A stretch of DNA of 57,071 nucleotides, filler included, from Squatina squatina (lineage: Eukaryota): assembly GCA_031763465.1 (NCBI GenBank). It is 3 parts of 3 records of this genome, joined end to end, with 100 filler letters (N's around TTAATTAATTAA, not from the genome) between each part and the next. Parts side by side here need not be neighbours in the genome. Positions count along the whole stretch, not along the records: positions 30,596 to 57,071 come from JARFOE010000046.1; 2 more parts are not named here. One strand, given 5' to 3'. Position 1 is the stretch's first letter; every line of letters begins with the position of its first letter. The notes below the pieces were generated by a model that saw only the letters and a program-made list of their open reading frames with translations, ran no database searches and was not told where the DNA came from. Made by a program: the position numbers and the translations under genes. Below are positions 1 to 57,071 of this stretch, one piece after another.

Positions 1-512
1 TGTTTCTATGACTTGTATCTACATACCAAGGTCCCTCTGCTCCTGTACTCCATTTAATTCTGATAATTTGATGGTGCACTTCCCTATTCCAAAATCTAAC
101 ATTTTTAATTACATTAATATTCAACCCATTATATTGATTCATAATATTCCTGACATAGAGATTAACCATAATAGAGAAAGAGACCTTCCTCAATTCATTA
201 AGATAGTGCTCCCATTTATACCAGGCCTAGCACTTGATATTAAAGTATTCATTATAAAATAACACCCAGTGTAATAACATGACTAATTATAAATAGCAGA
301 GTTGACTGAGAATAATGCCACTAACTTCTGAATTTTTGGAGTTTGATGCTTTACAGTTAAAGGGGAAAGCCATTGAACTGTTCAAATATTGCTCTATGGA
401 AATAGAGATTTGTGATTTTAAAGGCAGAGTCAAAAACTGCAACATTCTCTGCAAGGGATGAACTGCCTGACATTGAGAATCATGTTATATGCCATGCCTG
501 TGGCAATGCAAA

Positions 513-1394
513 NNNNNNNNNNNNNNNNNNNNNNNNNNNNNNNNNNNNNNNNNNNNNNNNNNNNNNNNNNNNNNNNNNNNNNNNNNNNNNNNNNNNNNNN
601 NNNNNNNNNNNNNNNNNNNNNNNNNNNNNNNNNNNNNNNNNNNNNNNNNNNNNNNNNNNNNNNNNNNNNNNNNNNNNNNNNNNNNNNNNNNNNNNNNNNN
701 NNNNNNNNNNNNNNNNNNNNNNNNNNNNNNNNNNNNNNNNNNNNNNNNNNNNNNNNNNNNNNNNNNNNNNNNNNNNNNNNNNNNNNNNNNNNNNNNNNNN
801 NNNNNNNNNNNNNNNNNNNNNNNNNNNNNNNNNNNNNNNNNNNNNNNNNNNNNNNNNNNNNNNNNNNNNNNNNNNNNNNNNNNNNNNNNNNNNNNNNNNN
901 NNNNNNNNNNNNNNNNNNNNNNNNNNNNNNNNNNNNNNNNNNNNNNNNNNNNNNNNNNNNNNNNNNNNNNNNNNNNNNNNNNNNNNNNNNNNNNNNNNNN
1001 NNNNNNNNNNNNNNNNNNNNNNNNNNNNNNNNNNNNNNNNNNNNNNNNNNNNNNNNNNNNNNNNNNNNNNNNNNNNNNNNNNNNNNNNNNNNNNNNNNNN
1101 NNNNNNNNNNNNNNNNNNNNNNNNNNNNNNNNNNNNNNNNNNNNNNNNNNNNNNNNNNNNNNNNNNNNNNNNNNNNNNNNNNNNNNNNNNNNNNNNNNNN
1201 NNNNNNNNNNNNNNNNNNNNNNNNNNNNNNNNNNNNNNNNNNNNNNNNNNNNNNNNNNNNNNNNNNNNNNNNNNNNNNNNNNNNNNNNNNNNNNNNNNNN
1301 NNNNNNNNNNNNNNNNNNNNNNNNNNNNNNNNNNNNNNNNNNNNNNNNNNNNNNNNNNNNNNNNNNNNNNNNNNNNNNNNNNNNNNNNNNNNNN
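513..1394. other. Large assembly gap (N-run); most other gaps in the window are fixed 100-N placeholders
   Basis: Run of N from 513 to 1394. All X-filled ORFs in the ORF track come from reading through gaps. Confidence 0.99.
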
Positions 1395-3629
1395 ACTGAA
1401 CCCATTTAGTACAAAGCCCAAGTGGGTAGTTCTCCACAAAAGGGATTACTGCCCTCTGTAGTAACTCTCCATTTTTCATTTGAAAAACTTCCTCAAATGT
1501 GACATTTAAGGCAAAAGTTTCCAAACTCCATACCACAGGCAGTTCATCAAGGTATCATCAATGAAATCAATTGGCAAAAAATTGAAGGCCATTCATCTGT
1601 CTGCTGCGTGCCAAAGCCCACCAATGGCACAGTGTCTTGGAAAATGTCGCCCCTATTTTAAGAAGATATGGCATAATGTAAATGCCACATTATCGACTGG
1701 GATGTGGAAAATAATTCATCATGCATGGCATGAATTCACTCCAGACTTCATTACTGCACACATCAAAATATTATTCCATATCTAACATAAATATATAAGG
1801 CTAAAATTTGCAAAGCTCTGCACTGAAAATTGAGAGTACCAAGAATCAGGTGTACTGATCTCAGCACCTAATTCCCCAGTGAGTGAGACTCCTCCCCGAG
1901 AGCAGAGCCATGAGTATTTTCCTAAAGTATTTTCAATTAAATTCCATTCATTAGTCTCATCATCTCCATGTGATTGCAACATGCATGATATTTAAATGTT
2001 TGCTTTAATTGAAGGTGGTTACTGTTGAAGATTTCTCTGGATAGTGCATATCCAAAAGGTTTCCAGTCTTCCATACTTTAAAGATAGGGGCCCTGAAATT
2101 CCAGAGGGATTTCCATTTTCAGCCATTTATGGCATTTCTCAAGGGGTTTCTACCAGAGATATGATGGGCAACTAATGGTAGCCCCATGGAATATCCAGGC
2201 TAGAGTCTTTAGAAACCATAATGGTAAATGTAATGTGCCTCTTGAAATGTGTCAAGGTCTTGCAAGAGAATTAGACAGTAGTGTGCTCAGAAATGGGAGG
2301 TTCTCAAAGGGCTAAATAGACGTTTCGATACTCACATTATCCACAAAGCCGGGCTAAAGTGCAGTTTATTTCTTGTGCCTGTTAGATACCACATGTATCT
2401 AAAATACCTTCCATTTGGATTTCTTTTCTTTTTTAGCCATATAGTAANNNNNNNNNNNNNNNNNNNNNNNNNNNNNNNNNNNNNNNNNNNNNNNNNNNNN
2501 NNNNNNNNNNNNNNNNNNNNNNNNNNNNNNNNNNNNNNNNNNNNNNNAGATGAAGGATGCCAATGCCCAAAAAACTGGGCGTTGTCACCGCTAGTTTTCA
2601 GGCTCATCAGCCTTATCGAGTTTTCCAGCGGGCAGCCATTTTGGGTGTTGCACCTACTGATGACATCACTGAGGGCCTATAACAGCTGAACGCTGAGTTT
2701 TTAGTCTTAAAGCTTTAACGGCCATTTAGCGCCAGCGTTAAGGGGGACGAATTTCCCAGCGTTAAAGTTAGCGCCCAAAATCAGCATTAAGCCATTAACG
2801 CCAATTTTACACTAGTTTAATGCCGAAAAAAGGACGAATTGGGCGCCTCTGATGTGTTGTGAATGCATGAATATGATTATGTAAATAAAAAGAATATTGC
2901 TCATAAAATGTAGCTTTGAGTTCCTATTCTTTTTCCTACAGAGCCCATTGGATTTGATATATTTATAGAAGAGGTCCTAAAACTGGAATGTAAATAAAGT
3001 GGACTTACTCAGACATTTGCACACACATTCTGTAACATCACAGAAAACATGATTTCTTCTCACAGAAATGAAAAAAATCAAGACTGATCTGCTCTTCAAG
3101 ACTCAAAACCATTTAAATTATTTAGGTAGGGTTCATTGGTGAGCAGTGCAGTTGTTAGGGAAATGGTTGCTATTTAGTTCAAGATTTTCTCTGCTCAGAA
3201 GACAGTTGTGCGAGCTTAAGCATTGAGCACTTGCTGTTGATGCAACAGAAGTAGCCCTATAAAAATCATGTCATAGGTGTTATCATGGGTTGAATGATGT
3301 ACTGCATACTATAAATAAATTACAAAATATTTCTGGAAAATGCACAAGGCATTAAATAAAGGAAATTACATGCAATGAAACTTGTATTAATCAGAGAAAG
3401 ATTCATCAGGTCTGGAAAAAATATCTATTTGAGCAGGCAGCCATTTAAAACCACAGAGATGAGACGAAAAGTTTCACGATACAAGAATGTGTAAGATCAG
3501 GCCACTGTATATTTAAGCAAGAGTGACGATAAATTGCCAGTAATAAAAATAGTTAATCAACAAGAAATTTATTTTGAACAGGATTATTTTTGGCTAGTGA
3601 GATATTAAAATGGCTGTAGGACACCTTAC

Positions 3630-3664
3630 CTTGAAAAGGCATCATCAAGCGCATCATCCTCTTC
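3630..3664 (-). CDS. LDLRAP1/ARH-like adaptor, 35-nt penultimate coding exon (EEDDALDDAFSR)
   Basis: Minus strand ccttgcag|GAAGAGGATGATGCGCTTGATGATGCCTTTTCAAG|gtaagg, phase 0 to 2. Matches the short human LDLRAP1 exon ELDDGLDEAFSR, part of the AP-2 beta2-appendage binding motif. Confidence 0.88.
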
Positions 3665-5359
3665 CTGCAAGGAACATCAAGAAATCTTGTTAACCTGAAC
3701 TACCATTAACTAGTGTCTCATGTAGAATTATCTGATTACATTAACTTATTTTTCTACCTGTCAAGGTGAGATTTAACAGATCTTTCTTCTATTTTATGCC
3801 AAATGACAACATTAAGCACTCATGACAATTTAAATAACTTCTTCACCAAAACCACCTCAGCAATTTCAATTTTCCATCCTCTCTTCATAGCTTTTTTGAA
3901 TGCGATTGCAAATTTGTATCAACTATGTTAAATCTGAAAGTACTTTTGTGGTAATAACCCATGGGTTACTTAAGATCTTTAACTGAATTTATTCAGTATA
4001 CTGGATTCAAAGCCGTATCCATGAAATAAGGTCGACCGACCTCCTGCAGACATGTTAACTCATGGATCTTATGTCCATCCAACAACCTCACTTAAATGTG
4101 CTCTCAACTCACGGAAAATACATAGCGATACTCGAGCCAGAGAGTGAGTGAGGGTCTGGGTAATTGAAACTAGGTTCAAATCACTCACATTGGCAGTTAA
4201 CCAATTGTAGTATATTTACCAAAATAGATTTTGGTTTATTGTGAAATTGAACGCACATATTGGGCAGTCAACCAATCAGAGCCCCTCTTACTGGAGATTT
4301 GTTTAATCAAGCATGGTATCAGAACATCGCATTAACATTGGCAGTGACTATGATTCAAATCAGAAAAAGCAGGCTTCATGAGCCAGTAATTAAAAAAAAA
4401 TACATTTTGGGGGATATAATCCTTGTGAATAATTAAAAGGTCATCCTCTGATAACTCTGGTGGTTTAATCATTGTGAATGCCAGCACCAATTTGACAAAA
4501 ATGTGCTTTAGTTAATTTCCAAATTTTGACCTAAATTATCAATTTCAGAAGAGTTTAAATTGTTAAAAAGCATCATAATTTCTATACAACTTCAAAAAAA
4601 TTCACAGAAGCATGTGCAAATAAAAAACATTGCCTTGTAAGGAAAGACATTCTTCTGCCTTCATAAATGCTTAAAATCCAAGAGCAGCCAAGGCCTTGAT
4701 CCCGTGAACCCTGACTGGGGCTCTGCTGGAGACCTTATTAGGCAGGTCCCTTACTTACAAGTATGGGAGATGATATCTCACATTTCAATACTTAAATGTT
4801 GACATCTCTGGTCCTATCATTTATTACAATAACAGCACAGAAACTGTTTCATGTGTTTAAAACACTTAGCTGAAGTTATGGAGAGCATGGAAATCTTAGG
4901 AGTCACCACAGTGAAGTTTTCCTTTGGAGCACTAAACCCGCAACCCACAATTACCAGCCAATCAGTAAAACAAACACATTCAGATGAAACACATCAGTAG
5001 AGCAAAAGCTGAACCCTGCATCGCACCCAATCCCCCAAACAGGTCATTTATATTGTAACTCATGATTAAATAACTGGACTGGAATTTCTCCATCCCACCC
5101 CAGAAAACTGAACAGCAACATTCTAATCTCCCTCCTACCTCACTGAGCAGCAAACTCTCATTCAATCAAATTAGAGTATAAATCTATTGAACCCCAGCCC
5201 ACCTCAGCACAGGAACATTGCAGCTTCCTCTAATCGCCCCCCACACTTAACAGGATTCCCCCAGGAAGTTGCCCCTCAGAATTTAGCTTCTCCTCCATTA
5301 TGGAGCATCTCTTGATCCCCTAATGAGGAATAGTTTGTCCTACTCAACCTCCCACTGGG

Positions 5360-5553
5360 TCTTTTTCAGCCTCTCCCATTCCCTCCTTCTCTATTCTCTC
5401 CTCTCCCCCTTCTTTTTTCCTCTTCTACTCCCAGCCCCACTTCCCTCTCCCCCTCATCTCTCTTCCTCTCCTCTCATTTCCTCTCTCCTCTTCCCCTTAT
5501 CTCCCTATCTCCTTCATGTTTTTCACGCTTGCATAACCCCTCTCCTTCCGACT
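5360..5553. repeat. Pyrimidine-rich (CT) low-complexity tract
   Basis: Almost pure C/T on the + strand, running into a gap. Confidence 0.8.
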
Positions 5554-6428
5554 GNNNNNNNNNNNNNNNNNNNNNNNNNNNNNNNNNNNNNNNNNNNNNN
5601 NNNNNNNNNNNNNNNNNNNNNNNNNNNNNNNNNNNNNNNNNNNNNNNNNNNNNNCAGGAATCTGCAGCTTATCCAGATGGCCATCTGGCTGTATGAGGCC
5701 ACTGTAAGCAAAATCCTGAATGCTTGTTAATCCTTTTTGCATGCAGATTACATAAGGCATTTCTAATACAAGGCAAACCTGCATGCTAAACAGACTGTTT
5801 TCCAACACTGATGTCAAAAAAGACATCAGACAATGTGAGCCAGTAAAGTCAACAGTAAGAAAAGATTATAAGCCGGCCTATGCTGTTTACATAAACATGT
5901 ACAGATGACTACAAAGCTGCACCTACAGTAGATATACTATCCCTCAGCGCAGACTGTAATCCAACCACACATTGGTTGGAGTAGCCCAGAGGGCCATTAA
6001 TGGTGTCTATTTTTATCCAATATGCAGCATTTTAGCCTCAAATATTTAGGAATGGAAAAACATATTATCAATGTTCATGTAGTACAATGAACTTCTACTA
6101 AAAACATAAAATCATCATTATTAAATAAAGCTGTTAAAAAGACAATTATACAACATACCCAAGAGAGTGCATGTAAAGGGGACCCACAAGATGGACTGTT
6201 TTGCCTTGTGATACCTAGATGGATATCGGGTGGTGAAATAAATGGATTCTGGACTTGGTTTATTGTGTGATGCTTTGCTGTGGCTGCATCTAAAAAAATA
6301 TCAAAAATAATACAAAAACCATTTTTTTTTTTTAAAGTTCAACAATAAAACTTGCATTACAACAACACAACTATTAATATAAATGAGATGAACTGTGATT
6401 ATTTAAGAAAGGACGTCTTACTCTTTAC

Positions 6429-6509
6429 CTTGCTCGACATGTCCTGTTGCTCCATTAAGAGCTGCAGTTTCGGGACCATTACAGGATTCACCTGGCTTTT
6501 TACATTTTT
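6429..6509 (-). CDS. LDLRAP1-like, probable post-PTB linker exon (KCKKPGESCNGPETAALNGATGHVEQ)
   Basis: Minus strand ctttgtatttccag|AAAAATGT...GAGCAAG|gtaaag. 81 nt, open in phase 1 to 1, positioned between the PTB exons and the DAFSR exon. Sequence is divergent, so the call rests on splice sites, phase and position. Confidence 0.6.
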
Positions 6510-6595
6510 CTGGAAATACAAAGAAGAATGAATATTATTCAATGTTCTAAGATAGATGTTACCATATTTTACCACGATAACCATTTGCTGATTAC

Positions 6596-6976
6596 AACAA
6601 CAACTTGTATTTAACTAGCACCTTTAAAGTAGTAAAACATCCCAAGGTGCTTTACAGGAGGGTTGTAAGAAATTTATTTTTGCAACAAGCACATAAGAAA
6701 TTCGGGCAGGTGACCAAACGCTTGGTCAAAGAGGGAGGTTTTAAGGAGTTTCTTAAAGAAGGAGAGAGGTAGAGAGACTTAGGGAGATAATTCCAGAGCT
6801 TGGGGCCCTGGCAGCTGAAGGCACAGCCACCAATGGTTGAGCGATTATAATCAGGAATTCTCAAGAGGGTAGAATTTGAGGAGTACAGATATCTCGGGGA
6901 GGTTGTGAAGCTGAAGGAGATTACAGAGATAGGGAAGGGCGAGGCCATAGAGGGATTTGAAAACAAGGATGAGAAT
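6596..6976 (-). mobile_element. L2-clade LINE 3' fragment
   Basis: Minus translation STIGGCAFSCQGPKLWNYLPKSL resembles the L2 ORF2 C-terminal GGRAFS..P.LWN.LP motif. Ends in a (GTT)n-type tail. Same family at 10720-11115 and 49655-49903. Confidence 0.8.
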
Positions 6977-7760
6977 NNNNNNNNNNNNNNNNNNNNNNNN
7001 NNNNNNNNNNNNNNNNNNNNNNNNNNNNNNNNNNNNNNNNNNNNNNNNNNNNNNNNNNNNNNNNNNNNNNNNNNNNAGGAACAGTAGCTACACTCGTTAA
7101 GTCTGCCTCTTTGATAATGTACCTCCTATTTCCTCCAAATTCCCAAATTACACCCATTAGGTTACACATAATTTCTGAATCTTTGTATGATCCTCTTTCA
7201 GAGCCAGTAATCCATTGGTCATTTGGTAAATACTCATCATCTCCAAACCAATGCAAGCTAACTTTCTCATAGTTTGTCCCAAATTCTCTCTCAATGTCAA
7301 CACCTCCAATTCTATATTTGCATTACTCAGATTTGGCAAAATATTGGTCTTTTTCATTTCACCTCTTGTCAGCTTATCACAATGCCTTTTATATCAGCCA
7401 TTAGACTGAGAATCAATTTAGCAATGAAAAAAAGACAAAGATTTGAAGGAATGTAGAATAAAGATTACCAAATGTGAATGAATGAACTGTGCAAAATTAC
7501 AATACAAATGAGTCTTGCTGCAAATGACTGCTTAATTTAATGAAATAAATTTGATATCATTCAATTTCTTGCTTAATTTACTTTGGATATTGACAGCTTT
7601 ACACAACAGCTGACTTGTCACTTCACTTGACAAAGAGATCACTTTCCATTACTTTAAAATAAGATTTACTTCAAGTATCTTCATTAATTGTGAGAAAGAA
7701 ACATGAATCTCCTGCTGATTACCTTGAAATAATATTTCAATATTAGACTTGGAAACTTAC

Positions 7761-7875
7761 AATTTTTTTCTTCGGACAAAGAAATGCATGGCATTCCAAA
7801 GTCTCGTTTAGCTGAGTCTGAGCAATATATGCAAAGACCTTGTCTTGAGTCTTGTCTGCAGTGCAGTATGATATT
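7761..7875 (-). CDS. LDLRAP1-like PTB-domain exon (ISYCTADKTQDKVFAYIAQTQLNETLECHAFLCPKKKI)
   Basis: ttccaacag|A ATA TCA TAC ... AAA ATT|gtaagt. 115 nt, phase 2 to 0. Closely matches human ARH ISYCTADKMHDKVFAYIAQSQHNQSLECHAFLCTKRKM. Confidence 0.95.
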
Positions 7876-8375
7876 CTGTTGGAAGAAAATAGCATTAAGC
7901 AAATGGACTTGAACATGATTTAAGGTCAATGGCACTTTTCTGAGTTACAACTTTCATCACTATGAAAGTTAGCAGATTTTTCTTTTGTACAAAAGTATTA
8001 CATAATCCAATTTAAGGGACTCTTAAATGGGACATTATTTTCAATGCAAGATGCTCTCCACAACATTTCAGTGATAACAGCTGGGATAAAATTAGTCAGA
8101 AAATTTGTGACCAAAACAAAAAGATCTGAGTCCTTTTTTTCTTCAGATGTTTCGGATTATGAATGCATGATTGTATTCAAATAAAGTGGACATGAGAAAG
8201 GCATTCGGGGGTTATATCATCCACAAGTCTCATTTCCAAAACAGATATTTGTAATGATAATACTATTCATTACAATGAAGAGTATTTTCTTTCCATTTTA
8301 TTCACAAGTTGACAGGAAGAGAGATACAGCTCAGAGGTCACTAACTGTGTCACATGTAACACTAAACATCTGATT

Positions 8376-8474
8376 GACCGCTCCTTTCCCAATAACCTCT
8401 GATTGATCACTCCTTTCCCAATATCACCGACCGCTCCTTTCCCAATACCACCGACCGCTCCTTTCCCAATATCA
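8376..8474. repeat. Minisatellite, about 24-bp unit (GACCGCTCCTTTCCCAATAYCACC), truncated by a gap
   Basis: Four visible copies of the CTCCTTTCCCAATA core before the N-run. Confidence 0.9.
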
Positions 8475-8994
8475 NNNNNNNNNNNNNNNNNNNNNNNNNN
8501 NNNNNNNNNNNNNNNNNNNNNNNNNNNNNNNNNNNNNNNNNNNNNNNNNNNNNNNNNNNNNNNNNNNNNNNNNNAGACCCCATGCCTAACATTGCTCACA
8601 TAATATCCAAAGAGAAATATAAACATGTTTTGATGTTAGAGTAAAAGTTAGCTTTTATTAGATACAAAATTGTTTCCTTTTCTTAAATCAATACTATTCT
8701 GCTGTTGATATTTTAAAAAGATAGTAATCACAAAAACAATGCTAGTATTGTTAGCAGTTGCTAGGACACTGCTTCAATGCAGTTCATGGATGTTTAACCC
8801 TTGTATTTGATCCTCAGATGGCCAACAGCATTATTTCTACTAATCTGCACTTCTAGTAATATTGGGTTCTTCCTCAAAATTAACTTTTTTTTCTTTAAAA
8901 TGCCCACCTTAAAAATATTCACATTAGATGTTTGGGAATTTTTAGCATCCAAATTCAAAACAATAGCATATTATCACAAAGCAGTTTAAATCTC

Positions 8995-9260
8995 AAAATA
9001 ATGAAATACTGCAAATGCTAGAAATTCTCAAAGTCAGGCACAGTGTTTGTGGAGAGAAGTGATAAGTTAACATTTCAGGTCTAACCCTTCATCTGAATGA
9101 ACAACACAAGAAGGAACCGGCGAGGGAAGGGTGGAAGAATATATATGCACAAAAAAAATAAAAGGACTGCAGTGATTAGGTGAAGGACAGGGGCTGGTTA
9201 ATTGACAGAAATGATAATAGTGTAAGACAAAATGAGGCACAATGAGAGAAATAAAAGACA
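8995..9260 (+). mobile_element. Interspersed repeat fragment (AAATACTGC..ATGCT.GAAAT family, possibly Penelope-related)
   Basis: The same motif recurs at about 13205-13423 (+) and 22935-23060 (-). Class assignment is tentative. Confidence 0.5.
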
Positions 9261-9678
9261 TAGACAAGAAAATGTGTTCATAGTTAAAGCAGTTGAGTTG
9301 AGTTGGAGATGGCAATGGGCGGGGTGGGGTTGGGGGAGCGGGGTGGAGGGATGCCTTGTAAACCTGGCAAAGCGGTGAAGGCTCCAGTGACCCAGGAGAC
9401 GGGCGGAAGGAAAAGGAAAATGAACACTAGGGCTGCAGATCAGCCCAGCCGGTGGTGTACCAACAGGAAATCCCCATCCCAAGCATCAACCTGTTCCTTC
9501 CCACCGGTTGGTCTGTGAACAATGCCAGGGGAAATCAACTCAATAAATAATAAGAACAATCAGTTCATCCTCATATTACACAAAATAAGAATAAGGTAAA
9601 ATGTAATGTAGAAAAATAACAAGTTAATTATAAAATCATCGAATGATGCAGTGTGGCCTGCTAGATTAAGGACAGTAC

Positions 9679-9791
9679 CTGTAGATGGACACATTTTCTA
9701 TGAGTTCATTTGTTATCGTGTCTTGTAACATTATCCCCCGAGGTGAAACTGTCAGGGTAACTTTGAGGAATTTCTTTCCACTTGCTTTGGC
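9679..9791 (-). CDS. LDLRAP1-like PTB-domain exon (AKASGKKFLKVTLTVSPRGIMLQDTITNELIENVSIYR)
   Basis: gtttttag|GCCAAAGCA...ATCTACAG|gtactg. 113 nt, phase 0 to 2. Matches human ARH AKASGKKLQKVTLKVSPRGIILTDNLTNQLIENVSIYR and splices in frame to 7875. Confidence 0.95.
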
Positions 9792-10719
9792 CTAAAAACA
9801 ATGAAATTAAAAATGGCAATTACTTTAATGTAACAGTAGGCTACTGAAAGGATAAGTAATTAGGTATTCTAATTAATATACTCCATAATATACACATTCC
9901 CAGTTAAAATTTTACATATTATGTGGAATCTATATTTTTGTGCAAGGTGCGAGAAATTGTTGCCTTGTGTCGTAATGATGTACTGCAATAGAATGTGACA
10001 CTATGGGTTTTATACAATAACGACTTAACTAAAACTGGCAGTGTTAGATGGACTCCAACTTTTATTACTTAACATAATGCAGTTGTCAAGTACAGCAGTA
10101 TATATTGATAGTAACAATCATCTACAATGGGAAAGATTATATAAATGCAAGTAATACATATCATTTCCAAATGGAAGCCAAATATAATATTACAGTGCTC
10201 ACTACAGTGTGCATAATTACTGTAGTTGATTCAGAAATGCATATGACAGTTTCAAACCCATGGTAGTAACTACTTCCCAAATAGTGCATTGGTGTGTTTT
10301 TTTTTAAAAAGGCAATTAATGAGGCATTAACTTGCTAAGGATGATTCCATCAACACCAGATGCAGATGCTCTCTGGTGCTTTGTCCCAAGTGCCCATTTT
10401 TCCCACGTGAGCCTAAAGTGAGTACAGGCTGGTTATTTGACCATAGGTGGCATCACATGATACCAGACTTCTTATCACCCTATGCTCACATGTTCATTTT
10501 CCAGTTGGAATAACTGTGTAGCACTCAGTAATGGAAACTCTGTCTGTTTTCTTCCTCCTTAATGGGAGTGCACCGAGGGTTGCTGCGACATACCAACTGC
10601 TGCCCTACTATTAAGCATTTCTGGTCAATCAGTTGAATCCTGCGGCTACCAAGAGATTGCATTACGAATTTCACTTTTTATGCTCATCCAGATGATGTGT
10701 GCTCCCAGTCCAGTAACAG

Positions 10720-11115
10720 TTTGATTTTAAAGTTCTCATCCTTGTGCTCAAATCCCTCCGTGTCTCTGACCTTCCCCATCTCTGTAACCTCTTCCAGCCC
10801 TAAAACCCTCAGATTTTAGCTCCTCCAATTCTGGCCTCTTGAGCATCCCCGATTTTTGTTGCTCTATCATTGGTGGCCGTGCCTTCAGCTGCCTAGGCCC
10901 CAAGCTCTGGATCTCCCTCACTAATCTCCCGCCTCTCTACCTGTCTCTCCTCCTTTAAAGGCGCACCTGAAAACCTACCTCTTCGACCAAGCTTTTGGTC
11001 ACCTGTTCAAATACCTCCTTATGTGGCTCTGTGTCAAATTTTGTCTGATAATGCTTCTGTAAAACACCTCGAGATGTTTTACAATTTTAAAGGTGCTATA
11101 TAAATGCATGTTGTT
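10720..11115 (+). mobile_element. L2-clade LINE 3' end
   Basis: Reverse-complement copy of the 6596-6976 family (attggtggccgtgccttcagctgcctaggccccaagctctgg...gctatataaatgca..ttgttt). Confidence 0.8.
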
Positions 11116-11181
11116 TTTCCATTTTATAAAAGCCTGACTGCTCACACTTCAGCAGCTTCTTTGGCTCACGTTGCTGCGACA

Positions 11182-11240
11182 ATGGCTGCTCCTGTTCGTA
11201 GACGCAAGCCTTTTTCCGATGGGGAGCTGGAGATGTTGGT
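11182..11240 (+). mobile_element. Start of a Myb/SANT-like ORF, probable Harbinger relic (MAAPVRRRKPFSDGELEMLV), cut by a gap
   Basis: R..FS..ELE.LV is the typical N-terminal motif of Harbinger-associated Myb/SANT-like proteins. Only 20 codons are visible. Confidence 0.45.
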
Positions 11241-11340
11241 NNNNNNNNNNNNNNNNNNNNNNNNNNNNNNNNNNNNNNNNNNNNNNNNNNNNNNNNNNNN
11301 NNNNNNNNNNNNNNNNNNNNNNNNNNNNNNNNNNNNNNNN

Positions 11341-11455
11341 GCTGCCATCCCTTCTCCTTTTGGCTGGTCCACTACAGTCACACCAAGGTATTTAAGGTGA
11401 AAGACCATCCCTTCCTGTAAGGTTTCCTTTGTGTCGGTCCAGTTTTCTGGCAGCT
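11341..11455 (-). CDS. LDLRAP1-like, first PTB exon (LPENWTDTKETLQEGMVFHLKYLGVTVVDQPKGEGMA), 3' end lost in a gap
   Basis: cttaccttccag|AG CTG CCA GAA AAC TGG..., phase-1 start. Matches human ARH KLPENWTDTRETLLEGMLFSLKYLGMTLVEQPKGE. Confidence 0.95.
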
Positions 11456-12108
11456 CTGGAAGGTAAGAGAAAGAAAAGTTGTTTTATAAAAGAAAGAGTT
11501 GCATTAAGACTTTTCTTGTCTCATCTGTCAAATGTCCCAACATACTTCATATACAATAAATTACTTTGAAGTAAGTAGGCACGTGTAGTAGCTAATTTAC
11601 ATACAAGATCCCTAAAATAACAATTGGATGAACTATTTTTTTTAAAATTCACTCAGGGTATGAGCATCATTCACAAAACCAGCATTTATTGCCCATCCCG
11701 AGTTGCACTGCAGAAAGTAGTGGGGGGCCTTCTTGAACCACTGCAGTCTTTGTGGTGAAGGTATGCTGTTATGTCGGGAGTTCCAGGATTTTGATGCAGC
11801 AACAATGAAGGAACGGCAATATAAGTTGGGATTGTGTGCGACTTGGAGGGAAACTTGAAGGTGATGGTGTTTCCATGTATCTACTACTCTGGTCCTTTGG
11901 TGGCATTAAGGGAAGAATGTTGTTCAAGAGATTTAGGGCGGCCAATTCGTGTTTTGAGTGCTTCTAATGCTAAGCACCAAATTTCACGCTGGGAATGGGA
12001 CTCTTTGANNNNNNNNNNNNNNNNNNNNNNNNNNNNNNNNNNNNNNNNNNNNNNNNNNNNNNNNNNNNNNNNNNNNNNNNNNNNNNNNNNNNNNNNNNNN
12101 NNNNNNNN

Positions 12109-12556
12109 CCTCATGGCCTGTTCCATCATTCAATTAGATCATGGTTGATCTGTATCTTAACTCCATCTACCTGCCTTTGATCCATATCCAGTGACCCCCT
12201 TACCTAATAAAAACCTGTCAATCTCAGGCTTGTAAATATAATTTGCCCCAGCATCCACAGCTTTTTGGGGAGACAGCTCCAGGTTTCCATTGCAACTTTG
12301 CATGAAAAAGTGCTTCCTGATTTCACTCCTCAATGGCCTAGCTCTGAATTTAAGGTAGTGCCCCCTTATTCTGGATTCCCCGCTGGAGGAAATAGATTCT
12401 CTGTATCTACCCTATCCAATCCTTTTATCGTTTTAAAGATCTAGATTAGATCGCCCCTCACCCTTCTAAACTCAAAGGAATACGAGCCAAGTTTACACAA
12501 CCTGGCCTCATAATTTAACTCTTTGAGCCCTGGTATCATTCTGGTGAATCTGCATT
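12109..12556 (-). mobile_element. CR1-clade LINE 3' fragment
   Basis: Reverse complement resembles the CR1 ORF2 C-terminus and 3' UTR also seen at 38450-38897 and 41060-41760. Confidence 0.7.
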
Positions 12557-13467
12557 GTTGTAAAAAGAGATACTTGTCATGTACTGATGTTCGGATTCAG
12601 AGCTTGTTCTCAAAAGCAGATTGAAGGTTAGGAACCTCTCAATAGTGGCTGAGCCCAAGATATGATAAAAGAGGATAGCATGCTGATTAATATTGCAAGA
12701 CATTCAGCAGCAAATGCAAAATGTTTATGGTAATAAATAAAATATCCCTTACAAAGCTAAGCAAGGAGTATCTTTAATTATGTTCTGAAAACACATATGT
12801 CATACAATATTTAGCCTACTTGTCCATGTTAGTTATTAAGTAATGCATGTGCCTTATATCCTATAAACTTAGTTAGTCTTGCATATTTTGCTGAGATTTA
12901 CTGAACAGTACAGAATCAGTATAGCAGTGGAAAGATTTGAATTAATAAATCATGTCAGTGGTATTCATTCTTGTGCTTGATTTGTATTCGACTAGGAGGA
13001 TTAATTGTTGGTAGATTTTAAAAATGCATTCATTTTTAACTATATTAGCATATCTTCCATGGCATTGCCTGAAATGAATGATGGGTCTGCTGCTGCTTTA
13101 AGTTACATTAATGACGACACTTCAAAAGTAATTAATTGGCTTTGAAACCCATTGGGATTTTCTGAGGGTGTGAAAGATACTATATAAAGCAAGTTCTTTT
13201 CTTCTAAAGCAAAATACTGCGGATGTTGGAAATCTGAAATAAAAACAGAAATTGCTAGAAATGAAAAACAAAAATTACTAGAAATAATCAGCAGGTCAGG
13301 CAGCTTCTCTGTGGATGACCTTTCATAAGACCTGGACGATGTTCGAGATGTAACTGGTTATAAGCAAGTAGAGGCTGGGAAAGGGGGAGGGGAGGAAAGA
13401 ACAAAAGGGAAGGCCTGTGAGAGNNNNNNNNNNNNNNNNNNNNNNNNNNNNNNNNNNNNNNNNNNNN

Positions 13468-13479
13468 TTAATTAATTAA
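13468..13479. other. Artificial six-frame stop linker TTAATTAATTAA centred in a 100-base gap
   Basis: 44 N + 12 nt + 44 N; identical structure at 30540-30551. Confidence 0.93.
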
Positions 13480-16377
13480 NNNNNNNNNNNNNNNNNNNNN
13501 NNNNNNNNNNNNNNNNNNNNNNNATTAATATGACTAGTACCCTCTGAGAGAGAACTATTCTGAAACATTGACACTGTTAAGCAAACTCTCAATAGAGGAG
13601 TCATTATTATTGAATTTGCACACTGTAATTGTGAACAGATGTGGAGACTGTCAAAAGTCCAGCAGATGTTTGCCTAATGTGGAAACCAACAACATCCTCA
13701 AGAACCATCAAGGTGACAACGACCACCCTTAATTCAAATCAATATTAATCACAAGCAATCCTACACAAAAGGACTGTTAATATCTTTATTCAGACCTGAT
13801 AACGAGATGCATCCCAAGATGACCTGCACAAACAAACGCACAACATTTAGGCCTGTTTTCAGGCAGAGTAGTGGCAGTAAGCTATGGCAAATGGGTCAGG
13901 GAGGCACACTGCCAACAGCCCAGCTCCAAAAGAGCCTGTGAAAATATTCCTCCTGGGAACTCACCAGTCAGTGAGCATGCTGCCCTGCCGCATGTAAATG
14001 ATGAACTTGGTTAAATGATCCCGGTATTTTCCTTGGTTTCTGCTTCTTTGTCACTCCTCCAGCCCCCCAAGACAAAATCCCATAACAAAGGGGCGTTGTG
14101 AAGACCAATAGAGAGTTCCAGAGGCAGTAGAGCAGAGACGGAGACCATAAAAGTCAATTTTAACCTGTTCTACCTGGCATAAACAGGATGGTAGTGGCCC
14201 AGAAATAGCATGGGATCACTCACCACCCAATTTATACTGGTACTCTGGCCACTGTTGTCTTGTGTAGGCTCCTGAGATGGGTGGCCAGAGCGCCTGCCTG
14301 TGTTAGATGGAGGCCACTTGTAATATACAAATCAGGGACCTGTGACACACATAGGACCACAGTCGCTATTTGAGATTCAAATGAGTGGACCGTGCACCGT
14401 GCCTGTTCTTCCCATTTGCACCAGGCATTGAGTGGCCTAGTGTCCTTTCAGGGACCACTGGAGGCTGCTCAAAGAATGGCCCCGGAAGTTTTAAATATAA
14501 TTTTAGTGGGACCAGGAGGAGCAGGAGTGCTTCTTCTGNNNNNNNNNNNNNNNNNNNNNNNNNNNNNNNNNNNNNNNNNNNNNNNNNNNNNNNNNNNNNN
14601 NNNNNNNNNNNNNNNNNNNNNNNNNNNNNNNNNNNNNNTGTGAAAACAAACAGTCAGCCCTCGCTTTTTAAAGCTTACCCGGCCTCCTCTCTCCGCTCCG
14701 ACTCTGGGTCTCTGTAAAAACAAACAGTCAGCCTATCTTCAGTTTAATGAACTAATAGGAGGGCTCCTTTCCTTATACCGCCGGCACTGATAGCTCTGCT
14801 TCCCATGATAGCAGATGCTACATTTGCAACACAAAATTTTACAACGTAGTTTTCTTATAGCCCAGAGGGAGAAGACATAACAAGGGAAGGGTGATATAAC
14901 CCTCAGATTGGGGGAGGCATCCATCTTCTCCCACTACCTCTATGGTTTTGTTGCCAATAATATCCAAAGGGCGTCCTCAAATCTAGACTTCATTTTTCCA
15001 ATGTTTGTTTTATTCCACTTTTACCAATTACATAGAGCTTTATTTATCCAACTAATTCATATACTCTCAATATCCTTGGTCCCTTGTGGTGGCTATAAAG
15101 AAGCCTTTTGCTGTTAATTGCATGGCCGCTATGACATTATAGTCTGAATGATTACATTCAGCACAGTACAATGTATCTACTAATGACTCTGGGACAAAAC
15201 TATATGCAATCAGAGAAAAGCAAACCTGTTATTCATTAACAAACTTAGTGCTAATACAAAGTGACAGTGAATATATTTTATTCAAGCAAACAGGCCCCGA
15301 TGACAGTACTTACAATTCCAAGCGGATTTGATCAAGATAGAATTCACACAGCTTTCGTGGCTCTCACTGATGTTAAATTAGCCAAGGCATAAACTGCATC
15401 CAATAGAAGCACAGAGGCACTTCATTGTATTTACTAGACGATCTTCATCTGGTGTCCTTATGGAAAAGAACTCTAGTATAAAGAATTTGGACCTAACTTT
15501 AGTGTTGGTACATGACGCCATCTTAAATGTATGTAATTGTGTGCTTCTTAAATGTTCATCTAGATGAGCAGTTTGGATTTGTTCAGCCACATTTATATTT
15601 TTAACTGAAGAATTGCCTACTTGCTCTCGTTGAACTGATTTTTAAAATATTCTTGTCCATTTAAAAACAATATTGAAAGCATGTCAGTTTTGGCAATGCT
15701 GCAGCATAGCTCATTGGCACCCTGCTCTACCTAGGATTACTGTTGAGTCAATACATTTGCCCTGTGGCAAGGCGTATGCAGCAAAGTAAGGTCCCCTCAA
15801 AGGTGGGCAGTAAACGAAAGCCTGAAAGATGGGCAGCAATATCTTGCAAGGTCAGCTCATTTAGAAGCAAGCGTGGCCAATGCCTAAAGTAGCAGTGGTC
15901 CCAGTAGAGCTTTGCCAGGACCCTGTTATTAGTTCAATAATATGTTGACATTTCTTTTGAGGTTATGACAATAAATGAAGACTATACTTTTGCTAATTTA
16001 AGTAACATTCAATGATTTCTTGTTTAGTTTTAATAATATAACTGATTTCTTTTATATGTGTGCAATAGCTTACTTTTCCCTCAGTGTGTATTGGTGCTAA
16101 TGATAACAAGAATAGCAACTTGTATTTATATAGCACCTTTAACGTAGTGTAGGTCGCACACTCTGCCCGCTCCTTGCCTGGAGTCTTGCTGTGCACCTGG
16201 TTGCAGCCCGGTTGATCCTGCTACGTGTAGTACAGGGAACCGTCAACTGCCGGGTTCAAATTACAAAGGACTTACAANNNNNNNNNNNNNNNNNNNNNNN
16301 NNNNNNNNNNNNNNNNNNNNNNNNNNNNNNNNNNNNNNNNNNNNNNNNNNNNNNNNNNNNNNNNNNNNNNNNNNNNN

Positions 16378-16538
16378 CTACTAGTTACATCCTCAAAAAA
16401 TTCCAATAAATTTGTCAAGCATGATTTCCCTTTCGTAAATCCATGCTGACTTTGACCGATCCTGTCACTGTTTTCCAAATGCTCTGTTATTACATCTTTA
16501 ATAATGGACTCTAGCATTTTCCCCACTACCGATGTCAT
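16378..16538 (-). mobile_element. CR1 LINE reverse transcriptase fragment
   Basis: TSVVGKMLESIIKD...SQHGFTKGKSCLTNLLEFFEDVTS are canonical CR1 RT motifs. Confidence 0.93.
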
Positions 16539-18254
16539 GATGTAAGGGAATCGAAGTGTAAATCCTTAAATAAACTCCAATTTAGCTTTGTATTAAGTAT
16601 TGATGTCCTAACATACTCAGCTGCCCATGACAGAATTGGCTCGCTGACAAACACCAATGACAGTGCAACAGTGGGTGCTCTTCTATACACAGCAGCACTG
16701 GGTGAAGGCTGTTACTGCCGTTTATTAGTGCGAGACCACATATTTTTCCATGGAAACCACAAATTGATGGCCTTGGCTGTTATTTTCAAACGTTCCCCGA
16801 TTATCTTAATGTATGACATACTGATCTGTACAGATTCTGTATTTTATTTCATATTTTTTCCCCTCAAATTTTCTGCTTCACCTATTCCTTCCGGAATATA
16901 ATGACCAACTCTAGATCCCGTCCCACAGGCACTATTACTTTATTAAATGTATCCTGTAGTGGTCTGTTCCATATTTGCCACACATGATGTTTGTAGGTGT
17001 TTTGCAAAATGTATTTAATTGCAGATCTTTCTGAATGATGTACTGTAGGGGTGTTGAAATTCCTGTTCTATTAACTGCTTTACATGGAGTGAGATGAATC
17101 CCTGGTGAGTCACAACACAGTGTATTAACTTGCCATTCTGTCAGACTTTACTTAGTCAATGCTTTGTTGGCCGTCGATTGCACCTGCAGTTTTAATTCTT
17201 TTGATTGGATTGTTCATACTGTAGCCTTTGCAGCTGTTAGTGGGAGACTTTTTAATAAGTCCTGTTCCTTTTCTCAATTACATGTTTTTATGAGATCTCT
17301 GTCTGCCTCAAAAAGATACATGTTACAGATATTAAGTTGAGCTTGCATCTATGAACTGTTGGGTGCCCAGATTCATTAGGTGTAATTTCCCTCCAAATGG
17401 GCAATAATTCATTTACTGCTGATTTTGACCCAAGATCTTAATTTTCCCCTTGGTTGGATTTTTTTTAATGTTGTAATGTCTACAAAGCTTATTTTTCATT
17501 TCGGGTTAGCCAAGTTCATCAGCCATCAGCCATGAAAATGCTAGGGAACAATAGGTTGATAGATATCATCTATTGAATAACACAGTGCTGCTCTATGGCT
17601 ACTGAACAACCTCACTATCTCTCGTCCAGTTTTCGTCCAAGGCCAACACCACTCATCTCTCTCACATGCAGCCCCCAGTCTCAGCTATCTTCCACCCACT
17701 ATTTTGCTGATAGAATCAATTAATAATTTACTCTATTGCTATTTCTGAGCAACTAACTCATATAGGAAAACTATCTGAGGCTATTTGTTGAAGGTGCCTA
17801 AAGTATTGTTACTCTCTTGTCTCAATACTAATATTTCTATATTGACTTGTTTCCTGAGTTCTTTTCTGTCATAGTTGCACTCTGTATATACCCAATATCT
17901 TCCAGAAACAGAAAATACTGAAACTGAGAATCTTGCGTTCACTTTCTATGCCTCACTAATTTAAAGGGTAACTGGGATAATGAGACAATTATCAAACCTT
18001 CACTTTAGTTACACTGTTACTGCTTTTCAGTTACAGATGATGTCCAGCTTTTTCAATTGTCCTGATCCAATTGAAATTCACTATTTTAGCTGATTGTAAT
18101 CCTGATGCCCGTGGCCACCCTCTCTTTAGTCAAGGTCATTATCTCAGTTTTTTCAGTGTTTATTCAGAGCTTTAAATTTCTGCCTGCACTTTCTACCACT
18201 TCAGTAAAATTTGTAGGATATGATCATCATCGGTGATCAGTGCTATATCCTCTA

Positions 18255-19040
18255 CAATTCAAAGATTGTTAGTAAATTTTGCTTATGCCAATGTCAGTTA
18301 ATGCATTTTTGGAGGGGGAAAATGTGGGAGTATGCTTTCAATGGAAAGACGCTGAAGAGTGTGGGGACACAGAGTTCAAACCAAGCGGGGTTCAAATACA
18401 TAATTCCCTGAATGCGCATGTGAATAAAGCTATAAAAAGGCCAAAGGCATTTGGGTTTATAAACAGGGGCTCAGAGCACAAGAACAAACAAGATAGGATA
18501 AATCTGTGCATTGCAATAGTGAGGCCACAGAGCATTATGTGCAGTTTTGGGCACCCCATCATAGAAAGTACATCAAAGGCAGAGACTGCATCGTGCAGAT
18601 GTATTGGGCCAATACCAGGGCTGAGAAATTAGTTATGGAGGAGATATTGGAGATTCTGGGACTATTTGCACTTAAGCAGAGAAAGATAATATATTTTTTG
18701 AAATGATAAAAAAAATTTGGCAAGATAAAAAAGAAAAGATATTTCCTCTGATCAGGAAGTAAGTGTTGATGGGTCAATTTAAAATTGCCACAGAATGAGT
18801 GAAGTTAGGAGATATTTCTTTGAATAGAGAATAGTTAAAAGCATAGAATGTTTTGCCACAGTAGATAGTTGATTCAGAGACTATTGTATCTTTTAAAATG
18901 AACAGCAGATTAATTGTATGAAACAAGTGAAGATACAAGACTATGAGAACAGAAAGGGCAGTGGGAACAGGTTTGTCTTACTCTAGCTAAAAATCAGCAC
19001 AGACACCATGGTCTCTGGTGCTGTACAATTTCTGTGGTGT
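18255..19040 (+). mobile_element. Highly degenerate CR1 LINE 3' portion
   Basis: Frameshifted remnants GVQIHNSL, GFINRG and YVQFWAPH. Confidence 0.75.
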
Positions 19041-19460
19041 GATTGTCCCAGTCCTTTGCTCCACAAGTCCTGAGTGTTTCAGCTGCTTACACAGTAGTCT
19101 AATGTTTCTCAGATCTCTTGGTCCATTCAAAAAAAGTACACAAAACTTCAACGACATTTTCTCAATCATTTGTAAATAGACGTTTTGCCCTTGACAAGCA
19201 TATTTTAATACTGCATGTTAAAAATAGGCTGTAATTTTCAGCTTAGAAGCGAGAGCACATCTAAGTTTAGAAGTCATACAATTAGAACACAGAAATTAAA
19301 TTTCAGAACTCCAAGGAAGAGGATTGTTCGCCAACACTGTTTGGGAAACTTTTAAATTACNNNNNNNNNNNNNNNNNNNNNNNNNNNNNNNNNNNNNNNN
19401 NNNNNNNNNNNNNNNNNNNNNNNNNNNNNNNNNNNNNNNNNNNNNNNNNNNNNNNNNNNN

Positions 19461-19590
19461 TAAGTTAGCTTGACTCCATCCCATTTCCATGAAGCTTCCC
19501 ACTGGAGTGTTGCAGCGAGGAATATGGAGAAGAGTGTCTGTGCAATGGCACAACCTTGCTTGACCTCAGTATGGACAAAACTAAGATCTG
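19461..19590 (-). mobile_element. RTE-like LINE RT fragment
   Basis: VKQGCAIAQTLFSIFLAA resembles the RTE motif GVKQGCVLAPTLFSIF. Confidence 0.7.
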
Positions 19591-20902
19591 TCAAAATTTC
19601 AATAGAAGATGAAAAATTGTCATCATTTAAAATTTAACTTAATTTTTCAAGTTTTTTTAAGTCTTTGCCTTGAACCTTTGGCACCGACGTCTGGAAGGAA
19701 TTGCTTCAGTCAATAGGACCAAAAGTTTTAAGGTGAAATGGGAAACACATTACAGGTGAACGTTTGGAGATAAATGAGATTCCCCTCCAATGTGTTTGAT
19801 GTTGGTGAGCCCAATCTGCTTTACATTTATCTTTTTGTTGCTAATCAGATTCCTATGAATCATCTGCACTCCATCTTCAGTTGCAAGTTAAAAAGGAGGT
19901 AATGCTACCATTATGGTTGTTTTTATTTGGCTTTGATTTATTGCTACAAATGATAAAAGAAAAAGTGCAAAACCCAGGCATGTCAGCCCCCATCAGATGG
20001 CACACGGGCTCAGAGATTATTACGAGCCTGCAGGCGTGCACTAGAAGTTTGTGGTATCAAAATCAGTCATAGAGGAAAGAGAATACAAAGTTTCAGCACT
20101 TTTTAATATTGCACATCAATAAGCAAAATAGCATTTAANNNNNNNNNNNNNNNNNNNNNNNNNNNNNNNNNNNNNNNNNNNNNNNNNNNNNNNNNNNNNN
20201 NNNNNNNNNNNNNNNNNNNNNNNNNNNNNNNNNNNNNNGTTTGGATAACCCAGCTTTACTGTAATTGCTGCTTTCTGTGTAATACAAAATCTGATGGGCT
20301 TCAATAAAACTACCATTTTCTTTGTCAATATCTTGCTTATTAGTTGGGTACTAGGATAATTGAAGGACAGTGTGGTTTCAAAAATATACACTTGGATGTT
20401 TCAGAGTTAACAATCTCAAAGCTAATGTGATTAATGTCAGTTACTAAGAGCTGGGATAAGCAAACAAAATTGATTTATTTTAGCTTAGTCTCCATTTAAA
20501 CTAAACTGAATGTTATCTAACCACTGGCAAATGTTCCAAGTGTCATTAACACTTTTTCAACAGTAGTAGCAGTTTTATGAGGGTACACTGTGTTATCAGC
20601 ATATAAACAGATTTTGGAATGTGAACAACCTCATATTAATAGTTTCCTAAGGCCTTCTGACATTGTTAACTGAACTGAGTGTGAGTAATAGCATATTAGC
20701 TTAGCCTTTCCCAATATTACTAAATAGAAAGCTCTAATATTCCCTCATTGCTATGTAGCAGTTAGAAGCCAAGTCTTCAAGCGTAGAGAAACTGGCAACA
20801 TGTGTGAATATAACAAGCTCAAGATTGCCAGCCAGCTAAACAATGTTTTTATCTTACATTAGATTTCTTATATTCCTACATTTGAATTCATGGCCCGTAT
20901 CT

Positions 20903-21255
20903 GCCGTGGTTCAGTGGGTAGCACTCTTACCTCTGAGTCAAGTCCCACTCCATGGAATGATGGAGCAGGTTCGAAGGGCCGAATGACCTAGCCCTGGTCC
21001 TATCTCTTATGTTCTTATGTAAACCGAGGCGCCATCTGCTCCCTCAGGTGGAAGTAAATTATCCCATGGTACTATTTCAAATAACAGGTGTCCTGGCCAA
21101 TACTTATATCTCAATCAACATCACTGCAACAGTTTATCTGGTCAGTGTCACATTGCTGTATGTGGGAGCTTACTGTGTGTAATTGATTGCTGCGTTTCCA
21201 ACAATACAGCAGGGACTACACTTCAAAAGTATTTCATTGACTGTGAAGCGCTTTG
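20903..21255 (+). mobile_element. tRNA-derived SINE (Deu/SacSINE-like) with a short CR1-type 3' tail nested at about 20953-21020
   Basis: tRNA-like head gccgtggttcagtgggtagcactctt..ctctgagtca. Body shared with copies at 22210-22630 (-), 23455-23735 (+) and 24185-24345 (-). Confidence 0.7.
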
Positions 21256-22209
21256 NNNNNNNNNNNNNNNNNNNNNNNNNNNNNNNNNNNNNNNNNNNNN
21301 NNNNNNNNNNNNNNNNNNNNNNNNNNNNNNNNNNNNNNNNNNNNNNNNNNNNNNNAGTACCTTTTCAAAAAGGCATCACCTTTTGTAGAAGAGGATATAA
21401 TGGACAAAGGCTGTCCTTATGTCCAGATTCGTTTTCTGTGTCAAATATGTGTAAGGAGACACATTAAAAATAATCCTGTTTTCCTCTGTGCTTCCCTCCA
21501 CCACCCTTATGCCACATTTGAAAATTTATGTGAAGGCCGTGGTGGTTCCCCTACCCCTCATCTGCTTTGCTTTGCTTGATCTTTTCAGTCCAAGAGACTG
21601 ATATGAGACCGGACTTGTTTCAAAGAATCACCACTGTTGAAACACTTTAAAGAAAGCAGCCCTACTTCCTGCCGTGTGATAAAGATCTTCACAGGTAAAA
21701 TAGCGCGATTACTGATGTGCAGACTGGAATGTGTGCAACAGCATGAAACAGCACCAGCCAGATGAAGAGATTTTATTCAGTTATCTTTAAAGCCGCCATC
21801 TCCCTCACCATCTGCACATTCCTCCATACAAAACAGAGGGGGTGAAAAAGTCTTGATGCCTTCAGTTTTTTTTTTAGATAATGGAGAAAGGTAATCTTTC
21901 GGGTCAACTGTGCCTTAATAATGTACAACTGCATTCAGGAACTGGATAAAAGTTTGCTTTGATCTCTATTTTATGATGGTAGCAGCAAGAATAATAATAA
22001 AAAATAAACTTTGATCCTCTTTTGAAAGTGGAAGGGAAGTTTCCCCCCCTCCCAGGATGTGAGAGTGATTATTTACAGGAGGATTTCGTCCTCCAAAGGT
22101 GAGGGCTCCCACCAGGTTCTGCACAGTTCCCTGGCTGTCAACATTTCTCCCAAACCAGCTCCATCAGAAAACATTGCAACTGCTCGCTCACCTCATTGTG
22201 AATGGTAGA

Positions 22210-22630
22210 ATAGGAAAGGATTGCATTTATATAGTGCCTTCGCTGCCTTGGGATGCCCCAAAGTACTTCACAGCCAATAAGTACTTTTTTTAATTTGAAG
22301 TGTTGTAATATAGGAAATAAGGCAGCCAATTTACACACAGAAATGATCAGATAATCTGTTTTAGTGGTGTAGGTTGAGGGATAAATAATGGCCAGAGCAC
22401 CAGGGAGAACTCCCCTACTTTTCTTCTAATAGTGCCGTGTAATCTTTTACGTCCACCTGAAAAGGCAGATGGGGGCCTTGGTTTAACTTCTCATCTGAAA
22501 GGCGCACCTGCCACAGTGCTGCACTGTCGTGTCAGCCTGGATTATGTGGTCAAGACTCTGGAGCGGGGCTTGAACCCACAAACTTCTGACTCAGAGACGA
22601 GTGTGCTACCTACCGAGCCACAGTTGGCAC
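22210..22630 (-). mobile_element. tRNA-derived SINE, near full length
   Basis: Minus strand begins tggctcggtaggtagcacactcgtctctgagtcagaagtttgtgggttcaagcccc (A-box and B-box like) and ends in an L2-type tail. Confidence 0.78.
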
Positions 22631-23454
22631 ATGTCCTGTATATTGTTTAAAAGACTGATTAAATACATCTAGGTTTCAGGAAACACATTTAGAATTGGGC
22701 ACACTGCTTCCAAATGCTGTTGTCAGCTCTCCAAATTCAGTAGAGGTGGGAGTATCTGGTTTCATGCCACTCGAGAACTTTTTAAATGTTTACATTAAAA
22801 ATAGTGTATTCTGGTTAATGTGGAAACATTTTTGTTACTTCAAAGAATTTACAGCACAGAAACAGGCTATTCAGCCCAACAGGCCCATGCTGGTGTTTAT
22901 GCTCCACACAAGCCTTCATTATTTATAGAATTTTTTAAAACCCAAAACACCAAAACATTAACTTGTCCGTTCTCTCTATAGAGTTAAACGAGCTGTGGTT
23001 TTCTGCCAGCATTTGCTGCCTTTGTTTCAGAATTCCAGCATCGGCATTATTTTTCTTTTTCCCACAAATGGACAGTGCTGGAGAGAGGCAAAGGGACAGG
23101 GAGAGTTTGTGGAATGAGCCTGGTATAGAGAATGAGACTCCAACAGATGGGGTGAGGGAGACTAGGATAGGGGAGCGTGAAACTGGGGTCAGGGACATCA
23201 AAGTGCAGGCAGAAAAAGACAAGGATCCGAGAGAACCACAAGAGCTGGAGAGACACCCAGAATNNNNNNNNNNNNNNNNNNNNNNNNNNNNNNNNNNNNN
23301 NNNNNNNNNNNNNNNNNNNNNNNNNNNNNNNNNNNNNNNNNNNNNNNNNNNNNNNNNNNNNNNGGGGCAAAGTCGGGCTATGTTCCAGAGGTGAAAATAA
23401 GCGGTCTTAATGATGAAGTGTGGTGAGAAGCTCAACTTGGGGTCAAATAGTGTC

Positions 23455-23735
23455 AGCCTTGACTCAGAGGTAACATGTATGCTTCAGAATCAGAAGGTCG
23501 TAGGTTCAAGCCCAACTCCAGAGACTTGAGGACATAATCTCAGCTGGCACTTCTGTGCAGTACTGAGAGGATGCTGCACTGGCGGGAGTGCCATCTTTTA
23601 GATGGAACATCAAACTGAGACCCCGTCTTCCCTCTCAGGTGGAAGTAAAAGATCCATGGCACTATTTGAAGAAGGTGTCCTGGTTAATATTTATCCCTCA
23701 ATCAATATTACTAAAACATATTAACTGGTCATGGA
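23455..23735 (+). mobile_element. tRNA-derived SINE
   Basis: cagaaggtcgtaggttcaagccc B-box-like sequence, with a body similar to the other copies. Confidence 0.7.
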
Positions 23736-25289
23736 CCCCCAGGGAATGTTTGGATGGAAGACAAGCACGAAGGTGTGGAGCGTGTGCAGGAGCAGCCCAT
23801 GCAGGAAATTCCTCTGCGTACAATAGAATGGCATGGAGGGATTTTCCGAGAGACGGCTCAAGTTGTGAGCAATGCTTATCTGTAGCTGGATAATCCTTTG
23901 GTTAAAGGAAGACTGAGAAGTTAGGCAGAAAAATTGCCACACCATGTGTGGCTTTTCTTTCATAGGTTAACCTGAGATCATTACAATTCTCTAACATCTT
24001 AACACTGGAAATCTTGTAATACACGTGTCTCTTAAATTGGTTAATGATAAAGTAGAGGAAGCTTATTTGAGAATCTCTGATATATAAGCTGGTGTTTTGA
24101 CACTAGTTATTAATGAGATAATTAATATTTTTAGCTTAAGAGTTAGAGTGTTCTCCGTAAAAAGTAAAAAGGACAGGAAGTGCATCACTCCCCCGTTCTT
24201 CTTCAAATAGCGCCATGGGATTTTTATGCCCATTTAAGAGGGCAGACTGGGCCTTGGTTTAACATCTGATCTAAAAGACTGCACCTCCAACGGTGCAGCA
24301 CTCCCTCAGTACTGCATTGAAGTTTCAGCCTAGATCTTGTGCATATTACCGTTTAAAGACTAATAAGGATAATATCATTTGTATTGACTGTAAACTGCTG
24401 CTATTAACGCTTTGTGTGTTATTTTGGTACATGTGTGTGATTAAAATGATAAGCATATTGTTCAGTGTTAGCATCGGTTGACTACAATCAGCATTGCCCG
24501 GAGCACAGACTCAAAGTTGCTGCTCCAACAGGCTTTATCCAATCAGCGGTCTGCAGAAGTAAGACAAATAGGGGTGATTGTATTTCAGGTAAGCATAGAG
24601 GTCTTACTTTACTTTTGAATGACGCCTTGAAAGGACTACTGCAGAGAAGAATGGAGTCTTTATGCAGTTGCTTGAATTGACCTGAGTATCTGGAGGGCAT
24701 GTCAAGATGGTAACAGCATCCTATTGTACAATGAAAGACCCTTGTCTGTTTTTTGATTCATTATCAGTCCACTGAGAATCAAGACAAATCTGCTGAAACT
24801 GCTGTTTGTTTTGTATAAGTTAAGTGGTCACAATAAAATAAACTGACAGATAACACTGCACTGCAGTGAAGGCGGTACACACGGAACAGGGAGCTTCAGC
24901 AGAGAGATGCCTTGCTGTGTGTAATATTTATCTCTAAATCTCAGCAAAACAAATGTTGGGAAAATATAAGATGTGAACACATTGATATTGAAATCCTGCT
25001 GTGATAGAGGTCACCAGCATAATAAAAAATCAATAAACAGTGATTTACTGACCTCTTAATAAAACAGCAGATACATAACTCACGATCACATTCTACACTA
25101 TCTGGTGTGCTACTGGGCTATTAGAGTGGTGAGATCCCAGGTTCCCTCGCTCATCTGTATTGAGTTGGCTGACCTCAGCCAAGGCAGTGCAAAGATTGCT
25201 CTTTCAGAGAACCAGCACAGGCATGATTAGCTGAATTACCTCCTTCTGCCATGTAGTATTTCATGATATATTTTTTTTATTCATTCAAT

Positions 25290-25693
25290 GGATGGCTCAA
25301 CTGTGGCTTACAAAAGAAATTAGGGATAGTATTAGATCCAAAGAGGAGATGTATAAAATTGCCAGAAAAAGCAGCAAGCCTGAGGATTGGGAGCAGTTTA
25401 GGATTCAGCAAAGGAGGACAAAGAGACTGATTAAGAGGGGGGAAATGCAGTATGAGAGTAAACTTGCAGGGAACATAAACTGACTGTAAAAGCTTCTATA
25501 AATATGTGAAGAGAAAAAGATTAGTGAAGACAAATGTCAGAAATAGGGGAAATTATAATGGGGAACAAAGAAATGGCAGAACAATTAAACACATACTTTG
25601 GTTCTGTCTTCACAATAGAGGACACAAATAACCTCCCAGAAATGTTAGGGAACCAAGGGTCTAGTGAGAGGGAGGAACTGAGGGAAATCAGTA
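25290..25693 (+). mobile_element. CR1 LINE ORF2 fragment (linker upstream of RT)
   Basis: WLTKEIRDSIRSKEEMYK...EMAEQLNTYFGSVFTIED with stop and frameshift. Confidence 0.9.
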
Positions 25694-27103
25694 NNNNNNN
25701 NNNNNNNNNNNNNNNNNNNNNNNNNNNNNNNNNNNNNNNNNNNNNNNNNNNNNNNNNNNNNNNNNNNNNNNNNNNNNNNNNNNNNNNNNNNNNTACCGAT
25801 AGGTGTGATAAGTGTTAATTACTGCCAATCAACCTCTCTGGCATTGAAATTTAACTATTACAAGTGTGGAGTCTTATTCCTTCGGGTTTTAATTGTTGTT
25901 GGAGAAGCTAACGGTGGAGCGACACAACTTGGACAGCAATATTTGGATATTTGAGTTTAACCTCCCAGCTGCCCCTTGCCTAAATTTGCTGTTCCAATTG
26001 CACATAAAGAATGGTGAGCACCATTAGCCAAACTGTTATTTTGACAGCAAAATTTGAGCCATCAAGTATTTTTCGTTATATTGATGTACAGGGGCAAGCT
26101 CCTAAAATTAAAGGGGCTCTGTAAAGCAGGCTGAATCCTGGTAGAACCAGGTCCCGACCCAAATTCCTGCCCCCTTGGGTTGATAATCTTCTATACTGCC
26201 CTCCATAAATCCAAGAGTTGCTGGGCCTCTGCTTTTCAGCTCTAAGCTTCAAGCCAGCCGAACGAGTGATGATGGATTTTATTTTTACTCTGCTGGCTGT
26301 TATGGGCTTTCTGAGCAAATTAGTTTGAACAATCTCAATTCAATTCTCAGTGGCATGTGTCTGTTGTTGGAAATCATCCTTGAACTTGACATTACTGCCA
26401 CTAGTTTGGCAATCCTTGACAGCGAGGCAAAGATCAGACAGTATAAAAACTAGAAAAACTATATTGGCCGGGTAGTGAGTGCTCTTCTGAGATCGAGCAT
26501 ACCTCCAGGGTAATGTATCAAGAGTTTTGACACTCCATCTGTCTTTTACTGTATCTAACCTGGAAGTTTCTTATCACTGAACACCAGGGGAAATATAAAA
26601 CCAAGCATCATTGTCCCATCATTATTAAGAAAGCACAATCACATATGCAAAATAAATAAAATGGCTGTGATTTTCCTGGGGACTTGTGCCATTGTAGTGG
26701 TGCATTTGGGTCAAAGAAAAAGGAAATTATGGAATAAGTAACTTACGCTATTAATTAGGCCACTCCATATTTTCCTGGGACTTTTGTGCCACTCTGCCAT
26801 TTCCCTTGCCGAGAAGATTTAGAAGGTCATTATCATAGCCCCCCCCCCCACCCCAACACCCCACCCGCCCCCATAAAATCTAATGGTGATCGCGATTTTT
26901 CTGTATTTACAGCAGTTTTCACGCCGCTGCCACTTCGAGTTAAAAATAATGCTGTAAGTGTGCTGACAGCAAAGTGATTTATTGCTTTGGGTTCGAGGTT
27001 AAANNNNNNNNNNNNNNNNNNNNNNNNNNNNNNNNNNNNNNNNNNNNNNNNNNNNNNNNNNNNNNNNNNNNNNNNNNNNNNNNNNNNNNNNNNNNNNNNN
27101 NNN

Positions 27104-28180
27104 ACAAAAGTAATGAAGAAAATAATGGCACTAAAGAGTGACAAATCCCCAGGACCAGATGGTTTCTATCCCAGGGTTTTAAAGGAAGTAGGTGGGCACA
27201 TTGCAGATGCCCTAACTATAATCTTCCAAAGTTCCTTTGATTCAAGAACCATTCCTTTAGATTGAAAAATTGCGCATGTCACTCCGCTATTTAAGAATGG
27301 TGAGAGAGAGGAACCAGGGAATTATAGACCAGCTAGCCTAACATCTGTTGCTGGGAAATTATTGGAGTCTATAATTAAGGATAAAGTGACTGGGTACTTT
27401 GAAAATTTTCTGCTGATCAGAGAGAACTAGCATGGATTTGTAAATGTAGGTCATGCCTGACGAACGTGATTGAATTTTTTGAGGAAGTGACTAAAATAGT
27501 GGACAGGGGAATGTCTCTGGATGTTATTTATATGGACTTCCAGAAGGTATTCGATAAAGTCCTTCATAAGCGATTGTTAGCTAAACTGGAAGCTCATGGA
27601 ATTGAAGGCAAGTTATTGACCTGGGTAGGAAATTGGCTGAGCGCCAGGAGACAGAGAGTTGGAATAATGGGCAGATAGTCTAATAGGCAGGATGTGACTA
27701 GTGGTGTCCCACAAAGATCTGTGTTGGAGCCTCAACTATTCATCATATTCATTAATGACTTCGATGACGGGATAGAAAGCAACATATCCAAATTTGCTGA
27801 TGATAGGTGGCATTGTAGGCAGTGTAGATGAAAGCATAAAATTACAAAGAGATAATGATCGATTAAGTCAACGGACAAAACTGTGGCAAATGGATTTAAA
27901 TGTAGGCAATGTGAGGTCATCCACTTTGACCCTAAAAAGGAGACAACAGGATACTTTCTAAATGGTGAAAAGCTAAAAATCGTGGAGGTCCAAAGAAACT
28001 TGGGTGTCCAGGTACATAGATCATTAAAATATCATGAACAAGTACAGAAAATAATCAAAAAGACTAATGGAATGTTTATATCTAGAAGACTAGAATACAA
28101 GGAGGTCAAAGTTATGCAAAACCCTGGTTAGACCACGTCTGAAATATTGTGAGTAGTTCTGGGCACCACAAGTTAGGAAA
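27104..28180 (+). mobile_element. CR1 LINE RT, decayed
   Basis: KSPGPDG, DVIYMDFQKVFDKV, KFADD and VIHF motifs, interrupted by stops and frameshifts. Confidence 0.93.
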
Positions 28181-28479
28181 GATTACATAGGATTACATAG
28201 GATATACGGCACAGATAAAGTCCATGCTGGCATTTATGCTCCACTCAAGCCTCCTTCCATCTTTCCTCATCTAACTCTATCAACATAGCCCTCTATTCCC
28301 TTCTCCTTCATCTGCTTATCTAGACTCCCCTTAAATGCATCTATATTATTTGCCTCAACTATTCCCTGTGGTAACGAGTTCCACATTCTTACCACTCTTT
28401 GGGTAAAGAAGTTTCTTTTGAATTCTCTATTTTATATTGATGGCCTCCAGTTGTGCTCATCCCCACAAGGGGAAGCGCT

Positions 28480-29185
28480 GGCCTAGAAATTCGAGTCGTT
28501 TGTGCCTCCCATGAGCGCCCCTGGGAAATCCCACAGGAGTTTAGCGGCGGCAGTAACCCGTAGCTCCCTGCTCCACTGCACAGGCAATGATGACATCTTC
28601 AGAATGCACAGCACCCCCTGAATGCCCCAGACCTTAAATTGGGTATCGAATACTGAAGCTGCGCCAGGCGACGCCAACGACAGCTTCAGGGAACGTGAAC
28701 CGGGCTGCAGGCCAGGCGCGGGGCGCTAATTAAAGGGAAGATGGCGGCCATGTAAAACAAAATGTGTAATTTTTCTTCGGTGCCTCGTTGACGCCGCGAT
28801 CACGGGGTCCGTGCTGCGATCGTTCAGCCCGACACTCTGCTTGAGTGCTGGGCTGTTGGCATGTCATCCCCACTCCCCAGTGGTCCATGGAGGCCTCGTT
28901 TCATCCCTGCAGCATTTTCTGCTTGGGCCCTTCCCTTTAATGACGAGCCCCTCCTACACGACAGTGCTACGCGGCCCAGCGTGTAGCGTTGCGTCTTACT
29001 TCTGACCCGTCCGACACACTACCGCCCCAGAAAGGAGGTGGAGTGCGTTATTTTGTGCTCTACTTCCTTTTGGTGGTGGTAACCCAAATTTTTTAAGCAG
29101 GGCGGTGCTTCCGCGCCTGGTGCAATATGTCCTGCATCTCAGATATTACCGTCCCCAAACGGGGCACAACGGAATTACACCCCCG
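28480..29185. mobile_element. GC-rich non-autonomous DNA element (possible Harbinger-type MITE)
   Basis: Abrupt GC/CpG-rich insert starting GGCCTAGAAATT (same start as the Myb-containing element at 42220) and ending GAATTACACCCC. Confidence 0.5.
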
Positions 29186-30539
29186 TAGTGTTTCTTTAGC
29201 TCCTTCCAATTCTCTCTGCATCCAGCCACTAGTAGGTACGTGGGAGCAGCTTGGAACCTGAAGCCTAGAAATTAGTGCTGGCAATATTAGCAGAAGAATG
29301 CTTAACACGTTTGAATGGCAGATGATTACTCATTTATTTAAAATGGGTTAACTCCTCCACTAAAACATTCCTCTTGAAATGCGTAGTCCCATATCGACAG
29401 AGTCTTTTTGTTTGGCTCTGTTCCTGGAACTCCCAGACGCGTGTGGTGGGTGATGTGGCTGTTAGTGAAACAATGCCATCAGAGAAGACCAGAACATTTC
29501 TAGGATGTAGTGAAAAACATTTTTTGACCATCTCTGCAACTTGTGTCAGTAAACCAATAGTTGTTTTGCACCTTCAGTTTTCTTCCCTTCTCTCCTGAAG
29601 GTGCTAACTCGAACCGTTTTTCTGGTTCCACTGGCACTGGCTACCCTGCAGCTCATGCCCAAGCCACCACTCTTCATGTGGAAGCCTGCAGCGAATGTCG
29701 GAGGGGCAGGCATGACAGCTGAGTGTGATCCTCTTGTCCGGATGCAAGCACCTTCCAGCTGGAGAGTAATAACACACATTTTCCGTTCGTTGCCACACAG
29801 ACGCTGAGGCCAATTGTGATGTCTCTGCTACCACTTGTGCTGTTTTGATCGGTTAGTTTAAATCCCAGTGTGGTTCCCAATAGTGCGTGCATTTTTTTTA
29901 GTCTGATGTTCTGTATTATGCATGATGGAGCTGCTTTCAGCCTAAGCAGTCAGTGTTGGATACCCATATACAGAACAAATGGATGTGCCAAAGTTACAGT
30001 GTCAGCTGCTATCTCATGGGCTCAAGAATGCAGCTATGGTACACCATGCACCATGGACTCTTATCTTTGTCTATTCCTTTTGGTCCAGTATTGATCTGTG
30101 GTGACTCAGTCAGAGACCTGTACAAGCCTGAAGCCAGTTGGCATGGGAACAAAGAATCTGTAACGACTTCTTTTGAAAACATTCAGGTGTTTTTTAAGTA
30201 GTTGTGAATGACACGGTCTGGGGGAACTGCACACTGAAGAAATGCAACTTCATTGATTCGCACAGGCCTGATTGCACTGAATAGAGACGCTTACCACATG
30301 TGTCTGTGTAACAATCTCTAATTTAGACACCATACAATTAAGCAGAAATAAGTTCAAAGGCCTGCAGCTATTTTTGAGTGGGAGTAGTTAGCTTCATCAG
30401 TTATTGTGTGGTCTGAGTGCAGTGATGATGAAAAGGTTCTGCACATTGAACTTAAATCAAAGCCTTCAACCAACATAGACGTGATTATTTTCCTCNNNNN
30501 NNNNNNNNNNNNNNNNNNNNNNNNNNNNNNNNNNNNNNN

Positions 30540-30551
30540 TTAATTAATTAA
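30540..30551. other. Artificial six-frame stop linker TTAATTAATTAA in a gap
   Basis: 44 N + 12 nt + 44 N. Confidence 0.93.
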
Positions 30552-30797
30552 NNNNNNNNNNNNNNNNNNNNNNNNNNNNNNNNNNNNNNNNNNNNTTCTG
30601 TACTCAACTAGTTAGTGACAGAAGTGTTCAATGACATTAAAATGCCTGTAATTGGGCCAGATGTACAATAATGTGTTAAGTGGCTGACAGAGCAATTTTG
30701 TTGCTCCATTTTCCATTTTACTACTGTAATTATGTTCATTTAGATTCAGGCATGAAATATTCAGCAAAAGCACTTTCAAAATTTTTATTTATTATAG

Positions 30798-30917
30798 AAG
30801 AGGTTTGCACACTGGTCATTACAGAAGCTTTTCCAGAAGATTCGGGGTTGTATAATTGTGTTGCTACCAACCGGAATGGCGCAACTTCATGCTGTGGCCA
30901 GCTCACTGTCTATTCAG
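30798..30917 (+). CDS. MYOT: Ig I-set half-domain exon of palladin/myopalladin type (EEVCTLVITEAFPEDSGLYNCVATNRNGATSCCGQLTVYS); probable upstream exon of a long myotilin
   Basis: tttattattatag|AAGAGGTTTGC...TATTCAG|gtacag. 120 nt, phase 1 to 1, no stops, D.G.Y.C Ig motif. Resembles palladin Ig2 EEICTLVIAETFPEDAGIFTCSARN. Assignment to MYOT is by strand and position only. Confidence 0.75.
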
Positions 30918-32221
30918 GTACAGTATGTACATCGCATCGAATGGCTGTAGCCCGAACTCAAAAATTAAACAAAAATGCATGCCAGCCACACTACAGTCGC
31001 TTGCACATGTAATGCCAAGGATTAAGATTAAGTTATTTTCTATAAGATTAATCCCATTTAAAGAGACTTACAAGAAGATTTGTAGCAACACTTTGGAACT
31101 ATTTCTGAACTCTTATTTCTTGCTTTTATGTTGTTTCTTTCCCATTTCCATTTATTTGATATGACTGTCATTTTTTGGTACATTCACAATATTTGGACAA
31201 TGAATTTCCCAATGAGAATTACTCAATAATCATGTTTTTGGAGAAAGTATAGGAGAATGGCAGAATGTCAGGCTGCACCAGAGGCAGACTGCGCCTAAAG
31301 GTTGATAACCTCCCAGCCACATTTAAAGGCAGAAGTGCAGTTTGGGAGTAGCCATGGCAGTAGCCATGCACAACTGGATGCACAGGTTCTGGATCAGCAG
31401 AAAGCCATCTGTTGTAAGAACACCTGCAGCTAATATAACACCATAAGGCTGTTATGGCAATCAGCTGCATCCTCAAGCCCTATTCCACTGCTGCTTTCCA
31501 GCCAACTTGCAATTCTGCCTTATGGAAAGTTTCCCAACTTGCTGTGACCTCACACTGCACTATCCTCACTTAACCAGCCATCAAATAGGAAGTCGGAATG
31601 TTATGCCCAATCAGCAGGCCACAGATTCAATTTTCTGCCCCCATATTTATTATGCCAGGCACTGGGTTTTGTCAGATATTTGATCTTTGGAAAGGCTGAT
31701 AACAATTTTATCTTCATATTTGACTACTTAATTTCACGTGGCTACATTCTCTTCATTTACTTTCATTTTAATTTATCCATCACCCCCAGTAAACATCACT
31801 TTGATGGTTGTTTACATCAGATTTCCCAATCCTCTCTAGTGAGCTTCCAAAAGTAGGCCCAATATGGGGCCCAACATGCCCACACTATGCAAATAAAAGT
31901 AAGCCCGCAAAATCACTTGGAGTGGCCGCACTAATGGGTGGGCTGCTGCTAATAACACATTACCCTGTGCAGTTATTATAAAAACAGTGGTCCTGATTAT
32001 ATCAATAAAATTGCTGCATATGTTTTAAACTTCTTAATCTACATGTGTTATTCCATCACAAAACATGTCAAAAATATGACTAAGCAATGTATTTAAGTGA
32101 AATCAATGAAATTGGAAATATTAGTTTCCAATTAATCCCCACTGGAAACTAATCTTTACATAACCTATTTTAGCTGGAAGACCAGAATAGACAAAAGCAA
32201 GACTTCTTTTCTTTTTTTCCA

Positions 32222-32608
32222 AGTGGCAGGCAGTGGGGTACCACAAGGTTCAGTGCTAGGACCCCAGCTATTCAAAATATATATCAATGAATTAGATGAG
32301 GGAATTAAATGTAATATCTTCAGGTTTGTGGATGTCACAAAGCTGGGTGGGAGTGTGAGCTGTGAGGAGGATGCAGAGAGGCACCAGTATGATTTGGACA
32401 GGTTGAGTGAGTGGGCAAATGCATGGGAGGTGCAGTATAATGTGGATAAACGTGAGGTTATCCATTTTGGTGGCAAAAACAGGAAGGCAGATTATTATCT
32501 AAACGGCGATAGATTAGGAAAGGGGGAGGCGCAACGAGAACTAGGTGTCCTTGTATATCAGTCGATGAAAGTAAGCATGCAGGTGCAGCAGGCGGTTAAG
32601 AAGGCAAA
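32222..32608 (+). mobile_element. CR1 LINE RT fragment
   Basis: SGVPQGSVLGPQLFKIYINELD...FVDVTKLGG...VIHFG. Confidence 0.95.
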
Positions 32609-32708
32609 NNNNNNNNNNNNNNNNNNNNNNNNNNNNNNNNNNNNNNNNNNNNNNNNNNNNNNNNNNNNNNNNNNNNNNNNNNNNNNNNNNNNNNNNNNNN
32701 NNNNNNNN

Positions 32709-34330
32709 TGTAGCGCCAGTATCTGAGCTGGTGCCTGCGGTTGAGAGAAGCAGTGACGCAGTGCTTGGCTCCTCATCGACCCCCTCTATTTCTCCCTCAT
32801 GACCCTGTTGAGGGGGTGGTGGTTCTCAGGGACAGGCTCACCATCTGCTGCATGGTTATCTGAGAGCATAAATGGCACAAGAGTCGCGTTAAGGCGAGGG
32901 CAGGTGGCAGGAATGGAGCAAGGGAAGCAGACAGTATGAAGAGCTGGAAATTGATAAGACCATCTGGTTTAATGGGCAAGTGGGATGAGAAGAGGGGATA
33001 AAGAGACCATTGTTGTCCCCAATGTGCTTGATGACTCCGCCGGCTACAGCGCCCACCACCTGCGGGCCAATGAGCCGCAGCACTCACTCCTCCAGGTCAC
33101 TCAGTTCATGCAGCTCAGCTTCCCCTGCTCCAGTCTGCTGCTGCTTCCTTCTGTGCCACCTTGACCTGCAAAAGAAAGAAAGTTGTGTGAGTAAGAGTCT
33201 AGCTATGTATGTGGAACATATGCCTGCTGCAGTTAAATAGCTGTGAATGTAGGCAAGGCGTGAAATGAGGATGTGACTGAGCAGGTGGTTGCCCATTGAG
33301 TTAAGTGAAAAAAACATTCCTTGAAAAAGAGGGAAGAATGGCTATTAGTCTGAAGATTCAGGTTGGCCACCTGCATGAAACGCCAGTGGGTCCCAGGGAA
33401 TGGCGACCCACGTTTCTGCCTCTCCCTTCTATTGTTTGTTTCCTTAACCTGCAATTACAAGACACAAATGAAATGCTGACTGTTTCCTGAAGCCTGTCGC
33501 AGCTAGGCAATTTGACACTGCTTCACTAACCAGCAGTGGAAGAACAGGCAACATGCAAGTGGGTATTCAAGGAGTCCTTAAAGGTCTTACCCATCAACAA
33601 AGAAATGGTTTCTGGAAGAGTGAGGTGTGTTAGGCAAGTATATGGGCTGCCTTGTGATCGAGAGAGCAAAAGCGTATGCAAAGATAAGAAAACATCCCAA
33701 TAAGTATGCAACTGTTTGAGAGGAGTTGGTGTTAAGTGGTGCAGGCAATGCAATTGCAAACCACTGTAGAGAGATAAGATTTACTTACCGTGGCAAACTT
33801 CTTGAAGGTGTTGAATTTTTTCCTCATCTGGGAGGATGATCACTTTACTGCAGAAACTTCATTTACTTGCTCAGCCACCTCTTCCCAGGTGTCCTCTGCA
33901 CAACTTGCTGAGGAATGTGCCCCTTATACCCAAAAATCGTACAGTCCTTGTCAGGACCGTCATTAACATCACCACCAGGGCTTTCTCACTAAAGGAAGCT
34001 GTCCTCTTTTCCCTTGGGGATTGTTAGACTTTTGTCTGATTCTGTGAAGACTTTCAGCAATACCACAGCAATGGAAGCTTTCCCCCAGAACTCAGAGTGC
34101 AAATATAGCTTTAAGGTGCTGCATTTGCACTTTTTAAGTTCCACAGGTATTTCTGACCCCTCCACCCTGTTCTCAATGTGGGATGCAAGCCGTGCTGGGC
34201 ATGCGCATGTCATATGTTAATGAGGCGTCCTTGGAAAACCCAAGAGGTTCCCTCTAGGTCCTGACAGCATGGAACATGCCTCACAAAGTGCCCCTACACT
34301 GGCAATGCCCCAGGAGTGGAATTCTTCCCC
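32709..34330 (-). mobile_element. Decayed Harbinger-type element with a spliced Myb/SANT-like gene
   Basis: Minus translation gives KRTASFSEKAL...WEEVAEQVNEVSAVK*SSSQMRKKFNTFKKFAT|gtaagt (about 33789-34020), then cttttgcag|...QQQTGAGEAELHELSDLEE*VLRLIG (about 33065-33165). In-frame stops are present. Element ends are approximate. Confidence 0.68.
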
Positions 34331-34677
34331 AAGTTGGCTGCGGTACAAATATGAAAATTGGCTTATTTGTTGAAAACAAATGATCAAGCATAACATTTCT
34401 TTCACAAAGTAGTTATGCATTTATCTGTATTAGAATGAATACTTTTACATTTTTTTCTTTAAAAATTCTTTTCCTTCTTCCGCCTAGTCAGCCAGTACAG
34501 CGGAATATCAAGCATCATTCTCCATCCAGTCTGCAAGACTTCCACTGTCACTAAAAGGGCAACAGACAAAAGCAGAATACTCTCCTTTTGGAGGCATACG
34601 TACCAGTTTCTGTCCAACTAATATCTCCTGATCAAACATCTCAGTCCAAGCGTGAGACAAGCCAAAAAACAACTGCT

Positions 34678-35180
34678 ATGAGTGTGGCCAACCTATCTTC
34701 ACAACCAACGCGTCAATCTTCAAGTTTCAACTATGAGCGGCCAAGTGATTTCATTCAATCACAGACTAAGTGCCAACCAAAGTTCCAGTCTCCAACATCT
34801 GGAGTGGCTACAGCTTCATTTCCTCAGCATTCCCCTGCATTGCAAACAAAAGCCTATAGTGTTCAGCAGTTGCCTAGCTCGTTCCAGCAATCACAGAACC
34901 AAAATTGCCAGCAAATGCCTGTATTATCATCAACATTAAGCTCTCCAATTTCTACTGCATCATCATTTGGCTCTAATATAGAGTCAACTCCAGCATCTCC
35001 ACCAACACCCCTTACTCTTCAATCTTCCCGTTGTCCTCAATCTTCTCTTTACACTTCCTCAAAGCATATGTCCTTTCCCTCTTTTACTGAGTCACCTGCA
35101 GCCTTTCTCAGTTCTGTGCTCCCATCCCAATTTGTTTCAGTTCCAAAAAATGAAATGCAGCTGCCTACCAAAGAAATTAA
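34678..35180 (+). CDS. MYOT: Myotilin, Ser/Pro/Gln-rich N-terminal exon (from the first in-frame ATG)
   Basis: MSVANLSSQPTRQSSSFNYERPSDFIQSQ...ESPAAFLSSVLPSQ matches human myotilin MFNYERPKHFIQSQ and QSPASFLSSILPSQ. Donor ATTAA|gtaagt, phase 2. A strong upstream acceptor is at 34487; the true 5' end of the exon is uncertain. Confidence 0.9.
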
Positions 35181-35394
35181 GTAAGTATGAAATTCCCCAA
35201 AATGATCAGTCTGGTAAGATGTAAATTCAGTTCAAAATTTGCATTCTAATCTAATGTTTCACAATTTCAATACATTTTTCCGTTGTACAGTCCACATGAA
35301 TGTGTGTGATGATATTCAAATACTCCATTATTGATAACAAATAAGAATTTATTTACCACTTAGTCATGGCTACTGAAATTTTCATTAGTTATAG

Positions 35395-35539
35395 ATATCC
35401 CAACAACTTTGGAAAGAAAACGGTCAGGTCACCAAAACCATCCAGTGATGAACAGATACAAGGCTCAAAAAATGCTGTCATTCAAGACCTGGAAAGAAAA
35501 CTGCGCTGTAAAAATGGGCTTCTGCACGATGGACAGCAG
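35395..35539 (+). CDS. MYOT: Myotilin exon (YPNNFGKKTVRSPKPSSDEQIQGSKNAVIQDLERKLRCKNGLLHDGQQ)
   Basis: ttatag|A TAT ... CAG|gtacag. 145 nt, phase 2 to 0, in frame with the previous exon. Matches human DHEIQGSKEALIQDLERKLKCKDTLLHNGNQ. Confidence 0.93.
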
Positions 35540-37671
35540 GTACAGGATTATGNNNNNNNNNNNNNNNNNNNNNNNNNNNNNNNNNNNNNNNNNNNNNNNN
35601 NNNNNNNNNNNNNNNNNNNNNNNNNNNNNNNNNNNNNNNNNNNNNNNNNNNNCAGTACAGCAGCAGATATTCCATTTATCCACTTAGCCATTGGAGCTTG
35701 CTGCAAGATTTATCCTCGCAGATACAGTATCAGTTGTTCTTATAGCACAGCTGTGAAAAGGACAAAGGATTTGCATGTTGCTGCACTCAATATACTGAAT
35801 TCAGGTTGCTGTGGTCAAACAAAAAATCCATTCCAAGTATATTATTCCAGTTTGCAAAAACAAATGCTTGAAAGAACAATTCAAAGCTTAGCTAAAAAGA
35901 TCAAATAAAAGATGTAGTAAATTTGTTAGGCAAGAGTTATGGAACCAAGGCGGGTAGATGGAGTTACAATACAGATTAGCCATAATCTCATTGAATGGCA
36001 GAACAGGGTGGAGGGGCTGAATGGCCTCCTCTTGTTCCTATGTTCCTAATTCTTAAAGAGCTGTTAGCATTTCTTTTGCTAACTATATGAGTTTAGTGGT
36101 GAAGAGATAATTACAGCCAGTGAAATGTAACTAGGATAGGACCTTGGGCTATCTCTGTGGAATTAATCTACCAGAGCCCTGACTTGTTTTCTCTAATACA
36201 GCGAAATGGATTGAGATGTATATAAATTATTTTTTCCATAATATAAATCGAGGTAAATACACACATAGTTAAGTCTGCTATGATAGCACAGAGTATGACT
36301 TCACAGACTATAATAGTCTCCATTCCAATGAGTAGCAAAATACTTGGCTATAAGTTATAATGTCAGTGCTGCATTAGGGAAATCTAACTATAGCCACAAC
36401 ATTTGTCCGTGACTGCTGTTGCTATCAGTGATGTGCTGTGGGGTGCCAGTTCAAAAGTGATAATTACTGTTGTTGTAGAACAGTGAGAACACTATGTACA
36501 CAATTTATTCCTGCTAAACAAAAACAGCATGAATATTTGACTACTGTGAGAGGACTGATAAAGGATTCAGTTCTGCTTATGGTTATCAGGCAAAGTGAAG
36601 TTCGATGTCAGTATTTCATTATAGTAGAATGCAGAAATGACAAGGTTATTTCTATTTTTCTGCAAAATTTATCCCACTTAATGTAGTAGAGTCTGTTCAG
36701 GGTAATTATGTTTCCTTTGATGAATTAACTCTGTATTTTAAAATCCAGTTATCTTGAATCACCTAACATGTACCAAGGGCCAAATTTAATTACTTTTGTA
36801 GTGAGACAATAAGCAAACACCTTCCCAGAACAGAAGTATGCTCAATATCTTTTTGCCATCAAGCAAAAGATCTCTATTCCATTTCCTCTCACATTGGTGC
36901 TACAGATAACACTCGGCTGGCCACGGAGGGATGGGTACAATATGATCCATATGTTTGTGGTAATTCGAGCATCAGCAACACTATCTCACTCAAAATTCAG
37001 CAACAGATGAGTTTCAACAGAGGCTGCTGAATAGGCTAACTTAGTGACAGCACAGTGGCTATCTTTCATATTTAAAGCCCACAGCAGGATAAGGGTCCAG
37101 TTGGAACTTGTGCTTTTTGTGAAGTCAAATTAAGTAACTGTTACAAACTTCAGGTCTACTTTAGATTATAGGTGGGAATTTCCTGGAAACTTGCACCATT
37201 GGAATGCCATATCTATGTTGTGGGGTCCATTTTCCAGTGCAAAAGAGCCCCAGGAAATGATGGCATCAGTGAGTTCCGCCACTATTCATGCCACGCCATC
37301 ATTTCCTGGGAATCTTGCCCACCCCAGCCCTTGCTGAAAATGTGAAAGCTTATTTATCACAGCTCCACCCCATTTTCAAGGAATTTTCTGGATTTACGCT
37401 AGTTTTCTTGCTGCAGCCACTTAGACTGAAAAAATAACGTGCCTTTAGTCACGTGCAGCTACGTGATTTATGGCTCTCATGTTTCCCAGCCTGGGAGAAC
37501 CATTATTCATAGATATATAATGCAAATGCATGGTTAAAAGACTTACAAGTTGGATAATGCACAGGTTTCAGNNNNNNNNNNNNNNNNNNNNNNNNNNNNN
37601 NNNNNNNNNNNNNNNNNNNNNNNNNNNNNNNNNNNNNNNNNNNNNNNNNNNNNNNNNNNNNNNNNNNNNNN

Positions 37672-38040
37672 GGGGGGGGGGTGGGGGTGCTGTCTTCTGT
37701 GGCGGTCGGCCGCCACACAACGTCGGTCAATGTTATAAGATGGCAGCCGCGGCACACGACACGCGCCTTTAATGGCTCTTGGCAACGACAGGGGAAACCT
37801 GTTGTTGCCAATGCCAGTGGTGTCGCAGGGAAGGCCACCTCCAAATCCGGAGCCGGTGCCCCCGTAGCGCACAGGGGGGTTACGGACGAGCGCAGGGGTC
37901 GGTGCGCGATGTGATGATGTTGCAAGTCCAACACGGCAGTGGGGCCTATACGCCGCTGGTGCGCCAGGCCCAATAAAGCTTTTTTAAATTTTTGGCTTCA
38001 ACACTGATTTCACGCCCAGGTAGCACAAATTGGGGCCCCA
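37672..38040. mobile_element. GC-rich interspersed repeat, 3' part; same family as 53808-54223
   Basis: Shares AAGATGGC.GCCG...CCTTTAATG...CTTGGCAACGACAGGGGAAACCTGTTG with the 54.1-kb copy. Ends AAATTGGGGCCCC. Confidence 0.75.
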
Positions 38041-38449
38041 TAATCCTTGCATTAAAGGAAGCATTGTCTTGTTTGATAATTTTCCAAGGTGTAATTTCAG
38101 GGCCTTTTTAAATGGACATTTGTTCAGGCATTTTCTCCAATAGCCAATTTATAGCCTATGTATGTAAAAATCATCTAACATCCAGACCTAGAAATTACAC
38201 TTTGGTGTACTAACATATTAATGCATCAGTCTGAAATTCCTCACTCCATTATTTTAGCAAAATGGGTTAACGGCTCCACTAAAATGGGGAAGAGAGGAAT
38301 TTCAAACAAATGGATTAAGTATTTTACGTTAGTATTCCATGGTGAAATTTCAAGGCCCTTGTATTCAAAGACCCTTAATCGCAGCAACATTGAGTGTGTG
38401 ATGGTATTTATACAATCTTGTAGAAATTCACGCCAGTTTCCTTCTCGCA

Positions 38450-38897
38450 TCTGGAGTGCTGTGTTCAGTTCAGGAAGGATATACTAGTCTGAGAGGAGAT
38501 GTAGCACAGATTCACCAGAATGATACTTGGGCTAAAAGGGTTAAATTATGGAGGACAGGTTGCATACACTAGGCCTGTATTCCATTGAATATGGAAGATT
38601 AAAGGGTGATCTAATTGAGGTGTTTATGATGATTAAAGTATTTGATAGTGTAGATAGAGGAGAAACTATTTCTTCTGGTGGGGAGTCCAGAACAAACATA
38701 GAAAATAGGAGCAGGAGTAGGCCATTCGAGCCTGCTCCGCCATTCAATATGATTATGGCTGATCATCCAAATTCAGTCCCCTGTTCCTGCTTTCTCCCCA
38801 TATCCCTTGATCTCTTGAGCCCTAAGAACTATATCTAACTGCTTCCTGAATATATTTAATGATTTGGCCTCCACTGCCATCTGTGGTAGAGAATTCC
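38450..38897. mobile_element. CR1 fragment (+) interrupted by a CR1/SINE-type 3' tail (-)
   Basis: EDRLHTLGLYSIEYGRLKGDLIEVF on +. From about 38692 the aacatagaaaataggagcaggagtaggccattcg tail is in the opposite orientation. Confidence 0.8.
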
Positions 38898-39074
38898 NNN
38901 NNNNNNNNNNNNNNNNNNNNNNNNNNNNNNNNNNNNNNNNNNNNNNNNNNNNNNNNNNNNNNNNNNNNNNNNNNNNNNNNNNNNNNNNNNNNNNNNNAGA
39001 GTGAGGCCAGTGGGGCAATAAATGCTGGTCTTGCCAGTAACACCCACAGCCCATGAAGGAATAAAAGGAAATAA

Positions 39075-39450
39075 TTATTGTTGGAGGTGGTCCAGACGTG
39101 TTGATGGATAGTTGAGCCAATAATGCTCAAGTCTGTGCCTCTTGGACTTGATGGAGTGAAGATGAGGGCCATACAGAGGGATGGGAGAGATGGGGACAAA
39201 GGTTGAGCTCAGAAAGTGGGTGAACAACTCAACAGCTGTAGAAGTATCATTGTGAATAGAAAGCCAAAGGCTAGTCAGTTGGGACTTTGAAAGCGTAGTT
39301 GTAAATGACTTGGGGGAAGAGTTCTTTCTAAGATTGACGCAGAATGAAGTGGAGTTAAAAGAGGGGAGAGGGATGTGGGTGATGAAGGTTACAATGAGGT
39401 GGTTGGAGATGGTCTTGTCACTGATCAAGACCCTGGGAGTAGAGAGGCCA
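39075..39450 (-). mobile_element. Degenerate LINE (L2-like) ORF2 fragment
   Basis: ISDKTISNHLIVTF resembles the SDH motif at the end of the APE endonuclease, followed by linker sequence. Confidence 0.5.
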
Positions 39451-39555
39451 TGGGAAATGGAACAAAAACTGTATTTCTTATTATACCATCAACTCTTTCT
39501 TTTAATGACTTTAGGCTAAATTCTAACAATTACGTTTTCTATTTGCTCCCAACAG

Positions 39556-39710
39556 CTTGGCCAGTGAAACAAGTTACAAACACCAAGCCACTGAAGGTGC
39601 GGCCAACATTTAGCCGATACTCCGTGCTTAATGGTCAAGGGTTGTTGCTGGACCCAGGCACCCAATATACAGCATCATACCCCGGCCTAGTAGAAAGTGA
39701 TGAACTGTGA
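39556..39710 (+). CDS. MYOT: Myotilin terminal coding exon (WPVKQVTNTKPLKVRPTFSRYSVLNGQGLLLDPGTQYTASYPGLVESDEL*)
   Basis: ctcccaacag|CT TGG..., phase 1. Matches human KQLRVRPTFSKYLALNGKGL...GLYESEEL and ends in the E[ST][DE][DE]L PDZ-binding motif of the myotilin/palladin/FATZ group. The C-terminal Ig exons are not visible and presumably lie in gaps. Confidence 0.93.
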
Positions 39711-40000
39711 TGTAACTGCACTTCAACTCAATAGATAATGTTAGCTTTTCAGCTCATGGAATGTAGTATGTTTTACCTGCACCTTACTGTATACAAAACA
39801 ATTCGTTTTGTATATAAATTTACATTTAGTTGTAAAAATGCAAGAATGCTACTGTATACATACTAAAGAGTTGCACGTTAAGGCTTATTAATTTATGTAC
39901 ATACACTTATGATGTGCATCATAGCACAGAACAATAAACTTGCTACATGGTACGTAATCAGTTGAGATGGATAAGAAAATAAAAATATGAAAATAAATAA
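39711..40000 (+). other. MYOT: Myotilin 3' UTR with candidate AATAAA polyadenylation signals
   Basis: AT-rich sequence after the stop, with AATAAA at about 39933, 39978 and 39992. Cleavage site not determinable. Confidence 0.5.
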
Positions 40001-41059
40001 GCAGAATAATATGTGTTAAACTGATTTTATGGTGTTCTGCCTTGTGTAAGTGTGGCTGTGCTACTGGATTTGAGTAAAAAGTAAAACTCTTTATTGTTTG
40101 CAAGTTATTTTAAATAGCTGTATGCACGTAGAGTTCTAACTCCAAAGAACTTTGCATTAAAACTGTTGTGGCAGTCTGGGGCTTGTACATGTGAGTTTGC
40201 AGCAAATAACATTTCCAGGTTGGGTGGGCATTAACTTTGTGAAATACTGTAAGCTGAAAGTGTGGAGCAGTAACCTGCCACTGATGGATGAAGCCACGTT
40301 TGATCGGTGCTTTACTATGCGAAAAGCTATGATTACACTTTTTATAGTTTTTGACATCTATGACTAGCGTAAAAGCTCCACTTACCTGAGTAAAAGCATT
40401 TTTCTAGCAATTCAGGCACTCAGGTCTGAAAGGAACAGGCTCAATACAGCCCTACGTTCACAGAAATTGGTCTTCACACAAAAATGATACTCTGCATGTT
40501 ATTAAAAGGACACAGCAATGTGGAAATAACTTCAGTACAAGAATGACATCTTATACATTGATTTGCTGGTCTTCCATCCCAGCATAGAATCTATGCATTC
40601 ATAGACAATGCCAATTTTGTTGATGAGCATCATCCTATCTGCCCTAAAAATAGCATTTCTATCAATTGTGAAGGGGAAATGATCCATTGAACAGCCTTTT
40701 CAGTCCCACCCTTTAGATAATACAAACACTTCAATTAGTGAAGTGACTGCTCGTAATAACTAAACATTTTTGTTAAAAACTGGTTANNNNNNNNNNNNNN
40801 NNNNNNNNNNNNNNNNNNNNNNNNNNNNNNNNNNNNNNNNNNNNNNNNNNNNNNNNNNNNNNNNNNNNNNNNNNNNNNNNNNNNNNATCAGGTCTTCCAC
40901 ATGAGGAGTGCACTGGATATGGTACTGCTCTGTACTGTACATCTTCCCTCACTAAATGAATAATCTTGTTCTGTAGATGTTAAGTTCTTTGTCTGAAACC
41001 TGCAGTTCAAAGGTTTCTGTTCATAAGTGAGGGAGAACTAAGTCAGAGAATGATAATTG

Positions 41060-41770
41060 CATAGATTACATAGAATATACAGCACAGAAACAAGCCAGTT
41101 AGCCCAACTGGTCCATGCCGGTGTTTATGCTCCTCACTAGCCTCCTCATCTCCTACTTCATCTAACCCCATCAACATGTCCTTTTATTTCTTACTCCCTC
41201 ATGTGTTTATCTAGCTTCCCACTAAATGCATCTATACTATTCGCCTCAACTACTCCTGGCGAATTCCACATTCTAATCATGCTGTGGATAAAGACTTTGC
41301 ACCTGAATTCCATATTGAATTACTCATGACTATTTTATATCTCTCACCTCTAGTTTTGGTCTCCCCCACTTGTCGAAACATCTTTGCTACGTCTACCCTA
41401 TCAAACCATTTCATAATATTAAAGACCTCTAGCATGCTATAGAAAAGAGCCCCAGCCTGTTCAATGTTTCTTGAGAGGTATAACCTCTCCGTTCTGGTAC
41501 CAGCCTTGTAAACCTTTTTGCACCTTCTCCAGTGCCCCCATAACCTTTTTATAAGATGGAGACCAAAACTGTGCACAGTACTCTAAGTGCGACCTGACCA
41601 GGGTCCTATACAAGTTTAACATAACTTCACTACTTTGGAACTCTATACCCCCAGAAATAAATCCCAGTGCTTTGTTAGCGCTTTAATTGCTTTGCTAACC
41701 TGTGATGCTGATTTTAATGATTTGTTCACCTGTATCCCTAGATCCCTTTGCGCTTCCACCTCATTCATTT
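41060..41770 (-). mobile_element. CR1 LINE 3' end
   Basis: Minus remnants MLEVFNIMKWFDRVDVAKMF..VGETKTRG.RYKI plus the 3' UTR tail also seen at 28180-28460. Confidence 0.85.
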
Positions 41771-42006
41771 CTTATTTTCTAAGGTGTAGGTGATGTTTTT
41801 GTTTTTCCTACAAAATAAGATGACCAGATATTAAAACTGAAAATCGGGACAAAACTTAACTTCTAGTTAGTTCTTCGGCGAGACTGTGCATGTGCAGTTG
41901 AGTGAGCATTTGGAACATTTTCAAACAATTGTCGAGACATCGGGACATTTTGTAAAAGTCCAGGACTGTCCCGACAAAACCGGGGAGTCTGGTAACCCTA
42001 CTACCA

Positions 42007-42037
<31 letters not shown>

Positions 42038-42219
42038 ANNNNNNNNNNNNNNNNNNNNNNNNNNNNNNNNNNNNNNNNNNNNNNNNNNNNNNNNNNNNNN
42101 NNNNNNNNNNNNNNNNNNNNNNNNNNNNNNNNNNNNNNCTGAGATGTGATGCTGCTTTTAATGATTTGTTCACCTGCATCCCTAGATCCCTTTGCTCTTC
42201 AACACCATTTAGTTTCTTA

Positions 42220-42783
42220 GGCCTAGAAATTGCAAAGGCTCATTTACATGATTACAGCGATGCTAATCACACTGATGATTGGCTTAACGCTGAACAGGGG
42301 GGGCCAATATCGCGTGCAGTCTCCTGGCCAATGAAGTTTGGCCGAGGCTCTCTACACTATTTAAAAAGGAGGTGCTTTATTGCAGAAGCACCTCATTGTC
42401 AGTCTGAACATAGCCATGGTCCAAATGCGGCACTGGAGGCCTTGGTCCTGGGGATCCAGAGACACCGAGAGAATCATTCCCGAAAAGGTGCGTGGTCCCT
42501 CACAGCCCAGGATGGGCTTTTTCAATGCGCGAAACCGTGAAGGGGCTGTGGACACAAAAAGATTAGGGGAAACATAGGCCCTGAGGTCCTCTACCTGCAG
42601 GGAGGCCTTCAAGGACTGTACACAAGGAGGATCTGGGAGGAAATTGCTCAAGACATTACTGCAACGAATGTTGTCCCCAGGATCTGGATCCAGTGCCACA
42701 AAAAGTTTAATGACCTCACAAGAGTGGTCAAGGTGAGTGAATGCATCAAATGCTGTATCCCGCCCTCTGCACCACAAGTCTCA
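42220..42783 (+). mobile_element. Harbinger-type element 5' part with decayed Myb/SANT-like exon
   Basis: Starts GGCCTAGAAATT. Remnants NAALEALV and IWEEIAQDITATNVVPRIWIQCHKKFNDLTRVVK|gtgagt. Confidence 0.72.
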
Positions 42784-43651
42784 NNNNNNNNNNNNNNNNN
42801 NNNNNNNNNNNNNNNNNNNNNNNNNNNNNNNNNNNNNNNNNNNNNNNNNNNNNNNNNNNNNNNNNNNNNNNNNNNNNNNNNNNTCAGCTCCCCTACAGCC
42901 GCTGCCACCTACTTCTGACTTAGGAGAGAGACCAACTGAATCAAAGTAACCCGGGTAGTGTACCTGATCTTGCTCTTATTGTAGGTTTGGAGGCAACCAG
43001 CTTCCAGAGCTACTTGCCCAGGAAACTGACAGCACTATATCCCTTAAAAAATTTCAGGTAGCTGTAGTACATAAATTCTGCTTGACCTGTGTGTCATTCA
43101 TTAAGCACATATTTTAACTTAATTAAATCTTACAAATGACTTTAGAGCTGGAGGCCAACTGAACAGACTCGTCCTTGGAGACCTGGTCCTGGAGGTTTGC
43201 TAACTTCAGAATCTCACTCTCTTTGTTAAGGTGAAGGCTATGATTTGGCCCCTCACAAATGCTTTGAAGACATGTCACTTTTCTTAGTATGGAGTAACAG
43301 TTTAAATATTATCAGATACTAGAGGCAGTTCACGTGAGACAATGAGGGTAACAAGTACAGTGATATCTCAGATATCTCCAGGAACATTGATAGAACAATA
43401 TTGAATGTTTCCCATCGGACTGGCATGTTCACAGAAAATCTTCCTAAAACCGATAGGAAATTTATAGAAATGAAGCAAATACGAACTGATGGCATCAGTA
43501 AATCTGATATTATGTTGCAACCCATGACATCCTAATCAATCAAGTATTATAGCCTTGTCATATGCTGCAAGTTATCCTCTAGGTTGACAGTGCAATTATA
43601 TTTCTGATTTGTTAATTTATGTCTTTTTCTCCCCTTTGTAAATATCAACAG

Positions 43652-43876
43652 ATGGGAATACAATATTCCTAATACTGAGTTCGAGCTGTGGCACCGGGGT
43701 AGACTTGGTACATACAGCAATGGTGGTTACATTTTCGAGTTGGACAGAAATAAAGATACCAGTGCTGAGAAGATTAAACGGCTTAAATCAAAACTTTGGC
43801 TTGATAGTGGGAGTAGAGCTGTCTTAATAGACTTTACCGTCTACAATGCAAATGTTAACTTGTTTTGTGCCATCAG
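43652..43876 (+). CDS. PKD2L2: Polycystin-2-like 2 (TRPP5) extracellular polycystin/TOP-domain exon
   Basis: caacag|A TGG GAA TAC ... GCC ATC AG|gtttgt. 225 nt, phase 2 to 2. WEYNIPNTEFELWHRGRLGTYSNGGYIFELDRNKDTSAEKIKRLKSKLWLDSGSRAVLIDFTVYNANVNLFCAIR carries the PKD2-family motif IDF..YNANVNLFC. Its position between MYOT and FAM13B supports PKD2L2. Not in the ORF track. Confidence 0.92.
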
Positions 43877-45569
43877 GTTTGTGAAAACATTTTGAATATT
43901 TTAATTATGGTTCAAATCAAATTTCCACAGTTCAATGTACATTTACGTCACATTGAAATCCAACACTGTATATGTGCATCATTAAACTCACACATGTGCA
44001 ATTCATCTGTAGCCACTTTTTATTGTCCCATTGATGATTTTGTGGATATAGCACCAAATAAAGACAATTGTTTGCAAATCCCATTTAATTAATTAAATGT
44101 ACGCTTCATACATTTGTATGGTTCCAGTGAGATAGCAGTGTTTGAATTAGATATCTTGAAAACTGACTTTGCAAAACATTGTCAAAAATGTGGAATAAAA
44201 CCAGATCACTCCAATTATAAAAAGGTCATTGCTGGAATGGCGATAATGTGCTTGTCATCTAACCAAGAAAATCTTCAATGAAGATTTTATTTGCACTTTA
44301 TTCTGCTCCAAACTGTATTAGAGAAAATTCTGGTTATTTTGTAGAAGAATTTGAGGTCAGCATGTTGTGTTGTGACCAAAAGCAACAAGTTTATAGGATT
44401 TTCATTTCCATTGAGTGATTTGGCTTTATTCCCTAATTGCATTCCCTTTCCCTTTTTAAAATAATCATCGGATCAGCAAAAGCCCCTAATGTTCGATTAG
44501 TTGTAACTCTGATTCTCAACTTCCCCGTCAGTTGGCATTGTAGCCTTTTCACAGGGAACAACATCTTCAAATTTGGCATGGTTACAAAAAAATATGAAAT
44601 TTGTTACCAATGTAAACTATTGCCATCAAACATTTTCTTGAGACCCCTCCTTTTTGATTAATATAAAACTTGGGTCCAAAGCTGCAGTTTTATTGCTGCA
44701 AATATTTATCTGCTGCCAAATTTCAGAAAATGTCATGTTTGTAGATCTGTTGATCCTTTGTAAATTGAGGGACTTTCTTAGCATATGAAAAGTATGCCTC
44801 TAATTTCAATGGAAGTGGTGTAGTTTGATTTCATCTATCATTTTGGACACTCAGTTACGAACATCCTTGGGTCAGAGTTGTACCAAAAAATTGCTTGGTT
44901 AGAATTTCTGCAATCTGCTCTCCATCTCCAAGTAGCTGACTATTAACTTTAGGATTGGCAATCTTCCTGGTTGTGTTTCTTGTATCTCTTTTTGGAGATA
45001 GAGTTTGTGGAAGTTGTATGACAAAGATGATTTCCATTATTATTTATAGTATCCTCTTTCCCTTCTCATTTTGCTATCATGTATAATTTTGTTTCTCGTG
45101 TTATGTTTTGTTTTGCTTTGCTTTTTCATTAATTATCCCTTGCCTTATTTCTTTCCCACATTCTCTTTCTTGGCAGTGGGGAAATTGGGAAAATAAATTT
45201 CCAAATACTCAGCCAGTGATTTATTTCACTAACCAGAATTGCCAAGGAAGTATTTGGTTATCAAAATAAAATATTTATTCAAGGAATTGTAACAGAATTT
45301 TGAATACAAACCTAGAAAATAGGAGCAGGAGTAGGCTATTTGGCCCTTCGAGCCNNNNNNNNNNNNNNNNNNNNNNNNNNNNNNNNNNNNNNNNNNNNNN
45401 NNNNNNNNNNNNNNNNNNNNNNNNNNNNNNNNNNNNNNNNNNNNNNNNNNNNNNTACACCAATTTTAGGTGTTACACAAGGTTTGCTAATATGTGCTGTG
45501 TTTGAATGTACTGCTATGGTGAGAGTCTGTTATCCAATAAACTGTTAATTCATTCAAGTAAATACCAGA

Positions 45570-47588
45570 CTAATATGGGAAACACTTTATTAACATAAAT
45601 GACACAGCAAATATATTAGGAAAACTAATTGATATATTAAACTTCCAAAATAAATAATCTACATGTAACATGCACTGTGGTAAATCCTACAGTTCACCAT
45701 AACGTGAAACCACTTTCTTTAAAGTCCCAGGTTGGCAAAAATGATGGCACATTAAGGAGCTCTTGCCATGCAGTTAAGTTACATGAAATTTGTTTATACC
45801 AAGCAAAAAACTGCTTCAAACATCTAACACGCAATGTATTCCACAGTTCAAATTTATAATTTTATTGCTCTTATGATTGTTTTCTAAATTTTGAAGCAAT
45901 TTCAATATGTGGATCAAGCAAGTTATCACTATGTAAGAGTGAATAAGACTGGTTAAAAATTTGAACACATCAAAATATACAGATAAATACAGGTTTTTAA
46001 AAAAAGATTGAAACAGAAGTGTAGAAATGATACATCACTATAAAATGTACCACCATACAGCTATATATGCACACAAGAAAACACCTGAAAGTGCTGAGAC
46101 CATGCATTTATTAAAGTCTTCATACTGTAATGCAGTAATATTGTAACTTTCAACAATGAAGTGTCAACATACTACGGTGCCTAACAATTTTGCTGCATTG
46201 TTTTGTTACACAAAAAACACATCCCAATAATGTACAAAAATGTACACATTCTATCTCTTTCAATGCATATTTCTAATTAAGATGCACCACTGTACTCAAT
46301 TTTAACAAATCTCTGCTTTCAATACAGGGTCCTTGTGCTGTTTACATTCAAAGGTTTTGCAAGTACTACTTATTAAAACCATGCAAAATCAAAGGTTGCT
46401 GCTTAAATTACACATATACAGTAGGTGCATGCAATGATCTCAGTTACAAATAGTATTATAAAGCAACACCCATCTTATTTCATCAAATGACAAGGATACT
46501 CAAAAACAGTTTTCATATGGTTTCCAAAAGCGTTTCTTTAAAAAAAACACAAGATCACTGCATAATAAATCTAATACCTCATACTGCAATTGAGCAGTCT
46601 TCAGCAGTAAAAAGTGGCACAAGATAAGAAGTTATACTGAAAGCAGGTACTTTGCATTAAAACACATTCATAAATCAAACTCTGCCAAATCTTTCACTTA
46701 GCAGAAAAAAATCTCAAAATGTTTCACCTTTCGGACCTACACTTGCATCTTGCAAGGGCTTTTGTTGGCAGTTGGCCCTCTCAATTTCTGCCCTTATATG
46801 CTCAAGTCTCGGTGGGCTGATTGAACCCACATACATTCTAACACAGGAGCAAAGGTGCTGTCAAGAGAGCTAAGAAAACGAAAATGAAAAAGCAGCACAG
46901 AAACCCATATGCAAGATGCGCACACATTGTTGGCACAGAACAAAGTGTGTTTTTAAAATTTGAATTTTTTTTTCTAGCTTCTTAACTCAGCCATATAAAA
47001 AAGTCATGTTCAATAGAGAATCTGTTACTATCACTTGAATGGCAGCCAGAACAGAAATAGGAGGGCAGCAGGTGTTGATGACAACCATGTTTTCTCCTTC
47101 CCATGGTAGAACTGGAGTGGTTTTACCAAGAAGAAACTATGTTTAGAGCCACATTCCAATGCATGATAATGCATGAGGTTAAATCTCTGGCTCATATGGG
47201 GGTGAGAACCTTTTACATACTTTATATACTTTGGTGGAACTTCAAATGATTTATGACTTACCTACACAGCCCAGCAGAATTTGTTCTAATTTTTATTGTG
47301 CATAATTTTTTTTGTAAATTGGAGCAGTAACATCTAAAACTGGATGTAATAAGAACCTCTATCGCAGAATTTGTCCTTTAAATACTCCATGTGTATGTAN
47401 NNNNNNNNNNNNNNNNNNNNNNNNNNNNNNNNNNNNNNNNNNNNNNNNNNNNNNNNNNNNNNNNNNNNNNNNNNNNNNNNNNNNNNNNNNNNNNNNNNNT
47501 TACAAAAGAGGTAAGCACCAGCTCCAGAAGATAAAGTGTTCAACACATTGCTCATGATAATGATAGTACTGATCAACATCAAACCAAC
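45570..47588 (-). other. FAM13B: Probable FAM13B 3' UTR (long, AT-rich, largely repeat-free)
   Basis: Follows the stop at 47589. A minus-strand AATAAA reads TTTATT at about 45586-45591. The 3' end is inferred, and one gap lies inside. Confidence 0.5.
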
Positions 47589-47712
47589 TTAAATTGATTT
47601 TGCAGAATCTTGCTTGCTAATAAGAACTTCCAAAAGCCTGACTCTGGCTTTTATGCGTTTATATTCTCTGTAGTCTTCAATCATTGCCGCACGATCTTCT
47701 TTCTGTACATTC
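47589..47712 (-). CDS. FAM13B: FAM13B terminal coding exon ([40 protein letters not shown])
   Basis: ttctag|G AAT GTA ... ATT TAA. Matches the human FAM13B end [28 protein letters not shown]. Confidence 0.95.
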
Positions 47713-48289
47713 CTAGAACATTTAACCAAGTGAGATTCAATTGTAATTTGGGAAAAACTGTATGCCAATTTTAATTTCCAGTTCTAATTAATTAAGCTAA
47801 TATACATGTACAAAAAGTGAACTAGATTACAATTAAATTAGTGTAAGTTATAAAATCTGCATAATGAAAAACAAGTTTGTTCTGTATAAAAACTAAAAGG
47901 TATTATATCCATGTGACTAGTCTAAGTTTATACTGCAGTCAAGAGAGTTAACGCATGCTGCAAATTAATGTGCTAGATGGTCATTTAATATGGTAACCTA
48001 CATATGTTGGAGACCAATTGGACNNNNNNNNNNNNNNNNNNNNNNNNNNNNNNNNNNNNNNNNNNNNNNNNNNNNNNNNNNNNNNNNNNNNNNNNNNNNN
48101 NNNNNNNNNNNNNNNNNNNNNNNAAGCCCACCTCTTTGACCCAGCTTTGGGTCACATGCCCTAATGTCTCCTCCTTTAGCTGATTATACTGCTGTGAATT
48201 GCCTTGGGACGTTTTACTGCATTAAAGGCACTGTATAAATGCAAGTTATTGTTGTAATTTTATTACTTTGAGGGAAGCTTCACACTTAC

Positions 48290-48385
48290 AATAACTGGTG
48301 TTGCGTTTGCTTTGGCCAGCATCTGTTTCACAAGTCGGTATCTATCATATAAAGGCTTCACTAGCTGCTTCTCTTCCCTAGTAAC
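48290..48385 (-). CDS. FAM13B: FAM13B exon ([32 protein letters not shown])
   Basis: tttccag|GTTACT...GTTATT|gtaagt. 96 nt, phase 0 to 0. Carries the FAM13 motif [12 protein letters not shown]. Confidence 0.95.
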
Positions 48386-49185
48386 CTGGAAAATTAGATA
48401 GGCCTCATTAAATATTGAACAGTCAGCAGAACAGCAAACTGGTCAGTACATTAAAATATACTCTTACAGGATAATTAATGACAGGACTGTTCCCATAAAT
48501 GGCCTTACTGTCTCACAATATCTATATTAAACAAGCAGTCAATGCACTGAATATTCAATCATTGCACTAATTTTACTCAAAAATAATACAGAATGTTAAT
48601 TTTATTTATGCGTTATTTCATTGCTCCACACAACTTAATTGATTCCAGGGAATACAATCAACACTACGGTCTAATCCCAGGTTTCAGTTTNNNNNNNNNN
48701 NNNNNNNNNNNNNNNNNNNNNNNNNNNNNNNNNNNNNNNNNNNNNNNNNNNNNNNNNNNNNNNNNNNNNNNNNNNNNNNNNNNNNNNNNNGACACTGAGG
48801 CCAATTTCAGCACCCTATTGCCAGGGTGACCAGGATCTACAAACTCAGCCTTGATTGGGATCAGACCTGGCATGTTCCCAATTTGTATGGCTCAATTATT
48901 CATTACTTTTATAAGTTGAGCCATCAAGAAAGCAGAACTACTGGTTTCTATGTGTACAATCCACTGCTGCAATTGTTATATTAAAAGATGTAGATAATAG
49001 GCAGCTCACCAGTTTTCAAAGGGTTAAAAATTAGTTTTCTCTTAGCTTCCAATTCCCATGATTTTTTTTTTTTAAAAACAAGCCAAATCAATAAGATTTC
49101 CTTTCACATGCAACCTGAAGCTTTTATTCTTGATATTTCTAAATGCTGGTTGACTGAATGCAGATCGATGGCAAAGCATACTTAC

Positions 49186-49251
49186 CATCCCCATCTCTTT
49201 GAAGATGCATTGTTTTGAAATCAATGAAGGGAAAAGTGATTGTACATGGCG
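49186..49251 (-). CDS. FAM13B: FAM13B 66-nt symmetric exon (APCTITFPFIDFKTMHLQRDGD)
   Basis: ttctattag|CGCCATGT...GGGGATG|gtaagt, phase 1 to 1. Resembles human ASCPITFPLIDFKTMHLQRDGE as I recall it. Confidence 0.85.
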
Positions 49252-49654
49252 CTAATAGAATGAAAAAATGGCAAAAATACCAGTGTGAGCAGCAAGCAGT
49301 CACAGACACCCCATAAACACAAGTAAAACAGAAACACAATTAATACTAATTCACTACCCAAGACATAAACAGCATTTGCTTTTATGGTAAACATGTAGCA
49401 CAAATTAAAATATTGAAAAGAGCATAGCAGTTTTCTGGAGATCTAGATATGAAACTACATTAATACGATTCACTCAAGATGGATTCTGACTTGCATTTGT
49501 TCAGACAACATCTGTCCTCTGGCACAATGGGCCACATGAATGTAAAATGCTGCATTATTGGTAATTATTTTTCCCTGGTTGAAAGGCACAAGGCCCTCCA
49601 AAAATGTTTCCCAGTTTCTCCCCTGGAATTGCACCTTCTGCCAAAAAACTTTGA

Positions 49655-49903
49655 GTGCAGAGATCTCGGAGCATTGTAGGGCTAGAGGAGGTTACAGAGA
49701 TAGGGAAGGGCGAGGCCACAGGGGCATTTGAAAACAAGGATGACAATTTTAAAATTGAGATGCTGCTTAACCAGGAGCTAACATAGGTCAGCGAGCAACG
49801 GAGTGTTAGGTGAGCGGGACTTGGTACGCATTAGGATATGGGCAACAGATTTTTGGATGAGCTTAAATTTAGAGGGTGCAAGGTGAGGGGTTGGCCAGGA
49901 GAG
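49655..49903 (-). mobile_element. L2-clade LINE fragment
   Basis: Near-identical to 6885-6976 (gttacagagatagggaagggcgaggcca). Minus translation KLIQKSVAHILMRTKSRSPNTPLLADL is an L2 C-terminal motif. Confidence 0.8.
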
Positions 49904-50003
49904 NNNNNNNNNNNNNNNNNNNNNNNNNNNNNNNNNNNNNNNNNNNNNNNNNNNNNNNNNNNNNNNNNNNNNNNNNNNNNNNNNNNNNNNNNNNNNNNNN
50001 NNN

Positions 50004-50140
50004 ATCTTCCAGAATTCTATCGACTCTGGAACAGTTCCCACAGATTGGAGGGTAGTGAATGTAACCCCACTATTTAAAAAGGTGGTAGAGAGAAAGCAGG
50101 GTATTATAGACCGGTAAGCCTGACATCAGTAGTGAGGAAA
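50004..50140 (+). mobile_element. CR1 RT fragment
   Basis: SGTVPTDWRVVNVTPLFKKGGREKAGYYRPVSLTSVV reading. Confidence 0.85.
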
Positions 50141-51591
50141 ACCATACACGCTGAACATTTTGTTCCTATGTTCTAATCTGGCTGGATACCAATTCAAGAA
50201 TGTCACCAGATCAAAGGATTTCCAGTGATAACTTGGTAAAGCCATACTGCCAAATGCAAACCCCAAGTCTTCAAAGGTGTATAAAGATGCAATAAGCAGA
50301 CCATAAGACAAACCTTCATGTAACTTAGCTGCTGCATTACACATTTTTTTTTATTTTTTATAAAACACCCTTATTTTCCACTTGGATCATAAATTTAATT
50401 AAATGTTGCTTCACTTTATTAAAATAGCATGCTAAAACTCAATTCATTTCCTAGTCCAAGCAATGCCCACATTACCATGATTCAATTTAATCTAAAACGG
50501 ATAGTACTTTTAAATGAATAGTAATAAAGCAAAAAGCCCATTCTACGCTAAGAATACTTAGTCATAAGATATCTAATTTTCAACTGTATTCATTTTAAGA
50601 ATACACTTCTCTTCTGCCTCAACCAAGTTAGCCCTGTGCTCAGTTGGTCATAGCCCTCAACCACTGTTACAGAATGGACAAACTGTTCTCCTTTCTCATG
50701 CAGACGATGTACGTAGCTTAAAAAAAAAATCTTACTGGTAAACAGTTGGCAAGGCAACATAAATAGCATTGGTATCTTTAATAGTCCTATCAGAATAGCA
50801 CATTATAATTGCAATTCCCAGTAAAGTCCAAACTCAAGTATGCCTTTGCAGCTCAGCAAGTGAAATCAGATGTTTGAAATGGTGTCCAATGTCTGCACAA
50901 GCTAAAACTGAAATAAAAAACTTAAAAGTTATACATATTCAGAAATTACACAAGTGATTTCGTAAAGCCTACATTTTCTGTGTCAAATAAGCAGTTTTTT
51001 TTTAAACCCACATTAAGAGGACATTAAATCTTATGCTATAATAAAAGTTAATTCCTCAACCAAACTGAAGAATTTTGCTTCATTTTCTGTCTTTCAAAAT
51101 CAAGTATAAAATTCAATTATATTTCATTGATATTACCTATTACAGAGCTACTCCAATTGAAGGAAATTCATAACATAACCCAATTCCTGGTGCGAGAACC
51201 TTTAACCAGTTTATACTGCAGGTTGATGCAGCAACACATGTACAACTATTGTGTATACCTAAGAACACAAATTCTGGGTATGAACCATTGCATGTTAGAA
51301 CAAAGTTTACACAGGTCAGCAAAGTAGACATAGTAATTCTGGGCCTGTGCTCTCAGTCTGCCCATAGCCAGAATAAAATAACAGCCTTTCACCTTTGGTG
51401 TTAGCAGCACTTTGCCTCCAGAGACAGTAAATCACCTACGGTTGATCTTTGCCTCTGGAGACATATACATTGTTATATTGAGCTGCTGTTTCTGAAGGCA
51501 GGGTGTTGACAATATGAATAGGGTATTTAATGTGATCTCAAACTTCAGATCCTTTCTACTCATTTCATCAGATATATATTGTTTTACTTAC

Positions 51592-51745
51592 ATTTTCAAC
51601 ATCCTGGTGCAAGTGAGCTTCCAGTACTTCCAAGGTACAATTATGTAGTGAAAGCTGCTGCTCGTTGTCTGCATGCTGCAAAGTTTCTGAAAGGGCTGTT
51701 TTACTCACTTCAGTGTTGTGACTATTCTCTTCAGTGAGATCTCCT
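51592..51745 (-). CDS. FAM13B: FAM13B probable central-region exon (GDLTEENSHNTEVSKTALSETLQHADNEQQLSLHNCTLEVLEAHLHQDVEN)
   Basis: ttttctttctccaaattctag|A GGA ... GAA AAT|gtaagt. 154 nt, open, phase 2 to 0, between recognised FAM13B exons. Sequence itself not recognised. Confidence 0.7.
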
Positions 51746-52655
51746 CTAGAATTTGGAGAAAGAAAATCTGAGAAACTGCAATCCAGTTCAAAGAAAATAA
51801 TACACAAAANNNNNNNNNNCTGGGAATTTTTTTTTTTTTAAAATAAATATTAGGCACTCCATTTCTTTTCATACAAACTGTAGAATACCACTACAATGTT
51901 GGAGATCTTAATACATATTGCACCAGTGTAATGACTAAGATTAAAGTCATCTTTTCTAGGCACATTTTAATTTGATGTTCAATCCCCTTTCCTGCAAACA
52001 GCAAGAAGTGAGATCAAAGACGGAGAGTTGTATTATCAGGGTGAGAAAATGAAAGATAGCCAAGAATTCTGTTAGATTCCTAGACTGACTAACANNNNNN
52101 NNNNNNNNNNNNNNNNNNNNNNNNNNNNNNNNNNNNNNNNNNNNNNNNNNNNNNNNNNNNNNNNNNNNNNNNNNNNNNNNNNNNNNNNNNNNNNTAAAAA
52201 CAGCAGACGATGGCAGGCTGTTTAACCTTGTCCAGAACAGAGGACACAGTCTGTGCTTGAAGGGGGTAAATCCATGAAACAGGCACCCTAAGGAAATGGT
52301 GGAAGCAGAAAATGTTGATTCATTTAAATGCAAATTATAAATTTCTTTCAGAAAATAATATTTTAGGGAACAGTGTACGAGTAATGTGACACATGGAAAG
52401 TGTAGCATGTTTGGGAGGAACAGGTGACTTTGGACCTATAGTTCCCGAAGCTTTTCACCACTGGCGCGTTTTCCTCACCTCATGTCTTAGTCTAACAGTG
52501 ATTTGTCAACAATGCCATTATTGCTAGATGGTCTTTTTATTTAGCAATTCTTATGTTCCCAAATCCAAATTTAGCTGAAAACTTCACTTAACTTTTCTGT
52601 CCCCAGGAAACATGAAGTTTCATTTCAAGTAAATAAATTTAACAAATTGAGTTAC

Positions 52656-52794
52656 CTCAACACAAAACGAATTTGAAATATCTGTGGGCAGAAACTCTTC
52701 AGTACCAAAGAAATCACTGTAATTTTCCAGAAGTTCAGACATTATATTGCTAGCTGCTTCTTGTTCTTTCATATCTTCCACATCTGTGTAAATA
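52656..52794 (-). CDS. FAM13B: FAM13B exon at the end of the RhoGAP domain ([46 protein letters not shown])
   Basis: ttttgcag|T ATT TAC ... GAG|gtaact. 139 nt, phase 2 to 0. Matches human [29 protein letters not shown]. Confidence 0.93.
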
Positions 52795-53807
52795 CTGCAA
52801 AATAAATATTTGAAGTTTACTAAATCTTAAACCTGCTTTAACATTGTTGGGCACCTAGAGCACCAAAAGTTCCAGTTATATGTTCAGCAAATGCAATGCT
52901 GAACAGAGACATTTTCTTTTCCAGTAAATTGGTCAGAGTGTAAAACAGGCAGCCGATTTGTTTTCGCCCATTTTGCGATACCACCCAAGACAAATTTCAC
53001 CCCAATGTGCTTAATTTTTGGTTCTTCCGATTTTATAGTCATTCATTTTAGAATATTGGGCACACTAACCTGCACACCCAATTCTGCAGTCTGTGCTCCC
53101 ATTAAGTAAAACTCTGTGTCAGAAGCAGAATCACAAAAATGCTGTAGGTTTTCTACTATACTGTATTTTCACACCCAATTAAAAGATATTGAAGGGAGTT
53201 TTTGAAGCAGTAAAGCTGACTAAACGAAGTACGATTCTGAGTTCTTCAGTTGAAAGTAGATTATCTCATTTGCTGGCAGCTATTTTTGCATCAGCGTCTG
53301 ACCTAAACTATGGTGAGACTTCAGTAGACAAAGGACATCTTTCTCCTTTTACTTTCAGCATTTAATCATTTGGGATTTTTGTGCATAAGCCTGACAAGTT
53401 TCCAAGTTTGTGTGTGTGTATGTGTTTCTACAATAATACTCAAGTAATTTCTGGTAAAAGACAGAGCATAGAGAAAGAGAGTGACTGAGCATGGTACAGT
53501 GCCACAATAATTGACGTGTTACAGACCCTACATTACTTGATGTGTAATAAAGAAAACTTGTGTTTCTTGTCTGCTTCAAGTGTACCCATGTTATAACTGT
53601 GCATAATATTGTTACATTTTCTTTGTTCCTTCTTAAAAACTGTTTAGTAAAATTAATATTTCTGGAGTGATTCTGCATATCATGGCACTGTGTAAAAGGC
53701 TGCTATCTTCATGTTTCTGAAGTCTCTGAAAGTACAATTGTTATTATTTCTGATTTTAAAAACAAGTATGTATCATTATAACAATGACTGTAAAAGCTCG
53801 CAAAGAC

Positions 53808-54223
53808 TAGGCGGCCCCAGTTGGACTGGGCCGAAACCAGCCACAGCATTTGGGGCCCCTTCACCACGGGGACGTCACGCTAGCAGCGAGGCTCAGAGAA
53901 GCGGAATTGGTGACTTTGCCATGTTGCCGACTCAACCGCGCATGTGCAAGCCATGGCCCTGTCCTACAGGGAAAGGTAACAGGCTTGCATGAGGAATCGT
54001 GACCCAGGTCCCAACAGGAAAAGATGCCAGGGAGCATGCCGGCAAAGGGAGACACCAGCAGAGAGGGGAGATCGGATGACAATTAAGTCAGCCAGTGTTA
54101 AAAGATGGCGGCCGCCGGCACAGGGCCCGCACCTTTAATGCGCCTTGGCAACGACAGGGGAAACCTGTTGCCAATGTCTGTGGCGCTGCCGGCCTCCAAT
54201 TCTGGAGGCAGCTCAGCTGCGGC
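53808..54223. mobile_element. GC-rich interspersed repeat, 5' part; same family as 37672-38040
   Basis: Shared core at about 54100-54190. Begins GGCGGCCCCAGTT, an imperfect inverse of the AATTGGGGCCCC end of the other copy. Confidence 0.7.
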
Positions 54224-54490
54224 NNNNNNNNNNNNNNNNNNNNNNNNNNNNNNNNNNNNNNNNNNNNNNNNNNNNNNNNNNNNNNNNNNNNNNNNNNNNN
54301 NNNNNNNNNNNNNNNNNNNNNNNAGAAACCAGATTTGTGAAAGAATAGAGATGTTCAATAATTTGGATCAACTGGTAACTTAAGGATTAGAAAAAAAAAC
54401 TGGTATGACTTGCGTCTGTAGACCCTTACGCACGCAGAGTCAACTGATCAAAAAATGCAAGATAACATTGCTCTAACGCCAGAAACCTAC

Positions 54491-54655
54491 CTCTGAGCAC
54501 AGACACCCACTTAAAAAATAACTTATACACCAATCACCCTTAGTGAATAAGCATTTTTTAGCCAGCTATGGTTGCTTGAGATTGTGGCAGAAGATCAACC
54601 TGTAGTTCCTCATTGAAGAAACACAGAATTCGTCCAATCTTTCTTGGCAATTAAC
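54491..54655 (-). other. FAM13B: Probable FAM13B 5' leader exon containing uORFs
   Basis: ttttttcctctag|GTTAATTGCC...GCTCAGAG|gtaggt, 165 nt, upstream of the coding exons. Contains ATG-initiated ORFs at 54613-54566 (MRNYRLIFCHNLKQP*) and 54554-54540 (MLIH*). Confidence 0.7.
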
Positions 54656-55939
54656 CTAGAGGAAAAAACAATGTTTTTAATATACATTGCAAAATAACAT
54701 TGTATCAAAGATATTGGCAATAAAAAAAAAGCATGTAATCAAAGGTCCCTTTTTTTTTAAATAAAAAGGCATTTTATCCCTTCTCTCGTTTCCCCATGTC
54801 ATGCCAAGTTGAAAGGACAAGCCGGCCACTAAGCTTCAAGACCTTTGCCAATGGCACTCTAAAATTAACCATTAAATGAGAAAACTCATTTGAGGCAATG
54901 CCCCATTCAATTTTACCTTCACTGTGAGAAAGTGCTTTGTTCCACAGTGCCTCCCTCAAAGCACAGCTGAGACCATGAGAAGGTTTTGAATTGGTTTATT
55001 TAACCTATCGGTACTAATAAGTGATAATGAATCTTAATAAACCGATCCATTTTAATGTTGTTCCAATGTCCTTCTTGCGTTATGCTCTTAACTCATCACC
55101 TCAAATTGACCACTACTAGTGAAAGGCTGAGAGTATCAGTACATTAATGCTAGAGCAAAATGCTCTCTCACCCAAGTTTGGAAGGATGGAATCTATAAAC
55201 TATACTGTTCTTCTTTTCCCACCCCAAGACATAAACAGCTCAAGTTGACACAAAGAAAACTTCACACACTAATTATGATTCACTGATTATCTTAATGAAA
55301 ATGCCGATTAATTCATGCTGGATTTTGGACACATCTTACTACCAGTGAACTGGACTCGCCGAGTAAAGAATTTTCAGCACAAGGTTCAGATATGGCTTTA
55401 GCTCACCAATACATTTTAGTCCAACTATTGCTATTATCAAAGGCTAAGGATGCATCTTCACGTTCCGTATAAAAGAGCAACACAAGAAAATTACTCTTTA
55501 AATCTCCCTGTTTAAGTCCCAAAATATTGAGGCAGTCATTTCAAATTCAATAATTTTGGCCAATAGATAAATGCTTCATGATTTGTAAATTTTGGGGAAA
55601 GGAGGCAAGAAAGAGCTTTACAATACTGTAGACATACAGAAGTCATGCTACAGAATATTAGAAGTTCCTATCCAGAACATGTGGTCAGCTTATCTAGCAG
55701 AAGAACATAAGAATTGGAGCAGGAGCAGGCCATACNNNNNNNNNNNNNNNNNNNNNNNNNNNNNNNNNNNNNNNNNNNNNNNNNNNNNNNNNNNNNNNNN
55801 NNNNNNNNNNNNNNNNNNNNNNNNNNNNNNNNNNNACACTATTTCACTTGCGCCCTGAATCCTGAGAAATGGCTCCTCCAAATCTGCGCTTTGCATCAGT
55901 TTTCTGTTGATAGCCAGTTTCAGGAACACTGCAATGCCA

Positions 55940-56090
55940 TTTGCTGTACAGTTGGTTTCCGGAAAGGCGGTCCTTGTTGTGTCAGATAGTTATGCTAATC
56001 ACGCGGAGCTCTGCGCTTTTTAATCCACGCCCAGGCAGTGCAGATAGAGGATAGTATCTGAGTCTTTCGTGGAGCGGGACAAAGATAACG
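55940..56090 (+). promoter_or_regulatory. Candidate beta-thymosin promoter and non-coding first exon
   Basis: Local CpG enrichment; palindrome TTTCCGGAAA (55956-55965); octamer-like ATGCTAAT (55992-55999); CCACGCCC GC-box; donor ACG|gtaagc at 56091, about 0.8 kb upstream of the coding exon acceptor. Confidence 0.5.
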
Positions 56091-56890
56091 GTAAGCAATA
56101 CTCCCACGCTCTCTTTTGACCACATTCCTGTAATTAACATTTGGATATTATAGTATCCAAACATTTCTTGCATTCGCATGTATTTGGACTTATGATGTTC
56201 GCAATTTTAGCAGTTTTGCTGAGCAACCAAATCCTTTATTAAAATTAGTAATCAATAAACGGATAAAGATATTAGTTTATTTAGATAAAGCCGTGTATAA
56301 ATCTTCGGGCGAATTATTGAAAGATTTAAAATGACGTGATTGTAAATTTCGGAAATTTTGAGGTTTTTGGAACAAAACTGTTTAATTTCAAATTCTGAGT
56401 ATTGGAAGGTTTTCTTTTGTTAAACTGCTTCATTTCAAATTCCGAGTTGTGTGAAACTCAACCATCTAATTACCTTAAATTTTATCTTGTAAACGATACC
56501 CAAAAAAATGAGCCTGAATTAATGCCCTTCAGTAGGGCGGCTCCCTTTGATAACAATGCTGAACAGAGGAATGTGGGATTAGTGTGATCTCAATACAATC
56601 TTTAGGAGGAAAGAATTCTGCAGAACCAAATGGTAGGACGTTAACAAAGCATAATGTTAAAATGTATGTTTTCCTGTAAGTTTTCGATACATTTTCACGC
56701 TGTACATCGTTTAGCATTAATATGACGGCCGTTTTTTATCGGTGAAACTTCTGGTTAAGCCAGTTTCCACACAAAAAGACCATATTAGAAATGTGATTCA
56801 AGCATTTCAATTTATAGATGCTACTTACTGCTATCCAGTGTGTGCTTTGTGTTCAAGTGACTTTATGTGCCGCATTGTACAAGTCTTTGA

Positions 56891-57070
<180 letters not shown>

Positions 57071-57071
57071 A

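Follow-up and report, generated by a model that had tools for sequence, protein, structure and literature searches.

A palladin Ig2-type exon upstream of myotilin in the shark Squatina squatina, and the probable three-Ig myotilin to which it belongs

Myotilin (MYOT) is described with two immunoglobulin (Ig) domains (PMC5479843, PMC8002584) and as being expressed in a single isoform (PMC10069870), as far as the available portions of these sources extend. In the human protein, according to the accessible text of PMC8062120 and PMC5479843, F-actin and PDZ proteins attach to the C-terminal Ig pair and tail, and an alpha-actinin motif occupies residues 95-106. Palladin (PALLD) isoforms include a 140-kDa form with four Ig domains, from a separate transcript, and a 90-kDa form with three (excerpts of PMC10069870 and PMC4148246). 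The sole evolutionary study of myotilin lists a 521-aa chimaera sequence in its supplement (PMC5479843), and the one text file of that supplement available to us contained no match to the motif of the exon described here. Titles and abstract openings outside the subscription literature yielded no paper on a three-Ig myotilin, and the accessible parts of PMC7333403, PMC10017460 and PMC11367936 held nothing on one. A 110-kDa myotilin band was considered as a candidate long form and dropped, no paper on the point being found by title or abstract opening.

Here we characterize an Ig half-domain exon in a window of 57,071 nucleotides from Squatina squatina (GCA_031763465.1). Positions 30596-57071 of this window correspond to scaffold C46 (JARFOE010000046.1) from position 3927681 onward; the scaffold is built of short contigs with many N gaps, one of 7725 Ns lying just before this point. 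The window's first two parts were not found within 150 kb upstream on C46 and were left out of the analysis. We conclude, with high probability overall, that the exon supplies the latter half of one additional Ig domain at the N-terminus of myotilin (N-Ig), corresponding to palladin Ig2, and that this domain is likely made as part of a three-Ig myotilin with an upstream start, a form from which, in sharks and rays, the alpha-actinin-binding exon is mostly skipped. The features of the locus are as follows.

30798-30917 (+): focal exon, encoding strands E, F and G of long myotilin's N-terminal I-set Ig domain, with CysF and the G-strand CC pair
32136-32608 (+): high-copy intronic repeat with a reverse-transcriptase-like frame, outside the gene; at least 40 other matches at 84-90% in the genome
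32609-32708 (no strand): 100-N scaffold gap, the sole gap between the focal exon and the FNYERP exon
34488-35180 (+): FNYERP cassette exon, 693 nt, phase 2-2, with FNYERP and the alpha-actinin-type motif SPAAFLSSVLP
35389-35539 (+): exon common to both forms, 151 nt, phase 2-0, with the DEQIQGSKNAVIQDLERKL motif
39556-39710 (+): last MYOT coding exon, ending ESDEL-stop

The focal exon comprises 120 nt in phase 1-1, with an open frame and AG/GT borders (ttattatag/AAGAGG upstream, TATTCAG/gtacag downstream). Its peptide, EVCTLVITEAFPEDSGLYNCVATNRNGATSCCGQLTVYS, has four Cys in 40 residues, CC pair included, just as the first-pass annotation had read it, and aligns to Pfam I-set over positions 56-90 of 90 (E 4.2e-07), exceeding the curated cut-off. 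That annotation had placed the exon 3.7 kb upstream of the FNYERP exon with one gap between; the single 100-N gap stands, and the distance measures 3.57 kb to the acceptor at 34488 and ~3.8 kb to the FNYERP motif. Judged by identity over the 40-residue query to the annotated myotilins of Pristiophorus and Amblyraja, this is not a chance frame. In an AlphaFold2 model from an alignment of 32 exon-skipping rows, residues 61-161 are folded at pLDDT ~90, the final three strands deriving from the focal exon, and the linkers are disordered. Foldseek with the whole model gave generic multi-Ig matches only (top, titin I67-I69, TMq 0.21), and palladin-family Ig2 was absent from the best 60 of 105 matches in a PDB sequence search.

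To which member of the family the exon belongs was assessed from a protein search that retrieved 185 matches. Among the best 120 of these, the 14 chondrichthyan rows named myotilin, from 12 species, comprised 13 elasmobranch entries at 93-100% identity and Callorhinchus at 83%; myotilins of coelacanth, lungfish, gar, bowfin, bichir, paddlefish, newt, reptile, bird and guinea pig reached 59-73%, and amphibian palladins 55-60%. Callorhinchus palladin matched at 58%. Over the focal exon's 38 residues alone, mammalian MYOT gave 19-23, no better than PALLD at 20-23. The nearest other copy in the genome, on contig C189 at 59% identity, is that of myopalladin (MYPN), an exon of 117 nt in phase 1-1 that begins at the same codon; it is thus not identical to the focal exon, a possibility that the first-pass annotation had raised. 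The exon split of the Ig domain is the same in MYOT and MYPN, the first halves ending at one place, and three separate first-half exons occur in the genome, one each for MYOT, a PALLD-like and a MYPN-like gene. C234 and some small contigs carry PALLD-like exons; the second-half exon of S. squatina PALLD Ig2 was sought in the assembly and not found. On sequence comparison, then, the focal exon belongs to MYOT rather than to PALLD or MYPN, as first proposed, and the separate N-Ig clade reported below (100/99) agrees.

It could be argued that reference-guided scaffolding set a paralogue's 2-kb contig beside MYOT, making this a misplaced PALLD or MYPN exon. The contig does sit between a 7725-N gap before it and a 100-N gap after it, and the missing PALLD counterpart would suit such a history. 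Yet in two elasmobranchs the annotated myotilin is 100% identical to the exon's peptide, against 58% for Callorhinchus palladin, the MYPN exon is accounted for on C189 and the PALLD exons on C234, and contigs of related organisms splice the focal exon to MYOT exons. The misplacement reading is largely refuted, and we regard it as extremely improbable.

Several parts of the MYOT gene are dispersed over the assembly. Upstream, scaffold C46 also carries exon 2 (C46:3919725). The first half of the N-Ig domain, carrying CysB, is a 142-nt, phase 0-1 exon on C911347, and a linker exon of 265 nt, phase 1-2, occupies the unplaced contig C454087 (1773-2037) and likely belongs in the 32609-32708 gap. Further downstream exons are on C645504, C642746 and C991485. 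Four MYOT exons reside on unplaced contigs, and the order of the scaffold across its N gaps is provisional; by their phases the recovered exons join in frame, whether or not a 24-nt microexon of relatives is included. That microexon (exact degenerate pattern) and MYOT exon 1 (protein query; local tblastn) were not found in this fragmented assembly, where such misses are no evidence of absence. A direct splice from the focal exon to 34488 was ruled out as out of frame; the linker exon lies between. At 35389-35397 (+) two AG acceptors stand 6 nt apart, and annotated shark isoforms differ at this place by two residues (ELYRYP vs ELYP), consistent with alternative use of the two.

The surroundings hold several further elements. 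The repeat at 32136-32608 is presumably a LINE fragment. At C46:3917336-3918466 (+), 1.3 kb upstream of MYOT exon 2, is an intact single-exon, 377-aa rhodopsin-family receptor (7tm_1), which we take to be NPY Y6-like (NPY6R); the interval between them yielded no MYOT exon 1, so that intron 1 of MYOT may enclose the receptor, although a 100-N gap intervenes. Downstream, one polycystin-like exon (43653-43877, +) converges with several FAM13-like exons (46740-55470, -), all seen as translations; most exons of the polycystin-like gene are apparently missing in gaps, and we assume the two genes to be PKD2L2 and FAM13B. An exon at 56919-57018 (+), adjoining the 5' end of the FAM13-like gene, encodes a peptide of what we presume to be the beta-thymosin family, with an unusual-looking Cys-containing N-terminus, and is followed by a GT donor. 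Some 130 kb upstream, at C46:3789271-3789801 (-), is a channel exon that we take to be TRPC-like.

Splicing was followed in assembled contigs, all of them from related organisms, in runs presumed to be of RNA. In three of four runs (X2, X3 and X4; two organisms, three studies) the counterpart of position 30917 is joined to that of 35389 over GT..AG, with 262 letters between, and the X3 contig, 1792 nt, continues from the focal exon through to the last MYOT exon (39556-39710), including the C-terminal Ig pair and an ESxEL-type tail; run X1 covers the focal exon with no joint listed. Among four further runs, two of them from one study (X8 and X13) join the end of the linker exon to 35389, and contigs of X9 and X11 read through introns in a DNA-like manner. 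Since these contigs join 30917 to 35389, the Ig form is spliced to MYOT with the 693-nt, phase 2-2 FNYERP exon skipped. The prediction that the focal exon is spliced to MYOT exons downstream is thereby borne out in related organisms, in three of the four runs; the companion idea, that the Ig form extends the FNYERP protein, is not supported for elasmobranchs, in which the FNYERP exon is mostly skipped.

Contigs containing FNYERP occur in X1, X2, X4 and X13. The FNYERP contig of X4 carries its own 123 letters upstream, and the Ig contig passes it unbranched, which suggests a separate first exon for the FNYERP form. FNYERP was absent from 12 of the 14 chondrichthyan rows and stood together with the Ig module in the other two (2 of 12 species). 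Contig depth, a poor measure, was for the skip form versus the FNYERP form 21 vs 4 in X3, 43 vs 50 in X4, 27 vs 91 in X2 and 11 vs 951 in X13; in X3 and X8 the Ig form predominates or stands alone among the forms assembled. These differences between runs are at most a weak hint of tissue-dependent use. In sharks and rays, most of the Ig form is likely produced separately, without the alpha-actinin-binding exon. Two positions within the FNYERP exon bear on this arrangement.

34552-34554 (+): TAA, in frame, within the 5' part of this exon; read as CAA in X1 and X4, with Gln at the site in Pristiophorus
34678-34680 (+): first in-frame ATG past the TAA (MSVANLSS...), aligning with the Met before FNY in palladin

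The TAA may equally be an assembly error or an allele. Because it lies upstream of the ATG at 34678-34680, from its alignment the likely start of the short, classic myotilin, a real TAA would stop an Ig-plus-FNYERP protein and leave the short form unharmed, so that only two exclusive forms would be possible in S. squatina. Exclusivity is not general: Pristiophorus (850 aa), Callorhinchus (780 aa) and 12 of 17 bony-vertebrate proteins combine Ig and FNYERP in one model. These combined models, the CAA of relatives at the TAA site, and an X1 FNYERP contig whose mere 29 upstream letters are compatible with a branch all accommodate a simpler account, in which the long form is a plain N-terminal extension (Ig and FNYERP exon in one protein), the TAA an assembly error, and skipping a minor or tissue-sampling effect. 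Against it stand the unbranched skip in three of the four runs and the missing FNYERP in 12 of 14 chondrichthyan rows, and we hold it somewhat unlikely; a mostly separate Ig form in elasmobranchs is preferred.

The origin of the module was examined by phylogeny, with 66 Ig domains of 16 proteins aligned over 97 columns. From chimaera to guinea pig, the N-Ig domains of MYOT fall into a single clade (100/99) within an Ig2 clade (98/91); they group with Ig2 of PALLD and MYPN and not with Ig1, 3, 4 or 5, and the other two MYOT domains group with Ig4 and Ig5. The initial alignment of the focal peptide to the second half of Ig2 is therefore upheld by the phylogeny with PALLD and MYPN. The supposed plurality of N-terminal Ig domains is not: all 29 long myotilins picked from the search matches have three Ig domains in total, one of them N-terminal, and Ig1 and Ig3 were absent from all 29; an Ig1-like exon was likewise not found in the 150 kb upstream, 48% of it N. 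A family-motif search gave 97 matches, 17 of them named and most others short fragments, including five-Ig proteins of sea lamprey and hagfish; among its full-length members no invertebrate homolog was recognised. In a tree of 25 proteins (Ig2, Ig4 and Ig5; 296 columns) rooted on the hagfish and lamprey five-Ig proteins, MYOT, on a long stem, is sister to PALLD (100/98), PALLD is monophyletic (88/90), and a PALLD-MYPN clade without MYOT is rejected (p-AU 0.004). With a five-Ig cyclostome root and MYOT sister to PALLD, parsimony favours a five-Ig ancestor, in keeping with the palladin-like ancestor first suggested, and MYOT likely lost Ig1 and Ig3 and kept Ig2. The module might instead have been copied later from palladin, or three Ig domains might be ancestral, with Ig1 and Ig3 gained in PALLD and MYPN. 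Long MYOT branches could indeed be misplaced, which would leave room for either history; the single MYOT N-Ig clade from chimaera to guinea pig, the five Ig domains of hagfish and lamprey, and the rejected PALLD-MYPN clade make both very unlikely.

The start Met of long MYOT aligns with palladin MPQAQKKTTSVSLTI, between Ig1 and Ig2. Coelacanth palladin isoform X2, with four Ig domains, starts 8 residues ahead of the MPQAQKKTTSVSLTI-aligned Met, another coelacanth palladin model, of 670 aa, starts before FNY, and the two match palladin's 140-kDa type and its 90-kDa type. We presume that the 140-kDa form starts at the MPQAQKKTTSVSLTI Met, a placement to which the coelacanth model alone lends support. 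Under the history we favour, a five-Ig ancestor of the hagfish and lamprey kind would have duplicated, and the MYOT copy would have dropped Ig1 and Ig3 while retaining two nested palladin starts: (i) one before Ig2, of the 140-kDa type, and (ii) one before FNY, of the 90-kDa type, giving classic myotilin. The NPY-receptor-like neighbour, considered with the paralogon of such receptors, would fit an origin by genome duplication, given the chromosomes to which we assign the MYOT-family genes. NPY receptor regions constitute a paralogon on human chromosomes 4, 5, 8 and 10 in the available part of PMC2453138, which does not name MYOT-family genes.

Annotated models place long myotilins in lineages from chimaera to teleosts, birds and placentals. 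Among the best 120 of 310 matches to a guinea-pig N-terminus query, long myotilin with open frames occurred in at least 11 placental species of four major lineages, and primates, mouse and rat were not represented among these 120; from cluster look-ups, cattle, buffalo and bighorn sheep join the carriers of long myotilin or the module. The mammalian long models are automated, and many list the module as a separate 'palladin-like' gene; the same module is annotated alone as mammalian 'palladin-like' proteins of 135-241 aa. Together with bird 'PALLD/MYPN partial' entries (~232 aa), these entries match the upstream module of MYOT. From that match, the bird and mammal entries labelled 'palladin-like', 'PALLD partial' or 'MYPN partial' look like mislabelled MYOT 5' exons. 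The N-terminal Ig was absent from both of two frog myotilin models and present in newt and caecilian models; loss in frogs is possible. A short myotilin of 544 aa is annotated in a shark, Mustelus; with the short form present in sharks too, both forms are old. Retention of the long form, which the first-pass annotation had assigned to this lineage, is therefore not peculiar to it, the module being annotated across jawed vertebrates. Nor is mammalian myotilin in general the surviving short isoform, many mammals having long models and sharks already a short one; for human and mouse that idea may still hold.

Conservation of the N-Ig domain differs among groups. Compared with sawshark, 10 other elasmobranchs show 87-96% identity over N-Ig and 80-95% over the C-terminal Igs, and 17 bony vertebrates 53-64% over N-Ig and 52-60% and 47-57% over the C-terminal Igs; compared with guinea pig, five other placentals show 77-86% over N-Ig and 89-95% over the C-terminal Igs. 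This faster divergence among placentals suggests relaxed constraint in mammals. It may be asked whether the module is a transcribed but functionally minor or decaying relic of palladin, real in fishes and near-separate or fading in mammals. The placental divergence, the stand-alone 135-241 aa 'palladin-like' models, the two frog models without the module and an X13 skip form at contig depth ~11 vs 951 (a poor measure) could all be read so. Myot knockout mice are also without overt phenotype in the accessible text of PMC8002584. Elasmobranch N-Ig is, however, conserved like the C-terminal Igs, frames are open in at least 11 placental species of four major lineages, and the Ig form is the main or sole assembled form in X3 and X8. 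Decay of this kind is improbable in our judgement, and a conserved module remains our preferred reading.

The cysteines of the domain have their own distribution. By alignment and predicted strands, the B, F and G strands of shark N-Ig all contain Cys; in the CC pair, the leading Cys lies 11 residues past CysF and aligns with a G-strand Cys of titin 3b43. This CysG occurs in both of the two cyclostome proteins compared, in 3 of 5 palladins and in 7 of 7 fish myotilins, and in none of 5 tetrapod myotilins or 2 myopalladins; its occurrence in cyclostomes, palladins and fish myotilins marks it as ancestral and no shark novelty.

We suggest a mechanism in which choice of start and one symmetric cassette exon would exchange N-terminal modules on a constant C-terminal unit that binds actin and PDZ proteins. 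SPAAFLSSVLP in the exon at 34488-35180 is the putative counterpart of the human alpha-actinin motif, and its place in a skippable exon means that choice of start and exon would swap the alpha-actinin anchor for the Ig module. The short form would dock on alpha-actinin at the Z-disc; the Ig form, without that motif, would use its Ig as a protein-binding module and place the actin-binding end elsewhere. This last, functional step is tentative, its chances in our view a little short of even, and it is a guess insofar as the literature searched names no partner for Ig2 alone. A bolder reading holds that myotilin is two proteins: the textbook Z-disc form, and an ancient three-Ig form in which a palladin-Ig2 module (with a redox-sensitive, titin-type Cys triad in fishes) would replace the alpha-actinin and myopathy-hotspot exon, acting outside the Z-disc or skeletal muscle, still made in many mammals, its exons unrecognised or recently lost in primates and mice. 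Taken as a whole, we think this reading unlikely, if worth stating.

What we describe is, then, a conserved, spliced module of a known gene, present in automated annotations (RefSeq/UniRef) from shark to pig and apparently undescribed in the literature searched. It fixes the direction of change in this family, from five Ig domains to three, suggests that myotilin keeps palladin's nested-start design, and would reassign to MYOT 5' exons many bird and mammal entries now labelled 'palladin-like', 'PALLD partial' or 'MYPN partial'. It also raises the question whether knockouts and patient screens miss a myotilin form.

Of known systems, classic myotilin (498 aa, two Ig domains, N-terminal alpha-actinin motif; available text of PMC5479843, PMC8062120 and PMC8002584) is the product of the same gene and has the same C-terminal Ig pair and tail; the long form differs by an added N-terminal Ig module, and the exon with the alpha-actinin motif and most human myopathy variants is skippable in sharks. 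In titin I-band Ig domains, the accessible part of PMC5766482 describes a CysB-CysF-CysG triad and its G-strand position; shark N-Ig appears to share these triad positions, whereas force bearing and the disulfide are features of titin, the triad of myotilin N-Ig being a predicted one. Palladin forms that skip the homologous FNY exon resemble the MYOT skip form, and their authors suggest a different localisation (nucleus); those forms are demonstrated by antibodies only, and for palladin. The Ig1-Ig2 region of myopalladin and palladin binds CARP/Ankrd1 and FHOD1 (PMC10069870, in part), and MYOT has a counterpart of its Ig2; since those baits held Ig1, Ig2 and the N-terminus and myotilin has Ig2 only, the binding is not transferable. 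The 140-kDa palladin shares with long MYOT, by alignment, an equivalent start Met before Ig2, and in addition an N-terminal Ig, a low-complexity region, the QDLERKL/RLTYEE motif, Ig4-Ig5 and an ESxEL-type tail. Long MYOT differs from it in lacking Ig3, in its short linker, in having three rather than four Ig domains and, in elasmobranchs, usually in lacking the FNY/alpha-actinin exon.
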